From NCBI GenBank assembly GCA_965113315.1, contig OZ220366.1: 64,000 nucleotides of DNA; one strand, given 5' to 3'. Both the position numbers and the translations under genes were made by a program. This DNA comes from Podarcis vaucheri (taxonomy: Eukaryota). Below the pieces are notes generated by a model. That model saw nothing but the letters and a program-made list of their open reading frames with translations, did not search any database and was not told the DNA's origin. This document shows positions 1-64,000 of this stretch, one piece after another; positions within the stretch are counted from its first letter, which is position 1, and every line of letters begins with the position of its first letter.

Positions 1-387
1 CTCCATTTGGTCTATGACATTTGGATGATCATCTTCATCAATTGATAGACTCCTACCTTCAGGAGCACTGTCTCCTTCAGGAGCACTGTGGATCAGCCAC
101 AATCATTTCTAACTTTACCCTTTGGATGTTTTTAAATGTGTGTGATACAAGGAAAGTTACTGGAGAATATTATGAGGAGCATTTCACAAGGCAGAGGACT
201 GGTAAAAAGTGCACCCTGTGCTGTTTTGCTACATTTGAGATAGATAATTTATGTAACTATAGCCAGAATACATGGGGGGAAATATCAGAAGCCTCATATT
301 TCAAAAAGTGAATATCTGGACACAGACAGAGAAAGAAGCTTTTCAGCTATTTTTAAGGAAATTCACCAAATTTTACACTTCCAAAAT

Positions 388-499
388 GGGTTGCCATACA
401 TCTGGATTTTCCCAGACATTTAAGTGATTTCCACCCGGACACTGTTTCTGACAGTTGAATCCCGGCAACATGTGGGAAATTCAGAATGTACATCAACCC
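388..499. mobile_element. MITE-like fragment with ~30-bp imperfect inverted repeats (GGGTTGCCA-type end)
   Basis: gggttgccatacatctggattttcccagacat at 388 is approximately the reverse complement of atgtgggaaattcagaatgtacatcaaccc ending at 499; the element may extend to ~730. Confidence 0.5.
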
Positions 500-1439
500 T
501 AAATCTATGAAGGAAGGTGTGGGATGAGTTCAACGCCATTAAATTAACAGCTATGCTTAAAGGAAGGCAAAAGGTTTAGAGAAAGTATAAACAAGTAGAA
601 CTTGCTAACACAATACTAATAGACAGGTACGGTAGTTTTCCTGGCCACTGCAACTTGAAAAAAACTACCTACCCTGTTTTTACCTTTCATCTTTTCAGAT
701 GTGTGTGTGTGTGTTTTGGAAAAGATGGCAATTTCTTGCAATGCATGAGATTTTGCCATTTCTAAACTGTAAAACAAAAGATGGTTAAAATCTTACTTCT
801 AGGGGCCTTTAAAAAAAATTAGGTACCATATGTTCTATGTCTAGATCAGAAGACTTTTCTGTCTGGTCTAGGAATAGCAAAATATAGTAGCCATTAGTTT
901 TCAGAAAGTCCTCCTTGTCAGGATTACCTGCCTAGGAGCTTAAGTAAATTGTACATAGATGAGAGAAGGGGTAGCACTCATCCGTTCCCAGGAATAGCAC
1001 CACATGCAATAGTGCTGCTCTTGCTCATCTGTAAATGAGGACACAGAGTAATATAGTGTCTGCTCTGATCAGAGTCCCTGTCTCCACAGTTTGAACTAAT
1101 ACCATGGGGAAGTGCAGAATGAAAAAAACAGTGTTATTATCAACCACTGACCTTCATTTCATTCTCTTTAGTTAAAATTATATGTATTGCTAATTCCCCC
1201 CACCTTAAATGTTTTGGCATCAGTGGTGATGATGGCCTCTTCAATTGGCCTCTTGGGATTTCTAATGGAAAAACCTGTTGCACCCTTTCTAGTTAAAATA
1301 ATGCTCTATAATAAGAAACTTTCAAGACACAAATGTGCTTTCTACCTTAACATCTTTTTTCCTCTCTCTTTTTTTCAACCTTAAAAGCCTGTGTTTATGC
1401 TTTTTCTCTTTGTCACTGAAGCAAAGTTCTAATCCCAGA

Positions 1440-1720
1440 GGCCAACTTTCCATTTACAGTATTCCATAACTCTGCAGCTTATACATTAGATTCCAATATG
1501 AAGCTTTATCAACCACTGTCAGAAAAATCCATGCACAATACTTGATATATACCACTTCCTTTGCTTGGTACAGCAAAAATACCCTCAAAGCATTCTGATA
1601 GGTTAATGAGGCATGATATTCCTTGCCTCAAACTACAATGACTATCTTTTCCTTAACTACACTAATCTTCTCTAAATATCTTCACATCAGTCTTCAAAAT
1701 AGTTCTGCAGAGGTTTTGCA
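1440..1720 (-). mobile_element. Old CR1 LINE RT fragment
   Basis: Minus strand gives a degenerate G.SCL.NL.E.FE motif (ggaatatcatgcctcattaacctatcagaatgctttgag) typical of CR1 RT; boundaries approximate. Confidence 0.4.
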
Positions 1721-2565
1721 CAATGGATAACAAACCATATCGTCAGACTAGCGAGCTTTTCCTAATACAATGTTAAGGTTAACAAGTTTTGTCATAGTCT
1801 TACAGTCGAGGTCATGAAGATAGACTCTTTGGCCCCAGCACAGAAATAGCTGTTCTCACATGGAACTGATAATGTGCATAGAAACATTTGGTATAGAACC
1901 CTGGATAGCAAGGCTGCCTTAAGGTTTCAGGGGGCTCTGAATAAAAAGCCACTTGGCCGTTGAACAGCTGGGCCTAGCTGCCGTGTGAATTTACCACAGT
2001 GTCTTGAAATGATGGCATATTAGATGCATTGTGGGAAATTAAAATGGTGCCTAGAAACAGCTGCCTAGCACTGCTCAGAGCACCAATCCATGAATCTATT
2101 TTTAGAGGGGAGGAAGGGCAGGTATCAACAGAGGATACTATGAGGCCCTGCAGCCCTGGCCTTTGGCTCTGCCCACCATTAGTTCCAACCCTGATCAACT
2201 TTTTACATAGGCCAAGGCCCAACATAGAAAATGTTTTCCTACTCATGCTTTACCAGCTTGGTTACTAAAAGTATGCCTAAGTGATGCAGGTAACATGGTG
2301 GTGCAACTGAGAATTCTTATGTCAATGCATTCCTGTGGGAATAGATTTTCCAGGCCTTGGATTCATGGGAATCAGTACACAGTTTTAGCCATGGCTGCTA
2401 TCAAAACTCTCTGCTCCCTGAGCCAGGTACAATGCCCAGGAATCTTCAAGTGGTATGATGCTGCTGTAAATGTATAGTGCAGATGGGGCTTTAGTGTTTT
2501 CAACTGAATATGCTTGGAAGCCTTCTTGTGGTAGGGAATCATTATAACAGGGGAGCTGAGGAGTG

Positions 2566-2930
2566 CATACCCTCCAACATTTCTCCAATGAATAATAATA
2601 ATAAAAAATAAAATAGGGATGCCCCATTCCACAGTGATAATTTTACTATTTATACCCCACCACATCTTACTGGGTTGCCCCAGCACTCTGGGCGGCTTCC
2701 AAGATATATAAAAACATAATAAAACGTTAAACATTTTTTAAAAAACCTTCCCTATACAGGATTACCTTCAGACAGCTTGGGGGTTAGATAACTCCATACC
2801 CTCCACCATTTCTCCAATGAAAATAGGAACACCTCAGGAAAAGCGGGACATTCCAGGATCAAATCAGAAACCGGGATGGCTTCTCTAAATCAGGGACGTC
2901 ACTGGAAAATAGAGACACTTGGAGGGTCTG
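2566..2930. mobile_element. Composite non-autonomous TIR element containing an L2 3' tail
   Basis: Ends cataccctccaa / ttggagggtctg (11/12 inverted match); left end repeated at 2795; internal 2649-2772 aligns by eye with the L2 tail at 55065-55200. Confidence 0.65.
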
Positions 2931-3764
2931 GGAGCAGATGGAGATATTGGGATGGGGACAGCATGCACACCCCAGTGGTTCCCTCCTGAAGAGTTGTTTA
3001 AACACATAATGATTCCTGAATAGTGCTTTGGCAAATGAAAAAATTAGCACTTGAAGGAAAAAAACTAGTTGTCTCAATCCTCCCTTGTCATAAGTTGAAC
3101 CATTTGCAAGCCTTTGGATGAAGAATAATATAATTTCCAATACATAGTGACAACAGGATGAGCTGCAGAAAGGACATAGTTTCAGCCTAATTGGATTTCC
3201 TTGCTTATGTTGAATTAACTCAGACTCTTAACATTACTTAATGTAATTTATAGCCATTTAATACCTGTAAGTCAATTGACTCAAGGCACATTTTCTGGGT
3301 TCTTCAAAAACAAAACAAAAAAAGTCAATTGGAACAATTCTTGTATTTTCATTATTCATTATAATTCACCCGTGTCCGACTTAAATTGAAAGTGTCACAC
3401 TCAGCACAGAACATTGCTGGATATTGTTTTATTTCCAGAAATTAAAAGTGCACATTAATTGGACCCAGTCTTTGCTACTTTGAATCACAGGATTGTGAAA
3501 AGAGCTTGGATAATGTATGGTGATATGTACATAGCTTAGAAGGTGAAAGCAGTTCATAGGTAGAACAAAGAAACATTCCAAAACAACCTGGCAACATGAG
3601 ACCCAAGCCAAATGCCATACAATGCACTTTCAGCAGGAATACTGCAATTTTGCATCAAATTCCAATACTTGCTGCTTGTTTGGGCTCTAGCATTTGTGAG
3701 CCCAGGACCTCATGTACAATCCTATGATCAGTTAGGGCACATGCCCTAACTGATAAAACAACAC

Positions 3765-4425
3765 ACATTCATTGATCATTGGTTGCCATCTTCTCGAGAG
3801 ACAATTGAGTGCATCTCCGGCGGTGAAGTCAAACTGCTGCATTAGCAGGTGGGCTCCCCAGACAACAAGACCCCTCTTCTCTGCCTCACTGATGTGGTTC
3901 ATAGAAAAGTGGAAGCAATCTGTCTGGCATCAGCTTGGCTGCCGGAGTTGCCGGAGGGAGGCATGCAAGGTGCCATCCAACCATATTAGGGACTCTACTC
4001 TGGATTTGTGTAGGGTTTTCTCCTTAGCCTTTTCTTCTCGTGAAGATATCCTGCAAAGCAGTGTTGGTTTAGGATGAGAGTTTTCCTTCTCCTTGCTGGA
4101 CTACTTTCCCAGGTTGAAGAGTGCCACCTGACCCTCACTTTCCTCTACAACGTGTGCACAAACCGCCTTCTTGACCATTGGACTCACTATTGGTGTCATT
4201 TGCTCAACCTGCCAAACCCTGTACTAACATGTGAAGTCCCTAACTTACCAAGGGTTTGAGACCCATCAGCTACCCTCACTTGCTTCAGCTGGCCAGTCAA
4301 AGCCATTTTCCGGGGTGTGGCCACTGTCACACACTTACAGCTTCTAGGAGTCACATGTGAGATCTGAGTGCGGGGTGGGGACAAAAGGTGAACAAACTAT
4401 TCCAGAAACATTACTACTGTTCCCC
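3765..4425 (-). mobile_element. Non-autonomous (ORF-less, bipartite) RTE-derived retroelement
   Basis: RTE-like 3' tail (minus strand tgtctctcgagaagatggcaacc...aatgaatg) and RTE 5'-UTR-like block gagaaggaaaactc near 4080-4095; no RT ORF. Confidence 0.55.
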
Positions 4426-5989
4426 TTATACCCCATACACCCCACACCACCACAGGCACAAAACAAAAAAAAGCAACCTTGATGTGACTGAATATTACCA
4501 ATCTGTGGGGATTGCAGTAGAGTGTCAAAGCGTGATTCCATAGAGCAGCCTCTCTGTGGATTTTTTGAGCTCGGGGTCCGGTGCCAGAACACATATGAGA
4601 ACTATTTGACTTACCCACTCAAGGTTAATGAGACCAGGAATGGTGGCAAGTGCCAGACTCCCACAAGGCATTGTGGCTGATTGGCTGGAAAGGTCAAAGA
4701 ACAGGGCATGCATTGATCCTTGGCGCACAGCCAGGCAGGTAAAGCTATTCAGAACACTGGGTTTTCAACAGGCATAAATGTGGTAGGTGCCTTTGTAGCC
4801 CAAATAGTATAGGTCACAATGGTAGTGATTTGTGGATGAACAGTATTTGTTTGCTTATTTGGTGCTTATTTACTTCCAGCAATGTGTAATTACAAGGTCC
4901 AGGTACCTTTACTAGTTCTTTCTTAAAAATGACATGTAAAGTTGAGTTTAGGCTTTGAGTGAAAGGGAAAATCTCTGTCAAGAAAAAAACAAATAAATGC
5001 AAGCGTAATGCTCTCCAAATACAGTTATGCCACACCACACTCTCTAAATTAAAATCTAGCTGTTTGGGGACTTATCCTAATTTCCCACTTCAAATAAATA
5101 GAAGAGCAGAAGTTGACTGATCAATAAAAGGGAAAAAAAAATAGTCATGGTGCCTGAAGGTCTTTTAAAGAATGTCACATTCAGATTCAGAATTCTGATT
5201 CTGTTTAAAGTTATTAAAAGAGCTAATGTGGGGATTAAAAGTGAGGTAATGGTGCCATTAAGATAAATGACGGTTACAGAATAAATGATAATTTGGCATG
5301 GATATAAATTACCCTGAGTTGATTAAGTTAATGAAGCCTGTAAGGAAAGAATCAGATAGAAATTCTCAATATCTGAAGAAGAAAGTTTTGGATGAGCTAA
5401 TGTAAGAATAAACGTTGAGCTTGCCTCATACTATTTTGCTTCTAGTGTCCTAGATTGTTTAAGTAACTGATACTTGCTACTCAAAGAAGGGGGGGGTGTC
5501 CAATGCGAGTGAACAGAGCTGGTTTGTGACCAAATGTTATTTTTTATGTTATGTGTCTTACTTTTTATTTTAATAAATATTTTATTGATAAATCTTCCTA
5601 AAGTTGTCTCACCCTTGTAGACAATAACCCAGTACTTTCAGGTTGTAAAAGCCTACTTGGAAAATATTTGAGCAAATAAAACCAACATCAGCACTCAGGT
5701 TGATTTAAACTGACAAACTTGCATGAGATCATGTGTTTGCAAAAAAGTTATCTGTAAATTTATATTGCTGAATTGTGGCTCCGAAATAATATGAAAAACA
5801 GGTTCACTTATGATGGGATAAAAATTATGTAGTGTTTTTTGTTTGTTTGTTTTGTTTGCTTGGTAAACATATCTTTGCCTTTGTTTGCTTAATGACTTGG
5901 ACATCACTGATGCATCTAGGGATCCAGGAGCTTGGTTAAATTCTAACCCTTTACTGGTTTCAGGAATGTAGGAGAGTCTTGCTCCATCC

Positions 5990-6003
5990 CTCTCTCTGTG
6001 TGC

Positions 6004-6034
<31 letters not shown>

Positions 6035-6055
6035 GGAGGGAGGGAGGGGGAGAGA
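5990..6055. repeat. Compound microsatellite (CT)/(TG)/(GA)/(GGGA)
   Basis: Directly visible. Confidence 0.9.
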
Positions 6056-7419
6056 TAAAAATACATTGACTAGTTGGTACCATGTATGTACTTTGGAAGA
6101 AGTTTGATGCATAGTTTGATCGTTTGGACTAATTTAACTTCCAGCAGAACACACAGCTGCTTCTTCCATTGTCACTAAAGCACAAACCTCACAGTTGAAA
6201 CAGACCTGCTTGGGCTTCCAAATAGCATGTAAGATGTCTTTCAAGTCAGATGGAGCTCTTCTCTGAAATGTGTTCAGTTCCTAGAAATCAATAGTAAGAA
6301 ACAGCTCAAGAGTTCTGTGCTTTATATATGTGTGTGTGAGAGAGAGCGCACACGCGCATCAACTCACTAATACTGGCATTTAACTTGTTCTCGAAAACAG
6401 TTTTCAGAAACATCAGGGTCCCTCACTAATTCTCATTTCCCTTTCTCTTCTCCTCTCTCTAGGAGTGGCTGGCATGATGGGACGCTGCCATCACTATAGC
6501 TTAACTGAAAGGGGCTGAGGCAGGGAAGGATGAGGGCAGGGCTCCACAGATTCACAGTGTGGTACTGTCACTAGTAAATCTGTGCAGCTCAACCTTGCTG
6601 CTTCCCTGCTGTGTACCACATCCAGCCCAGAAATCTGCACTGAGGCCAGCGTGGGCAGTGGGGTCAAAGGGACTTCACAGCTCTGCCCCACCCTGTCAGG
6701 TACTGATGCCTCCCTCTCTAGAATTGGAGATTTTCCTTAAGGAATATATCTGTCTCCCTATTAAGTTAATATTCTATATTCATACAATCAAGTTGCACTT
6801 TGGACTCCATTCATTTTGGCTCAAAAATCAGCTTCTTCTTCAATGTGAGAGAGGTTTTCTACATAACTACAGATGTTGAGTATAAGTGCTTTACAGTATG
6901 ATGTTACCAACCCCCCCCCAAAAAAAACCACCCACTCAGGGTCCATTATTTTAAATGACTATAAATGAGGAGGTTATGTGAAGAACTAATCAAGAGTGTT
7001 TTTCTATGATTGCATATGATGCTGATAGCAGAGACATTGAAGAAGCTCTTTTTTCAGTTACAGAAACTTAGTGTGCAAGCCTATTCATGTTTATTTAGAG
7101 GCAAGTCCCATGTAAGTTATGCATGGATAAAGTTTAGCAATTAAGAGGGCTTGGCAAAGTGTAAATAAATAAGTAACCCGCCCCCCAAGTTGATTAAAGC
7201 AAGATAAATTTGTCCTCCTTTTCCACTTAACCTCCAAGATCCTATTTTATTTGCTATGCATTTGACAAGGCAGGGTAAACTCTCTCCTTCCCCATTCTCC
7301 ACTAGCAAGAGAAGGGGAACCATCCAAAAACATGGGGCATGATAAATGAAATAAGGAACAGTTTAGCTTGTGCATTCCCGGACTCATTTGTGCTTCAAGG
7401 CCCCCAAGACCCTCACCTG

Positions 7420-8200
7420 TAAATAACTTCACATGGACACATATTTTAGTTTGAATTATTGGGCAAATTTTAGGCCACAACTTTATTGATTACAGCAAAG
7501 TGAGCGGTATTGGCTTAGGCATTGGCAACAGACTATAACTGACTCCCCGCTTCTCTGGCTGATAGTCTGAAATGGTAAACACCAAAATAGGGAGCAACAT
7601 CGATGAAGACTAACCAAAGCTCATCCCTGGGTTCCTGTGGTCCTGGCATGGCCCTAGCCCCTCAAGCAGACTTCGGACGAGATCCAGGACTCCCAGATTC
7701 CTTTACCGGAATACCCTATTTCTGGAGGAGCAGGTGATGGCCGCACCTCCCCTCCCACACATTTCTATAAACCAATGGCTAACCAAACCTTACAAAGTTG
7801 TGACAATGGCTGAGGGGGTAGGCGAAAACCAAGTGGCTATAGCTAATTTGCCAAATGGAAAAAAAATCCTACCCAGCCCCTGTTCCAAAACAGGCAACCC
7901 AATCCAAAGCAAGGCCAAAGCAGCAACACCTAGCATTAGGGAGGGAGGGTGTCCGACAGCACAAAGCAAGTGCCCCAAATTGCATTGCGCTGCCACCTTT
8001 ATAGACCCTGGGAATCACGCCGCCTCACGTGATTGGCCCAAACAGCCTGGCATGATCCCAGGGCTGAAAGTTAAGACTTGGGCTACACCCCTAAATAATA
8101 AACCCTGTGGGGGTGTCCTAGGGGTCCGCACGCAACCAGGACCCTCCATAAGGAGGGTCCCATTTCTTGACCACTTCATATTCTAAGATAGAAATCCTCC
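7420..8200 (-). mobile_element. Probable non-coding terminal region of a DIRS/Ngaro-like or LTR retroelement
   Basis: Block richer in GC and CpG than its flanks; minus-strand aataaagttgtggcc at ~7473-7487; no recognisable protein domain; family assignment is from recall only. Confidence 0.3.
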
Positions 8201-8483
8201 AGTGGCGACTTAATAATTGCTAACATCACATTAAACATCTAAGCATCTCTAAATGGGCAGAGTAGCAAAGTGACCCTGCTCAGAGCTTGGAAAGAGAAAG
8301 AATAGCTGCTTGGGACCTGCTTATTGCTTCCCAGTCATCATAACCCTTTCTGTGTCATTCTCAGAACAATGCATTGGGCGAGGGTAATGGGAAAAGGCAT
8401 TTAAAGGGTTTTGTTTCAGTTTGGTGCACGAGCCAAAAGACAGGCAAGATGGGCAGAAGTACACAGGTACCCATTTTCTCAGG

Positions 8484-8653
8484 TAAGGATGTGGGGGGAA
8501 ATTAGTTCAGTTCACACTGAAAGGCAAACCTACCCAATTCACACTTTCTGAAACAATATGCAAACCAAAACATCATCTTTCAAAAATCATACTTCTTCAA
8601 ATTTGGTAATGCAGGTCTCCAGCTAAGTAAAGAAATAGCTTTACCCATCCCTA
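8484..8653. mobile_element. Non-autonomous hAT element (Ac-type TAGGGATG TIR)
   Basis: Ends taaggatg / catcccta; 8-bp TSD ttctcagg (8476-8483) and tcctcagg (8654-8661); related sequence at 50207-50618 and ~10140-10210. Confidence 0.75.
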
Positions 8654-10350
8654 TCCTCAGGTAGACAAAAGTGGTTGTATGAATAGGAGTGCGTTCTTTA
8701 CCATTATAGACTCCACAAGGGTAAAGAGGTGTGGAATTACCTCTACTACTTTATATATTTAGACTAGTATTGCTCCCACCTACAGTGTGATAGTTCAGGA
8801 TAGAACAAGAGCTGAATATTAGAATACTATAGGAATAAAAACTGAGCACATATAGTCTCAGTTTTGGTTTTGTTATGCTGTAAATTTCATCCAACCTTTC
8901 CTTTTTTGTTCTGATAAAACTTGGCTCTAAAACCCAATTTAAGCAGTGTTTTAAAATGGAGATCCAGCTCAGGCTTCTGCAGACATTTTAAAACATGATT
9001 ATTATTCTTATGCAATATGTACATGGTAAACTCCCACGGATCTTGTTCACATCTCCAGCCTATGAAAGGCATACTAAAATAATATCACTGAATTACAAAG
9101 AATGTCAATGGAAGAACAATTGCAAACAACATCAAGGTATCTACCCGCCCCACAAAACAGAGAGTTTTTAAAAAGCAGATAAGAAAGAGGACAAGCAGTG
9201 AGTTTGAGAGCAAAGTGTGTTAGTAACTTGTTATTACTGGCACATCGAAACAGAAATTTCTCCCAATACCATTGTTTCCTCTGGCAATTAGTGAAATAGC
9301 AGTGCTTATGTTTGGAAGATATTGCATGTGAACAACATAAATTTCATTTGTAATTTTATGAAAATGAGTTGCCCTAATGAAATGTTTAAAGCTTATTGCT
9401 TTAAAATAAAAAACCTTGACCTCAGTAGGAAGGCTGGATGATTATGAGGCTACTTATAAGAAGCAACAGCAATTACTACAATTTGCATATCTAAATTATC
9501 ATTTTTTTAAAAAAAAAATGCTAATGACTTAAAATCTCAAGCAGGTTTTGACCTATAATCATTATAACCATGGGTTATGAAAATAGACAACAATCCACAT
9601 TTCCCCTGATGAGCTATCTTGCTTTAGACATAATTCAGGCTGAGCTCTTAATTATTTTAAATAGCTAAACCACATGTTTTGTGAAGGTTTAAAAAGAAAA
9701 GAATTTACGTGAGATGTGTTTTAAAGTTTATACAAATTTCAGTTTCTGTATATTTACCCTGACACACATTATACCTAGAGTGTACAATTAATTTTCTCCA
9801 CACACAGACCTATTGACTTACTTACCCACTAATAATTTGTAGATTATAATGTAAATATACTACTTGGCCATCATAAGCAAGCAACAGTAATCAAATGACA
9901 CTGTTGGTGGTTCTGCCTTTCTTTCTTGAGTAGATTATAAATAAATACATTATGAATTAGATCCTTCTAGACTTGCAAAGTTAGGTGGCAGAGTCTGTAC
10001 TACTGGTGCACTAGTTTTCAGTGTAGCAATATATAAATATTGTAAGAGAGCTGTCATCATTAATAGTCCTCTAATATTCCAGTTGGTTAACCATCTAACT
10101 TGACAATCCTATATTCAGAAGTTAATTAAGTCCCATAGGTTATGAAGAAGGAGAAATTTAGTAACGTAATTTACACTTCCCAAAACAATGTGAATCGAAA
10201 CACAAGCATTATGAAAATATACCATTTGTGTTGTAATAGTATGCACATCATGGTTCCTTAAAAATTCATAAAGAAGCAAGCTTCTAGAAGTCAAAAATTA
10301 TGTGATTTGTTATTAAAGGAACTACTCAAAATAAATGTTTCTGCTTACAG

Positions 10351-10469
10351 AATTTATCATCTGGTTATAAATATTCCAGCTGGTCCTCAAGTCCCAGTGT
10401 CTTTATTCGTTGTTCAGGCTGTCCCTATGTCAACATTTCCTCCTTTTGAGACTGAAAGGGCTTTCAAAG
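10351..10469 (+). other. Candidate 119-nt internal exon (unassigned gene)
   Basis: Acceptor tgtttctgcttacAG at 10350 and consensus donor AAG|GTAAGT at 10470; one open frame (IYHLVINIPAGPQ...RAFK) with no recognised homology. Confidence 0.2.
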
Positions 10470-10638
10470 GTAAGTTGCAATATGGCATGGGATCCTCTGC
10501 TGTTTTAGCAAAAGGACAAAATGCTGCTGCTTTAGCTAAAGTCTTGAGTATATCTTAAGTAGCAATCTGGATCCCAGCAATAAGTATGATAAGGACAATA
10601 GCTAACATGCTGATTTACCCCAATATACCACCTATACT

Positions 10639-11750
10639 GTACTTCTGGTTTGGCTTGCCATTGCGGCGGCTGTTGATTACATCTGAGCTGTTTTGCATGG
10701 GATATTTTGAGGATGAGATGGGAGTAATCATCCTCCCAACCACCCCCTCCCCAGGGCCAAGGGGAGGGCAGCTTCACCCACAGATCACCCAACACCTGTC
10801 CCCAATCCAGTAGGAATGAGGTGGAAGGGGGCGCTGGGTGGGAAACAACTCTCCAAAGTCACCGCCATGAGCGAACGAACTCCTATGTTTTAAGATGATA
10901 ATTCAGACTTAATTATCGGGCATGCTCTGAGTGAGGGGAGATAAACTACTCTGCCAACTGATTCAGCCACTGGGGAGCTAAAGGATTTGAGTGGAAGAGG
11001 GACTATCTTTACTATGGAATGGGTATGTCAGAATGGAAAGGTTGGGGGGGGGGGAGTCTCCTTTTATATATATATATATATATATATATTGCACATTTGC
11101 TATTTCACTTGGCAAATCCCCCTGGAAAGTGTGAATATCTATATGTATGCAAGCGAGACTGTACTATTCTGTAATATTGATATAATTTTGATCTAATTAT
11201 TAACTGTGTGGAAAAGATTTACGAATTTGCATTTAATTCTGATGGACTGTTAAGAGCGGAAGATGGGAATTGAGGCTTCTAGCCAAAGTTTAGGCTTAAC
11301 TGTTCTAGTACGAGATGAAACGAAGAGGTTTTGACATACGTCTGGAACAATTGGCAGAAAGCCAGATTTCCTCCATTTTGGGACGTGTCGTATTAGATAA
11401 CTACTGGCATGAAGAAGTGAAAGACACAGGAGGAAATAAACACCCACACAGAAACACACTGTTTTGATATAACTCGCTTGTTGGATGAACTCAGAGGCTG
11501 TGAAAACGTACAAAGGATTAAGATTGGATTGATTTATCGGAACTACCTGGACTAATGAAGAAAGCAGCGCAAAGGTGAGATGATGGCTATCCTCTGACCT
11601 CAGAGCATGGGAAGTCAAACAAAGATTTATGATTTGGCTTAATATTTGAACTGTTTGATTATTTTATAATTCAGAATGTCTTTAATGTGGCCTTTATTGG
11701 ATTATTAAATTGGAAAACTTAATAGTTTTTTAAAAATAATACTAATACAT
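10639..11750 (+). mobile_element. ORF-less L1-mobilised retroelement (~1.1 kb)
   Basis: 16-bp TSD atataccacctatact (10623-10638) and atataccacctatgct (11751-11766); L1-like start gtacttctgg...ccattgcggcgg; AT-rich 3' end ggaaaacttaata plus decayed A tail. Confidence 0.75.
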
Positions 11751-13094
11751 ATATACCACCTATGCTACCATTAATCTTGGCAGAACTAGGACTCTTCCTT
11801 GAGTTGACCCTGTTGCTTCTTAACATGTCAGAATAGAAGCTTATTATTATTAATAGTGTAGCAAAAGCTGCATAAAGTAAGAAGAAAATTATTGAGTATG
11901 TGTGTCCCCCACAAAACCAGTAAACAACCGAAACCAGTTGTTTCAATTTACAGCTAAGCTGCCCTCTACTGACACACAAAACAGCTGATGGTCTCAGCAT
12001 TTCTCTGTTATAGTTAATTCATTCTCCAGCATTAGAATAGACAGAAGAACTGAACCTCCTGAGAATGTCAGAACAGTGGAACTGAATATTTCATAGAGAG
12101 CAGCTCTGACAGATGAACTGGAGGTAGCTTTCTTCTCAAGCAAAAGGAGCTTGTAGTCAAACCCAATTTTGTACTTGATTGATTTGGCTCTCCTAAGCCC
12201 TCAGCTGTTTTCTTATCTGGATATGGACAGAGACCAAATGCAAAGCACATTCAGAAAATTTCCAATTAAAACAAAGGGAAGAGAGAGGCAGTCCAGTCAT
12301 ATGTATTAGCTTTGTAACTTACATGGTACAAAGAGATGTTTGTGCTTCAACAGCACCAAATATTTAACCAAAGTCATGTTTTACATTGTTGCCCATTAAC
12401 TTGTAAAGCTCTTAACAATGGAGATTCAGCCTCTGAAGGAAGCTCAGGCAAACTCCCTGAAGTGCCTCCTCTCTAGGCATGCTCCCCCTAATTCTCTAGC
12501 CAAGAAGCCCCCTCAGACACCTTCCCCATCACACAGGAGACAGAAGGAAGTAAATCTGATGCTGAGCTGGCACCTACCCCACCTCCACCAACACCGACAG
12601 TGGGCACAAACCTCACCTAGACAGCTCTCTAGGAGTGCCGATTGGACCAGCCAGTCTCGGGATTCCAGCTGCTTGGCCCATTGCATGCTGTGCCCACTCT
12701 GTCCTTCAAAAGGAAAGTTTAGGGGTCATGTTGCTTGTTGGTTCAACATCTTGTCTTGTCTTTGACCTCTCCTTTACTGCTGATCCCCACCACCTGTGAC
12801 TTGCCTCACATCCTATTCTAATCTGATTATTTATTTATTTATTGAAAAACCAAATTCATGATATTTTATTCCTCACTGGACAGGGAGACCCAGGGCAGTC
12901 TTATGCATAGATGCATTATATATCCATATTTATAGAAGGTATGTTTAAATCCTTTTGTCTTTTTTGTCTTAAGAGCCACAGGAGGTGCTGCAACCTTCCA
13001 AGAGCTTGACTTCACCCTGAAAGGCACACATCCCCATTGTCTCCTGAGACTTATGGATGCCAACCAACTATAAGTCTTCTTGAACTCAATGGGA

Positions 13095-13158
13095 CATAGT
13101 TTAAAGGAGACATGCATAGTTTAAAGGAGACATGCATAGTTTAAAGGAGACATGCATA
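13095..13158. repeat. Tandem repeat, 3 x 20 bp (catagtttaaaggagacatg)
   Basis: Three identical head-to-tail copies with no spacers. Confidence 0.95.
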
Positions 13159-15256
13159 AGCTTGCACTGTTAGCCAGGAACAAATAGAGTATCCTTAGCT
13201 AAATATTTGCTCTTCTAACAACAGTGGATTAAATGTTTATTTCCTGGTGTGATAGATCTTATGAACACAGGGAACAACCCCAAGTATTTTAACTGAATGG
13301 TTTTGCTGATCGGTCTGTTAGTACAGAACATCCTACTAAATGCAATGTCAGTCCTGTATTGGATGGCATCTATATTATAGCAACATTCTTAGTTCAATTA
13401 AATGAAGCTACAGTAAAGTAAAGCACTATCACACTGACAAGCATTTCTGTTTAGGGGTCAATAGAGTACCCAATTTGGTCATTACAAGGAAATATGCTGC
13501 TAGGAGTAAGTGATTTAATTATAGGCTGTGAGGAAATAATATGATATACCATGATCTGTAGAACATTAACTATGATGCCTTGGTAGAAATATCAAAAGTT
13601 TCTTTCATAGAAGAAGGATGTATATGAAAGGCCAAATGATCCTCAAGAAAGAGTGCTTAAAGATATATTTTCAGTATTAAACATAAACAGATGTATAATT
13701 TCTCAGTTCTCTGTTAGTGACAGAGACCAAGAGGAGCCATTCTCCTATAAATATGGTGAACGTGTAAGAAAATTAAAATATAGTGGAGGCAAGACAGAGT
13801 GTTTGATTAATTATAGGTAATAGAATCCCAGTGATATAAATATGTATTGGGCAATTGTTATGGAATGTATTGATTGTGGAACAAATCTTGCTATCTAAAA
13901 GTTAGTAATCAAAATATATTTCCAGACAATTAGAATGACTCACCACAGCTTGAGACATTGTCTCATGAATAAATTGGCATATCAGATAGAGATGTGTCAG
14001 GAATAGGCACTTTAAAAATATTTTGTGGAAGTATATGAGCCCTCCACTTCCTTTCAGAACACATTGACATACTATTCTGCTGTCTTACATTATGTATTTT
14101 TTGTGCAAACTTTGAGATAAATAAGTAGTGCAAGCTAGCTACAGCTGCCCAATTTTTATTCACTCTTTATTTCCCCTATTCTGTAACACAGAACTTTCTT
14201 TGACTGTTTGTTCACCTTAAGGGCCTTTGGAAATTCAGTGGGCAAAAGGGGTTATCTAGACTTAGTCCTGAATTTATGTTAAATGGGGCACATGGCAGAA
14301 TATGATGGTTACAACTGTCATATGTTAAAGCTGAATAAATCAATCTGTTCACATCAGGTTGGATAAGGTCCAAATCTGGGCTATAGATCTTACATTCTGA
14401 AATTATCAATTTATCATGACCTGCTCAGTCAAAATGAATCTGTAGCAGTGTGTTGTACCTATTGTTACTTGGCTTGTTTCTTTGCTTTGAAATTTAGTGA
14501 GTACTTCTTTCCTGAATGAGGCCGCCTGCTGAACCATGTTAGTGACTGTACAATTAAGAGGTCATGGAAATTCATTAGGATGCAATTCGTTTCTTTTTTT
14601 ATGAGAAAGGCAGGTGGGTGGGTTGGATATTAGAGAGATAGAAATGGTAGTAAGATTTTGAGAGGTTTTTCTTCTCTTTCTTACATTCATAAACATATGT
14701 GCTAAGGGACTGATACAGATTCAATTGGCACATCTGATGTATTCTTCTCCTAATTTATCACAGTAGGGAGAAGTGCTGATGCTGCTGCCATGTTGCTGAG
14801 GTAACCTAGAAACTTATACATCTGAAGAAAATTGAAGAAGGGAACATTAGGCCCAGGCTTGCCTTTCTAGTTCTTGGATTTTGATCCAGGCTGTATCCCT
14901 CCCTACCCACAAACTCTCTCATCAGGCCATAACGCCTTCACAGATTCTGCTTTGCACACTGCTTGAATAATTTTGCATCTGAGGAATGCATTATTGAACT
15001 ATGATAATGGTTCTTGTTTTCCTGGATGGACGATAGAGAGTAGCCTACTGTACAAAGCTAAAATTCACATTCATTGTTCCATCCACTATTGCTCCTTGCC
15101 CTGGCTCATCATTGCTTTGTAACTCGTAGAACGTTGCCCAGAAGGAAATGTGGTCCTCAGACAAAAGAAGGTTCTCTACTCCCTGTTCATGCCATGCTAA
15201 ACCACTGATTAGAAAGTAGAGGAGCTGTTGTTGTTGTTTTAAGAGATTTGCATTTT

Positions 15257-15604
15257 AAAGGTAAAGGTAAAGGGACCCCTGACCATTAGGTCCAGTCATG
15301 ACCGACTCTGGGGTTGCGGCGCTCATCTTGCTTTATTGGCCGAGGGAGCCGGCGTACAGCTTCCGAGTCATGGGGCCAGCATGACTAAGCCACTTCTGGC
15401 AAACCAGAGCAGCGCATGTAAATGTCATTTACCTTCCCGCTAGAGCGGTACCTATTTATCTACTTGCACTCTGACGTGCTTTTGAACTGTTATGTTGGCA
15501 GTAGCAGGGACCGAGCAACGGGAGCTCACCCCGTCGTAGGGATTCGAACCGCTGACCTTCTGATCGGCAGGTCCTAGGCTCTGTGGTTTAACCCACAGTG
15601 CCGC
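15257..15604 (-). mobile_element. Sauria SINE, slightly 5'-truncated
   Basis: (AAGGTA)n tail on plus strand, B-box ggttcgaatccc on minus strand; near reverse complement of 25590-25941. Confidence 0.92.
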
Positions 15605-16439
15605 AGGTTCTTATGAATATACTAAAGATTTCAGTAAAATTCCCTAATAACCGCTTCAATCTTATGCATTGAACAAAAAGGGTTAAATGCTTCATGCCAT
15701 CATAAATATCAGTGCTAGGAAGGAAAATCATTCCATCTCACCTAGCAGTATGCCATTAATAGCAATAGTTTATAATATTGTTTCAAATGGCACTTAGATC
15801 TCAGCTACATAATGGGATCTTAAATAAATCCTGAAGAGCTAATATAGTTTCCTACAAGATCAACTAGTTGTCTTTGAGTTCAGCAATTTGCATATTTCAA
15901 GTTCTGTCTTACTTTGAAAGATGTTACAATTGAGCAGAACAATGAACTACTAATTATGACTCATTCTTCTTTCTTCCTTTTGTCTTTTCTTCAATCATAC
16001 TATTGCACCAGGCACTGCATATTATATCAAATTGTATTCTGCCAAATGACAACAGACAAATCATTCTAATTCCTGTACGGTTAATAACCCCTTGATTCAT
16101 AGACATCTGCTAAACCATGCTTTCCAACTATTTCTTTCCCTTCAAAGACATATTCAGAGTGCTCCTCTGTTGCTAAAGAACTTTGTATTGCCAGTTTCCT
16201 TGGGTTTTGGATTTCCTGTCATGTTTGTTTCAGAAGAACACATGTCCTTTTAAAGGATAACCATGGTTGGGCAATACTGCATTTCATTCATTGACATTCT
16301 TTCAACTTCAAGAAATTCTTTCCCCAAATGATTTTGTACAACCTCGGTTACTTTTGAACATTTCTTTTAATTCATTATAACTTGGTGATGGAGTGGGGAG
16401 AGTAATGCTTTTTTACACAGCCTTTGTATAATTCACATC

Positions 16440-16750
16440 GGTTGCTATTCTGTAGGCACTTACCTGAGATAATCCTCACTGAAGTTAGAGGGACTTACTT
16501 TTGAGTAGACAAGACATGTATATGAATGTGCTGAAAATTGATTTGCAATTTATTTTGTCACTTAAGAAATCCCCTGGGAGTAAAAACACATCTGTAATAA
16601 ATTATGGATTGGATTGATTCTTACTCAAGATACTTAAAGAAAACTCAATAAAATCAATGGTACTTAAGTTAGTCAAGACCCAATTTCATGCCTAACTTCA
16701 GGTCCATTGAGTGCATCAGGTCTACTCTAAGCAGCTTGAAGTCCTGGATC
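16440..16750. mobile_element. Old short palindromic MITE-like repeats (two adjacent copies)
   Basis: cacttacc...gggacttacttttgagtagac and ccattga/tcaatgg-centred palindromic remnants; similar remnants near 7070, 13070 and 58130. Confidence 0.4.
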
Positions 16751-18014
16751 ACACGCTAAATAACTAACCATTGACTGCTCCTTCATTGATACCCCTAATG
16801 GGCCCCTTCACAAACAACACTGTTGAAAAACTCTTCCCTCCGTTGTTTTAATCATGTGACTTTTCCTTCTGGTCATTCTGTAATGTAATGAGAAAATGAA
16901 TGCAGACTCTGAGAGGTTGTTCAGGTGGCTTGCACTTTGGGGACCTATGGAGAATCACCAAACCCAATTGATGGGGAAATTTCAAATTCTCTGCTAGCTC
17001 AAACAGCAAGGTCAGCATGTGCTGTTGACCATCAGACTGGCAAAACACTTAGTGAAAATGCAGGCTTCTTATAAATTAGTTCTTCTACTCAGAAAGTCAT
17101 TGTCAATAAGATAAATGTTCAGTGTGCTTGAGCTAATGTGACAAACATATAAAATCCATTAATATCTCGCTTACTCCAGCTAGCCTCTCCTTCTAACAAC
17201 TCCCAGCTGATTTGCTTTTACTTAAGTCACAGCCACTTACATATGATGCTTAGCATTAGCCAGAATGGAGGCAGGGAGAACTTGGAGATCAAAACCATAA
17301 TCATTTATTTGCCTACTATTTCAGATAATATGTTTGAAATATAGACAGATGGCTCTTCTTCTTATCTGTTGATCTCCCACTGGTATTCAATATAATTCAT
17401 AATGGTCTTAGGGGAAGGGCAATCACAGTGCAATGGAATACTAGATCTACAGCTCTGTACAGATGTTAAAGCACATTCTAATCCCTTGCACAGTTCTCAG
17501 GAATCCTTAAGAAACTACAGTTCCCAGAAGTCTTTAAAGAAATGAATGTGCCTTAAAAACACAGAATGTACACAACCTTAGACCTGTTAAACTGAACATG
17601 TTCCATTATATTATGGCTGCTTATACTGTGCTTATAAATGTGGAACATGATACTTCCTCTTTGGCATATTTTCTAAACTTTATTCACAGCTGCAAAAGCA
17701 TAGAAAACAAAGCTCTCTCGCAATCTGTAATACACCTGAAAGAAAAGAGACTTCTCAGTTTAACAAAGTAGAGTCAAATAGAGACTATTATCACACTAGG
17801 AGGCCTGTAACCTCCAGTGTGAGTGGCATGTAAAAAGGTCTCTGGAGGAGCAACGGAGAGCTATACAATTCACCTCATAGTTGAATATACAACTATAGGA
17901 TTGCCCAATGGAAGAAAGTCTGAGAAAAGTGATGGAAATGTTTATGTTAGGATTGACTCACAACAAGCAATTCCCTTCAGAAGTCTGACTGCCCATAAAA
18001 TGCTACTGTAAGGC

Positions 18015-18270
18015 ATACTCTAATAGATCAGTAACTGGTTAAAGAGGAAGCAGAAAGCAGGTACAAATGGGCAGTTTTCACAGCAGAGGGAAGTAAGGAG
18101 TGGAGTCATACAAGGATATATATTGAGCTGGGTGCTTTTTGACATTTTAAACTCATTTGTAAATCAAGTCGAGATATGGGGTGAACAGCAAGGTAGCTAA
18201 GTGTGTGGATAACACCAAGTTATACAGCATGGTGAAGACCAAAGCAGGCTGCAAAGAGATTTTAAAGGAT
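18015..18270 (+). mobile_element. Degraded CR1 LINE RT fragment
   Basis: Translates with shifts to SNWLK..GTNGQFSQQREVRSGVIQG..VAKCVDNTKL, matching CR1 SGVPQG and KFADDTKL motifs. Confidence 0.8.
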
Positions 18271-19235
18271 GAATGAGCACATAAAAATGTTTATTTCATC
18301 TAATCTTTTTCCTCAGTGCATCCCAAACTTTGAAATATAAAAGGGAAGAAGTTGCAAATAAAAGTATTTTCCTGCTCTGTCTTGTGTTACTCTCATTCCT
18401 GAAGGTCATGAGTATGAGAATAAAGAAAAGGGTATACCCTTTTAGTTTTCCTCTCTACTCCCATTCCAATTTCTTTTGACCAATTCAAGTAAGGCTACCT
18501 GGATGTTAAAACATATTTCTTCCTGTTGATGGATGAAACTGGATGCACATCTGACCGTATGTGCTATCTAACCATTTAGCATGGTTTTCCCTGGAACTCA
18601 CATTGCATATGTATCCAAAAGTACATCCCAAACTTGATGGTGAAGCACATTTCAATGTTTCAATGTTAAGTCTTTCACAAAATAAATGGAAACTTAAATG
18701 ATAAATTCAGGAAAAGCAGGGCATGACATTAGATATGTAGAGAGTTTGTAAAAAAGTGAGAGAGTAATGAATACTATTAACCAATAATAACAAGTACCTG
18801 TACAGCAATGAGAACTAATGTCCTTTATTACTATTGACAGTAAGATATTGTGATGTAGCTATTAGAAAATAGCTCACATTCCACTCATAACAGAATGGGA
18901 AGTAAAAATGTTCAAATACAAAAGCTACTTAGAGTGAAAGAAGGAAGGTAGAAGCTAAAATGTTTAGACAGAACTGAGCAATGTTTACTGAATAATTTTT
19001 TCACACAATGCAAAATATTTATTTGAGGTAGTATACTGTATACCAAATTATGAATGCTTCGATGACAATGTCTCAATTTTTTTCAAAAAAATTCTCTGTA
19101 AATATGCATGTTCTGGAAAATGGAATAACAATGTTTTTGTTTTCTAAAAAATGCTCACAGCAATGCAGTGCTGATGGACCACATCGTCTCATATATATAT
19201 ATATTCTCCCTGTTTTGGAAATTCTCTCACCTGTC

Positions 19236-20490
19236 TCTTCTTCTTTGGCGATCACTCGTAGTCGAGTAAGACTGTGTCTCATAAACACAGTTTTAACAAT
19301 GAGTCCGCAAGTGACTGTGGAGGTCAATTCTGGACCCACACATCCTTCCACAATGGGGACATTGGTTGCCAGGTGGGAGTTGATCATGGTCTGAATTTGC
19401 CAAGTGTGCCTTCCTCTTAGCATGTTTCTCCCTTGCGTTCTGAGTTTGAGTGTCTTCAAAGTCCATGAAACCTTTGGTAAAGGCTGTTCTCCAACTGGTG
19501 TGCTCACAGGTCAGTGTTTCCCAGTTGTCTGTGTTTATACTACCTTTTTAAAGATTTGCCTTGAGACAGTCTTTAAACCTCTTTTGTTGACCACCAGCAT
19601 TACACTTTCCATTTTTAAGTTCAGAATAGAGTAGATGCTTTGGAAGACGATCATCATGCATCCGCACAACATGACCAGTCTAGCAAAGTTGATGTTGAAG
19701 AATCATTGCTTCAACGCTGGTGATCTTTGCTTCATCCAGTACACTGATATTAGTTTGCCTGTCTTCCCAAGTGATGTATAAGATTTTTCAGAGACACTGT
19801 TGATGGAATCTTTCGAGAAGTTGGAGATGGTGTTTGTAAGTGGTCCATGGTTCACAAGCATACAGTAAGGTTGGTAGTACAATAGCTTTGTAAACAAGCA
19901 TTTTGGTTTCCCTGTGAATGTCTCAGTCTTCAAACACTCGGCACTTCAATTGGGAGAAAGCCACACTCACAGAGCTCAGGTGATGCTGGATTTTGGCATC
20001 AGTGTTGACTCTTGTGGAAAGGTAACTGCCTAGGTAGAGCAGTGATTGACATTTTCCAATGTTACACCATTGAGTTGGATTTGTGGCGCTGCAGAGGGCT
20101 TAATTTGTACTTGTTGGTGCAGCACTTTGGTGCAGCACTTTTTTTGGATGTTGAGCGACAGGCCAAGCTTTTCATAATCTTCTGTGAAGATATTCATAGC
20201 TGTCAACTTTTCCCTTTTCTTGCAAGGAATCCTATTCTGAATAAGGGAATTTCCCTTTAAAAAAGGGAAACGTTGGCAGCTATGAAGATATTTAGGCTGG
20301 TTTGGAGGTCATCCTCTGAGCATGCACACACTACCTTGTCCTCAGCATACTGAAGCTCTATGACGGAAGTTACAGTAACCTTACTCTTTGCTTTCAGTCT
20401 GCTCAGATTGAAGAGCTTTCCATCTGTTTGATATAGGATTTCTACCCCAGTGGGGAGTTTCCCCAGTTCTATCCTACTGATATTGTACCC
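19236..20490 (-). mobile_element. 5'-truncated RTE-clade LINE (not Bov-B), degraded
   Basis: Minus strand has ELQYAEDK (YADD-like, ~20335-20358), C-terminal C2H2 finger CPHCGRMCGSRIDLHSHLRTH (~19300-19362) and a short (GAA) tail. Confidence 0.88.
20195..20284. mobile_element. 90-bp hAT MITE inserted in the RTE LINE
   Basis: TIR catagctgtcaac / gttggcagctatg; perfect 8-bp TSD aagatatt (20187-20194, 20285-20292). Confidence 0.92.
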
Positions 20491-21570
20491 AGTTTATCTA
20501 CATATGTGAACCACCCTGAGATCTATGAATAAAGGGCAGTAAAATAAATAAATAAATAAGGGGGACACCAACTTTGCAAAGTTGGGAATATATTTTCCAG
20601 GAAGACATGAAGTAATAAGAGTCTTTATATGTATGTTGTGAAACTGAGGTTACTTATCTGGAAGTCCCATTTAACTCAATTATGTTCATATTACAGAATT
20701 GGTTTATTTATCATTAGTTTGATCCCTGGCCTTGCAAAAGGCATTAAATGAGATCCACATCAATAGAAGAGAAGAGAATATTTGGTTTGTTATCTCAAAG
20801 AAAATGCACATCTTTGATACTGGGCATCATTGGCTACTCTTTGCAAAGTCATATTCAGAAAGCTCAGTATCCTACAGACAAATATATTCTACAGTTTTCT
20901 ATCAGGTTCTTAGACCCATTTTATCAAGTTGCTATAATCTCTTTCCCCTACCTCCTGAAAAAAGAGCACTGCTATAGAGCACTCCATGTTTATCACCCCC
21001 AAAATTGCTTCTAAGCTGTTTTTAACATCTTTGTTTATAATGCCAATAAATAACACTGGCAATGGAGTTGAAAAGCCCTCGTCTAAACAACAACATATTG
21101 TTCTTGATAACAGGGCAGAAAAATATCAAACAAAATTATATATAGTCGAAAACACTATTATTTGTCTATGTAATTACTTTGCTGCTGGCAATCATATACA
21201 TGAGACAATCATAGTTTCTCTGTACCACTCAATGACAATCGATCTTCAGAATTTTACAGCAAAACCTTGGTCTTTCTGACACTGCATAAACAGGCTGCTG
21301 GTGCGTTATCAGGAATGAGAGAGATAAAGCAGTTCCTGGGATGGAGAATGTTTGCTAAGAAAGGATTGAAATGATTGTGTTTTAAAGGGCTGTCAACAAG
21401 TAACATCAGCTTTCAGCTTTTAATCTGAATGTGCATTTATCTTTCTACCTACCTTTAAATAGATGCTGTTCAAAGAGTGGGACTCTGTGAAAATTAAGTC
21501 CCTATTACATTATTATGATGTTACAAGTGTCCAACTTGTATGCATTTTTAGTAGCATCCTAATGTCATAT

Positions 21571-21928
21571 GGGGACGCGGGTGGCGCTGTGGGTAAAACC
21601 TCAGTGCCTAGGACTTGCCGATCGTCAGGTCGGCGGTTTGAATTCCTGTGGTGGGGTGCGCTCCCGTTGCTTGGTCCCAGCGCCTGCCAACCTAGCAGTT
21701 CGAAAGCACCCCCAGGTGCAAGTAGATAAATAGGGACCGCTTACTAGCGGGAAGGTAAACAGCGTTTCCGTGTGCTGCGCTGGCTCGCCAGATGCAGCTT
21801 GTCACGCTGGCCATGTGACCCGGAAGTGTCTCCGGACAGCGCTGGCCCCCGGCCTCTTAAGTGAGATGGGCGCACAACCCTAGAGTCGGACACGACTGGC
21901 CCGTACGGGCAGGGGTACCTTTTACCTT
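21571..21928 (+). mobile_element. Full-length Sauria SINE
   Basis: tRNA-like head ggggacgcgggtggcgctgtgg...ggtttgaattcc, Bov-B-like gagtcggacacgact, (ACCTTT)n tail, 11-bp TSD taatgtcatat; CpGs retained. Confidence 0.95.
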
Positions 21929-23093
21929 TAATGTCATATAATGCAGCTGTAATCAATCCCAAAATATATAGTTGAAGCAGAATTACTTATTTATCATTAA
22001 TATTTTAATTAGCATTTCATTGACTTTTTTATTTTATTCACAAATAATTTACTGTTCCCCACCCCTCCATACATAGATATCTCATATGCTTTTGAATTTT
22101 CCACTTCCACACAGAAATTCAGTTAATAACAACAGCACTGTTAGTTTTGTTTTGTATATTTTTTAAAAAGCAGGGCACAAAAAGTAATACAATTTTATGG
22201 CATCTGCAATAAAAATTATTTAGCAGGATCTCCTAGGACTGCTGAATGCATTAATAATGAACACTGCATTTACACTTAATGAAGTTTGCATGTCAGACCA
22301 ATTGCTCAACATGAAACATACACACTTCTTGCAGAAACAGCATATACTGGTCCTAAGTATTTTTTAGTTTATTGTTTTCTGTAAGGTATTATATGCAATT
22401 TTAACAGATAATTTGAGTTTTGTATAAACTGTCTGCTGTTCCTTTAATAATTCTGCTAGCTAACCTATTAAAACTATGTGTAGAAAGTAGCCATGAGAAA
22501 ATGGTTACCAATTTAGTTACTGCTCTAAAGATCTCCATAGCTTCTTATTTAAGCAATCAACCCTAATCAAACGTTAGACCTACCCCAAAACAATTCAGGA
22601 CTGGGTCCTCAGTGGGATAAGTGGGCCCCAAATGGGCCCAGGTTGGGTTAACCATGACTGGGGACCCCCAGGTCAAGAGAGTCCAAATACTTGTACCACT
22701 TTTATTTCAAACATATTCAAAGCTGTAGAATCATAAGCCACATATGCAGTAGAAATACTAAAGATTGGCAATATTTCATTATATATTTTTTCCAGGGGGG
22801 AAATAAGCACTGTGGTGTTGGAAAAAGATTAATTAAAGTGTCACAAATACTTCTAGAAAACAAGAGCTAAGATAGAGTTAAAGATGGCAGTAAACTAACC
22901 CTTTGCTTTCAAGTGTTCACGCTACCAGAAAGATGATGACAAACTAGAGTGAGTTGAAGGAAGAAAGCAGAAATGATTAATGGCTTGGTGAAAAGGATTT
23001 GCAAATAAAAATTAAAATACCTTGCGATATGCAGCTTAGCAAAATTATTATACAGGAAGAGGAGATATGAGAGTGATGGTAAATATTTCATTT

Positions 23094-23192
23094 TCTTTTG
23101 GAGAACAATGTGGGCATCTGGAACAGTGGTCTATAGTCAATCTTTTGGAGAACAATGTGGGCATCTGGAACAGTGGGCTATAGTCAATCTTT
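23094..23192. repeat. 47-bp tandem duplication
   Basis: Units start at 23094 and 23141 and differ by one base. Confidence 0.95.
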
Positions 23193-23796
23193 GGGCTGTA
23201 GGTTCAAATTAATATGCAACCATGGTTCAGTTTGGGCTATTCTCATTTTCCTTATCTACTTGAACTTATTCCTCTGGCTTCTTCTCATTCCGAACTACTT
23301 CTAATGCACCTTTGCTTCTCTTGTGCTGCTGGATTATTTGTTCCTATATCTTGCCAGTGATTCCACACTTCCTCCTGCTTGTCTAGTTCCTGTGACCTGG
23401 CCTACTTTTCCCTAGGATCCATCTGATCAGGGCTTCCAGCAGCAGCCCAAGACTCTTGCTGCTGCCCTAGACCTCTCTGACATTGGCTTCTGATTGGCTG
23501 AACTGCTACAAAGAACTTATCACCACCTTATAGAATACCTTGGCATCCTCATAAAAGTCCCAGGAGCTGTTTCCACTAGCTTCCCAGCAAGTGAGTTGCT
23601 GTTGCTTACTAGGAGGAAGAGGAGAAGGGGATAGAGAAGCTGCTACAGTACAGACACATCAGCCAGAGTGCCATATTGACTCCACCAATGTCCTTGCAAT
23701 GCACTGAGGCCACTACTACCTCAGTGACTTTTCTGCTGGAAAACTAGAGTAGTGGCCCTGTCCTACCTGGCGAGCCACTTCTGCCCAAATAATATT

Positions 23797-24084
23797 ATCA
23801 GCCCTGATTGCTCACTGGAAGGATAGATCCTGAAGCTGAGGCTCCAATACTTTGGCCACCTCATGAGAAGAGAAGACTCCCTGGAAAAGACCCTGATATT
23901 GGGAAAGATGGAGGGCACAAGGAAAAGGGGACAACAGAGGCCGAGATGGTTGGACAGTGTTCTCGAAGCTACCAAAATGAGTTTGACCAAGCTGCGGGAG
24001 GCAGTGGAAGACAGAAGTGCCTGGCATGCTCTGGTCCATGGGGCCATGAAGAATCGGACACGACTAAACAACTAAACAACAACA
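23797..24084 (+). mobile_element. Bov-B LINE 3' fragment
   Basis: MRREDSLEKTLILGKMEG..RWLDSV; (CAA)n tail; highly similar to 32200-32490. Confidence 0.93.
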
Positions 24085-25589
24085 TAGTGATGTTAAGCCA
24101 TGAAATTTTGAGCAGCACCAGAGAACGAAATATTGCATAAAAATGTCCCAGTACATTTAACAGGGAACTCAGTCTCCCCCCACCCCCACCCCCGCAAATC
24201 AATGGAATATCTCTTTTCATAATCAGAGTACCCAGGTACCATTTTTCCCCTGGCTGCTGCCAAAAAGATTTCATCAATAATTCACTCCAAATAATCAATG
24301 CAAAATTGATTTCACCCTTGTTGAGACAACAGTTTTAACATACATAGTGCAAAGCATGTGGATTTTTAAGTCACAGTGACATTTTCTCCCATCCCCCACC
24401 CAGAAAATAATGTTGCCAAATCAACTATGATTGAGGATAGCTGTATTCTATTGCATTGCAACAATCCCCCCCCCACTTCACCTATGGAATTTAAATGGTA
24501 AGACAGCCTAAGACAGTTTGAATGGCAGTGCATAGGAGAATTTGGCTGTATATCTAGGAGCCGGTGTTCACCCCTGAATTTCCTACACATGAGAGAAGTA
24601 GCTCTTCAGGATTTATATGTTCATACTATAACTGGTTAGTGGTGTAATTTCACAATGATTCACACTGATGCATTTGTTTAGAAACATATTTTATTTTTCA
24701 TTGATGGATTGCGACCCAGTCCCTTAACATACTTTCCCAGTCTCATGGACCCATGTAGTAGTCCTACTACTAGTAATAATGATGATGTTACAAAAAAAAT
24801 GAATAAAGCACAATAAAAAATGAATCAGTGTAAGTAAGCATGAGCACACTGGATCAAGCCTTTATATGGTTCCATCCACAAGGATCTGCTCATCTTCATG
24901 AGCCCCTAGGTCATCTATTCATGCAGTATGCAGTGACGCCAGATGGAAGTTTGCCATATGTTTGGATGAGCTTTTAACTTTAGCCTCGGCTCACCACTTT
25001 AAATGTCAATGGGTCCTCCATTTCAGTCTTTGTAAGTACATAAAGGCAGAAGTGGGAGTGAGCAAGAGAGAGGTGTTTGAACATTGTCCTATCCCTCCCC
25101 ATTTGTTTAGACTGTAGAGAAGCTCCATAGCTTCAAGGTAAAGTTCTAATGCTTATAAAGCTAACATTACCACTGAAAACAACATGAAAGAGGATTATTG
25201 TCAGAAATCTCTTGTAGTTGATAGGTCTGCATGTGCCTGAAGCTGCCACTGAACACTCCAGTTCTGTTAAAGCACTGAAATAATCCTTGCTGTTATTCCG
25301 CTCTTCTCTTTATTTATTTATTTATTTATTTATTTTTCAAAAACTTCCATCTGTATTACCCGTGGAACCAGGAGAATCACCAGGAGAAGTCAGCTATGCT
25401 CATCAAAGTCAGTTGCACAGCCACTCTTGACACATTATTATTGATTTTCATTTAAAAGATTAAAGCTGGAGAGTCTTCGTACAGTGCATCCTTGGGCCCA
25501 GTGTGTGCTGTGCGCGCACACATTGACACACACATACATGCACGTTCAAAATGCTAGTGAATTCTTAAATGGTAATTAATAATCTGAAA

Positions 25590-25941
25590 GGGACATGGGT
25601 AGCGCTGTGGGTTAAACCACAGAGTCTAGGACTTGCTGATCAGAAGGTCGGCGGTTTGAATCCCCATGACGGGGTGAGCTCCTGTTGCTCGGTCCCAGCT
25701 CCTGCCAACCTAGCAGTTCGAAAGCACGTCAAAGTGCAAGTAGATAAATAGCTACCGCTCCAGCAGGAAGGTAAAGTGTTTCCGTGCACTGCTCTGGTTC
25801 GCCAGAAGCGGCTTAGTCATGCTGGCCACATGGCCCGGAAACTGTACGCCAGCTCCCTCGGCCAATAAAGCAAGATGAGCGCCGCAACCCCAGAGTCGGT
25901 CACGACTGGACCTAATGGTCAGGTGTCCCTTTACCTTTACC
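25590..25941 (+). mobile_element. Full-length Sauria SINE (second subfamily)
   Basis: A and B boxes, (ACCTTT)n tail, 14-bp TSD ttaataatctgaaa (25576-25589, 25942-25955). Confidence 0.95.
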
Positions 25942-26003
25942 TTAATAATCTGAAAAGGCATGTGCAAAGAAGAGTTTACTGGATTATCAACATGCGACAT
26001 TCC

Positions 26004-27196
26004 GAATCAAACTGGGTCACCTGATGGATGACCTTAATCTTGAAAGAGACAGGGGGATTGCAACCCTGTTACTTCTGCATGATCTCTCAGCAGCCTTTGA
26101 TGCCATCGACCATGGTATCGTCTTTGTCCAACTTAGTGTAATAGGTATCAGAGGGACTGTGGTTCCTTTTATAGCTTCGCAGTCTTGAGAGTAGTGCTGG
26201 GTGAGTGTTCCTTGGCTCACTGACACTTGTGCTATGGGGTTGTACAGGCTACCATCCTCTCCTGAGAGCTATTTAACATATATATGAAGCAGCTAGGAAT
26301 AGTCATTAGGCGTTTTGGAACATGCTGTCACTAATATGCTGATGACTCAGAGCTCTACTTCTCCATAACAACTGAATCAAGGAAGTTGTGAAAGTTCTGG
26401 ATCAGTGTTTGAATGCAGTGGTGATCTGAATAAAGGCCAATAAACTGTGCTTGAATCCTGGGAAGATGGAGGCTTTGGGGGTGGAGGGTTCCCATGTTCA
26501 TGAAATAGGCTAGTTGCTTATTTTTGATGGGATTGCACTTCCCCTAAAGGAACATGTACACAGTTTGGGAGTACTCCTGGATACATGTTTGTCACTTGAG
26601 GCCTAAGTGTCTCCTGTGACTAGGAATGTCTTTTACTGACTTCGTCTGGTTCACCAGCTATGGTCATTCTTAGACAGGGATAGCCTGGCCATAGTTGTCC
26701 ATGTGTTGCTAACCTCAAGTCTAGATTGCTGTAATGCACTCTATGTGTGGCTGCCCTTGGGCTTACTTCAGAAGCTTCAGCTGGTACAGAATGTGGTGGC
26801 CAGGAGGCTGCTGGTGGTATCTGGCTCAGAACATTTGTGACACCATTGTTAAAGTGGTTGCACTGGCTGCCCATCTACTAGGTTCAATGCCCTTGTATTA
26901 ATTTGCAAAGCCCTTATAGCTTTAGGTCCAGGGTATCACAGGAATTGCAAGAACACTTGTATCCTACACAATCACTGAGATAATGTGGAGGAACACTGTT
27001 GGCCTTTCCCTGAGTTGGTGAGGCTCTCTTTATAACAACAAGTAATCAAGCCTTTAGTGTCATCTGCCCTGTATGATGCTCCCAACAGAGATGCACCAGA
27101 TGCCATCTGTTTCAACTTTTAACTGCCTGCTGAAAACTTCCATTCCACCAGGTCTATGCAGGCAATTAAGAATACATCTTTCCAGAATGCTTAACT

Positions 27197-27243
<47 letters not shown>

Positions 27244-27350
27244 TTTGTATGGTTTTTACTGTAGGGCTTTAACTGTATGGCTTGTGTCTGTTGTAAACCC
27301 CTTTTTGGTTTTGTTTTTTAAAAATGAAATAGCAGCATAGAAATATTTTT
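26004..27350 (+). mobile_element. Degraded 5'-truncated L2-clade LINE
   Basis: LLLLHDLSAAFDAIDHGI, GVVQ, YADDSELY, SSLDCCNALYVWLP and HWLP motifs with stops and frameshifts; (CA)n in the tail; 3' boundary approximate. Confidence 0.88.
27198..27241. repeat. (CA)n microsatellite
   Basis: Directly visible. Confidence 0.95.
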
Positions 27351-28329
27351 ATTGTAAGGGGATATACCGTACACCAATAATATACACCAATAAAGAGCAC
27401 ATTGAAAAGTACGCCTCAAATTGAAATGAGCCCTCCTTCAATTTTAATGGATTAGCAGTTGATTTGAAACCATAGTTGTGGCTTTAAAATGTTATTTAAG
27501 TAATCATAACAAAATACTAAACGTTAATTATGATTAATTTTATTCAGAAACCAAATTAGCTTACAAAAGATAAATTTATGCAAATGAAGCATAAAGTGTA
27601 TAAATTAGCAATCAAGAATTTATTAAAATTGCATCTTGAATAGGATATTTTTAAGATCAAAATAACAGATTGCATATTACCTATGTACAATAAATAGTTC
27701 ACAATTTGAATGAGGACTTTGCTGACCTAATAAAAATGCTCATTTGCCCATTATTTTTGCAGTGTACAATAATAGTCCAGACTACAAACATAGCATTCAA
27801 ACATGAAATGACTCAGTTTTCAATTAAAATCTTTTCTGTTTTTACGTTACTGCTAAAATTACAGACACATATAATTATTATACCCTTAAGCAGGTTTATC
27901 TATGTAAGTCAACCCAGTAAATGAAATGGAAATAAAAGTATTTATAAGCATATCCTACCACAGGATCTAAGATTATGTATCCCACAATTGTTCTGCGAAA
28001 GCCAGAACATCCCTTTCCCCCCGCCTCCGCAAGAGCATGGCAGCCATTTTGGGCCCTGTGCTCTTGTGCAATTTTCAGGGCCATGATTTTGCATGGGTCA
28101 TGTGACTCATACAGGAGTGCAGCCCCAGAAGACAGCATCCCGGTTCTTCACTGCATTGTGTTGGGGGGTATGAGATCAGTGTACCCATAATTAGGTTTCT
28201 GAATGTAATAAACTGCAAGGAATTATTACCCAACCTGATGCATTAGAATTGAATTAGAAATCAGGCAACTTCATTTCATGTATGTTTTTAAATACTTTAT
28301 TTCCAGACATCCCCCCAAACACTTTGAGA

Positions 28330-28505
28330 AGTATGGATACCAACTTGGATAGCTTTTAAATGGAATTAGATGAATTCATGCAGGAAAGGGCTATTGATGC
28401 AACCAGCTGGAAACCTCGGGTGAGAAGAGTAGTCTTGTGTTCATCTTCTTCTCTCTGGTTTCCCAAAGGCATCTTGTTGAGCAATGTGAGAACAGGATGC
28501 TGAAA
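28330..28505 (+). mobile_element. CR1 3'-end fragment
   Basis: ttggatagcttttaaatggaattagatgaattcatg resembles the CR1 C-terminal GFK..LDKFM motif, followed by 3' UTR-like sequence. Confidence 0.55.
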
Positions 28506-31340
28506 AAATATTTATGATCAAACAGGGGTTGCAGTGAATGTAAAAGTGCATATCTTCCTAATAATGATGTGCAAACCATTTGTTTTGTTTGTTTTTGTAT
28601 ATCCAGCTTGCCTAAAGAACATGGAAGCTATCTTTATAATCCCAATAGAAAGCATACTTTGGTTTTACAAGGAAGTTCTGTAGCAGTCGGAAAACCATGA
28701 GCACCAGTCTTTTTCTGTCAGTCAATCCCAAATTCTTTAAACCACTTCACTATTATCTGCCATTCAACTGTCTGTGAGCAGAATCAAATATTCGTCATTT
28801 GTAGGGTTTTGCATGCAATTGTTCATAAGTAGCACCAGATACTTTATGGGCTATTTTCCAAGATAATTTTAGAACTACTGAAGGATTTCACATTGCAATT
28901 GAACCCACTTAATCCCACTCATGTAATTGTAGACCAATATTAACATCACTGACTCTTCATCCAGAAAACTGCAACTAACTTTAGTATGGAAAAAAGTAAC
29001 TTGTTCTGCATCTGGAAAACAGCACAAAAAAGAACCACATGGATAAGGTGGGACAATGTTGGTATCACTTGCTTCATTCTATCTTGCCAAACTTTGAGTT
29101 GCATTTGTATATTTGTTAGAAATTTTACACAGTTGCCCAGTGTTGTGGTTTTTTAAATGGCATAACTTTTTAGGGACTGGCTATGATATGGATTTCACAT
29201 TTAAGTCACCTTTTGTTTCTTGTCATGGACAGGCAGAATAAATGTTAAATAAACAAATAAGCAAATAATTGATAGAGATACCTGAGAAAGATGAAATAAA
29301 GTACTGGAGCAGTTGCTATGATAAAGTTGTTTATCCAAATGGCTTTTGCTGCTGCGACGCTGGGGAATTTCATTTGGTTCAATTTTTTAAGTGAACTGAT
29401 CTAATCTGTACATCAAGGATCAATTCATGGATCAAATCCTTCAGATTATGCACCTCTCTCAATTTTACCGCTGTTCTCAGCTCAAAAAGTCAGCAAAGTG
29501 CATAGAAATGTACATTTTAGAATAAACACTTTAGAAATGCATAGACCGAGATTGATATATATTTAAATAGTTGTTTTGTGATGAAATATAGATTTAAACA
29601 TAACATTTCATATAGATTTTTATTAAAAAAAATAGCACCAAGGGCATTATGAATGAACACGTGAAACTGACATGGAGCTGGCCAACCAGAAACTCTACTT
29701 TAGAAAAGATTGCTGATTGTTGTCCCACTCATCCACATATATTAAGGCTATGCCCAGCCCCTGCTGACCCCAATCCAGGACCCCATATGGACCCTGGCTC
29801 AACCTTTGGAACGATTCACCCAGCCTGGATCTGGCCCTGAATTAAATTGGAGGTGAGGCTGATGTTTAATGAGGAATATTATGAAACATTAAGGCCTATG
29901 TTTAAATAGGGGTGCTGCTTCTTCATGAGCGTACCCTGCCACCCACAGGACTGGACCCACTCACTAGCTGATGAGCATAAGATTCAATCCCGCTGGGCTC
30001 TGCTTTGCCAGAACATTCCCTGGAGAAAACACATTGGCAAAACAGATCCCTGCAGTCTTCTCGCCTGATTCCCACCCCCGTGACAGTCCAGGATTTATCT
30101 GGGAATTGTGACCATGGGCTGTGTCAACCCAACTGAGCCCAAGCCAGGATCCCCCCTGAACCAACCCAATTCGATGTGGGATTCAGCTGAATCCTGTGTA
30201 CATCCCTCTGATTTGCACAAAGGGTTCATGTTGCTTCAGTAATGAGCTCTTGTCTCAGCATTGTTTCTGTAAGCCCCATGCATTTTATTTTCTGTTTCTC
30301 CATTTGCGGCCTGATAAAACAAGGATAATGACAGTTACTTGCCTTAGACAAATGCTTTGCGCACTTCAGATGAGACAAACAAAACTATGTTGATTATGAT
30401 ATAAATTGGATACACATTTGTAAATAATTATTACTTTGGGACAATTTGAATAAAGAACAGCCACCATTAGCATGAAATCTTACTGTTGATAGTCTGTTCT
30501 GCTATAATGCAGTATTAGAATTCTTAGAAATTCAAGCGAGTGACAAGGTATAATCACACCTTTGAAATCCTGCTTGTCATGCTGTGGATTTCCTGTACAG
30601 AAGGATAAAGCCTTATAGGTTTCCACAAGAACTATTCTGTTTTCACTTCTGTAGCCCCAGGAGTGCATATCTGAAACTCATACATTCAGTTCCTAGCCAT
30701 GGGGTTTCCTTGGTTTCTCTTGAATAATGCTTTAAGTCCTACTGAATGTGCTGAAAGGTTGATGAAGGCAGCTTAAAAATGTCTAGAATACTAGAATTGC
30801 ATTTTATGCCAATTCCATTCATAAACATCAAATTCCCATCATAATTATAACTAAGTCAGGGTATGTAAAAAACGAAAAACAAAACCATCCAAATCCTATT
30901 TTCTGCAACATTTTCCATTGATTTCATGGCACACAAGCTGACATGGAAAATGTTCCTTGAAGCTTGAAACAATGAAAACTGCTCATTTAATCATCAGTAA
31001 TCTGGTTCCAAAAGGTACATTTCCCCTTGATATCTGCTGATTGGTCCTTTTTTCATGTGACTTCTTATTTGATTTTCACTGAACCTTATGTTTGACAGCG
31101 AAAACACATTTTGTGTGTGTACCAAACAAGATTCTACATTTCAGGGGTAGGTCAAAAGCATTTTGTAAAGTGTGTCAAACTTCATCGCCAGTCACAATGT
31201 TTGTGAAAAAAGGAAGATAGATCTTGGCAACAGTGAACCCATTTAAGCAAATAATCTTATGCTGAGCTTCTGCACTGTATATAATATTTACCTTGGCGGA
31301 GACTTTCCAAAGCAATATTTAAGCATATTCTAATTTTTTC

Positions 31341-32492
31341 ATAACATGTGCTGGATTATGGAGAAAGCTAGAGAGTTCCAGAAAAACATCTACTTCTGCT
31401 TCACTGACTATATGCAAAAGCCTTTGACTGTGTCGACCATAGCAAACTATGGCAAGTTCTTAAAGAAATGGGAGTGCCTGGTCACCTCATCTGTCTCCTG
31501 AGAAATCTCTATGTGGGACAAGAAGCTACAGTTAGAACTGAATATGGAGCAATTAATTTGTTCAAAATTGGGTAAGGAGTAAGACAAGGCTGTATACTGT
31601 CTCCCTGCTTATTTAACTTATATGCAGAATTTATCATGCGAAAGGCTGGATTGGATGAATCCCAAACCGGAATTAAGATTGCCGGAAGAAACATCAACAA
31701 CCTCAGATATGCAGATGACACAACCCTGATGGCAGAAAGTGAGGAGGAATTAAAGAACCTTTTAATGAGGGTGATAGAGGAGAGCACAAAATATAGTCTG
31801 AAGCTCAACATCAAAAAAACGAAGATCATGGCCACTGGGCCCATCACCTCCTGGGAAATAGAAGGGGAAGAAATGGAGACAGTGAGAGATTTTACTTTCT
31901 TGGGCTCCATGATCACTGCAGATGGTGACAGCAGTCACAAAATTAAAAGACACATGCTTCTTGGGAGAAAAGCAATGACAAACCTAGACAGCATCTTAAA
32001 AAGCAGAGACATCACCTTGCCAACAAAGGTCCGTATAGTAAAAGCTATGGTTTTCCCAGTGGTGATGTATGGAAATGAGAGTTGGACCATAAAGAAGGCT
32101 AATCGCCGAAGAATTGATGCTTTGAATTATGGTGCTGGAGGAGACTCTTGAGAGTCCCATGGACTGCAAAAAGATCAAACCTATCCATTCTGAAGGAAAT
32201 CAGCCCTGAGTGCTCACTGGAAGGACAGATCGTGAAGCTGAGGCTCCAATACTTTGGCTACCTCATGAGAAGAGAAGACGCCCTGGAAAAGACCCTGATG
32301 TTGGGAAAGATGGAGGGCACAAGGAGAAGGGGACGACAGAGGATGAGATGGTTGGACAGTGTTCTCGAAGCTAAAAACATGAGTTTGACCAAACTGCGGG
32401 AGGCAGTGGAAGACAAGAGTGCCTGGCGTGTTCTGGTCCATGGGGTCACAAAGAGTCAGACATGACTAAACAACTAAACAACAACAACAACA
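31341..32492 (+). mobile_element. Bov-B (RTE) LINE, 5'-truncated, ~1.15 kb
   Basis: KAFDCVDH, GVRQGCILSP and NLRYADDTTL RT motifs; in-frame stop at ~31573; frameshifts near 31410 and 32122; (CAA)n tail. Confidence 0.97.
31636..32465 (+). pseudogene. Bov-B reverse transcriptase C-terminal remnant (ORFs 31636-32151 and 32148-32465)
   Basis: YADD motif; two overlapping frames joined by a frameshift. Confidence 0.9.
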
Positions 32493-33757
32493 GCTTTATC
32501 ATCTTCAAAACGTAAACATTCCTAAGACTGGAAAAGAGATATTATTGCTTTCCTGTTGGCCCTTCTGTAAATGGAAGTGCTCTTTAAATTTATGGAAAGC
32601 ACTGAGGTCCAGGAGATACTCTCCAATGAAGTAACCAAAAATTCCTACTACCTTCTATGGTCCTATATGTCTTTTCTTATACTGTGGCTCCAGGCACCTG
32701 AGCGGCTATCCCGTGCCTGGGAGGGCATCCTCTGCACCATGCCCCCCTCAGGAGCATGCCCGCCCTGGGCAGCGCGGGCATATGTTCCACCGCTGTCTCA
32801 AGGGAAGAAGGCATTTGAGAAATGGGAGAAATGATTTTGTTACAGCATGGCAGTTGACTAAATAACAGCTTATTATATTGACTGTTATATTTATGAAAAT
32901 ATGGAAGGGTCAATTGAGTGACATGATAGTACTGGGATTCTTGTCAGTAAGGACAATTATGGTACACTTGGGAGGGAAGAAACATAAATATGTTTGTTGC
33001 ACTGGTTACAGTGCAGAACAACAATCAACAGAAGCTGCTTTTTGGTGGACTTACGGTGATTTTTTTAAACTTTACCACACAACAGTCTCTTTGTAGTAAA
33101 GTGAACAACCATCATTTCAAAATTAATTTACCATGACAACTTTTGTTCACCTCCTTAAAGCTGTTCTTTGATACCTGAATTCACTATCCATAGTCTCTCT
33201 CTTAACAATGGAGTCTTGAATAATAGATTCCATCCTTTTTACTTACAAACCTAAGGGTACAGTTTGAACTCTAGCAGTCTTTGTTTTCACTATCTCCAAG
33301 CGTGGATTTAGCAAGACTGACAGCGGATCACGCTAAAAAGGCAGGCAGTGATCGTTTTTGTTATGGTGCCTCTGAGCATTATAATGAATGAGGGATGACA
33401 ACAATGTGGTAAGAGGTTTTGCCTCCAGCATACAAATAACATGTCACATCAAATTGCAACCAAAGACCTCCCTCCCCCCGCCCCCTTCTCCTATACAGAA
33501 ATCTGTAACTCTTGGGTAATCTGAACATTTATGCTTTCTTGTGGACATAGTAAACAGTGAAGTCTAAAAAGTTTGCACTGTCACATGCACAACTTTCATC
33601 TATTATCAGATCAATATGCAATGCCTATTTTATTAGTAAATGAATGAATATATATATATAGAGAGAGAGAGAGAAGAATCAAACAGGCAAACAAAGATAA
33701 GCACAGTAAAGCAGTGATATGTTTCAGTGAGAAGCAGTATGTGTATGCATTTCTATA

Positions 33758-33759
<2 letters not shown>

Positions 33760-33794
<35 letters not shown>
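33760..33794. repeat. (TG)n microsatellite
   Basis: Directly visible. Confidence 0.95.
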
Positions 33795-33795
<1 letters not shown>

Positions 33796-34165
33796 CACAC
33801 ACATTTATGGAATCTTTAGGCTTCACGGTGCATAAATGCTCAGACTAACCCTATAAAATAAAAACAAAGTTAAACAACTCCATGAAAAATAGAAATAGTC
33901 TTCTTAAGGATTCACTGTTCTCCCTGTCTAATCTAAGCAGCCATCATGATGAGATTGATGTGCATTGGCAGAGATGCATTTCATGAGGTGGCTGTCTGTG
34001 CAACACTATTGAAATGGAGTGATCTGTCTTCATTGTGGTCCATCAACATGCCCCTCAGATCCATCAGGCAAATGTCTACAATTCTCCTTTATAATTTATT
34101 ACCTCTGATGGTTAAATATCTGTTTAAAAGTATTTAGAATTATTGTTCACCTTATAGTTTTCAAT

Positions 34166-34297
34166 NNNNNNNNNNNNNNNNNNNNNNNNNNNNNNNNNNN
34201 NNNNNNNNNNNNNNNNNNNNNNNNNNNNNNNNNNNNNNNNNNNNNNNNNNNNNNNNNNNNNNNNNNNNNNNNNNNNNNNNNNNNNNNNNNNNNNNNN
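34166..34297. other. Assembly gap (132 N)
   Basis: Run of N. Confidence 1.
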
Positions 34298-34894
34298 TTA
34301 AAATGTAAGAATAAAATCCCATTCAGTAATTTGACATATTTCTATGCATTGAAAAAATGATCGTGCGCTTACTTGACTTTAACAATACAATTTATTGGAG
34401 TAGAATTGTTCTGGCAAATCTTCTGATATACTCTCTAGCAGCTGAAGATATATGAACCTTAAACTCAAGAAATTTGTTTTAAAGATAGATAGAGAAGTGT
34501 CAAATTACATAAATGTGAACAATTTAGGGAATAGGGATGCTGTTTATGGCTGCTTCTAGCTGTACAAGTGAAGTATGTGTTTGACTTAATCATTTTGCTT
34601 TTTGTCATCTGAGCTTTGGGAGGTCTTCAGATTCCACACACACCTCATCCTGGAAATTGCATTCTATTATTAATAATCCTTAAAAGCCACTGGCATATGC
34701 CAGTCTTTGTACAACAAAGCTTTTAAAAAATCTGCCGAGTCCTAGTTTGTTATCTTCACCTTGCAGACGAGAAATGCTTTAAAATCGCAAACTGTTACTC
34801 ATTTCATATCTACGTCATTAACCTCTTATGCAATATACCTAAATGTGAATGTCAGTAGGATACATATTGTGGGGAGGCAGATTGTATTGCACTG

Positions 34895-35047
34895 CAGCAG
34901 GTGGAGAACCTGTGTCCCTCAATAGGTTGCTGGAGCCCAACTCTGACCATTGGTGTCAAATTACATAAATGTGAACAATTGGAGGGGTGGGCTGATGGGA
35001 GCTGGGAGTCCAACATCATCTGTAGGGCTTCAGGTTCCCCATCACAG
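34895..35047. mobile_element. hAT MITE (URR1-like palindromic family)
   Basis: Ends cagcaggtggagaacctg / caggttccccatcacag; TSD ttgcactg and ctgcactg; other copies at 51560-52128, ~47030-47105, ~63045-63110. Confidence 0.75.
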
Positions 35048-35246
35048 CTGCACTGAATGAGAAAATATGATTTCCTTGCCAGCTAAACAGTTTCAGCTTT
35101 AGGTATTTTTTGTCCTGGCTTGCTGAAAAATTAAAAAGGAAACTAGTCATGTGACAATCTGTTTCCTTGAACAAATTGACGACTGCCCAAGTAGATATTA
35201 CGATTGCACAGTTTGACTTGGGTTGCACCAAACTCCTGTAAACCAA

Positions 35247-35471
35247 CAGGGAACCAGGCAGAGGGCCTTCTCGGTAGTGGCACCCTCCCTGTGGAACGCC
35301 CTACCATCAGATGTCAAAGCGATAAACAACTACCTGACGTTCAGAAGACATCTGAAGGCAGCCCTGTTCAGGGACGTTTTTAATATGTGACATTTTAGTG
35401 TATTTTTCATCTTTGTTGGAAGCCGCCCAGAGTGGCTGGGGAAACCCAGCCAGATGGGCGTGGTACAAATA

Positions 35472-35519
<48 letters not shown>
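35247..35519 (+). mobile_element. Young L2-clade LINE 3' end with (AAT)n tail
   Basis: RAFSVVAPSLWNALP..FRRHLKAALF C-terminus, ggaagccgcccagagtggctgggg 3' UTR, (AAT)n. Confidence 0.9.
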
Positions 35520-36639
35520 TGTAGTGGGTGACTTAAAGCACACCATGGGGGGCTGGGAGAGGGTGGTCCCTGTGTTCTTTCTCCTCAACCACTCTACAAT
35601 TGTTGTCTTCAATAGTGGAAGTTCCTTTCAGTACTGGGATATAAACAGATAAATGGCAAAATTGTTTTTCAGGAAAGAAAAAGAAACAGGGAAAGCAATT
35701 TGGTCTTGCCACTCTTGCTACAATATAATCACTTTCAGTACCTTAAATGAATTATATGGCAACACAAAATGTTTGTATTTACACAGGTTAATGGTTTTTA
35801 AGTGGGAGCATAGTTGCCTTCATTGTGCTCATCTTTTAAGTGTTGTGTGTTATTTTAAAATATATGCTTGACACTCCAGCACATGGAGCAATGATACTGA
35901 ATTGGGGGGAATGCATATTTAAGATACATTGGACAACCTTGTATATTTTGTACCTTTACTAACTGGGGCAGTGAGAGAATTTTGCATTCTGCTTCAGACA
36001 TGGTTTTTTTTTTTGTATATTGCTATTTTTATCTGCATTTAATGGTTTTTTTTGTTATTTTTTTGTATTGTATAAGTTGATTCAAGGCACTTGAGTGTAA
36101 AAATGTGACACTATTATTATGATGATGGTGATCCATGAAAAGATTGTTGTAACATTTTGGCCCTGAGATATGAAATGGAAAATCTGCTCATAAATAGTAC
36201 ACTGTACCACTGTTGCTTAATGGAGCTGACATACAGAAATACGTAATTCTTTCGGCCTCTAATGGCTAGATGGACTAGTGCTGTGGCTCCTTAATTCTAA
36301 CTGGAAGCAAATCTGTAAAAGGAAACTTCTGCCCTAGCATCTCCTACTAGCATGGGAGGTGCATGCCACAAATAACTATGACTATAAAATTCCCACATCT
36401 TGGTATTCCATCCATCATTAGATGATGTGTGTATGATCCCTGCTGTTAGGTTGGGGGAACAGGCTTGAGTCCTTGATCTTCATTTGGTGGTTGGCACTCT
36501 GCTTGTTTTGTGTGAGTAAACAGTCTTTTTATATGTATGTTGTGTTGAAAAAATGCACACTGTCAGATCCCTGTCATGACAAATTCATGTTGTAGACGGG
36601 CACATGTTAAATAATGGAGAATAACCATATATGTAAATA

Positions 36640-36881
36640 CAGTGGTACCTCTGGTTATGAACTTAATTCATTCCGGAGGTCCGTTGTTAACCTGAAACTG
36701 TTCTTAACCTGAGGTACCATTTTAGCTAATGGGGCTTCCTGCTGCCGCCATGCTGCCGCCACATGATTTCTGTTCTCATCCTGAGGTAAAGTTCTTAACC
36801 TGAGGTACTACTTCCAGGTTAGCAGAGTCTGTAACCCAACGTGTTTGTAATCCGAGGTGTTTGTAACCCAAGATACCACTG
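36640..36881. mobile_element. Tc1/mariner (pogo/Tigger-type) MITE
   Basis: TA TSD on both sides; TIR cagtggtacctctggtta / taacccaagataccactg; internal ttcttaacctgaggtac repeats. Confidence 0.9.
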
Positions 36882-38562
36882 TACATTTTCATGCTATGTG
36901 TTGTTTGCCTTTTCCAATCTAGGTTTTGGAGAGAACAGAGAACATGCAAAGCACCTTGGTCTGTAGCATCATTTCATTGCTGAAAAATGAGGGTCAAGCT
37001 TTGCCAGAAGTTTCTCCTCTACATGCCTCATGAACTGAAGATGCATAGCAGTGCTCTTATGCACAGGGCTGCCACAATAAATTTTGCTGCCTGAAGCAGA
37101 ATGCAAAATTCAGTATTATTGTTCCATGTGCTGGAGTGTCAAGCATTCCCAAGTAGGAGACCAGACAAATAATGTAAAAGAATGTAAGACCAGACTATTT
37201 TGCTTGCTTGCTTTGTTTTGTTTTGTTTGTTTGTTTATAAGTGCCTATCCCATTTTCCACCATTTTTTCTAAACAATTTTCTGTTGGTTGCACCTTGATC
37301 ACTGGGTCCCCCCACAATGGGCATTTTCTTACTATTTCCTACCCCCCACAGTTTTGTTATTGCTTCCAACAGGTTGATGCAGGGCCTCAGGTAAAAAGGA
37401 AAGTAGAAAACTGGGAAAATAAAGTTTTCTGATTCCTTAAAGGAATGAATGAATGAATGAATGAATGAATACCACTTAATGCCAAAACAGACTTTGAAGT
37501 GGTTAACAAGTATAACTAATTACACAAGCATTGAAATATACTGTACCATTCATAATTAAAATGCACAATAAAACAATCACATTACTACCTGCTTTGGCAG
37601 TGTCTTAAACTATTTACTCAGAAAGGTCCAATTGAAATTAATGTGTGCATTCCCCTGCCCTCAAATTGCAGCCCATATCTATACGGAATTCATATGTTTG
37701 TCTTGATATAGGCTTCATCAGTCCATTTGTTTTGTTTTGCTGCTGCAATGCTCAGATTTATATTTTTATTATTAAAAAAAATGCTTTGCTTGACTGACTG
37801 GCATGTTCCAAAATGTGCCCAAAATAGACATACTTAGATGCAACAAAGACTTTGAAAAGTAAGCAATCCATTTTATTAGTCATCACTATTTAGAGTCCAA
37901 TGGAAGTTTTGATGAAATGGTAAGCATAAGCCTACCTTAATCTTAAGAATATTACTAGGCGAATTCAAACAGATAAGCGACTTTTATCATCTCTTCCCAG
38001 AAAAGCCTGTCAAAAATGAAGAAAATAATTTCATCTTACATAAGCATATGGATTCACATTAAATGTGATATTAATGTAGCTGCTTCAAGGAGGATAGATA
38101 CAAAGCTCTGATTATGGTGGAGAGTTTAACTTGATATTAAAAATAGAGCAAATGACTTGCTCACCAAGGATTCCATTGCCAGAATGATGTAAGTAGGATG
38201 CTTTGGGGAACTTAAATATTAATATTGCAGCTGCTAACTATGATGAACAACTTGATTCAAGGAAATGTTGGGTTTTTTGTTGCTTGGTGTGTGCTTGGAA
38301 TGCTTACAAGCTCTTTGGTTTGTGCTTCATGTGAAAGCCAGCAAATAAACAGAGGCTCATTTTTTGCCTCATTACTTCTGAGAACTCTTTAAGTGAGAAA
38401 ACAAATATAAAAATCCTTTCAATGAAACAAACAAAATGTATTTCCTAGGAAGCATGGTAGCTTTGAAGGAAAGTATCTTAACAAATGCACTAATTTCTGA
38501 CATGTTGATAATAGTAAGATACACATGGAGGTCTTCCAAAATTTGAAGAGATAGTTTTAACC

Positions 38563-39167
38563 CAGAGGTTTTCAACCTTTTTGAGTCCATGGCTCCCTTG
38601 ACCAATTACATTCTTTTTGCTGCACCCTGTAGGACTCAGGAGCCCAATTATGTCACTCCTTGCCTGCAGAACTGGCAATCTCTCACCCTTTTTTGAACAC
38701 CCTTCCTTGTGGAGTGCTCCCGCTCCCTCAGCCTCCTCTCCTTTCCCATCTCCTTGGGAGACCTCTGGGCAGCCACTGCTGCCTCCCTTCTCTCTCAGCC
38801 TCCGCCCCCCCCGCCCCAAAGAGAGATATGACTCCTCACACTGCCACACAGGGGCCTGGGACTTGTCTGTCCATTCCCAACAGCAAGGGCTGATAGACTG
38901 GCTGCTTGAGCCCCCTCATCCACTTGCTTGCTTACTCCAACCTACCTCAGGTCCTGGCAACCAACATTCTCTGACCAGTCCTATAGGCACCATTCGCCTG
39001 GGGAGCTGCTGCAACAAACAGCTGTGCAAGCCTTTGGGAGGCAGAGATGCAAGAGGGCATCAGAAGAAGGGAGGGAAAGAAGGACAGAGGCCAGTATTGC
39101 CTGTGACTTGCCTGACCATCATTCTAGGCACCCCAGGGTGCCACGGCACCCTGGTTGCAAATCACTG
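38563..39167. mobile_element. Non-autonomous hAT (Charlie-like) element
   Basis: Perfect 8-bp TSD ttttaacc (38555-38562, 39168-39175); TIR cagaggttttcaacc / ggttgcaaatcactg. Confidence 0.88.
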
Positions 39168-40504
39168 TTTTAACCCATTCTGTAGTATCCCAGGTATCTT
39201 GGGGTAGAGGATTTCTTCCCTTCAAGATTCTCATTAGTGCTCTCATGTTGTTTTGCACTGCAATATTCTCCCACTGTACTCCTATTCTATTCTGGATGGG
39301 CTACTACACCTTCAACTTTCAGAAACTTCTATAATGGGTGTGGGTGTGGCCAAAATTATAGCCATATTTTGTTTGGGTTTTTTGTGGTGAGGAAGTGGAC
39401 ATGGGCCCATAATTGCCCACCCTTGGAGCCCCCCCCCAGTCTCCCCTTACACCTTGCCAAACTCATTCCTTCCAATTATAGTTCAGCAGACATGCCACCC
39501 TCCCCATTATACCACATGATATGCACCTACTCCCCTTAGAGATACCCAAGCCACCCCTCCCCACAGAGTTGTTGCTCTGTGTCTCACCTGCACTACTTGC
39601 ATCTGTCTCCCTCCTCTACTACTCAAACACCAATGTTGCTGTGTCTGCCCAGAGCTCTTAAGGAACTGCCATGCTGAGGTTTGCAGCACCACCTGTCAGA
39701 GGCCAAGCAAACTGCTGCATGGCAACATCTTTGCCTTTTTATTATATGTAAGATGGATAAAAAAGGTTATAGCATTCTATTTTGATCGCACCAATTTAAG
39801 GAGTTCTTGCTGCTGTTGATAAGAGGGGGCAAACATGTAAAAGGATAATAGATTATATGTGTCCCCCCATATATATCCCTGAAGAGCATTCACTATGTTA
39901 TTCTACTTATTCTTATGCTTATGATAACTCAGAACATTTCTAGTCCTATTTGCAAATCTAGAATGATCTTTAATGACAACCTGGTGTGTTTTGAAAATGG
40001 CCAACTCTGCTTTATGTAGAATAGGGGAAAGAAGTGTTTAGTCAGAGGGAAATATGCAAATGCTTAATGTTTCTATGTGAAAACATCTGAAATCATTCTA
40101 TTTTTTATTCATTTATCAAAATATTTCTAGACTGCCTTTAAAAAAAGAACCCTCAAGGTGGTCTACAACAATGAAATATCAATCCACTTAAAAGCATCAT
40201 ACCAGAGATAAACAAAACCACCACAAGAATAAAATACATTCGAATTTTGGCAGTCAGAGTCTAGACTGGAAAGAGAAGCTGCTGAATTGCAACTCATTAC
40301 CAAACTTAAAACAATGGAGACACCTGGTCTGAACAGAGACATTGGATTCTTATCTCATTATATATGACTAAAAGCCACTTCTCACCTTCTCACCCCTTGC
40401 CTTCTCCTGTAAGACCTACTACAGTCGTTAAGAGTCGTCAACAGGCTCATCTGCCAATCTCCGATTCCCACCACCCTTCTGAGTAATACCCCTCCCCACC
40501 TTCT

Positions 40505-40514
40505 CTATATATAG
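40505..40514 (+). promoter_or_regulatory. TATA-like box of the Penelope pseudo-LTR
   Basis: ctatatatag about 30 nt upstream of the hammerhead. Confidence 0.5.
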
Positions 40515-40540
40515 AAGGATCTGGCAACTTCTGTTTCAGT

Positions 40541-40578
40541 GTATCTGAAGAAGTGTGCATGCACACGAAAGCTTATAC
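40541..40578 (+). ncRNA. Minimal type I hammerhead ribozyme motif (PLE type)
   Basis: Stem I GUAU/AUAC; core CUGAAGA (40545-40551) plus A; palindromic stem II GUGUGCAUGCACAC; GAAA (40567-40570); loopless palindromic stem III AGCU; predicted cleavage after CUU (40574). Confidence 0.88.
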
Positions 40579-40654
40579 CAAGAACTAACTTAGTTGGTCT
40601 TTAAGGTGCTACAGGAAGGAATTTTTTTATTTTGACTATGGCAGACCAACACGG

Positions 40655-42436
40655 CTACCCATCTGTCACTGCTTTAGTGTTAATATTTGTTTGTAAAAGT
40701 TCCAGAATATCGATAATATTCCTAGTGTTATCAAACAAATGTCTACCTGGGAGAAAGCCTGCTTGGTCCTTATGAATTACTTCATTTAGTACTTTTTTGA
40801 ATCTATTTGCCAAGATATCTGCAAATATTTTGTAATCCACGTTTAGGAGTGAGATGGGACGGTAGTTCTTAAGTTGAGTCTTTTCAGTTTCCACTTTAGG
40901 TATCAGTGTGATGAATGCTTCTTTCCACGTTTCTGGTGCCCTCCCTCCCCCCATAATCTGGTTGCAAACCTCCATTAATGGTTGTATCAAGTAGTCTTTT
41001 AACATCCTGTAGTACTTGGAGGTAAGTCCATCAGGGCCTGGAGATTTGCCTAGCTGCATATTCTGAATGGCATCCTCGATTTCCTGTTGTGTTATTTTAC
41101 AATTCAAGATTGATCTCTTCTCTTGAGATAGTTCTGGTAGGCCATTGTCTTTCAAGAATTGTTCTATCTCAGTCACTTCCTCGGACCCTTGGGTGTACAG
41201 TTTTTTAAAATATTTCTGGAAGCACTTTCTAATTTCTCCCGGTTTCTGAATATTTTTCCCTTCAACTTCTAGGTTGGTAACATAATTTAATTTTTGTCTC
41301 TTTTTCAACTGCCAAGCTAGCAGTTTCCCACATTTATTCGCAGATTCAAAAGATCTTTGTTTCATTTGTTTGATTTTCCATTCCACTTCTTGGTTGATCA
41401 ATTTCGTGTATTGTGACTGGTGGAATTTAATTTCTCTTAAAGTCTCTTTTGATTTTGGATTCAATCTTAATTTTTTCTCTCCATCTCTTATCTTCTCTAA
41501 TATCTTGTCCTTTTTCCCATTCCAGAATTTTTTCTTAATCGTATTCTCTTGTATCAGAAACCCTCTCATAACAGCTTTACTTGCGTCCCAGATTATTCTT
41601 TTTTCCACCGAGGTGTTCAGGTTGATTTCAAAGTAGTCCTTTAAAGCTTTTTGGGCCTTCTTTACAATCTCTTGATCTCTTAACAGGTTGTCATTCATTT
41701 TCCATCTGAAGGAATCGGCAGTAGTAAATCTCATTTCCATTTTCAGAGCGTTGTGGTCGGAGCAGGTCTTTGGGCAGATTTCTACTCTTGTAGTCTTAGG
41801 TGCCAGCCCTCTAGTTGTCCAAATTTGGTCGATTCTTGTCCATGACAGGTGAGCCTCAGAGAAGAAAGTTCCTTCTTTACCTAAGGGGTTTCTCGTCCTC
41901 CATAGATCAATCAAATCCATATTGTCAGTTAGTTCGAAAAAAGTTTTTGGTAGTCTTCCATCCTTGGTCAGGTTCTGGTTCTGTGACTTATCCATATAGG
42001 TAGAGACCACCCCATTCATGTCTCCCATCATAATGATGTTAGAGTAGTCCAGATAGTCCAGTAATGTCTCATGAAGCTTCTTGTAGAATTCTGATTTCCC
42101 CTCATTTGGTGCATAAATTCCTAATATCAAAACTTTTTCTCCTTGGGTTTGTATTTCAATTGCCAGGATTCTTCCTTGTTCGTCTTTAAACAAAAATTTT
42201 GGTGATAGATTCTCCTTTGCGTAGATCACCACGCCTCTCTTTTTAACTCTGTCTGATGAAATAAATTCTTGGCCTAATCTTTTGTTTATTAACACTTTCC
42301 TATGGAGCCTAGTCACATGAGTTTCTTGCAGACAGATTATATCCAAATGTTCCTTCTTCAAAATATGAAAAATCCTTTTGCGTTTTTCTGGGGAATTTGC
42401 GCCATTAATATTCCAACTATACAGCTGTAGAGACAT
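40655..42436 (-). CDS. L1 ORF2p, truncated (APE endonuclease, linker, N-terminal RT), 593 aa
   Basis: SWNING, CLQETH, GDMN, RID and SDH APE motifs; KSPGPDG, YRPISLLNVDYKI and QAGF..GR RT motifs; ends before DxEKAFD and YADD; final TDG* comes from antisense Penelope sequence. Confidence 0.93.
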   Translation of the reverse strand: MSLQLYSWNINGANSPEKRKRIFHILKKEHLDIICLQETHVTRLHRKVLINKRLGQEFISSDRVKKRGVVIYAKENLSPKFLFKDEQGRILAIEIQTQGEKVLILGIYAPNEGKSEFYKKLHETLLDYLDYSNIIMMGDMNGVVSTYMDKSQNQNLTKDGRLPKTFFELTDNMDLIDLWRTRNPLGKEGTFFSEAHLSWTRIDQIWTTRGLAPKTTRVEICPKTCSDHNALKMEMRFTTADSFRWKMNDNLLRDQEIVKKAQKALKDYFEINLNTSVEKRIIWDASKAVMRGFLIQENTIKKKFWNGKKDKILEKIRDGEKKLRLNPKSKETLREIKFHQSQYTKLINQEVEWKIKQMKQRSFESANKCGKLLAWQLKKRQKLNYVTNLEVEGKNIQKPGEIRKCFQKYFKKLYTQGSEEVTEIEQFLKDNGLPELSQEKRSILNCKITQQEIEDAIQNMQLGKSPGPDGLTSKYYRMLKDYLIQPLMEVCNQIMGGGRAPETWKEAFITLIPKVETEKTQLKNYRPISLLNVDYKIFADILANRFKKVLNEVIHKDQAGFLPGRHLFDNTRNIIDILELLQTNINTKAVTDG

Positions 42437-42460
42437 CCTGTATCAATCTGTTGTTGCTCT

Positions 42461-43507
42461 TTATGGGGCGTCTTCTTTCTTGTCCAAATCCGAGGGTGCT
42501 GGCTCTTTTCCAGACTCTGGTGGAGGCCAAGGAACTGCTACTCCCTTCTGCAGGTCTTCTCCGTGGTCGTGTAGAAACTTCTGGCTGTCCTCTTTCGTTT
42601 TGATTTTAATCTTCTTTCCTTTGTAATTGAATGATAGGCCTTGTGGAAACTCCCACCTGTAAGGTATTCCGCTACTTCTCAGGAGTCCAGCTAGATCAGT
42701 ATAGTTAGATCTGAGATCCAGTAATTGTTTAGGGATATCCTTGTAAATTTCTGCTCTTCTGTCCTGGATCTCAAGTGCTTTATTGAAGTGTAGGTCAAGT
42801 AATTTGTCTCTCTCCTGCTTGGTCCTTAAGATGATCAAACAATCTCTGGGCCTGTCCTTCCTGGCGACTCTTCCCAATCTGAATGCAGTTGTTATTTTAA
42901 AGTCTGTGTCTTCCTTTATACCCCAGAATTTAGAGAATTCTGTTGTCAAAAAGCCGGTCAGATCCTCTTACTCAATCTCTGGGATGGAGCATAATCTTAA
43001 ATTATTTTCCCTGTTTCTCAGTTCCACCATAGACAGATAGGCCTGCCGGTCGCTGATATGTTTGTGTAGCGGCCTTACCTCTCCTTTCAATTCATCCACT
43101 TTCTGAATTGCTTGATCCGCTTTTTCGTTTGCAGCCTCGGCCAATTTCCGATTCTCAGATGTAGCGTCTTTTAAATTCCCAATTTCTTGTGAATGCTTAG
43201 CCACTTGTTCAGATAGTTTAGTAATTGAAGATGTAGCTAAGTCAATTTTTGCTGTTTGGTCATCAACCTTCTTATTCAAGATTGCAAATTGTTGTAGCAT
43301 TTCCTCTAGAAGGTTGCCAGTTCCCCCTGCTGCCATATCCTCAGTTGTTGGCTGCTCAGCTTCCTTGGATGGGGCTGTTGTTGAAGGTACAGCTCCCTGT
43401 AAAACAGCAGGGACCGAAGATCTGCGAGACTGGGAAATCAGAGTTGTTTGTACAAGTTGGCCTTTCCCTGCTTTCGACGCAGCTCTTGTTTTTGGAGGGC
43501 CACTCAT
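42461..43507 (-). pseudogene. L1 ORF1p (coiled coil, RRM, CTD) with a single in-frame TAA
   Basis: ORFs 43507-42968 and 42949-42461 are in the same frame (IPEIE*EDLTGFLTTEF); heptad region, RENNLRLCSIPE, AFRLG..RPRD, IYKDIP and YRWEFP motifs. Confidence 0.9.
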
Positions 43508-44189
43508 TCCACACCTGTCTTTGGATTCAAGGTCAAACTGTCAAATGTTCCATGGGAAAGACAGGCTTCAAAGTAGATTACCAAACCACAGAGAGTCAAA
43601 ACAAAGTTGGTTCTCAGGAATTTGTAAATCCCAAACTCCACTAGAGGAGTATTGATGCAGTTCAGGAAAGAAGGAAAAAAGTTTTGGTCGCCATTAAAGT
43701 TCCTGCAGCTGAATAAGTTAACAATAGTCTCTAGAAAACTTTTTTTCCACTGGCAGAGCCCCTTCAATGTTACCACAATAGTCTATCTGAAGGTGCAAGA
43801 TACAGTTGTTTAATTGTATCTTCCAATGATGCCTCTATGTATCCATTTCAATTTTATGTATGTATCCGCAAAGCAGCCCTTTTCCCCCTGCCAGCCCGGG
43901 ACTGGGTTTTTTAAAGTTTTTAGAATCCACAAAAGGAGAAGGTCTCCAAATTAAATCAACATAGTAACAGAAAGAAACAAGAAGGCTTGCCTTTCCCTTC
44001 AATTGCTAGCTCCTCCAGACGCATGATACTTCCCGTTTTAAAATCCCTTTCTATTGCTTCCAGCTTGTCTGTTCCTTTGCCTTTGATCACTAAGCACTAC
44101 CGGGAGACGGACTTCGTTTTTCTCGTCTCCCGCTTTCAGCCAAATTTCCAATTTACAGTTCCGAATTAATGCTCTTCTTACTCACGAGT

Positions 44190-44510
44190 AGGTGATTTGG
44201 AGTCCAATAGTTAAGGAAGAAAGGTCGGCGCTCATCAGCAACAGCCGCGCAGCTTCGCTCCCGCAGAAAGAGCGATGTACTCTCAGCACCGCTTCCCCTC
44301 CGCGCTTCCGGAGCCCCTTACGGGGTCCCTTCTTCGTTTTGGGGGTCGCTCCAGGTGCCCGCCGAGTCTCACGGCCACGAGCTCACTCTGCTCATGGTTT
44401 TTCTTAGTGGATCGTCGCTGTGCCGTAGCGAACGATCCTTTCCTGCGGAGCCCCTCTTCAGAGACTGAAGAGGACCGCCATTGCCCGTTTCGCGCCGCCT
44501 CCGGAAGTTC
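44190..44510 (-). promoter_or_regulatory. CpG-rich L1 internal promoter region
   Basis: Dense undecayed CpGs; ETS-like acttccgg and YY1-like aatggcgg at the 5' end. Confidence 0.6.
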
Positions 44511-45639
44511 CCAACAAGCTATTTTCTCCAGACAGTTGTGCTTTCAGGCTGGTACACTTTTCACACATTTCAAAACAATTAATTTTGATTCCACTTATAC
44601 TAACTTTTTCTACCTTTAACATTTTAATGCATACATGACATATCCTTTTCCACATAAATGCCAGAACATTATAAATAGACTCATTTTTTAAAAAAGATTA
44701 TGGTATATAAATTTGAACATAACACCAATCTATTATTTGATTCAATGGGCCTGTGGACTGACCTTCAGTTTAGATTGTGAGTGCAAAACCCAAAATACAG
44801 CTGCATTTCACCAAAGAAAAATAAGTATGATCTGCCTTAGGAAAATTTGCTGTCAGCATCACACATTCAGTCTTGCATAAAAGACCTGAGTTGATAAACC
44901 CCTAAGTCAAATTACTGAGGGAGACTTAACACAAGCAAAATATCTTGACTGTTCTAGTTGCTGATGCTACATTTATTTTCCCTTCTTACACCCTTGGTTC
45001 TTTCCCCCCTTTTTCTTTTTGCAAGAAAGTTTCATACAATTAAGTGAGTGATAAGTGGGAGGGGGGCGGACAAGTTATCTTCGGATATAAGCTACACCGA
45101 ACAAATTCCAAAAATAGTCGACATGGGGTATGAATGATGAGGCAATATAGACTAGTTTGCATCTCAATTGGCTTTGAATAAGCTTATAGGCACAGGCTAT
45201 AAACATTTCATTATAATGGTTGATTCTGTGCAAAATATGAGTCTCTTGTGAATTGAGCTGAAGAACAGAGCTGCATTAACTTAAAACTTACCTTGTGTAC
45301 TGATCATTTAAAAATTTTAAGTGTTATAGATGCAATTGCAAGGGAACACAAGACCCATGGAATGTTACGCCTTGGATAGCTTTTTAGCACAAAGACAGAA
45401 GTGGTATGTTAACCAGGGTGGAAGAAATACTGTTGTCCTCAAAGATACTTGTTTTCAGGGTAATGAATATATATTCCACAGCACTTAAAATGTTGTGCCT
45501 ATCTTCCCCCTAAATGAGTTCTTCCTACAGTGATCAATAGCAAGTCTGATTCTGTTTTACCACAAAACATATCCAAAATGTGTGTGTGTATGTAGGTATG
45601 TAGGTATGTATGTATGTATGTGCATGTATACTCCTTGCA

Positions 45640-45942
45640 CTCTACTCAGCTCCCACTTTCTTCCCTCCCAAAGCAGCCCTGCCCTCTGCCTGCCCCTCAG
45701 AGCCATTGTGTCACGTGAGGCTGGACCTCAGCAGCAGCAGCTCCTCCTCCTCGCCTGTTCTCCAGCAGCCACTACGAGCTGCCCAAAGGAGTAGGCTGCA
45801 TCACCAGCTCATCCTCATCCCTGATCGCAGGGACAGAAGCAATGGTGAAGGAAATAGGGACCTTCCAAAGCAAATCAGGAGCCGGGACTCTCCCTGGGAA
45901 ATCAGGATACTTGGAAGGTATATATGCTTCCCAAAGTACAGG
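45640..45942. mobile_element. Degraded TIR element related to the right end of 2566-2930
   Basis: gggactctccctgggaaatcaggatacttggaaggtat resembles agggacgtcactggaaaatagagacacttggagggtctg. Confidence 0.4.
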
Positions 45943-46074
45943 AGCAATATACTTACTTACTAAGCCAAGAACTGCAGAGGAAGGGAGGAGGATGAGTCTG
46001 CTTCTAAGCAGGTTCAACCCTCCCCTTTTGATCAGTTGCTTGTGGGTTTGTGGGCTTTGGCAGTCATGCCTTCC

Positions 46075-46141
46075 TCTTGTTTTTTACTGTTGTTAGCTGC
46101 TCTGAGCCCAGCTTCAGCTGAGGAGGGTGGGATATAAATAA

Positions 46142-46189
<48 letters not shown>
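46075..46189 (+). mobile_element. LINE (L2-type) tail with (ATT)n
   Basis: agctgctctgagccc...ggagggtgggatataaataaat followed by (ATT)n. Confidence 0.6.
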
Positions 46190-46193
<4 letters not shown>

Positions 46194-48559
46194 TCATATG
46201 GACTACAGACATGGGCCTATCAGTGGAGCAGGAGGTGAGGAAAATAACACCAATGAGCATGTGGCTTGTCAGCTTTGTTAGCCAACCCTCATTCAGCAGC
46301 ACCCTTAGGTCTGTGGTGAGGTCAGTGGGTGTGATATAGCTCCTCCTTCATATATTGTGGGTATATACATTTGTTTTGATATAGTAAAACAGAATGGTCA
46401 TGGAAAATGGGAGCTGCGATCCAACAATTCGGTCATAGGTTGCCCAATCCCTGCTTTCTTATACTGTTAATAAAGAGTTGTCAATAAAGCTGTTTTAAAC
46501 CTACATTTTCTGCCATTCACATCTACAGAAAACTCATATGTTCCCTAATGATCAGAGCTAATAACACAGCAATGATTCACTCCCATTTAAAAAAAAAAAA
46601 TTGTAAAGGACTTCTAGAATTAAGAAATCACAACCTTGTTCCAGTTATTTTTAGTATTGTATTTTCAGATTAGTATTGTAATTTCAGATTGCCAATAGTA
46701 TTCTGAAACAATCAAAATGCCCCAAACGACCAAGGGGTGGGTGGTAAATCATCAGCATATTGCAGGATGCTGAGTAGCATGTAATGCAGTTAATACATAA
46801 AGTAAGACGTTTTCAGTAAAAGACACTTCCTCACAAGGAAAATTCTCTTGAAATATTTATGATATCATGGGTTGCTCCCGTTAAATGCAATTTTAATGTC
46901 TAAACTCTTAAACTAATGTCTAAACTCTTAAACTAAGGATAAATCTTTGCTGGGTTGTTAGCAGTGATCATAATTTACTCAGGTTTAAAACAGGTTACAA
47001 TTCTTTATTAGCATTCTAGTGAAGCATACTGGTCATGTTTTGGACCCCAACTCCCATGATTTCTGATTGTTGGTCACGTTGACTGGGGAAGATTGCCCAT
47101 GCTTGCAATAAGGGATCTCATTATTAGTATTATTATTTTTATAAATCCATTGGTGTTTCAGGCCAGGACTTGTTTCCCATTGTTTTCTATGGTTCTATGA
47201 TAATCCCTTGCATTAAACACACTCTCTGACAAGTCTGTTGAAGTCACCTGAGTTTGCTTGATCATTTGACACAGTCCCTTAATTCTACAACAATATTTAA
47301 GGAAACTCGGATATATTTTTGGTCTTGCCAGTCTTATGCCTACCAAGGCAGAAGATGAGAGGGGGTCAGCTAGAGAGAAAATAAGTCCACCTGCTCTAGA
47401 GCTGAGTATTTTCTCTGTTTTGTTTGGGATGCATTGGGGGAGCATCAGTCAACTCCAGCACACCTTTTGACCCACCACCGCCTTCCTTCAATACTGAAAC
47501 TTCATTGACAGCAGCAACTATGAAAAGTACTTTTTCTTGGCCTTTGTTAGGCCCTTTAGTGGCAGTATAAACACCAAGGCATATTTACAGGGTGCGTGAT
47601 TCCTTCCTGCATTGCTCAATGGTACAGGAGCCATTGTTCTCATCACCAGTACCATCAGAAATGCTATTGAGGAAATGGGAAAGACATCCTGTTTCCATGT
47701 GGGGGCCAATTTATGAGCAGAATGGAGGTAGGAGGACACCAGATCTCATCAAACTCCTGATGAACTTTAGGTTTAAAAAGAACTAGGGTTTCAGGCCAGA
47801 AATTGACTAATGCTTCGGTTAGCTCAAGTTGAAACCCGCCTGGGAAAGCTCACCCATCACTTTGGGCTTAAAACTAGACCAAAATGCAGTTTAGATCCAA
47901 GTGCATAAGTGACTTGCAGACCAGACTCTATTTTATCGTTCTTTTAATTTTTGTTGTTATTCGGGATTAACTATTACCAAAAAAAAGTATTTATAGGGCT
48001 ATACTTCAAAGTAATATGATACTATTTGGAAATTTATTAATAGAAATATAAACAGCAACATTGTGCTTTATAGAGGGAATTTATTACCATACAAAATGAT
48101 ATTGTAATATCTGTTACAAGAATAATTAGAGATTCTAAAAAATCTGATTTACACTTCTTTTTTGCCTTCCAGAATAAAAGATATTTTGAAGCAGTTCATT
48201 CATTAAATTAAAAATTCTAAACAGCACGAACTCTTTGGTATGATAAATGGTAATAACTTCAAGACCTCCTGATGTATTCTTTGGTTTGTGGGTCATTAAC
48301 ATACTAGCTTATAATGACTTCTTCATATCCATTACCAACTGATACATTACAGTATAGTTGATCAGTTCCTTGTAATCAGTTTTCTCTGGCAATTTTTATT
48401 AAAAATTAATTATCACTAATGAGGGGTGAACCTCAGAAAATGTAATGGCAGAGTGCTTTATAATAAACCTTTTCCCATGAGGTCAATACTCAATACTCAT
48501 ATGAGGAGAGTTAGGATATTCTGTTGGATATGTATTTCAGTTTCAGTCATGTAGAAAAC

Positions 48560-48850
48560 TAGGCTTGCGATTGTACAACATCAAACATTGCAATGGAAGT
48601 ACATCTTCACAAAGTGCAAAGCTAAACTGTGGAATTTGCTTCCTCAAGATGCATGAATTTCTACAGGTTTAAAATGAGATTAGTAAAATTTGTGGAACAC
48701 AAAGAGATCAATGGTAATTCACCATTATGTCTATATGAATCAGGGGTACCGTAACTCTGAAAACCTGTTGCTGGGAAACAATTATGGGAGAGGGACATTG
48801 TAGCTTACATCCTTCTTGTGGGCTTCTAATGGCCCAAAATGGACTAATCA
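48560..48850 (+). mobile_element. Old CR1 3' fragment
   Basis: KYIFTK..KLWNLLPQD..GLK-like C-terminus plus 3' UTR; similar UTR remnant at ~62500-62640. Confidence 0.6.
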
Positions 48851-49844
48851 AGGCAAAGCCCAGCCCTATTCCCACCATACCCGTGTCCTAACCACCATCC
48901 TGGCTTCTGGTTCCTATGTGGTTCTATTAAGTGGTTCTATTTCCAGAACTCAATTCAGTGGTTTTAGATCAACCAGTTCCTGCTTTGTCAAGAAAACATT
49001 TCTACTTTGCCCCACTTCTACCCTTATCCAGCAACCCACTTAAAAGATACGTCCATTTTTAGAATGAGTGTTTTATGTAGTTGGATCTTTTCCATTGATG
49101 TCAATCCTGAACGATTGTGGCAATGATAAAGCAGCATTGTAGTAGTTCTCATACCTTTCATATTAAAAAGGCTATTCTTTTAACAAGAGCGTCATCAAGT
49201 TCAGTAAAATTTCTTCATGTCAGGGCTTGTGTTTTCAAGATCATCTTGACAGATCGCTGAAAGTTCAACTAGTCCATTGTTCTTTGTGTGAAACGAGGAA
49301 TATGTTGGGCATGTGTCATGTTTAAAAATAATTCCTTTTTTTGTTGAAGGAGAAAGCAACATGGAATTCTTTGCTGGCATATTTAGGTCATGTCAATGAA
49401 TTGCTGTATATTTCACATTTTGCAAAGCCTTGTTTCCTATTGTCAGCTATTGTGATATTTCTCATATCCTGACACTTGATTATTGTTCTGAAACTTACAG
49501 TGAGTATAGTATATTGTTCTGAAGCTTACAGTGGCAAAGCGTGGGCAGTGACTGCTGTCTGAAGTTTATCAGCTACAACAATGTGTCTGGTTTGTGAATA
49601 CAGCTGTACAGAAATGACCTCTCAAACTTCACCCTACTTGTGGGAAGGGAAATTGGGGTGTTCAAGATTTTGGGGGTGTTACCTTTTAAGAAATTCTGTG
49701 TTCAATGATATATACGTTTTTGTATTCTTGTATCTTATGCATATTAATTGTGCTGCGTGGTTTATTTATTTAGTTATGCATGGGTAAAGGAAAGCATATG
49801 AATGGCTAAATAGGTTTTAAAAGTACGGTTCCATGCATTTAGGC

Positions 49845-50970
49845 CTAACTGCCAGTTCTTGCACATGGTTTGCATGCAAAAGATCCCAGGTTCAAACTTC
49901 AGGCTCTCCCGGTACTGCAGTGAGAGACTCCTACCTGAAATTCTGTAGAGAAATTGCCAGTAGGTGTAGACCAGCAGTGGAGAACCTCCAGGCTTCCCCA
50001 ACTGGCCCATGAGGCCATTTTGGGCAGACCATGCATACCTGCCCTATACAGCATGTGTGAGGCAGGTAAAGACCTGGCTTAGCCAAAAGGGAGGATTGCA
50101 AAGTGCTATGTGCTGTGCTTCTCAAACTCCAACAATTAACTGATTGATGGATCTTGCAAAGCATAGGCCCTTGTATCTGACCATAAGGCCTGCCTTCCCT
50201 CACAAGTGGGGCTGTAGGAGAAATTCGATTCTGTGCACATTTAAAGGCAAATCTATCTTTTGCACTTTCCAACTAGAGGAATCTTTCAAAAATTGTACTG
50301 CTTTTGCAGTTCATTTCTCCAACCAACCTATGTTAACCAAAAAATGCACATATTAGGTAAAAATGTGCAGAAAAACTAATATATTCATGAAAATAGCTTA
50401 CCAAAATGTATTGGATTAGAGCTTACTTGCAAAAATGTGTGCATTAGTCAAAATTGTATACAAAAATGTGTCTTTTAGGGAAAATACGCACTAAAATACA
50501 GGATGTCATGAGGATTCTAATTATTAAAAGTTGAAAAGTGCTGCAGAAATGTGGGGAACTGAGTTTGGGATTGGAAAATTTAGAAACTGGGAGAACCAAA
50601 ATGGTCCTTCCATCCTTAGGGTTGGTTTAGCCATAAAAGGGTATACAGTCACATGCAAATCCCTATACAAAGCTCTGTACACTGAGTTTTGCAAACCCCA
50701 GTGAGGAACTGATTATAAACAGTGTAGACTGTGCCTTTGCCCACACTATTTGATTTCAAATTTTGCAAGCAAAAATGGGTCACTTCACATTCTTGTGCTG
50801 CCAGGTGCTTGACAGTTGGCAGTCCCAGCCACCTATTAAATATGACCTGCAGGGGTGGGGTGGGGATGATACCATTCTGACCCACTGAACATATCCTGTA
50901 CCCCACCCCTGTAGACGATACTGAGCTAGATGATCTTCAGCTCTGCCTTGATATATCCTGATATTCCCAT
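49845..50970 (+). mobile_element. tRNA-derived SINE split by a nested hAT element (49972-50910) that itself holds a TAGGGATG-family element (50207-50618)
   Basis: Head ttgcatgcaaaagatcccaggttcaaa...gtgtagac stops at 49971 and resumes tgtagacgatactgagctagatg at 50910; tgtagac is duplicated; insert ends cagcagtggagaacc / ccccacccctg. Confidence 0.65.
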
Positions 50971-51559
50971 ACCACACAACGTCTCAAAATTTTATCATCA
51001 AACTTTACCATACCAGATTTGCAATGAATATTCACTTTGTGATCATAGTTATCAAAGTTTATAAAGCAAATGATTCAAATGCTGATTTCCCCCCCAGGAT
51101 CTATCAAATGATTTATTAATCATTTATTTTAATTTTAGCATGTTATCCCTGGCCACTGCCCCCTCCCCCCAAAAAACAAGGATTATAGCAGAATGTTTGC
51201 CTATTTTAACTTGCTGTGGTAAAATTATGTTTCCTCATGACTTTCTGCCCAACATGTCAAATATAACATATCTTTTGTTAAGTTTACAACTAAGATTTTC
51301 ACATACATTGACTAGGCAGGAGGCAAAAGGAAAGAGATGAAACCTGAGACAAATGGAAATCACAAATTTTGGTGAATATTATATAATGATACCAGGTTGT
51401 GATACACAGCAGAAATTGAAGAAGTGAGTCCAATAGCTTCGACAACAATACTCTGTTCTGTTCTTGAATAATCAGTGATCAAAGTGAAAGATCTTATTAG
51501 ATGGTTCAAACTATTTCTAGAGTGCCTTCTCAACCAAGAGTCACAGCAGAGCTATAAGG

Positions 51560-52128
51560 CAGAGGTGGCCCTCCAGATGTTATTGGGCGTGATTCCCATC
51601 AGTCTGTCAGGCTTCAGGGAATCAGCTTCCTCCCTCCCCTTGGCAGTAGATAAGCAGAACAAAGGAAAGGGAGTCTTCTTACCAGTTAAAAACTTTAATG
51701 ATCACAGCAAGAACCCATTTCCTAGAAATGGCTGTGCTCTCAGTTAGGAATTCCCACTCCCTTACCTCCCTAGTCACCCACGTCACTCCTATGCCATGTA
51801 ACCTGAGCTTGTAACCCCTGTACTTTCTGTTCTGCCACTTTCTCAGCTCTTCTTGACCTTGGGGAGAGTGGATGAGTGCTTTCCAGAGACAGTGAATCTG
51901 TTAATTCTCTCTCTCCCAATGCTTCTTCTCCTAGCTGTTCCCCACCCAGTATTTCCCAGCTTCTGTCTTCTGAACTATGTCCCTCTGCAAACCACTGTTC
52001 CAATTCTATACTGTCCTCCTGCTCCTGGGAAGATTCAGCCCTCCTCAGCACAGTCCCTGACACAGCCCCAGCTAACATGGGAGTTGCAGTCCAGCTATAT
52101 CTGGACAGTTCCAGATTCCTAAAACCAG
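51560..52128. mobile_element. URR1-like hAT MITE interrupted by a solo LTR
   Basis: TSD ctataagg / ctctaagg; ccagatgtt..tcccat on the left and atgggagttgcagtccagc..tctgg on the right. Confidence 0.7.
51605..52062 (-). mobile_element. Solo LTR (Gypsy-like), 458 bp
   Basis: TGTCAGG...CCTGACA termini; 5-bp TSD cagtc / cagcc; minus-strand ATTAAA near 51695. Confidence 0.8.
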
Positions 52129-53339
52129 CTCTAAGGATTGCCCTAGCACTATGCCCCTGCTTGCAATAAGCTTGAGTAGTATGATACTATGTATGACTAC
52201 ATGATGCTGCCACGTGTGACAAAAGCAAAGTATTTTAGGTTTTTTTTTTAAAGCAACGATTCAATATTTCAAATATATTGCTTTCAACAACAATCTGCTT
52301 TTGAATCTTTAGAGAAAAAGATAATAACACAGAACATCCTGGTTCACACATAATGGCAGAATGTGCTTTAAATGTATAGTGTGGATGTATTATATTTCAT
52401 TATTCCTTCTATAATACCCCATCTTTCACTAATGATCCCTAATATTATCTAGAACCTACAAAGGACTGAACAGATGCTTTCAGAATTATTATTCTTTGAA
52501 CAGGGCTACCTATTTTAAAATCAAACCATATCTAACTATATTGTGAGGGCTATTTTCTGAGGAACATTATTCTTTACTTACAAAGTATCATCCTATTAAA
52601 CATTGGATTTCACCTGTTATTTCAATGCCTGTTCTTCAACTGAACAACTTTTGAAATTTACCCATAACCTGCCTAGATTTGTGAGCCTTGAAAACATGAT
52701 TGTAAGGCTTATTCCACACATGATAGTTTATTATTAGCTTATTCATCTATTGGCACAAGATAATCACGTTCAAAGCATCACTTTTGTGTTCTTTATTAAA
52801 AATCTTTCAAGCAAATATAGTGCATGTGGAATGATATATACTCTAATATATTTGCAAATAAACATAAATGAGAGTTGAAGTTATCTCTAGGGTATGAAGT
52901 GGGTATTGATTATATCTTCTTGTGAAATGTAATACTTTGGCAATGGAACAGCTCAGAAAACTTACGATGGAAAAGTATGAAAACACTTCTGTGCTATGAG
53001 CTTTCAATTGACAAAGCACTCATTGAAAAACTGCTTCTTTTGCCTTGATACCAACAGTGCGACAGGATATATTCCTGATGAATCTCTTTCAGTTTATTTT
53101 ATTAATTGTTTAAAACACTTTCATAAAAATATCTCAAGGACATCCACAACAGAACAAGAAGAATACAAGAAAAACAAAAAAATAGAGCAGCAAGAAAATC
53201 AAGAAAAACCTCCTCATCCTGATATTAATGCTGCAAAGGTTTTAGCAAGCATTGGAAACCAAGAACAGTAGGTACTTGTCTTATCTTATAGGGGAGTCAG
53301 TTCTATAGGCAACAAAAAATGTCCTGGTTGTCACAAGGC

Positions 53340-53828
53340 TGTGGGATATTGTGGCATTTGCCTCCTAGGATGGGTCATAAGGAAAGGGTTAAAATAGGTG
53401 TGATGTGATTGGCCAGTGAGAATGCAAGGGGGGAATAAAAGTTAGAGTGGGAGGTTTTGAAAGTTAGTTGAGTTGGTTGAGGTTTGGGAGTTGAAGAAGG
53501 AAGAGGGAGGTTTAGGTGTGGGTTGGTAGAGTTGTATTGTGAGAGAGTGAGAAGAATTGTTAGGTGGAGTAAGATAGATAGTTGGAATAATCAGTTTGGA
53601 GTTGTTAGGAACTAAGAATAAGAAACTGACAAGAGAAAAATTAACCGAAACTATAAGCTTGTTCCTGCATTTAAAAATAAACTTGATTATTTGTTTGTGT
53701 TAAGAACTGACTGGACTCCGTGTGTCCCCGTGAGATACGGGGTGGTGGCAGCGGAAAAAGCAATCGCAGTGGCGGCACAGGGTCAATAGACCGTCAAACG
53801 TTCGGGGCCCCCGTGTGTGATCGCCACA
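53340..53828 (+). mobile_element. Solo LTR (Gypsy-like), ~490 bp
   Basis: TGTGG...CCACA termini; ATTGG at 53408; purine-rich body; AATAAA at 53676; CpG-rich U5-like end; TSD unclear. Confidence 0.65.
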
Positions 53829-54249
53829 GACACCTAGAAGCATCTCACTGGAAGACCCCAGGTCAGCATTCTGGATCTACAAGCTTTGCTATGGGTGGGA
53901 GGCAAAAGTCTGCAGTGCCACCTCTACTCGCTGATTGTGAACCCCAAGCAACACATTTTGGGCAATAAATGACGTATCAAGGTTTGGTATCTCACGCCAC
54001 ACAGAAAAGAGCAAAATTCTATTGGGGGGTGGGCTTTTCTTTCCAACCAGGAACAGCTACACATTAGTCCAGAGCGCTTTGAGATCACCAGTATGAAGTG
54101 GATGTTCAGTCGCAAGCCCCACCCCCATAACATTCCTCTAAAACGCACAACAAACAGTGCTGGGAGGGATGTGCCAGAGAAGAACCCCCCTCCTCTGCCT
54201 TGAATCAACAAATCCCTCTGTCCATGAATCTATACAACAACAACATCTT

Positions 54250-54420
54250 AATCTTTAGATCACAGGGCAGTTCACAAGAATACAAAATGAGAACACAAAA
54301 TACATAATGAAGCAAAAACAAAAACCAACCAATAGCCCCCTCCCACAAACAGGCCATAGAATGTTAGCCAAAGGCCTGGTTATAGAGAAACGGTTTAGCC
54401 TGGCACCTAAAGATAGGTGT
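54250..54420 (-). mobile_element. L2-type 3' tail fragment
   Basis: gatcacagggcagttcaca...aggcctgg...ttagcctggcacctaaa; a related tail lies on plus at ~20500-20560. Confidence 0.5.
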
Positions 54421-54654
54421 CAGCCTCCCTCTTGATTTCCAGGCATCCCCACACCTTGCAAAGCCCATCCTGTGGTGACCCATATCCAAGGTTGAAAGGA
54501 GCAGCACTAGGCAGACTTTGCAAGTCATATGGAGGCTTGGAAATCCAAAGGAGGCATGCGGGGGTGCATGAAATATTTGTACAGCACTGATCCTTTCAAC
54601 ACAGATTAGTGCAGGACAGTCATTCCAAGCCTCCTTGCACCCCTCCTTTCAAGC

Positions 54655-54820
54655 TCTTGTTCCATGCGCCAGAAGTGGTTTGGTCATGCTGGCCACATAA
54701 CCTGGAAAACTGTCTGCAGACAAATGCTGGCTCCCTTGACCTGAAAGTGGAGATGCGTGCTGCACCCCATAGTTGAATTTGACTGAACCATCCAGGGGTC
54801 CTTTACCTTCACCTTCACTT
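54655..54820 (+). mobile_element. Sauria SINE 3' half (older)
   Basis: gccagaagtggtttggtcatgctggccaca...ggggtcctttaccttcacctt. Confidence 0.85.
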
Positions 54821-55022
54821 TGTACATAGCAGGGAGATAATTCAACAAACATACAAAGGAAAACTGCCTCAGACCTGCACAGCCAACCACAGCATAATTA
54901 CCTCAGTGGACATCATGGAACTTTGCCTGGTTGTTAACATCTCTACCTGTCCCCCCTTTTAACACTAACAGAGTTAACCCTTGAGTTACAAACTGAAAGA
55001 TCCTTGCTGTGTGCAAGGCCTG

Positions 55023-55030
<8 letters not shown>

Positions 55031-55054
<24 letters not shown>

Positions 55055-55209
55055 AGAGAAGAAGTTATTATTTATACTTTGCCCATCTGGCTGGGTTTTC
55101 CCAGCCACTCTGGGCGGCTTCCAACAAAGTATTAAAATACAGTGTTCTGTTAAACATTAAAAGCTTCCTAAAACAGGGCTGCCTTCAGATGTCTTCTAAA
55201 AGTCTGGTC
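55031..55209 (-). mobile_element. L2-clade 3' end with (AAG)n expansion
   Basis: Reverse complement of the 35330-35480 family; possible TSD gtaagaa (55024-55030, 55210-55216). Confidence 0.85.
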
Positions 55210-56117
55210 GTAAGAAAGATAAAAACTCACTGCTATTTCTACTCAGTTTATACACAGTTTCTTGAGTAAAGTGTTTTCTTTTCTCTCTGAATTCCATCTG
55301 CATTATTTCAGTGGCTTTGCTAACAAGGGCTGGTTTATTTTATATTTTTCAGGAAAATCTGCATAAGGTGTCTATATTCTGCAAATGTGTCTATATTTAT
55401 TCAGATTACTATAATGTACAGCTGACTAGATGCACTTTGATTCATTTCCCCCCCAATTCATGTCCTAGCTGATACAGTGAAGCAGTATTCATAGTTCACC
55501 ACATTGTTGTTTTTAACCAGATAGCTTATTTTCACCCACTGCAGGAGTGAAGTAATGGCATATTCTCTGCTAAACTGATGGATACGGCCACACTTTTTCA
55601 GTGTAATGTTTTCCCCTAGGCAAAGAGAGGTAGATAATGCAAAGTGAAAGGAATTGTCTCACTCTGTCTGCAAGAACACTCAAAACAGCAGCCTTAGGTA
55701 ATGCCCAAAAATTAATATTAAAGCATTAAATTGAAACATTGGACACATTATATTCTCACTTTCTCTCTTCACAATATTTTTCCAATTATTTGTCGAGGGG
55801 TTTTTTATATTTTTCTTGCTATGAGTCTTTTCCCTCTAACTGCCTCAAGGCTCTTTGACGTGATAGGAACGTCTGCTGTCAAGGCAGCTCAATGATCACA
55901 ACATATATTCAGACACATGTGGGCTAGAATTGATCAGGAATTTCCTATAGGTAGATTATGAAATCAGTACTTATGAAGCTGTAGCCCTTTGCAGAGTGAA
56001 CCATCACTGTTGTGCATCACAACTTCTTAAAACCTCAGGAGAAGCCAGAGGATTTCCTGAGGTATAATGTGGGGCAGAGAATTGGACACACAATACAGTG
56101 TGGGGTAGAGGTTATAG

Positions 56118-56353
56118 CATGGGTAAGCAAACTAAGGCCCGGGGGCCCAATCGCCTTCTAAATCCGGCCCACGGATGGTCCGAGAATCAGTGTGTTTTTA
56201 CATGAGTAGAATGTGTCCTTTTATTTAAAATGCATCTCTGGGTTATTTGTGGGGCATAGGAATTCATTCATTTTTTAAAAAAATAGTCCAGCCCCCCACA
56301 AGGTCTGAGGGACAGTGGACCGGCCCCCTGCTGAAAAAGTTTGCTGACCCCTG
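56118..56353. mobile_element. hAT (Charlie-like) MITE
   Basis: Perfect 8-bp TSD ggttatag; TIR catgggtaagcaaact / agtttgctgacccctg. Confidence 0.92.
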
Positions 56354-56375
56354 GGTTATAGTGTTGGAATGTGAC

Positions 56376-56655
56376 CAGCTTCCACCAACCTAGCAGTTCA
56401 AAAGCACACCAGTGCAAGTAGATAAATAGGTACCGCTGTGGCGGGAAGTTAAACGGTATTTCCATGCGCCCTTGCACTCATCACAGTGTCCCGTTGTGCC
56501 AGAAGTGGTTTAGCCATGCTGACCACATGACCCTGAAAGCTGTCTGTGGACAAACGTCGGCTCCCACAGCCTGAAAAGTGAGTGAATGCCACACCCCATA
56601 GTTGCCTTTGCCTGGACTTAACTGTCCAGGGGTCCTTTACATTTACCTTTTACCT
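56376..56655 (+). mobile_element. 5'-truncated Sauria SINE
   Basis: ccaacctagcagttcaaaagcac...gtagataaataggtaccgc...(ACCTTT) tail. Confidence 0.88.
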
Positions 56656-57304
56656 ATAGACTATTACCTGAGAGACCAGGGTTCGAATTCACACTCAGCC
56701 ATGAATCTCACTGGGTGACCTTGAACCAGTCACTGCCTTTCAGTCTTACCTACTTCACAGGATTGCTGTGGGGATAAAATGGGGAAGAAGAGAGCCATGT
56801 ATACCTTGAACTCCTTGAAGGAAAAAGAGGCATATTGATGAAAATTAATAATATAACATTTTTTCCTTGTTTTGACTTTCCTATCCTATCCCTTGCCCTT
56901 TCAGAATTTCTAACTACATTTTCTAACTACACCCATTATAAAGGGATGGTATTTGTATCATTTACAGAGAAGGAGAAGTCTGATGTGGTCTATCCAATTT
57001 GCTGCCTTGTCACTTTCTCCAAGATGAGGCTTTCATGACTTGGATGATGGAAAGACTCACAGGAAAGGTGGGAATGGCAACAAAGAATTAACTTTTCAAG
57101 TGTCCATATTGAATGCTTAAATAACCCCTGGTCTCAATATAACAATTCCCTAATCCCATTACAACAATCTAGAATAAAACACCCTTGCCTGCTGTTTTAC
57201 AGCCTCTGTACTAGGATAGCACCAACTAACACACACAACAGCTCTCTCCGTGATACCAACTTTTGATGTAGTTCATTTGATATTAGCTTAGGAGGGAATA
57301 TTTT

Positions 57305-57755
57305 TAGTGATGGTGTTCCAGCTTTGGAACTCCGCCACTCTGAAAAATAACTGGCTCCAACATTGCTGGCATTCAGTGCCAGGTAAAAACCTGGGCATTT
57401 TCCCAGGCTTTTGTTGGAATTTAGTGTCAGATTTGATTGCTCTCCACTGTTATTTGGTTGAAATGTTATATGCTCTTCTGCTGTTGTTCTTATGTATATA
57501 AATTTTACTCCTGATTTTTATCCACTTTGGAATTGCCTTCCACCCCAACAAAGAGTGTGGAAGAAGTGTTTTGGAATAAATGAACCATGGGGTAAAAGCT
57601 GTCAGATTAGATGTTTGAACACTGGTATTTGATTGCAATTTTATTTGCTCCTGTTTTCTGCTGTTGTTTTTATGTATATGAATTTTGCTATTGATTGTTA
57701 GGGGTTGTTTGCAATAAAGAGTGGGATAGAGCCCTTTAAATAAATAAGTAAAGTA
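57305..57755 (+). mobile_element. Two adjacent degraded L2-type tails with an internal ~45-bp repeat
   Basis: ttctgctgttgttcttatgtatataaatttt (~57476) recurs at ~57656; both segments end in gtgg(g)a..a...aataaa. Confidence 0.45.
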
Positions 57756-60700
57756 AAAGATGAAAGACGATACAAAATAAGTCTCAGTGCTTCTGAAAAA
57801 ATCCAACATGTTTCCATAAAAAGCTCTCATTTGGGAAATAACCTGAAGATGATCCATAGGATTGGGGAATAGACTTGATTGCTAGTCATCAAATCATTCC
57901 ACCAAGAAGACAAGATTTCCCTTGTAAAATGTCAGATTTTCTCAGGAGCAATGAGAGAACTATTTTGTTTTGTTTCCCTTTTGTGCTGATTCCCCTTGCC
58001 ATTCCCCTTGCAGAACAGATACTCAAACATTACCCCAAACAACGAGATCTCCTTGCTGGGTCTTGTTACTCATGGTATCTCCTGCATTCATCTGGCTCTG
58101 CAGCACTTTGACCTGCGCAGGCACATTCAGATCCAAGTATATGCAGTATAGTCTCATAAGCATTTATAGGGCTTGTCTACTCCAAGCTATCAGTGATTTT
58201 GCCCCTTGGGTTAAACATTTCATGTTATCTGACTCTCTTCTAGTCCCATTAAATTGATGGGATTATTTTAGGCTTAACTAAAGCAAGTAGTTAGAAGATT
58301 ACAACAGCGCTGAAGCAGATTTTCCAGTAACAAAAAAAATACTCAAAGCCTAACTCCCCTGACCTAGCTGCAGTTTGGGACTTTATATTGAAATGCTAGT
58401 CCATGCTCTTGCATAGATGAATTAACAAGTACCATTATAATTAGAAACTCACAATGAAAATGTAATGAGGAACATGACATAATGCATCATAATCTAATAT
58501 AATGATACCTATTAGAACATGAAAGCACAACTCATCAGTATTGTACATATCTCCATTTCCCCCCTGTAATTTAATGGATTGTGTAGTCATTGAAAAGAAT
58601 TAAGGAAAGAATGATTGAGTAGTGACCCTGGTCAAGGTGTGGCGAGATTCATGCTTTAGAGAGAACTGTGTCAATTAGAGCAAGGTCAAATTATTTTTAT
58701 TTTATTTTATGAGGGGAAAAGAGTGGATTGAGGTAGGTGTAATGGCTACTTTCCCTCAATGTGAGGCAACCTTTCCTGGGCAAAAGGACTGAGTGATCCA
58801 TGCTACACTTATGCCAGGAAGATGGATGCAAACAGATAGAAGGACAATTCTTAAGCTTGGAATATTAAGTTATTTACAGTAGGATATAAATAAAATACTA
58901 CATATTTATATTTAAATATGTTTTGTTTTGTTTTGCAAAAGATTAGGTGCTGGTATGCATATTTTCATAAAAGTGATTTGGGTACCAGGACAAAACAGCT
59001 GCCAGTGGCAGCAAAACAAAGATGCAATGTACTCATTACTGGTTAGTACTGTCACAAAAAAGCACAGGAAATATGAATATAATAAGGACTTTTTTTAAAA
59101 AAAGGAAACAAGAAAAAAGAAAACTAGCAAGGAGTGCTAATAAACAAAGAAAGGCAACTAAAGCCAGGAGAGAATTAAACATACAAGTTACCTGAACTCT
59201 TGCTGCTTCTCTCTAACATGAAATGTTTGTCTCTTTTCTGCTTCTATAGCTTCTCCACCCATTGTTTCTAAGGTCCCTGATTTTAACAGTATTGCAAAAT
59301 GTGAAACGTGGAACCTCAGCACCCTGTTTTCCACAGTGACAGGTGAGATGCTTCTGTGAAGCTTAAGTATGGGATGGAGGCATTTGCCTCCCTTTTCTTA
59401 GCAAGTGGTGCTCTGAAGTAGCCTTTCTTTTCTTTTAAACCCAACATGAGCTGGTTCCCACCACTACATCCTGTGTGCATCTCTGAGGTGCATCCTGTCA
59501 TCACATCACTTTCATTTTGGTAACAGGTGAAGGCACACACATTTGCCTGGCCTTTGAGGAGCCAAGGTGAGGTGCATTGGGAATCTGCATGTTTTGAATG
59601 CTGCTCTTAACGTTTGTATTTTGTGTTTTGATTTTTTTCAGTTTTATTGTTGCATTTGATTTTTGAGGTTTATGTATTTTCACCATGGAGCCTTCAGGTA
59701 AAGGGTGGATTACAAATCTTTAAATAAATAAATATTGTGGGTGGCACAAATCATTTTGCCTGCCCTAAATATATCACATATCAATTACATTGTCTGTCTT
59801 AACTTACTTCCCTCCTGGCACTTAAAATTTCACTTCATTATTAAAGTCTGTCCCTAAATTTAAAGTGTTAAACAGTAATCATTTCCTTAGCCAGTTCCAA
59901 GAAATTGTTGCAGATGTCAAAATGGTACACATAGTTATATTGCTTACAGTATCTGCAGTAAAAAATCCCCCTATCTACAAACTTGTCATGTCCATGGTTT
60001 TCTGTGTGATGTTCCGTCACCCTTGCATGCTCCTCTAAATATTCATAATATCTGAATCATTTCAGAGAATTTACCAAGTTAGTTTCAAGCTGTTATTTAG
60101 CATAATGCTCAACATGGGATGAGAAGGAATCAACTCTTCCTGCTTAGAAGCATAGATGGATTCAGTTTCTTTTACATAAGCCTCTGTGATTAGTGTTCTA
60201 ATCTAAGAATCCCTTTTCTAATTCCATATGAATAGGAAGAAGAAAATACACATTGGGACTGATCAAATTGTAATAATAGAATATTAACTAACATATTCAG
60301 AAGCATTGCCTCTATCTTTAGGAAGACTTAGACAGAAAATGTAAATGGGAGGAAGTACAGAGTATAATAAATAGGATCCTAAGTCCCCTTACATTGGCAG
60401 GGTACTTACAAACTTGGGTCATAACAAATATACAAATATTGCTACATTGAATAAATGGTTATTATTTGGCATACAATACTGGACATGTGGCTTTTGATTT
60501 AATCTTATGTGACATTAAGAATATTTTACACTAAACCTTACCAACATCTGAATATCCAGAATCTAGTGGTGACCATGATACTGAGTCAGAGGCTATAGGG
60601 TACGAGCTGAGGAGCTAAACCATGTTCTTGACTCTGAGCTTGATGCTGGCAAACTCAATGCATCTGAAGCTTGCAGGCAGAAGCCAAATGAAACCCGATC

Positions 60701-61628
60701 CCACAGCACTGGAGCCCAAAGAACCAAAGCTGGGATTCCTACAGGTACCTTTCTCTGTACTCAATGAATCCTGCGCCTCCCACACTATACACTATGTCCT
60801 ATCCAATGGTGAAGAGAGTATGCCTGGCAGGAGGCCTGAAAGGGATGCACTCATATTCAGCAGAGGTGGTTGGTTCTCTTTGGATCTCAAACAAATGGAG
60901 TGGAGTACTGTATACGGGAAGTGGGGTGGAAGCACAGGCTCAAAAGGACTCCATTCATGCCCAGTCCTTATCAGAACAAGTTGCTCATTAGGAGCTCTCC
61001 TTGGTGCTGAGGCAGCTGACCTGCCTTGCCACTTTGCATCACAGTGCTCCACGGATCGGTTCCTTGCAACAAGAGCAGAACACTGAGAAAATGTGACCAA
61101 AACACCACCAAATTTAAGATACTCCCTATGTGCAATGTACCTTTCCCAGTTCCCACTGCATCCTCTAGTTAGTACATTCAGATTGCTTCCACAGAGTGCT
61201 TTCACTATAATGCAAAAAACCAAACCAAAACAAAACAAAATGGGGAAATAGTAATCTAATATCACCACATTAAACCAGGGTGAAGGACAGAAGCAGACAA
61301 AATAAAGGGCAATGAGGGTAACCTTGAAAGGAGAATCTCTGAATAACAACAGACATACTTTTTAAAAAGGAAAGAAATGAGCTGAAGGTATAGTTAAGGC
61401 ACTTTAATCACTTCACAAAGTTTTCAAACCACTATAATAAAAGCTCAAATAAAATTTATACTGCAGATTAGAAAAGACATAAACATGCCCTGAAGGATGC
61501 CAGTTAATTTTTTTAAAAAAGAAAATCAAGCTGGCCACTGAAACTAGGAAATCTTTCATGCTTAATAGACATAGTTTTTGCCCCTTTTAAATATGGAATT
61601 GTTGCTCAAATGAAGAAAATCAAAGGCA

Positions 61629-61659
<31 letters not shown>

Positions 61660-61927
61660 GAGTGGCAAAACGCATAAAATCTGCATTAATATCAGCCAAG
61701 AAGGTAAACATATAACCCACAACCCAGTGCACAGTGATAGGCACTTAAGAGAAATTGAAATCAGCACTGTGCAGGATTCTGGCTATAAAAAGCTAGTAAT
61801 AAAAATATGTGCAAAGGTGAAGCTAGAAATATGCAGGACAAACAGAGATACTGTTGGATGGCACAGTTATACAAGGAACAATGAAGGAAAACTTGGAAGC
61901 TTCAGAAATACTGGACATGTTCTTTTC

Positions 61928-62019
61928 TTTTCTTTTTAAAAATAATTTTTATTAAATTTCCATTTAACAAACCAATCATATCACATTAGTTATTCCAAAT
62001 TGTACCAATACATATCATA
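61928..62019 (-). mobile_element. Severely 5'-truncated L1-type insertion (~92 bp)
   Basis: 16-bp TSD tggacatgttcttttc (61912-61927) and tggacatgttattttc (62020-62035); minus-strand ggaaatttaataaaaa plus A-rich tail. Confidence 0.8.
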
Positions 62020-62095
62020 TGGACATGTTATTTTCATCAGTCTGTGGGGGTCAATGACAGTGGGACAGTTAAACATACCTAAGCTTTCCTCTATC

Positions 62096-62096
62096 C

Positions 62097-62126
<30 letters not shown>
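62096..62126. repeat. (CTGT)n microsatellite
   Basis: Directly visible. Confidence 0.9.
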
Positions 62127-62130
<4 letters not shown>

Positions 62131-62827
62131 ATATATAGGATGTCATTTGCAGGTGCTCATATCACGGCAGAGCCCAGCCTTTAATACTTTATACAAATTG
62201 TCATAAAAACAAACCAAAATAATGATTTGCTCTTGCAAATCTGCATATATATTTTTTGCAGACAGCAATTCTCAACCTGATGATGGGGTGGGTAGGAGGG
62301 TTAAAAGCATCAACATGCATGGCTAACATCTGAATAGGGCTTGTGCTACCAAATGAAATTGATGGGAAGTAAGTGCAGGAAAAGGAAGCATTTCTTCATT
62401 CTGTGCAATTCTCTATTATAAGATGTGGGAGTGGGAACTGGATTTAGATATTTTAAAAGGCAATTCACTGGTAAACTCTGTAAACAGATTACTGTACAGC
62501 TTCTGGTATAGTCAGTACATCTCTGATCATCAGGTGCTAGGAGCAAACAGTAGGAAATGGATCTCTCAAACCTGCCCTCCTTGTGATCAAGCTTCCTAGG
62601 ACCATCTGGCTAGCCAGGTTTGGAGACTGATTTCACTGTGTTTAGGCTGGAGTAAGGAATACCAACACTGAGATATTTACTGAGACACATGGTGTGAACA
62701 TTTTCTAGATGGCGCATCATCATTTCTAGTTATAAAAATATACTGACAATTCTGCTTCCCTATACAAAAATAGGAATTTAGCCATGTGCTAAACATCGAA
62801 TGTTTTCCTGCATGGTCCTATATTCAT

Positions 62828-62886
62828 TCTATCTATCATCTATCATCTATCTATCTATCTATCTATCTATCCATCCATCTATCTAT
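62828..62886. repeat. (ATCT)n microsatellite
   Basis: Directly visible. Confidence 0.9.
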
Positions 62887-64000
62887 GATAAACCTTATCC
62901 CAACTGTTTTTCAGCTCTTTTTCAGCAATAACTTGTTGAAACTCAGTTCCAGCACCATTCAGGTAGGCACCATTGTCATTATAAGACAACAAGGGAGGCA
63001 ATCATTGTAAGTTCCGGCACCTCTCCTTTTTTTAGAAAAATTGTGTTGCTAGTTGGGACTGATGGGAGTTGAAGTCCAACAATACCTGAGGGCCAAAGGT
63101 TCTCGCTCTCCTTAGCAAGTGTAATTTTTAAAGTATCAATCTCTTTCATACTTTTTGACAAGATGAAAAATCCAGAAATATGAATAATGTTAAGTGTCAA
63201 GAGCTTGTGCAATTGTGTTGTTGTTGTTGTTGTTTTAAATAAGAAATAAGTTCTCTCTGTTAACCAAAATGACAAAGTAAAGCATGTCAATAGAATCTGA
63301 AAGTGTTATTTAGCTCTAAATATTTCAACACATTTGACTTAACATTATTATTTTGGAGGTCAATGAAACAAGATAAGAAGAAAATGAAACAGCCCCTACA
63401 AACCATTACGTAAAATGTTGATAAAGCTGTTTTCTTTTATGTGTTATCAAAAGTCAATAAAAACTTGTCTAAACAAGACAAAGAATCAGGTGAGAACAGC
63501 TCATTACTATTGTACTGTCAGTGTGACATTTTTGCTTCTGCTAGAGAACATTAACTACAAGAGGTTATTACTACTTTATGACAGTATTGACAATAATATC
63601 AAATGATTTTGGACTTATTTTCTCACTCTTTTTTATAGTATTTGAGTCTACTGCAGATAATATCTATGACTACTTCCACTTCTACCTTAACTTAAGAATA
63701 CTAGAGGATGCCATAACTTTCCAGACTTGGACCACATCAGTGCCATGCATTTAAAGCAGTACCATACAACTTTAAACAGTCCTGGCTTCTACCAAACAAC
63801 CCTGAGAACTGTATTTTGTTAATGGTTCTTGCCCAAGTTTTCATTTGATTGTAGACTGGATGGTCATCAGGGTAGCTTGAGCAGCAATTCAGACCATTTG
63901 TATCCAAACAATGTGAACTATCAGTGCACAAATGATACCTCCTGTGGGGAAATAGAGTTGTTATTCCCACTTTTTCTGAGAGATTGTGTGTTGGGGGCTC

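Follow-up and report, generated by a model that had tools for sequence, protein, structure and literature searches.

A Penelope-like element joined to the cut 3' side of a young L1: probable loss of target DNA upon insertion

In the stretch of DNA analysed here, hereafter called the window (64 kb; G000:C18:50902001-50966000), the 3' end of a Penelope-like element (PLE) directly adjoins a young L1 at the point where the latter is cut, and this layout is confirmed as real. The explanation that we hold with considerable confidence is that of an ordinary L1 insertion followed by the insertion of the PLE, which deleted about 3.3 kb, that is, a one-off accident. What was directly observed is the anatomy of the locus, the presence of its junction at one place in the genome, the alleles lacking both elements and how much host DNA is missing; the order of the events is the part that we infer. 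In itself the locus is dead repeat debris, but it gives a clear case, measured against the empty alleles, of a Penelope element that probably removed kilobases as it inserted, as L1 does.

The two elements and their junction

The first-pass annotation had placed the start of the altered region at 40263, which proved wrong: it begins at 40237, with 25 nt of non-PLE filler (40237..40261, no strand) ahead of the PLE, and the empty alleles described below match only up to 40236. The filler could be untemplated, could derive from a fold-back or could be a piece of the deleted host DNA; it had no match in the fetched PLE or L1 copies, and a 23-nt probe taken from it occurs once in G000, at the window locus. 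The PLE that follows is a 5'-truncated copy of the Penelope/Poseidon type, 405 nt long (40262..40666, plus strand), made of the last ORF codons after the GIY-YIG core, the pLTR and the 3' tail, and from its layout it probably belongs to the Poseidon clade. Filler and PLE together account for the 430 nt that now stand where the deleted sequence was. The PLE tail has 6,154 exact matches in G000. The copy differs from L114 by one substitution in 404 nt plus a private 18-nt deletion (private change 0.25%), and from L134 by 3 differences in 389. An older age for the PLE, to which an apparent identity of 95% pointed, was rejected, since that value came from the 18-nt deletion and from subfamily differences.

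At the family level the element has the features of an EN+ PLE, with RT followed by a C-terminal GIY-YIG domain in one ORF, a tandem pLTR (L138), inverted arms (32 of 54 loci) and a tail of 30-40 nt. In the family ORF of L110 both RVT_1 (E 9e-07) and GIY-YIG (E 1.4e-04) narrowly miss the Pfam cut-offs; in L101 GIY-YIG exceeds the cut-off. The pLTR of the window copy contains a minimal hammerhead motif (40541-40578, plus strand), with a 4-bp stem I, CUGAAGA, a palindromic stem II, GAAA and a loopless stem III; core boxes and stems are those of a putative ribozyme, and 44 matches to the motif were counted across the fetched PLE loci. The description of the PLE as ribozyme-bearing holds as far as the motif in the letters is concerned, and the call is that of the motif alone, the Rfam scan having given no hammerhead match. 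The MFE fold includes stem II, and the fragment as a whole (z = 0.03) folds no better than its shuffles. As a side observation, the last position of the cleavage site (window 40571-40574) varies, being U in 31 motif matches and C in 13.

The L1 (44508-40667, minus strand) is a young copy without 2.36 kb of its 3' end. From 44511 to 40667 on the minus strand it is 98.9% identical to the full-length copy L061 (3,847 nt aligned); it differs from its nearest copy at 37 of 3,841 positions, with a private change of 0.31%. Full-length copies of the family measure about 6.2 kb and have ORFs of 348 aa and 1,246 aa and an A-rich tail, and a TSD of 15-22 nt, mostly A-rich at its start, is seen in 14 of the 18 fetched copies. 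ORF1, an ORF2 with APE and RT, the tail and the TSD of this length are at the family level those of an L1-clade LINE, a name based on the element layout and not on a tree. At least 186 L1 copies in G000 carry the sequence of the breakpoint. One full-length L1, L067 (G000:C18:85144700-85153700), shows about 108 nt inserted into its ORF2 at a later time.

By alignment of the copies, the 5' UTR of the window L1 (43508..44510, minus strand) extends to the family 5' start at 44508, which is common to 13 of the 18 fetched copies, plus 2 nt. ORF1 (42461..43507, minus strand; frame and copy comparison) carries a private premature stop at 42970-42968, and this nonsense change is one of 12 changes of the window L1 that are absent from the 18 other copies; no ORF1 exceeding 250 aa is found in the window, whereas most full-length copies have one of 348 aa. 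In ORF2 (40667..42436, minus strand; frame, Pfam and copy alignment) the frame is open from the Met for 590 L1 codons, which cover the APE endonuclease and the start of the RT, with Pfam matches to Exo_endo_phos and to the beginning of RVT_1, and then for 3 PLE-derived codons. The L1 content had been given as the extreme 5' end, ORF1 and about 590 uninterrupted ORF2 codons: the first and the last of these stand, and ORF1, although present, is broken by its private stop. The copy was also said to end just before the DxEKAFD motif, and indeed the cut falls 4 codons ahead of D-A-E-K-A-F-D, which follows in all 18 other copies. Since the RT core is missing, ORF1 has a stop and no PLE ORF is complete, the composite locus is unable to retrotranspose alone.

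On the outer side of the L1, the A-rich stretch starting 15 nt from the junction suggests that 44511..44525 (minus strand) is likely, with modest support, the remaining half of the former L1 TSD, whose partner would have been deleted; by chance alone, 633 of 9,109 window positions (7%) have an AAAA this far away. This 15-mer has 8 genomic matches, and L1 sequence lies beside that of the window only: none of the 7 other copies follows an L1 tail, and a displaced L1 3' half was not found at them.

The two elements meet at 40666/40667, so that the pLTR 3' end does adjoin the cut L1, as originally described. The junction (40667..40671, no strand) shows microhomology, in that the first 5 L1 bases agree at 4 positions with the continuation of the PLE template, which reads AACTGGAACC where the window reads CACTG, and the first L1 bases lost are an AT-rich run that includes ATT. 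The remainder of the L1 is missing beyond the PLE, again as described, the 2.36 kb having no match in the 64-kb window. The reported absence of a bracketing TSD was also verified: no repeat longer than 6 nt surrounds the whole PLE+L1 unit, and no TSD of the PLE was found in the window. The PLE ends of the family were mapped using a probe ending 146 nt ahead of the PLE end, and the 29 matches (26 loci) all ended in one of two ranges relative to 40666, -39..-28 (16 matches) or -1..+17 (13 matches). The window junction is position 0 of this distribution; in other words, the PLE meets the L1 at its natural reverse-transcription start.

Empty alleles, copy number and target-site duplications

Contigs of four of the 23 runs listed, X1, X2, X20 and X18, were compared over 38500-45500, X1 being another sample with the same organism label as X18. 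Both elements are absent in the three other samples (3/3), and between 40236 and 44511 these samples have about 890-905 bases not present in the window. In X1, a contig of 2,571 nt covers 39128-40236 and 44511-45066, the two being separated by 905 letters of other sequence (record 1, in which 40236 is base 1464 and 44511 is base 558); in X2 the flanks are joined on one contig (record 18) by 892 letters; in X20 (record 29) the match runs from 44511, there is an indel at 40227, and about 890 letters are implied by arithmetic. The empty site is therefore not the simple joining of 40260 to 44511 that had been anticipated, and a clean composite insertion is excluded, because the empty alleles hold about 0.9 kb absent here. 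Target DNA is missing with respect to the pre-insertion allele, as in an insertion-mediated deletion, and the total loss, if the L1 was full-length, would be about 3.3 kb, namely the L1 3' half plus about 0.9 kb of host DNA. The locus is recent.

The junction was present once in the genome. A 27-nt junction pattern, with 1 mismatch allowed, had 1 match in 1.6 Gb, which is the window, and among the 40 scored matches of a 221-nt junction query only that of the window spans the junction. The first-pass annotation had looked to a genome search for the junction at several loci, and its single copy speaks against a mobile composite; by the criterion of that annotation the case comes down to a deletion that happened once. 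The closest PLE copies, L114 and L134, have no L1 at their 3' ends and their flanks are unrelated, and no source locus of the composite was found in G000.

To place the missing TSD of the window PLE in its family, TSDs of at least 10 nt were scored in a sample of copies picked by similarity, not at random. In the first set 54 loci remained once 4 duplicates had been removed, together with 7 loci that extended beyond the retrieved sequence or formed complex tandems; in the second set 17 were kept, 12 of 29 being duplicates. Such TSDs were found in 36/54 and 11/17 copies, respectively, and in 2 more at a greater distance, compared with 30/2,970 in a mismatched-flank control; they are usually of 10-19 nt (49/71 copies). 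Among the 22/71 copies without a TSD of at least 10 nt, 3 show repeats of 9 nt and one is ambiguous, which leaves 25-31% as TSD-less. In the loci L093-L142 and L144-L172, inverted-arm copies keep the TSD in 26 of 32 cases (first set), and direct copies in 10 of 22 (before two reclassifications); these counts suggest that failed priming from the second nick accompanies target loss. The absence of a TSD does not prove a deletion, as two copies first scored as TSD-less, L042 and L059, were rejected from that group when the TSD was found farther away; for L109 and L100 the TSD status is ambiguous. A candidate for a second tail-to-tail deletion, L057 (G000:C28:17362973-17366387), is also ambiguous, owing to an 11-nt repeat 438 nt upstream. 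In this copy the PLE 3' end lies within a short repeat that lacks its other end, and the 11-nt repeat may be a TSD around captured DNA.

Probable insertion of the PLE with deletion of its target

In the history that we favour, a full-length L1 of 6.2 kb would have entered at 44511 by target-primed reverse transcription, with a TSD of about 15 nt, and the A-rich 5' flank, which resembles the family TSD, fits such an ordinary first insertion. Judging from the anatomy of the junction, the PLE endonuclease would then have cut ORF2 at 40667, beside the ATT/AT-rich run, and the 3' end of the L1 sense strand, with 4 nt in common with the RNA, would have primed reverse transcription at the normal PLE start. 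After 405 nt the cDNA would have been joined about 3.3 kb away, at 40236, via the 25-nt filler, and the intervening DNA, that is, 2.36 kb of L1, the TSD and about 0.9 kb of host DNA, would have been lost. The normal 3' end, the lack of a TSD and the 5' filler or microhomology are all as in insertion-mediated deletions. One of the two origins first proposed, a PLE insertion with a multi-kb target deletion, is supported by the empty alleles, by the single-copy junction and by the natural PLE end at the break. Also in line with it are the frequency of TSD-less insertions in the family and a second TSD-less copy, L101 (see below), which likewise borders an L1 relative cut internally. The ages of the elements are compatible with the L1-first order, but private changes of 0.25% for the PLE and 0.31% for the L1 cannot order them. 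About 1 Mb of L1 family in 1,615 Mb, 6,154 PLE ends and a TSD-less share of about 0.3 lead to a rough expectation in the order of one such locus per genome.

The layout is known from L1-mediated deletions, the marks of which, in the accessible part of PMC7058536, are the absence of a TSD and filler at the 5' joint. As in those cases, a short 5'-truncated retroelement bridges a kb-scale loss, the 3' junction is normal and there is no TSD, and the 25 nt at the 5' junction compare with the 1-33 nt inserted there; unlike those cases, the deletion here is ascribed to a GIY-YIG Penelope element without poly(A), with the L1 as the victim, and the event is a germline one in a reptile-like genome. The PLE family can be compared, by description, with PAc / Poseidon_Ac of Anolis carolinensis, for which the accessible part of PMC11167929 reports two RT start sites, 30-40 nt from each other, between which the tail lies (a tail likewise described in that of PMC8557442), cleavage of both strands, a preference for ATT and a ribozyme dispensable for insertion in vitro. 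Since PAc cuts both strands and does not need its ribozyme for insertion in vitro, the hammerhead likely plays no part in the L1 truncation here. The two have in common RT with a C-terminal GIY-YIG domain, a hammerhead pLTR, two RT starts and AT-rich cleavage; PAc, in what could be seen of the same source, initiates without homology and is not reported to delete its target, whereas many copies here have a few bases in common with the target at the 3' junction. In Adineta vaga, Pen2_Av also offers a TSD-less PLE in a non-LTR retrotransposon with a repair-type 5' junction, but the joining there, in the part of PMC3846280 available, is by microhomology and with no multi-kb loss, unlike the approximately 3.3 kb lost here, 0.9 kb of which was measured. 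No measured multi-kb target deletion by a PLE was found in the literature searched, which left out most subscription papers. If the 25-31% of TSD-less copies among more than 6,000 PLEs were mostly deletions, they would add to the DNA loss that is proposed, in the accessible part of PMC3787681, to wear down retroelements in reptiles.

Other possible histories

A different view of the same junction is that the reverse transcriptase of the PLE hijacks the 3' end of L1 intermediates, that PLE-L1 fusions recur and that TSD-less PLEs are a major route of DNA loss, which we regard as improbable. Its specific form for the window, a one-step co-integration in which an unfinished L1 second strand would prime the PLE RT and the product would be attached 0.9 kb away, is about equally improbable. 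None of the 3 other samples showed the intermediate allele (a full-length L1, the PLE lacking), the PLE and the L1 are equally young, and a second cut L1 bounded by a PLE exists at L101 (G000:C41:25894900-25901300); on the other hand, about one case of this kind is already expected from independent insertions, and the L1 5' flank resembles a normal TSD half. At L101 the PLE is TSD-less, and its 5' end abuts a relative of the L1 in the same orientation, 76% identical, which is cut inside ORF2 and does not resume past the PLE, so that this second PLE-bounded 3'-truncated L1 could derive from a deletion or from a template switch. The surroundings of L101 are LTR-element-like (rve match) and, judging from motifs, presumably copia-like. 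Were the co-integration true, the fusions in the window and at L101 would be instances of a cross-class product that arises repeatedly and inactivates full-length L1s at the moment of their insertion, and the TSD-less insertions of Penelope (up to 3 in 10) would make up a major route of DNA loss in the lineage.

There is similarly little probability in two independent ordinary insertions, the PLE near 40236 and the L1 at 44511, followed by a microhomology-mediated deletion. The joint does have 4 nt of microhomology, and PLE-independent deletion exists in the family: 2 of the 18 other L1 copies, L068 (G000:C41:4018000-4027000) and L070 (G000:C38:26222300-26231300), are young, with intact 5' ends, and are 3'-truncated at a PLE-free break, 74 and 204 nt past the window breakpoint, respectively, which counts against our preferred explanation. 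In L068 the sequence continues into an older, reverse-oriented L1. Large deletions have also been proposed, in the accessible part of PMC3787681, as eroding the non-LTR elements of Anolis. Yet TSD-bearing PLE insertions show microhomology at the 3' end too, and the left break of a later deletion, which could have fallen anywhere in some 1,300 nt of PLE and host DNA, would have had to lie no more than a few bases from the natural PLE end, for which we estimate a chance of about 1%. Since the break is at the natural PLE end and has microhomology and an AT-rich/ATT site, priming by the PLE is a far likelier source of the junction than a later random break, on this rough estimate.

A mis-assembly, the real allele consisting of the PLE, host DNA and a whole L1 from which about 3.3 kb was dropped, is more improbable still. 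Over 40628-40706 no contig bridging 40666/40667 is among those listed for X18, X19, X1 and X3, the first two being runs of the sample in which both outer junctions are present, and the failure of the X18 and X19 contigs to bridge this central junction could be read in its favour, but the gap proves nothing. Two loci with the same junction type, L089 and L092, are present in G000 and likewise branchless in X18 (record 12), and the missing branches would, we suppose, be compatible with short connections among high-copy repeats having been pruned, or with another individual having been sequenced. A shared 33-nt contig with a depth of 246.7 is compatible with the junction being present or absent, given 4 same-start loci in G000. 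Against a mis-assembly, both outer junctions lie on X18 contigs free of differences (records 9 and 14) and at the depth of the flank (98.9 over 39128-40291 and 88.7 over 44479-44742, flank 79.1), the false joint would have to coincide precisely with the natural PLE end and to link non-homologous sequences, and the window lies inside a 116-Mb contig.

Weakest of all is a mobile composite, that is, a PLE whose 3' extension is antisense L1, or a chimera produced by a template switch, moving in one piece as had first been proposed: the accessible part of PMC3846280 does describe host DNA moved between pLTRs by Adineta PLEs, but this reading is largely refuted by the junction present once, the lack of a source locus, the L1-free and unrelated 3' flanks of the nearest PLE copies, the absence of both TSD and poly(A) around the unit, an empty site that is not clean and a family that initiates reverse transcription at its own tail and not 3.8 kb downstream.

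The PLE pLTR (40508-40666) and the L1 5' UTR (43508-44508) of the locus are convergent, and a dsRNA of both elements is conceivable, as a matter of speculation. Elsewhere in the window, a 191-aa open frame at 31576-32151 (plus strand) resembles, and may be, a fragment of an RTE/BovB-type reverse transcriptase.
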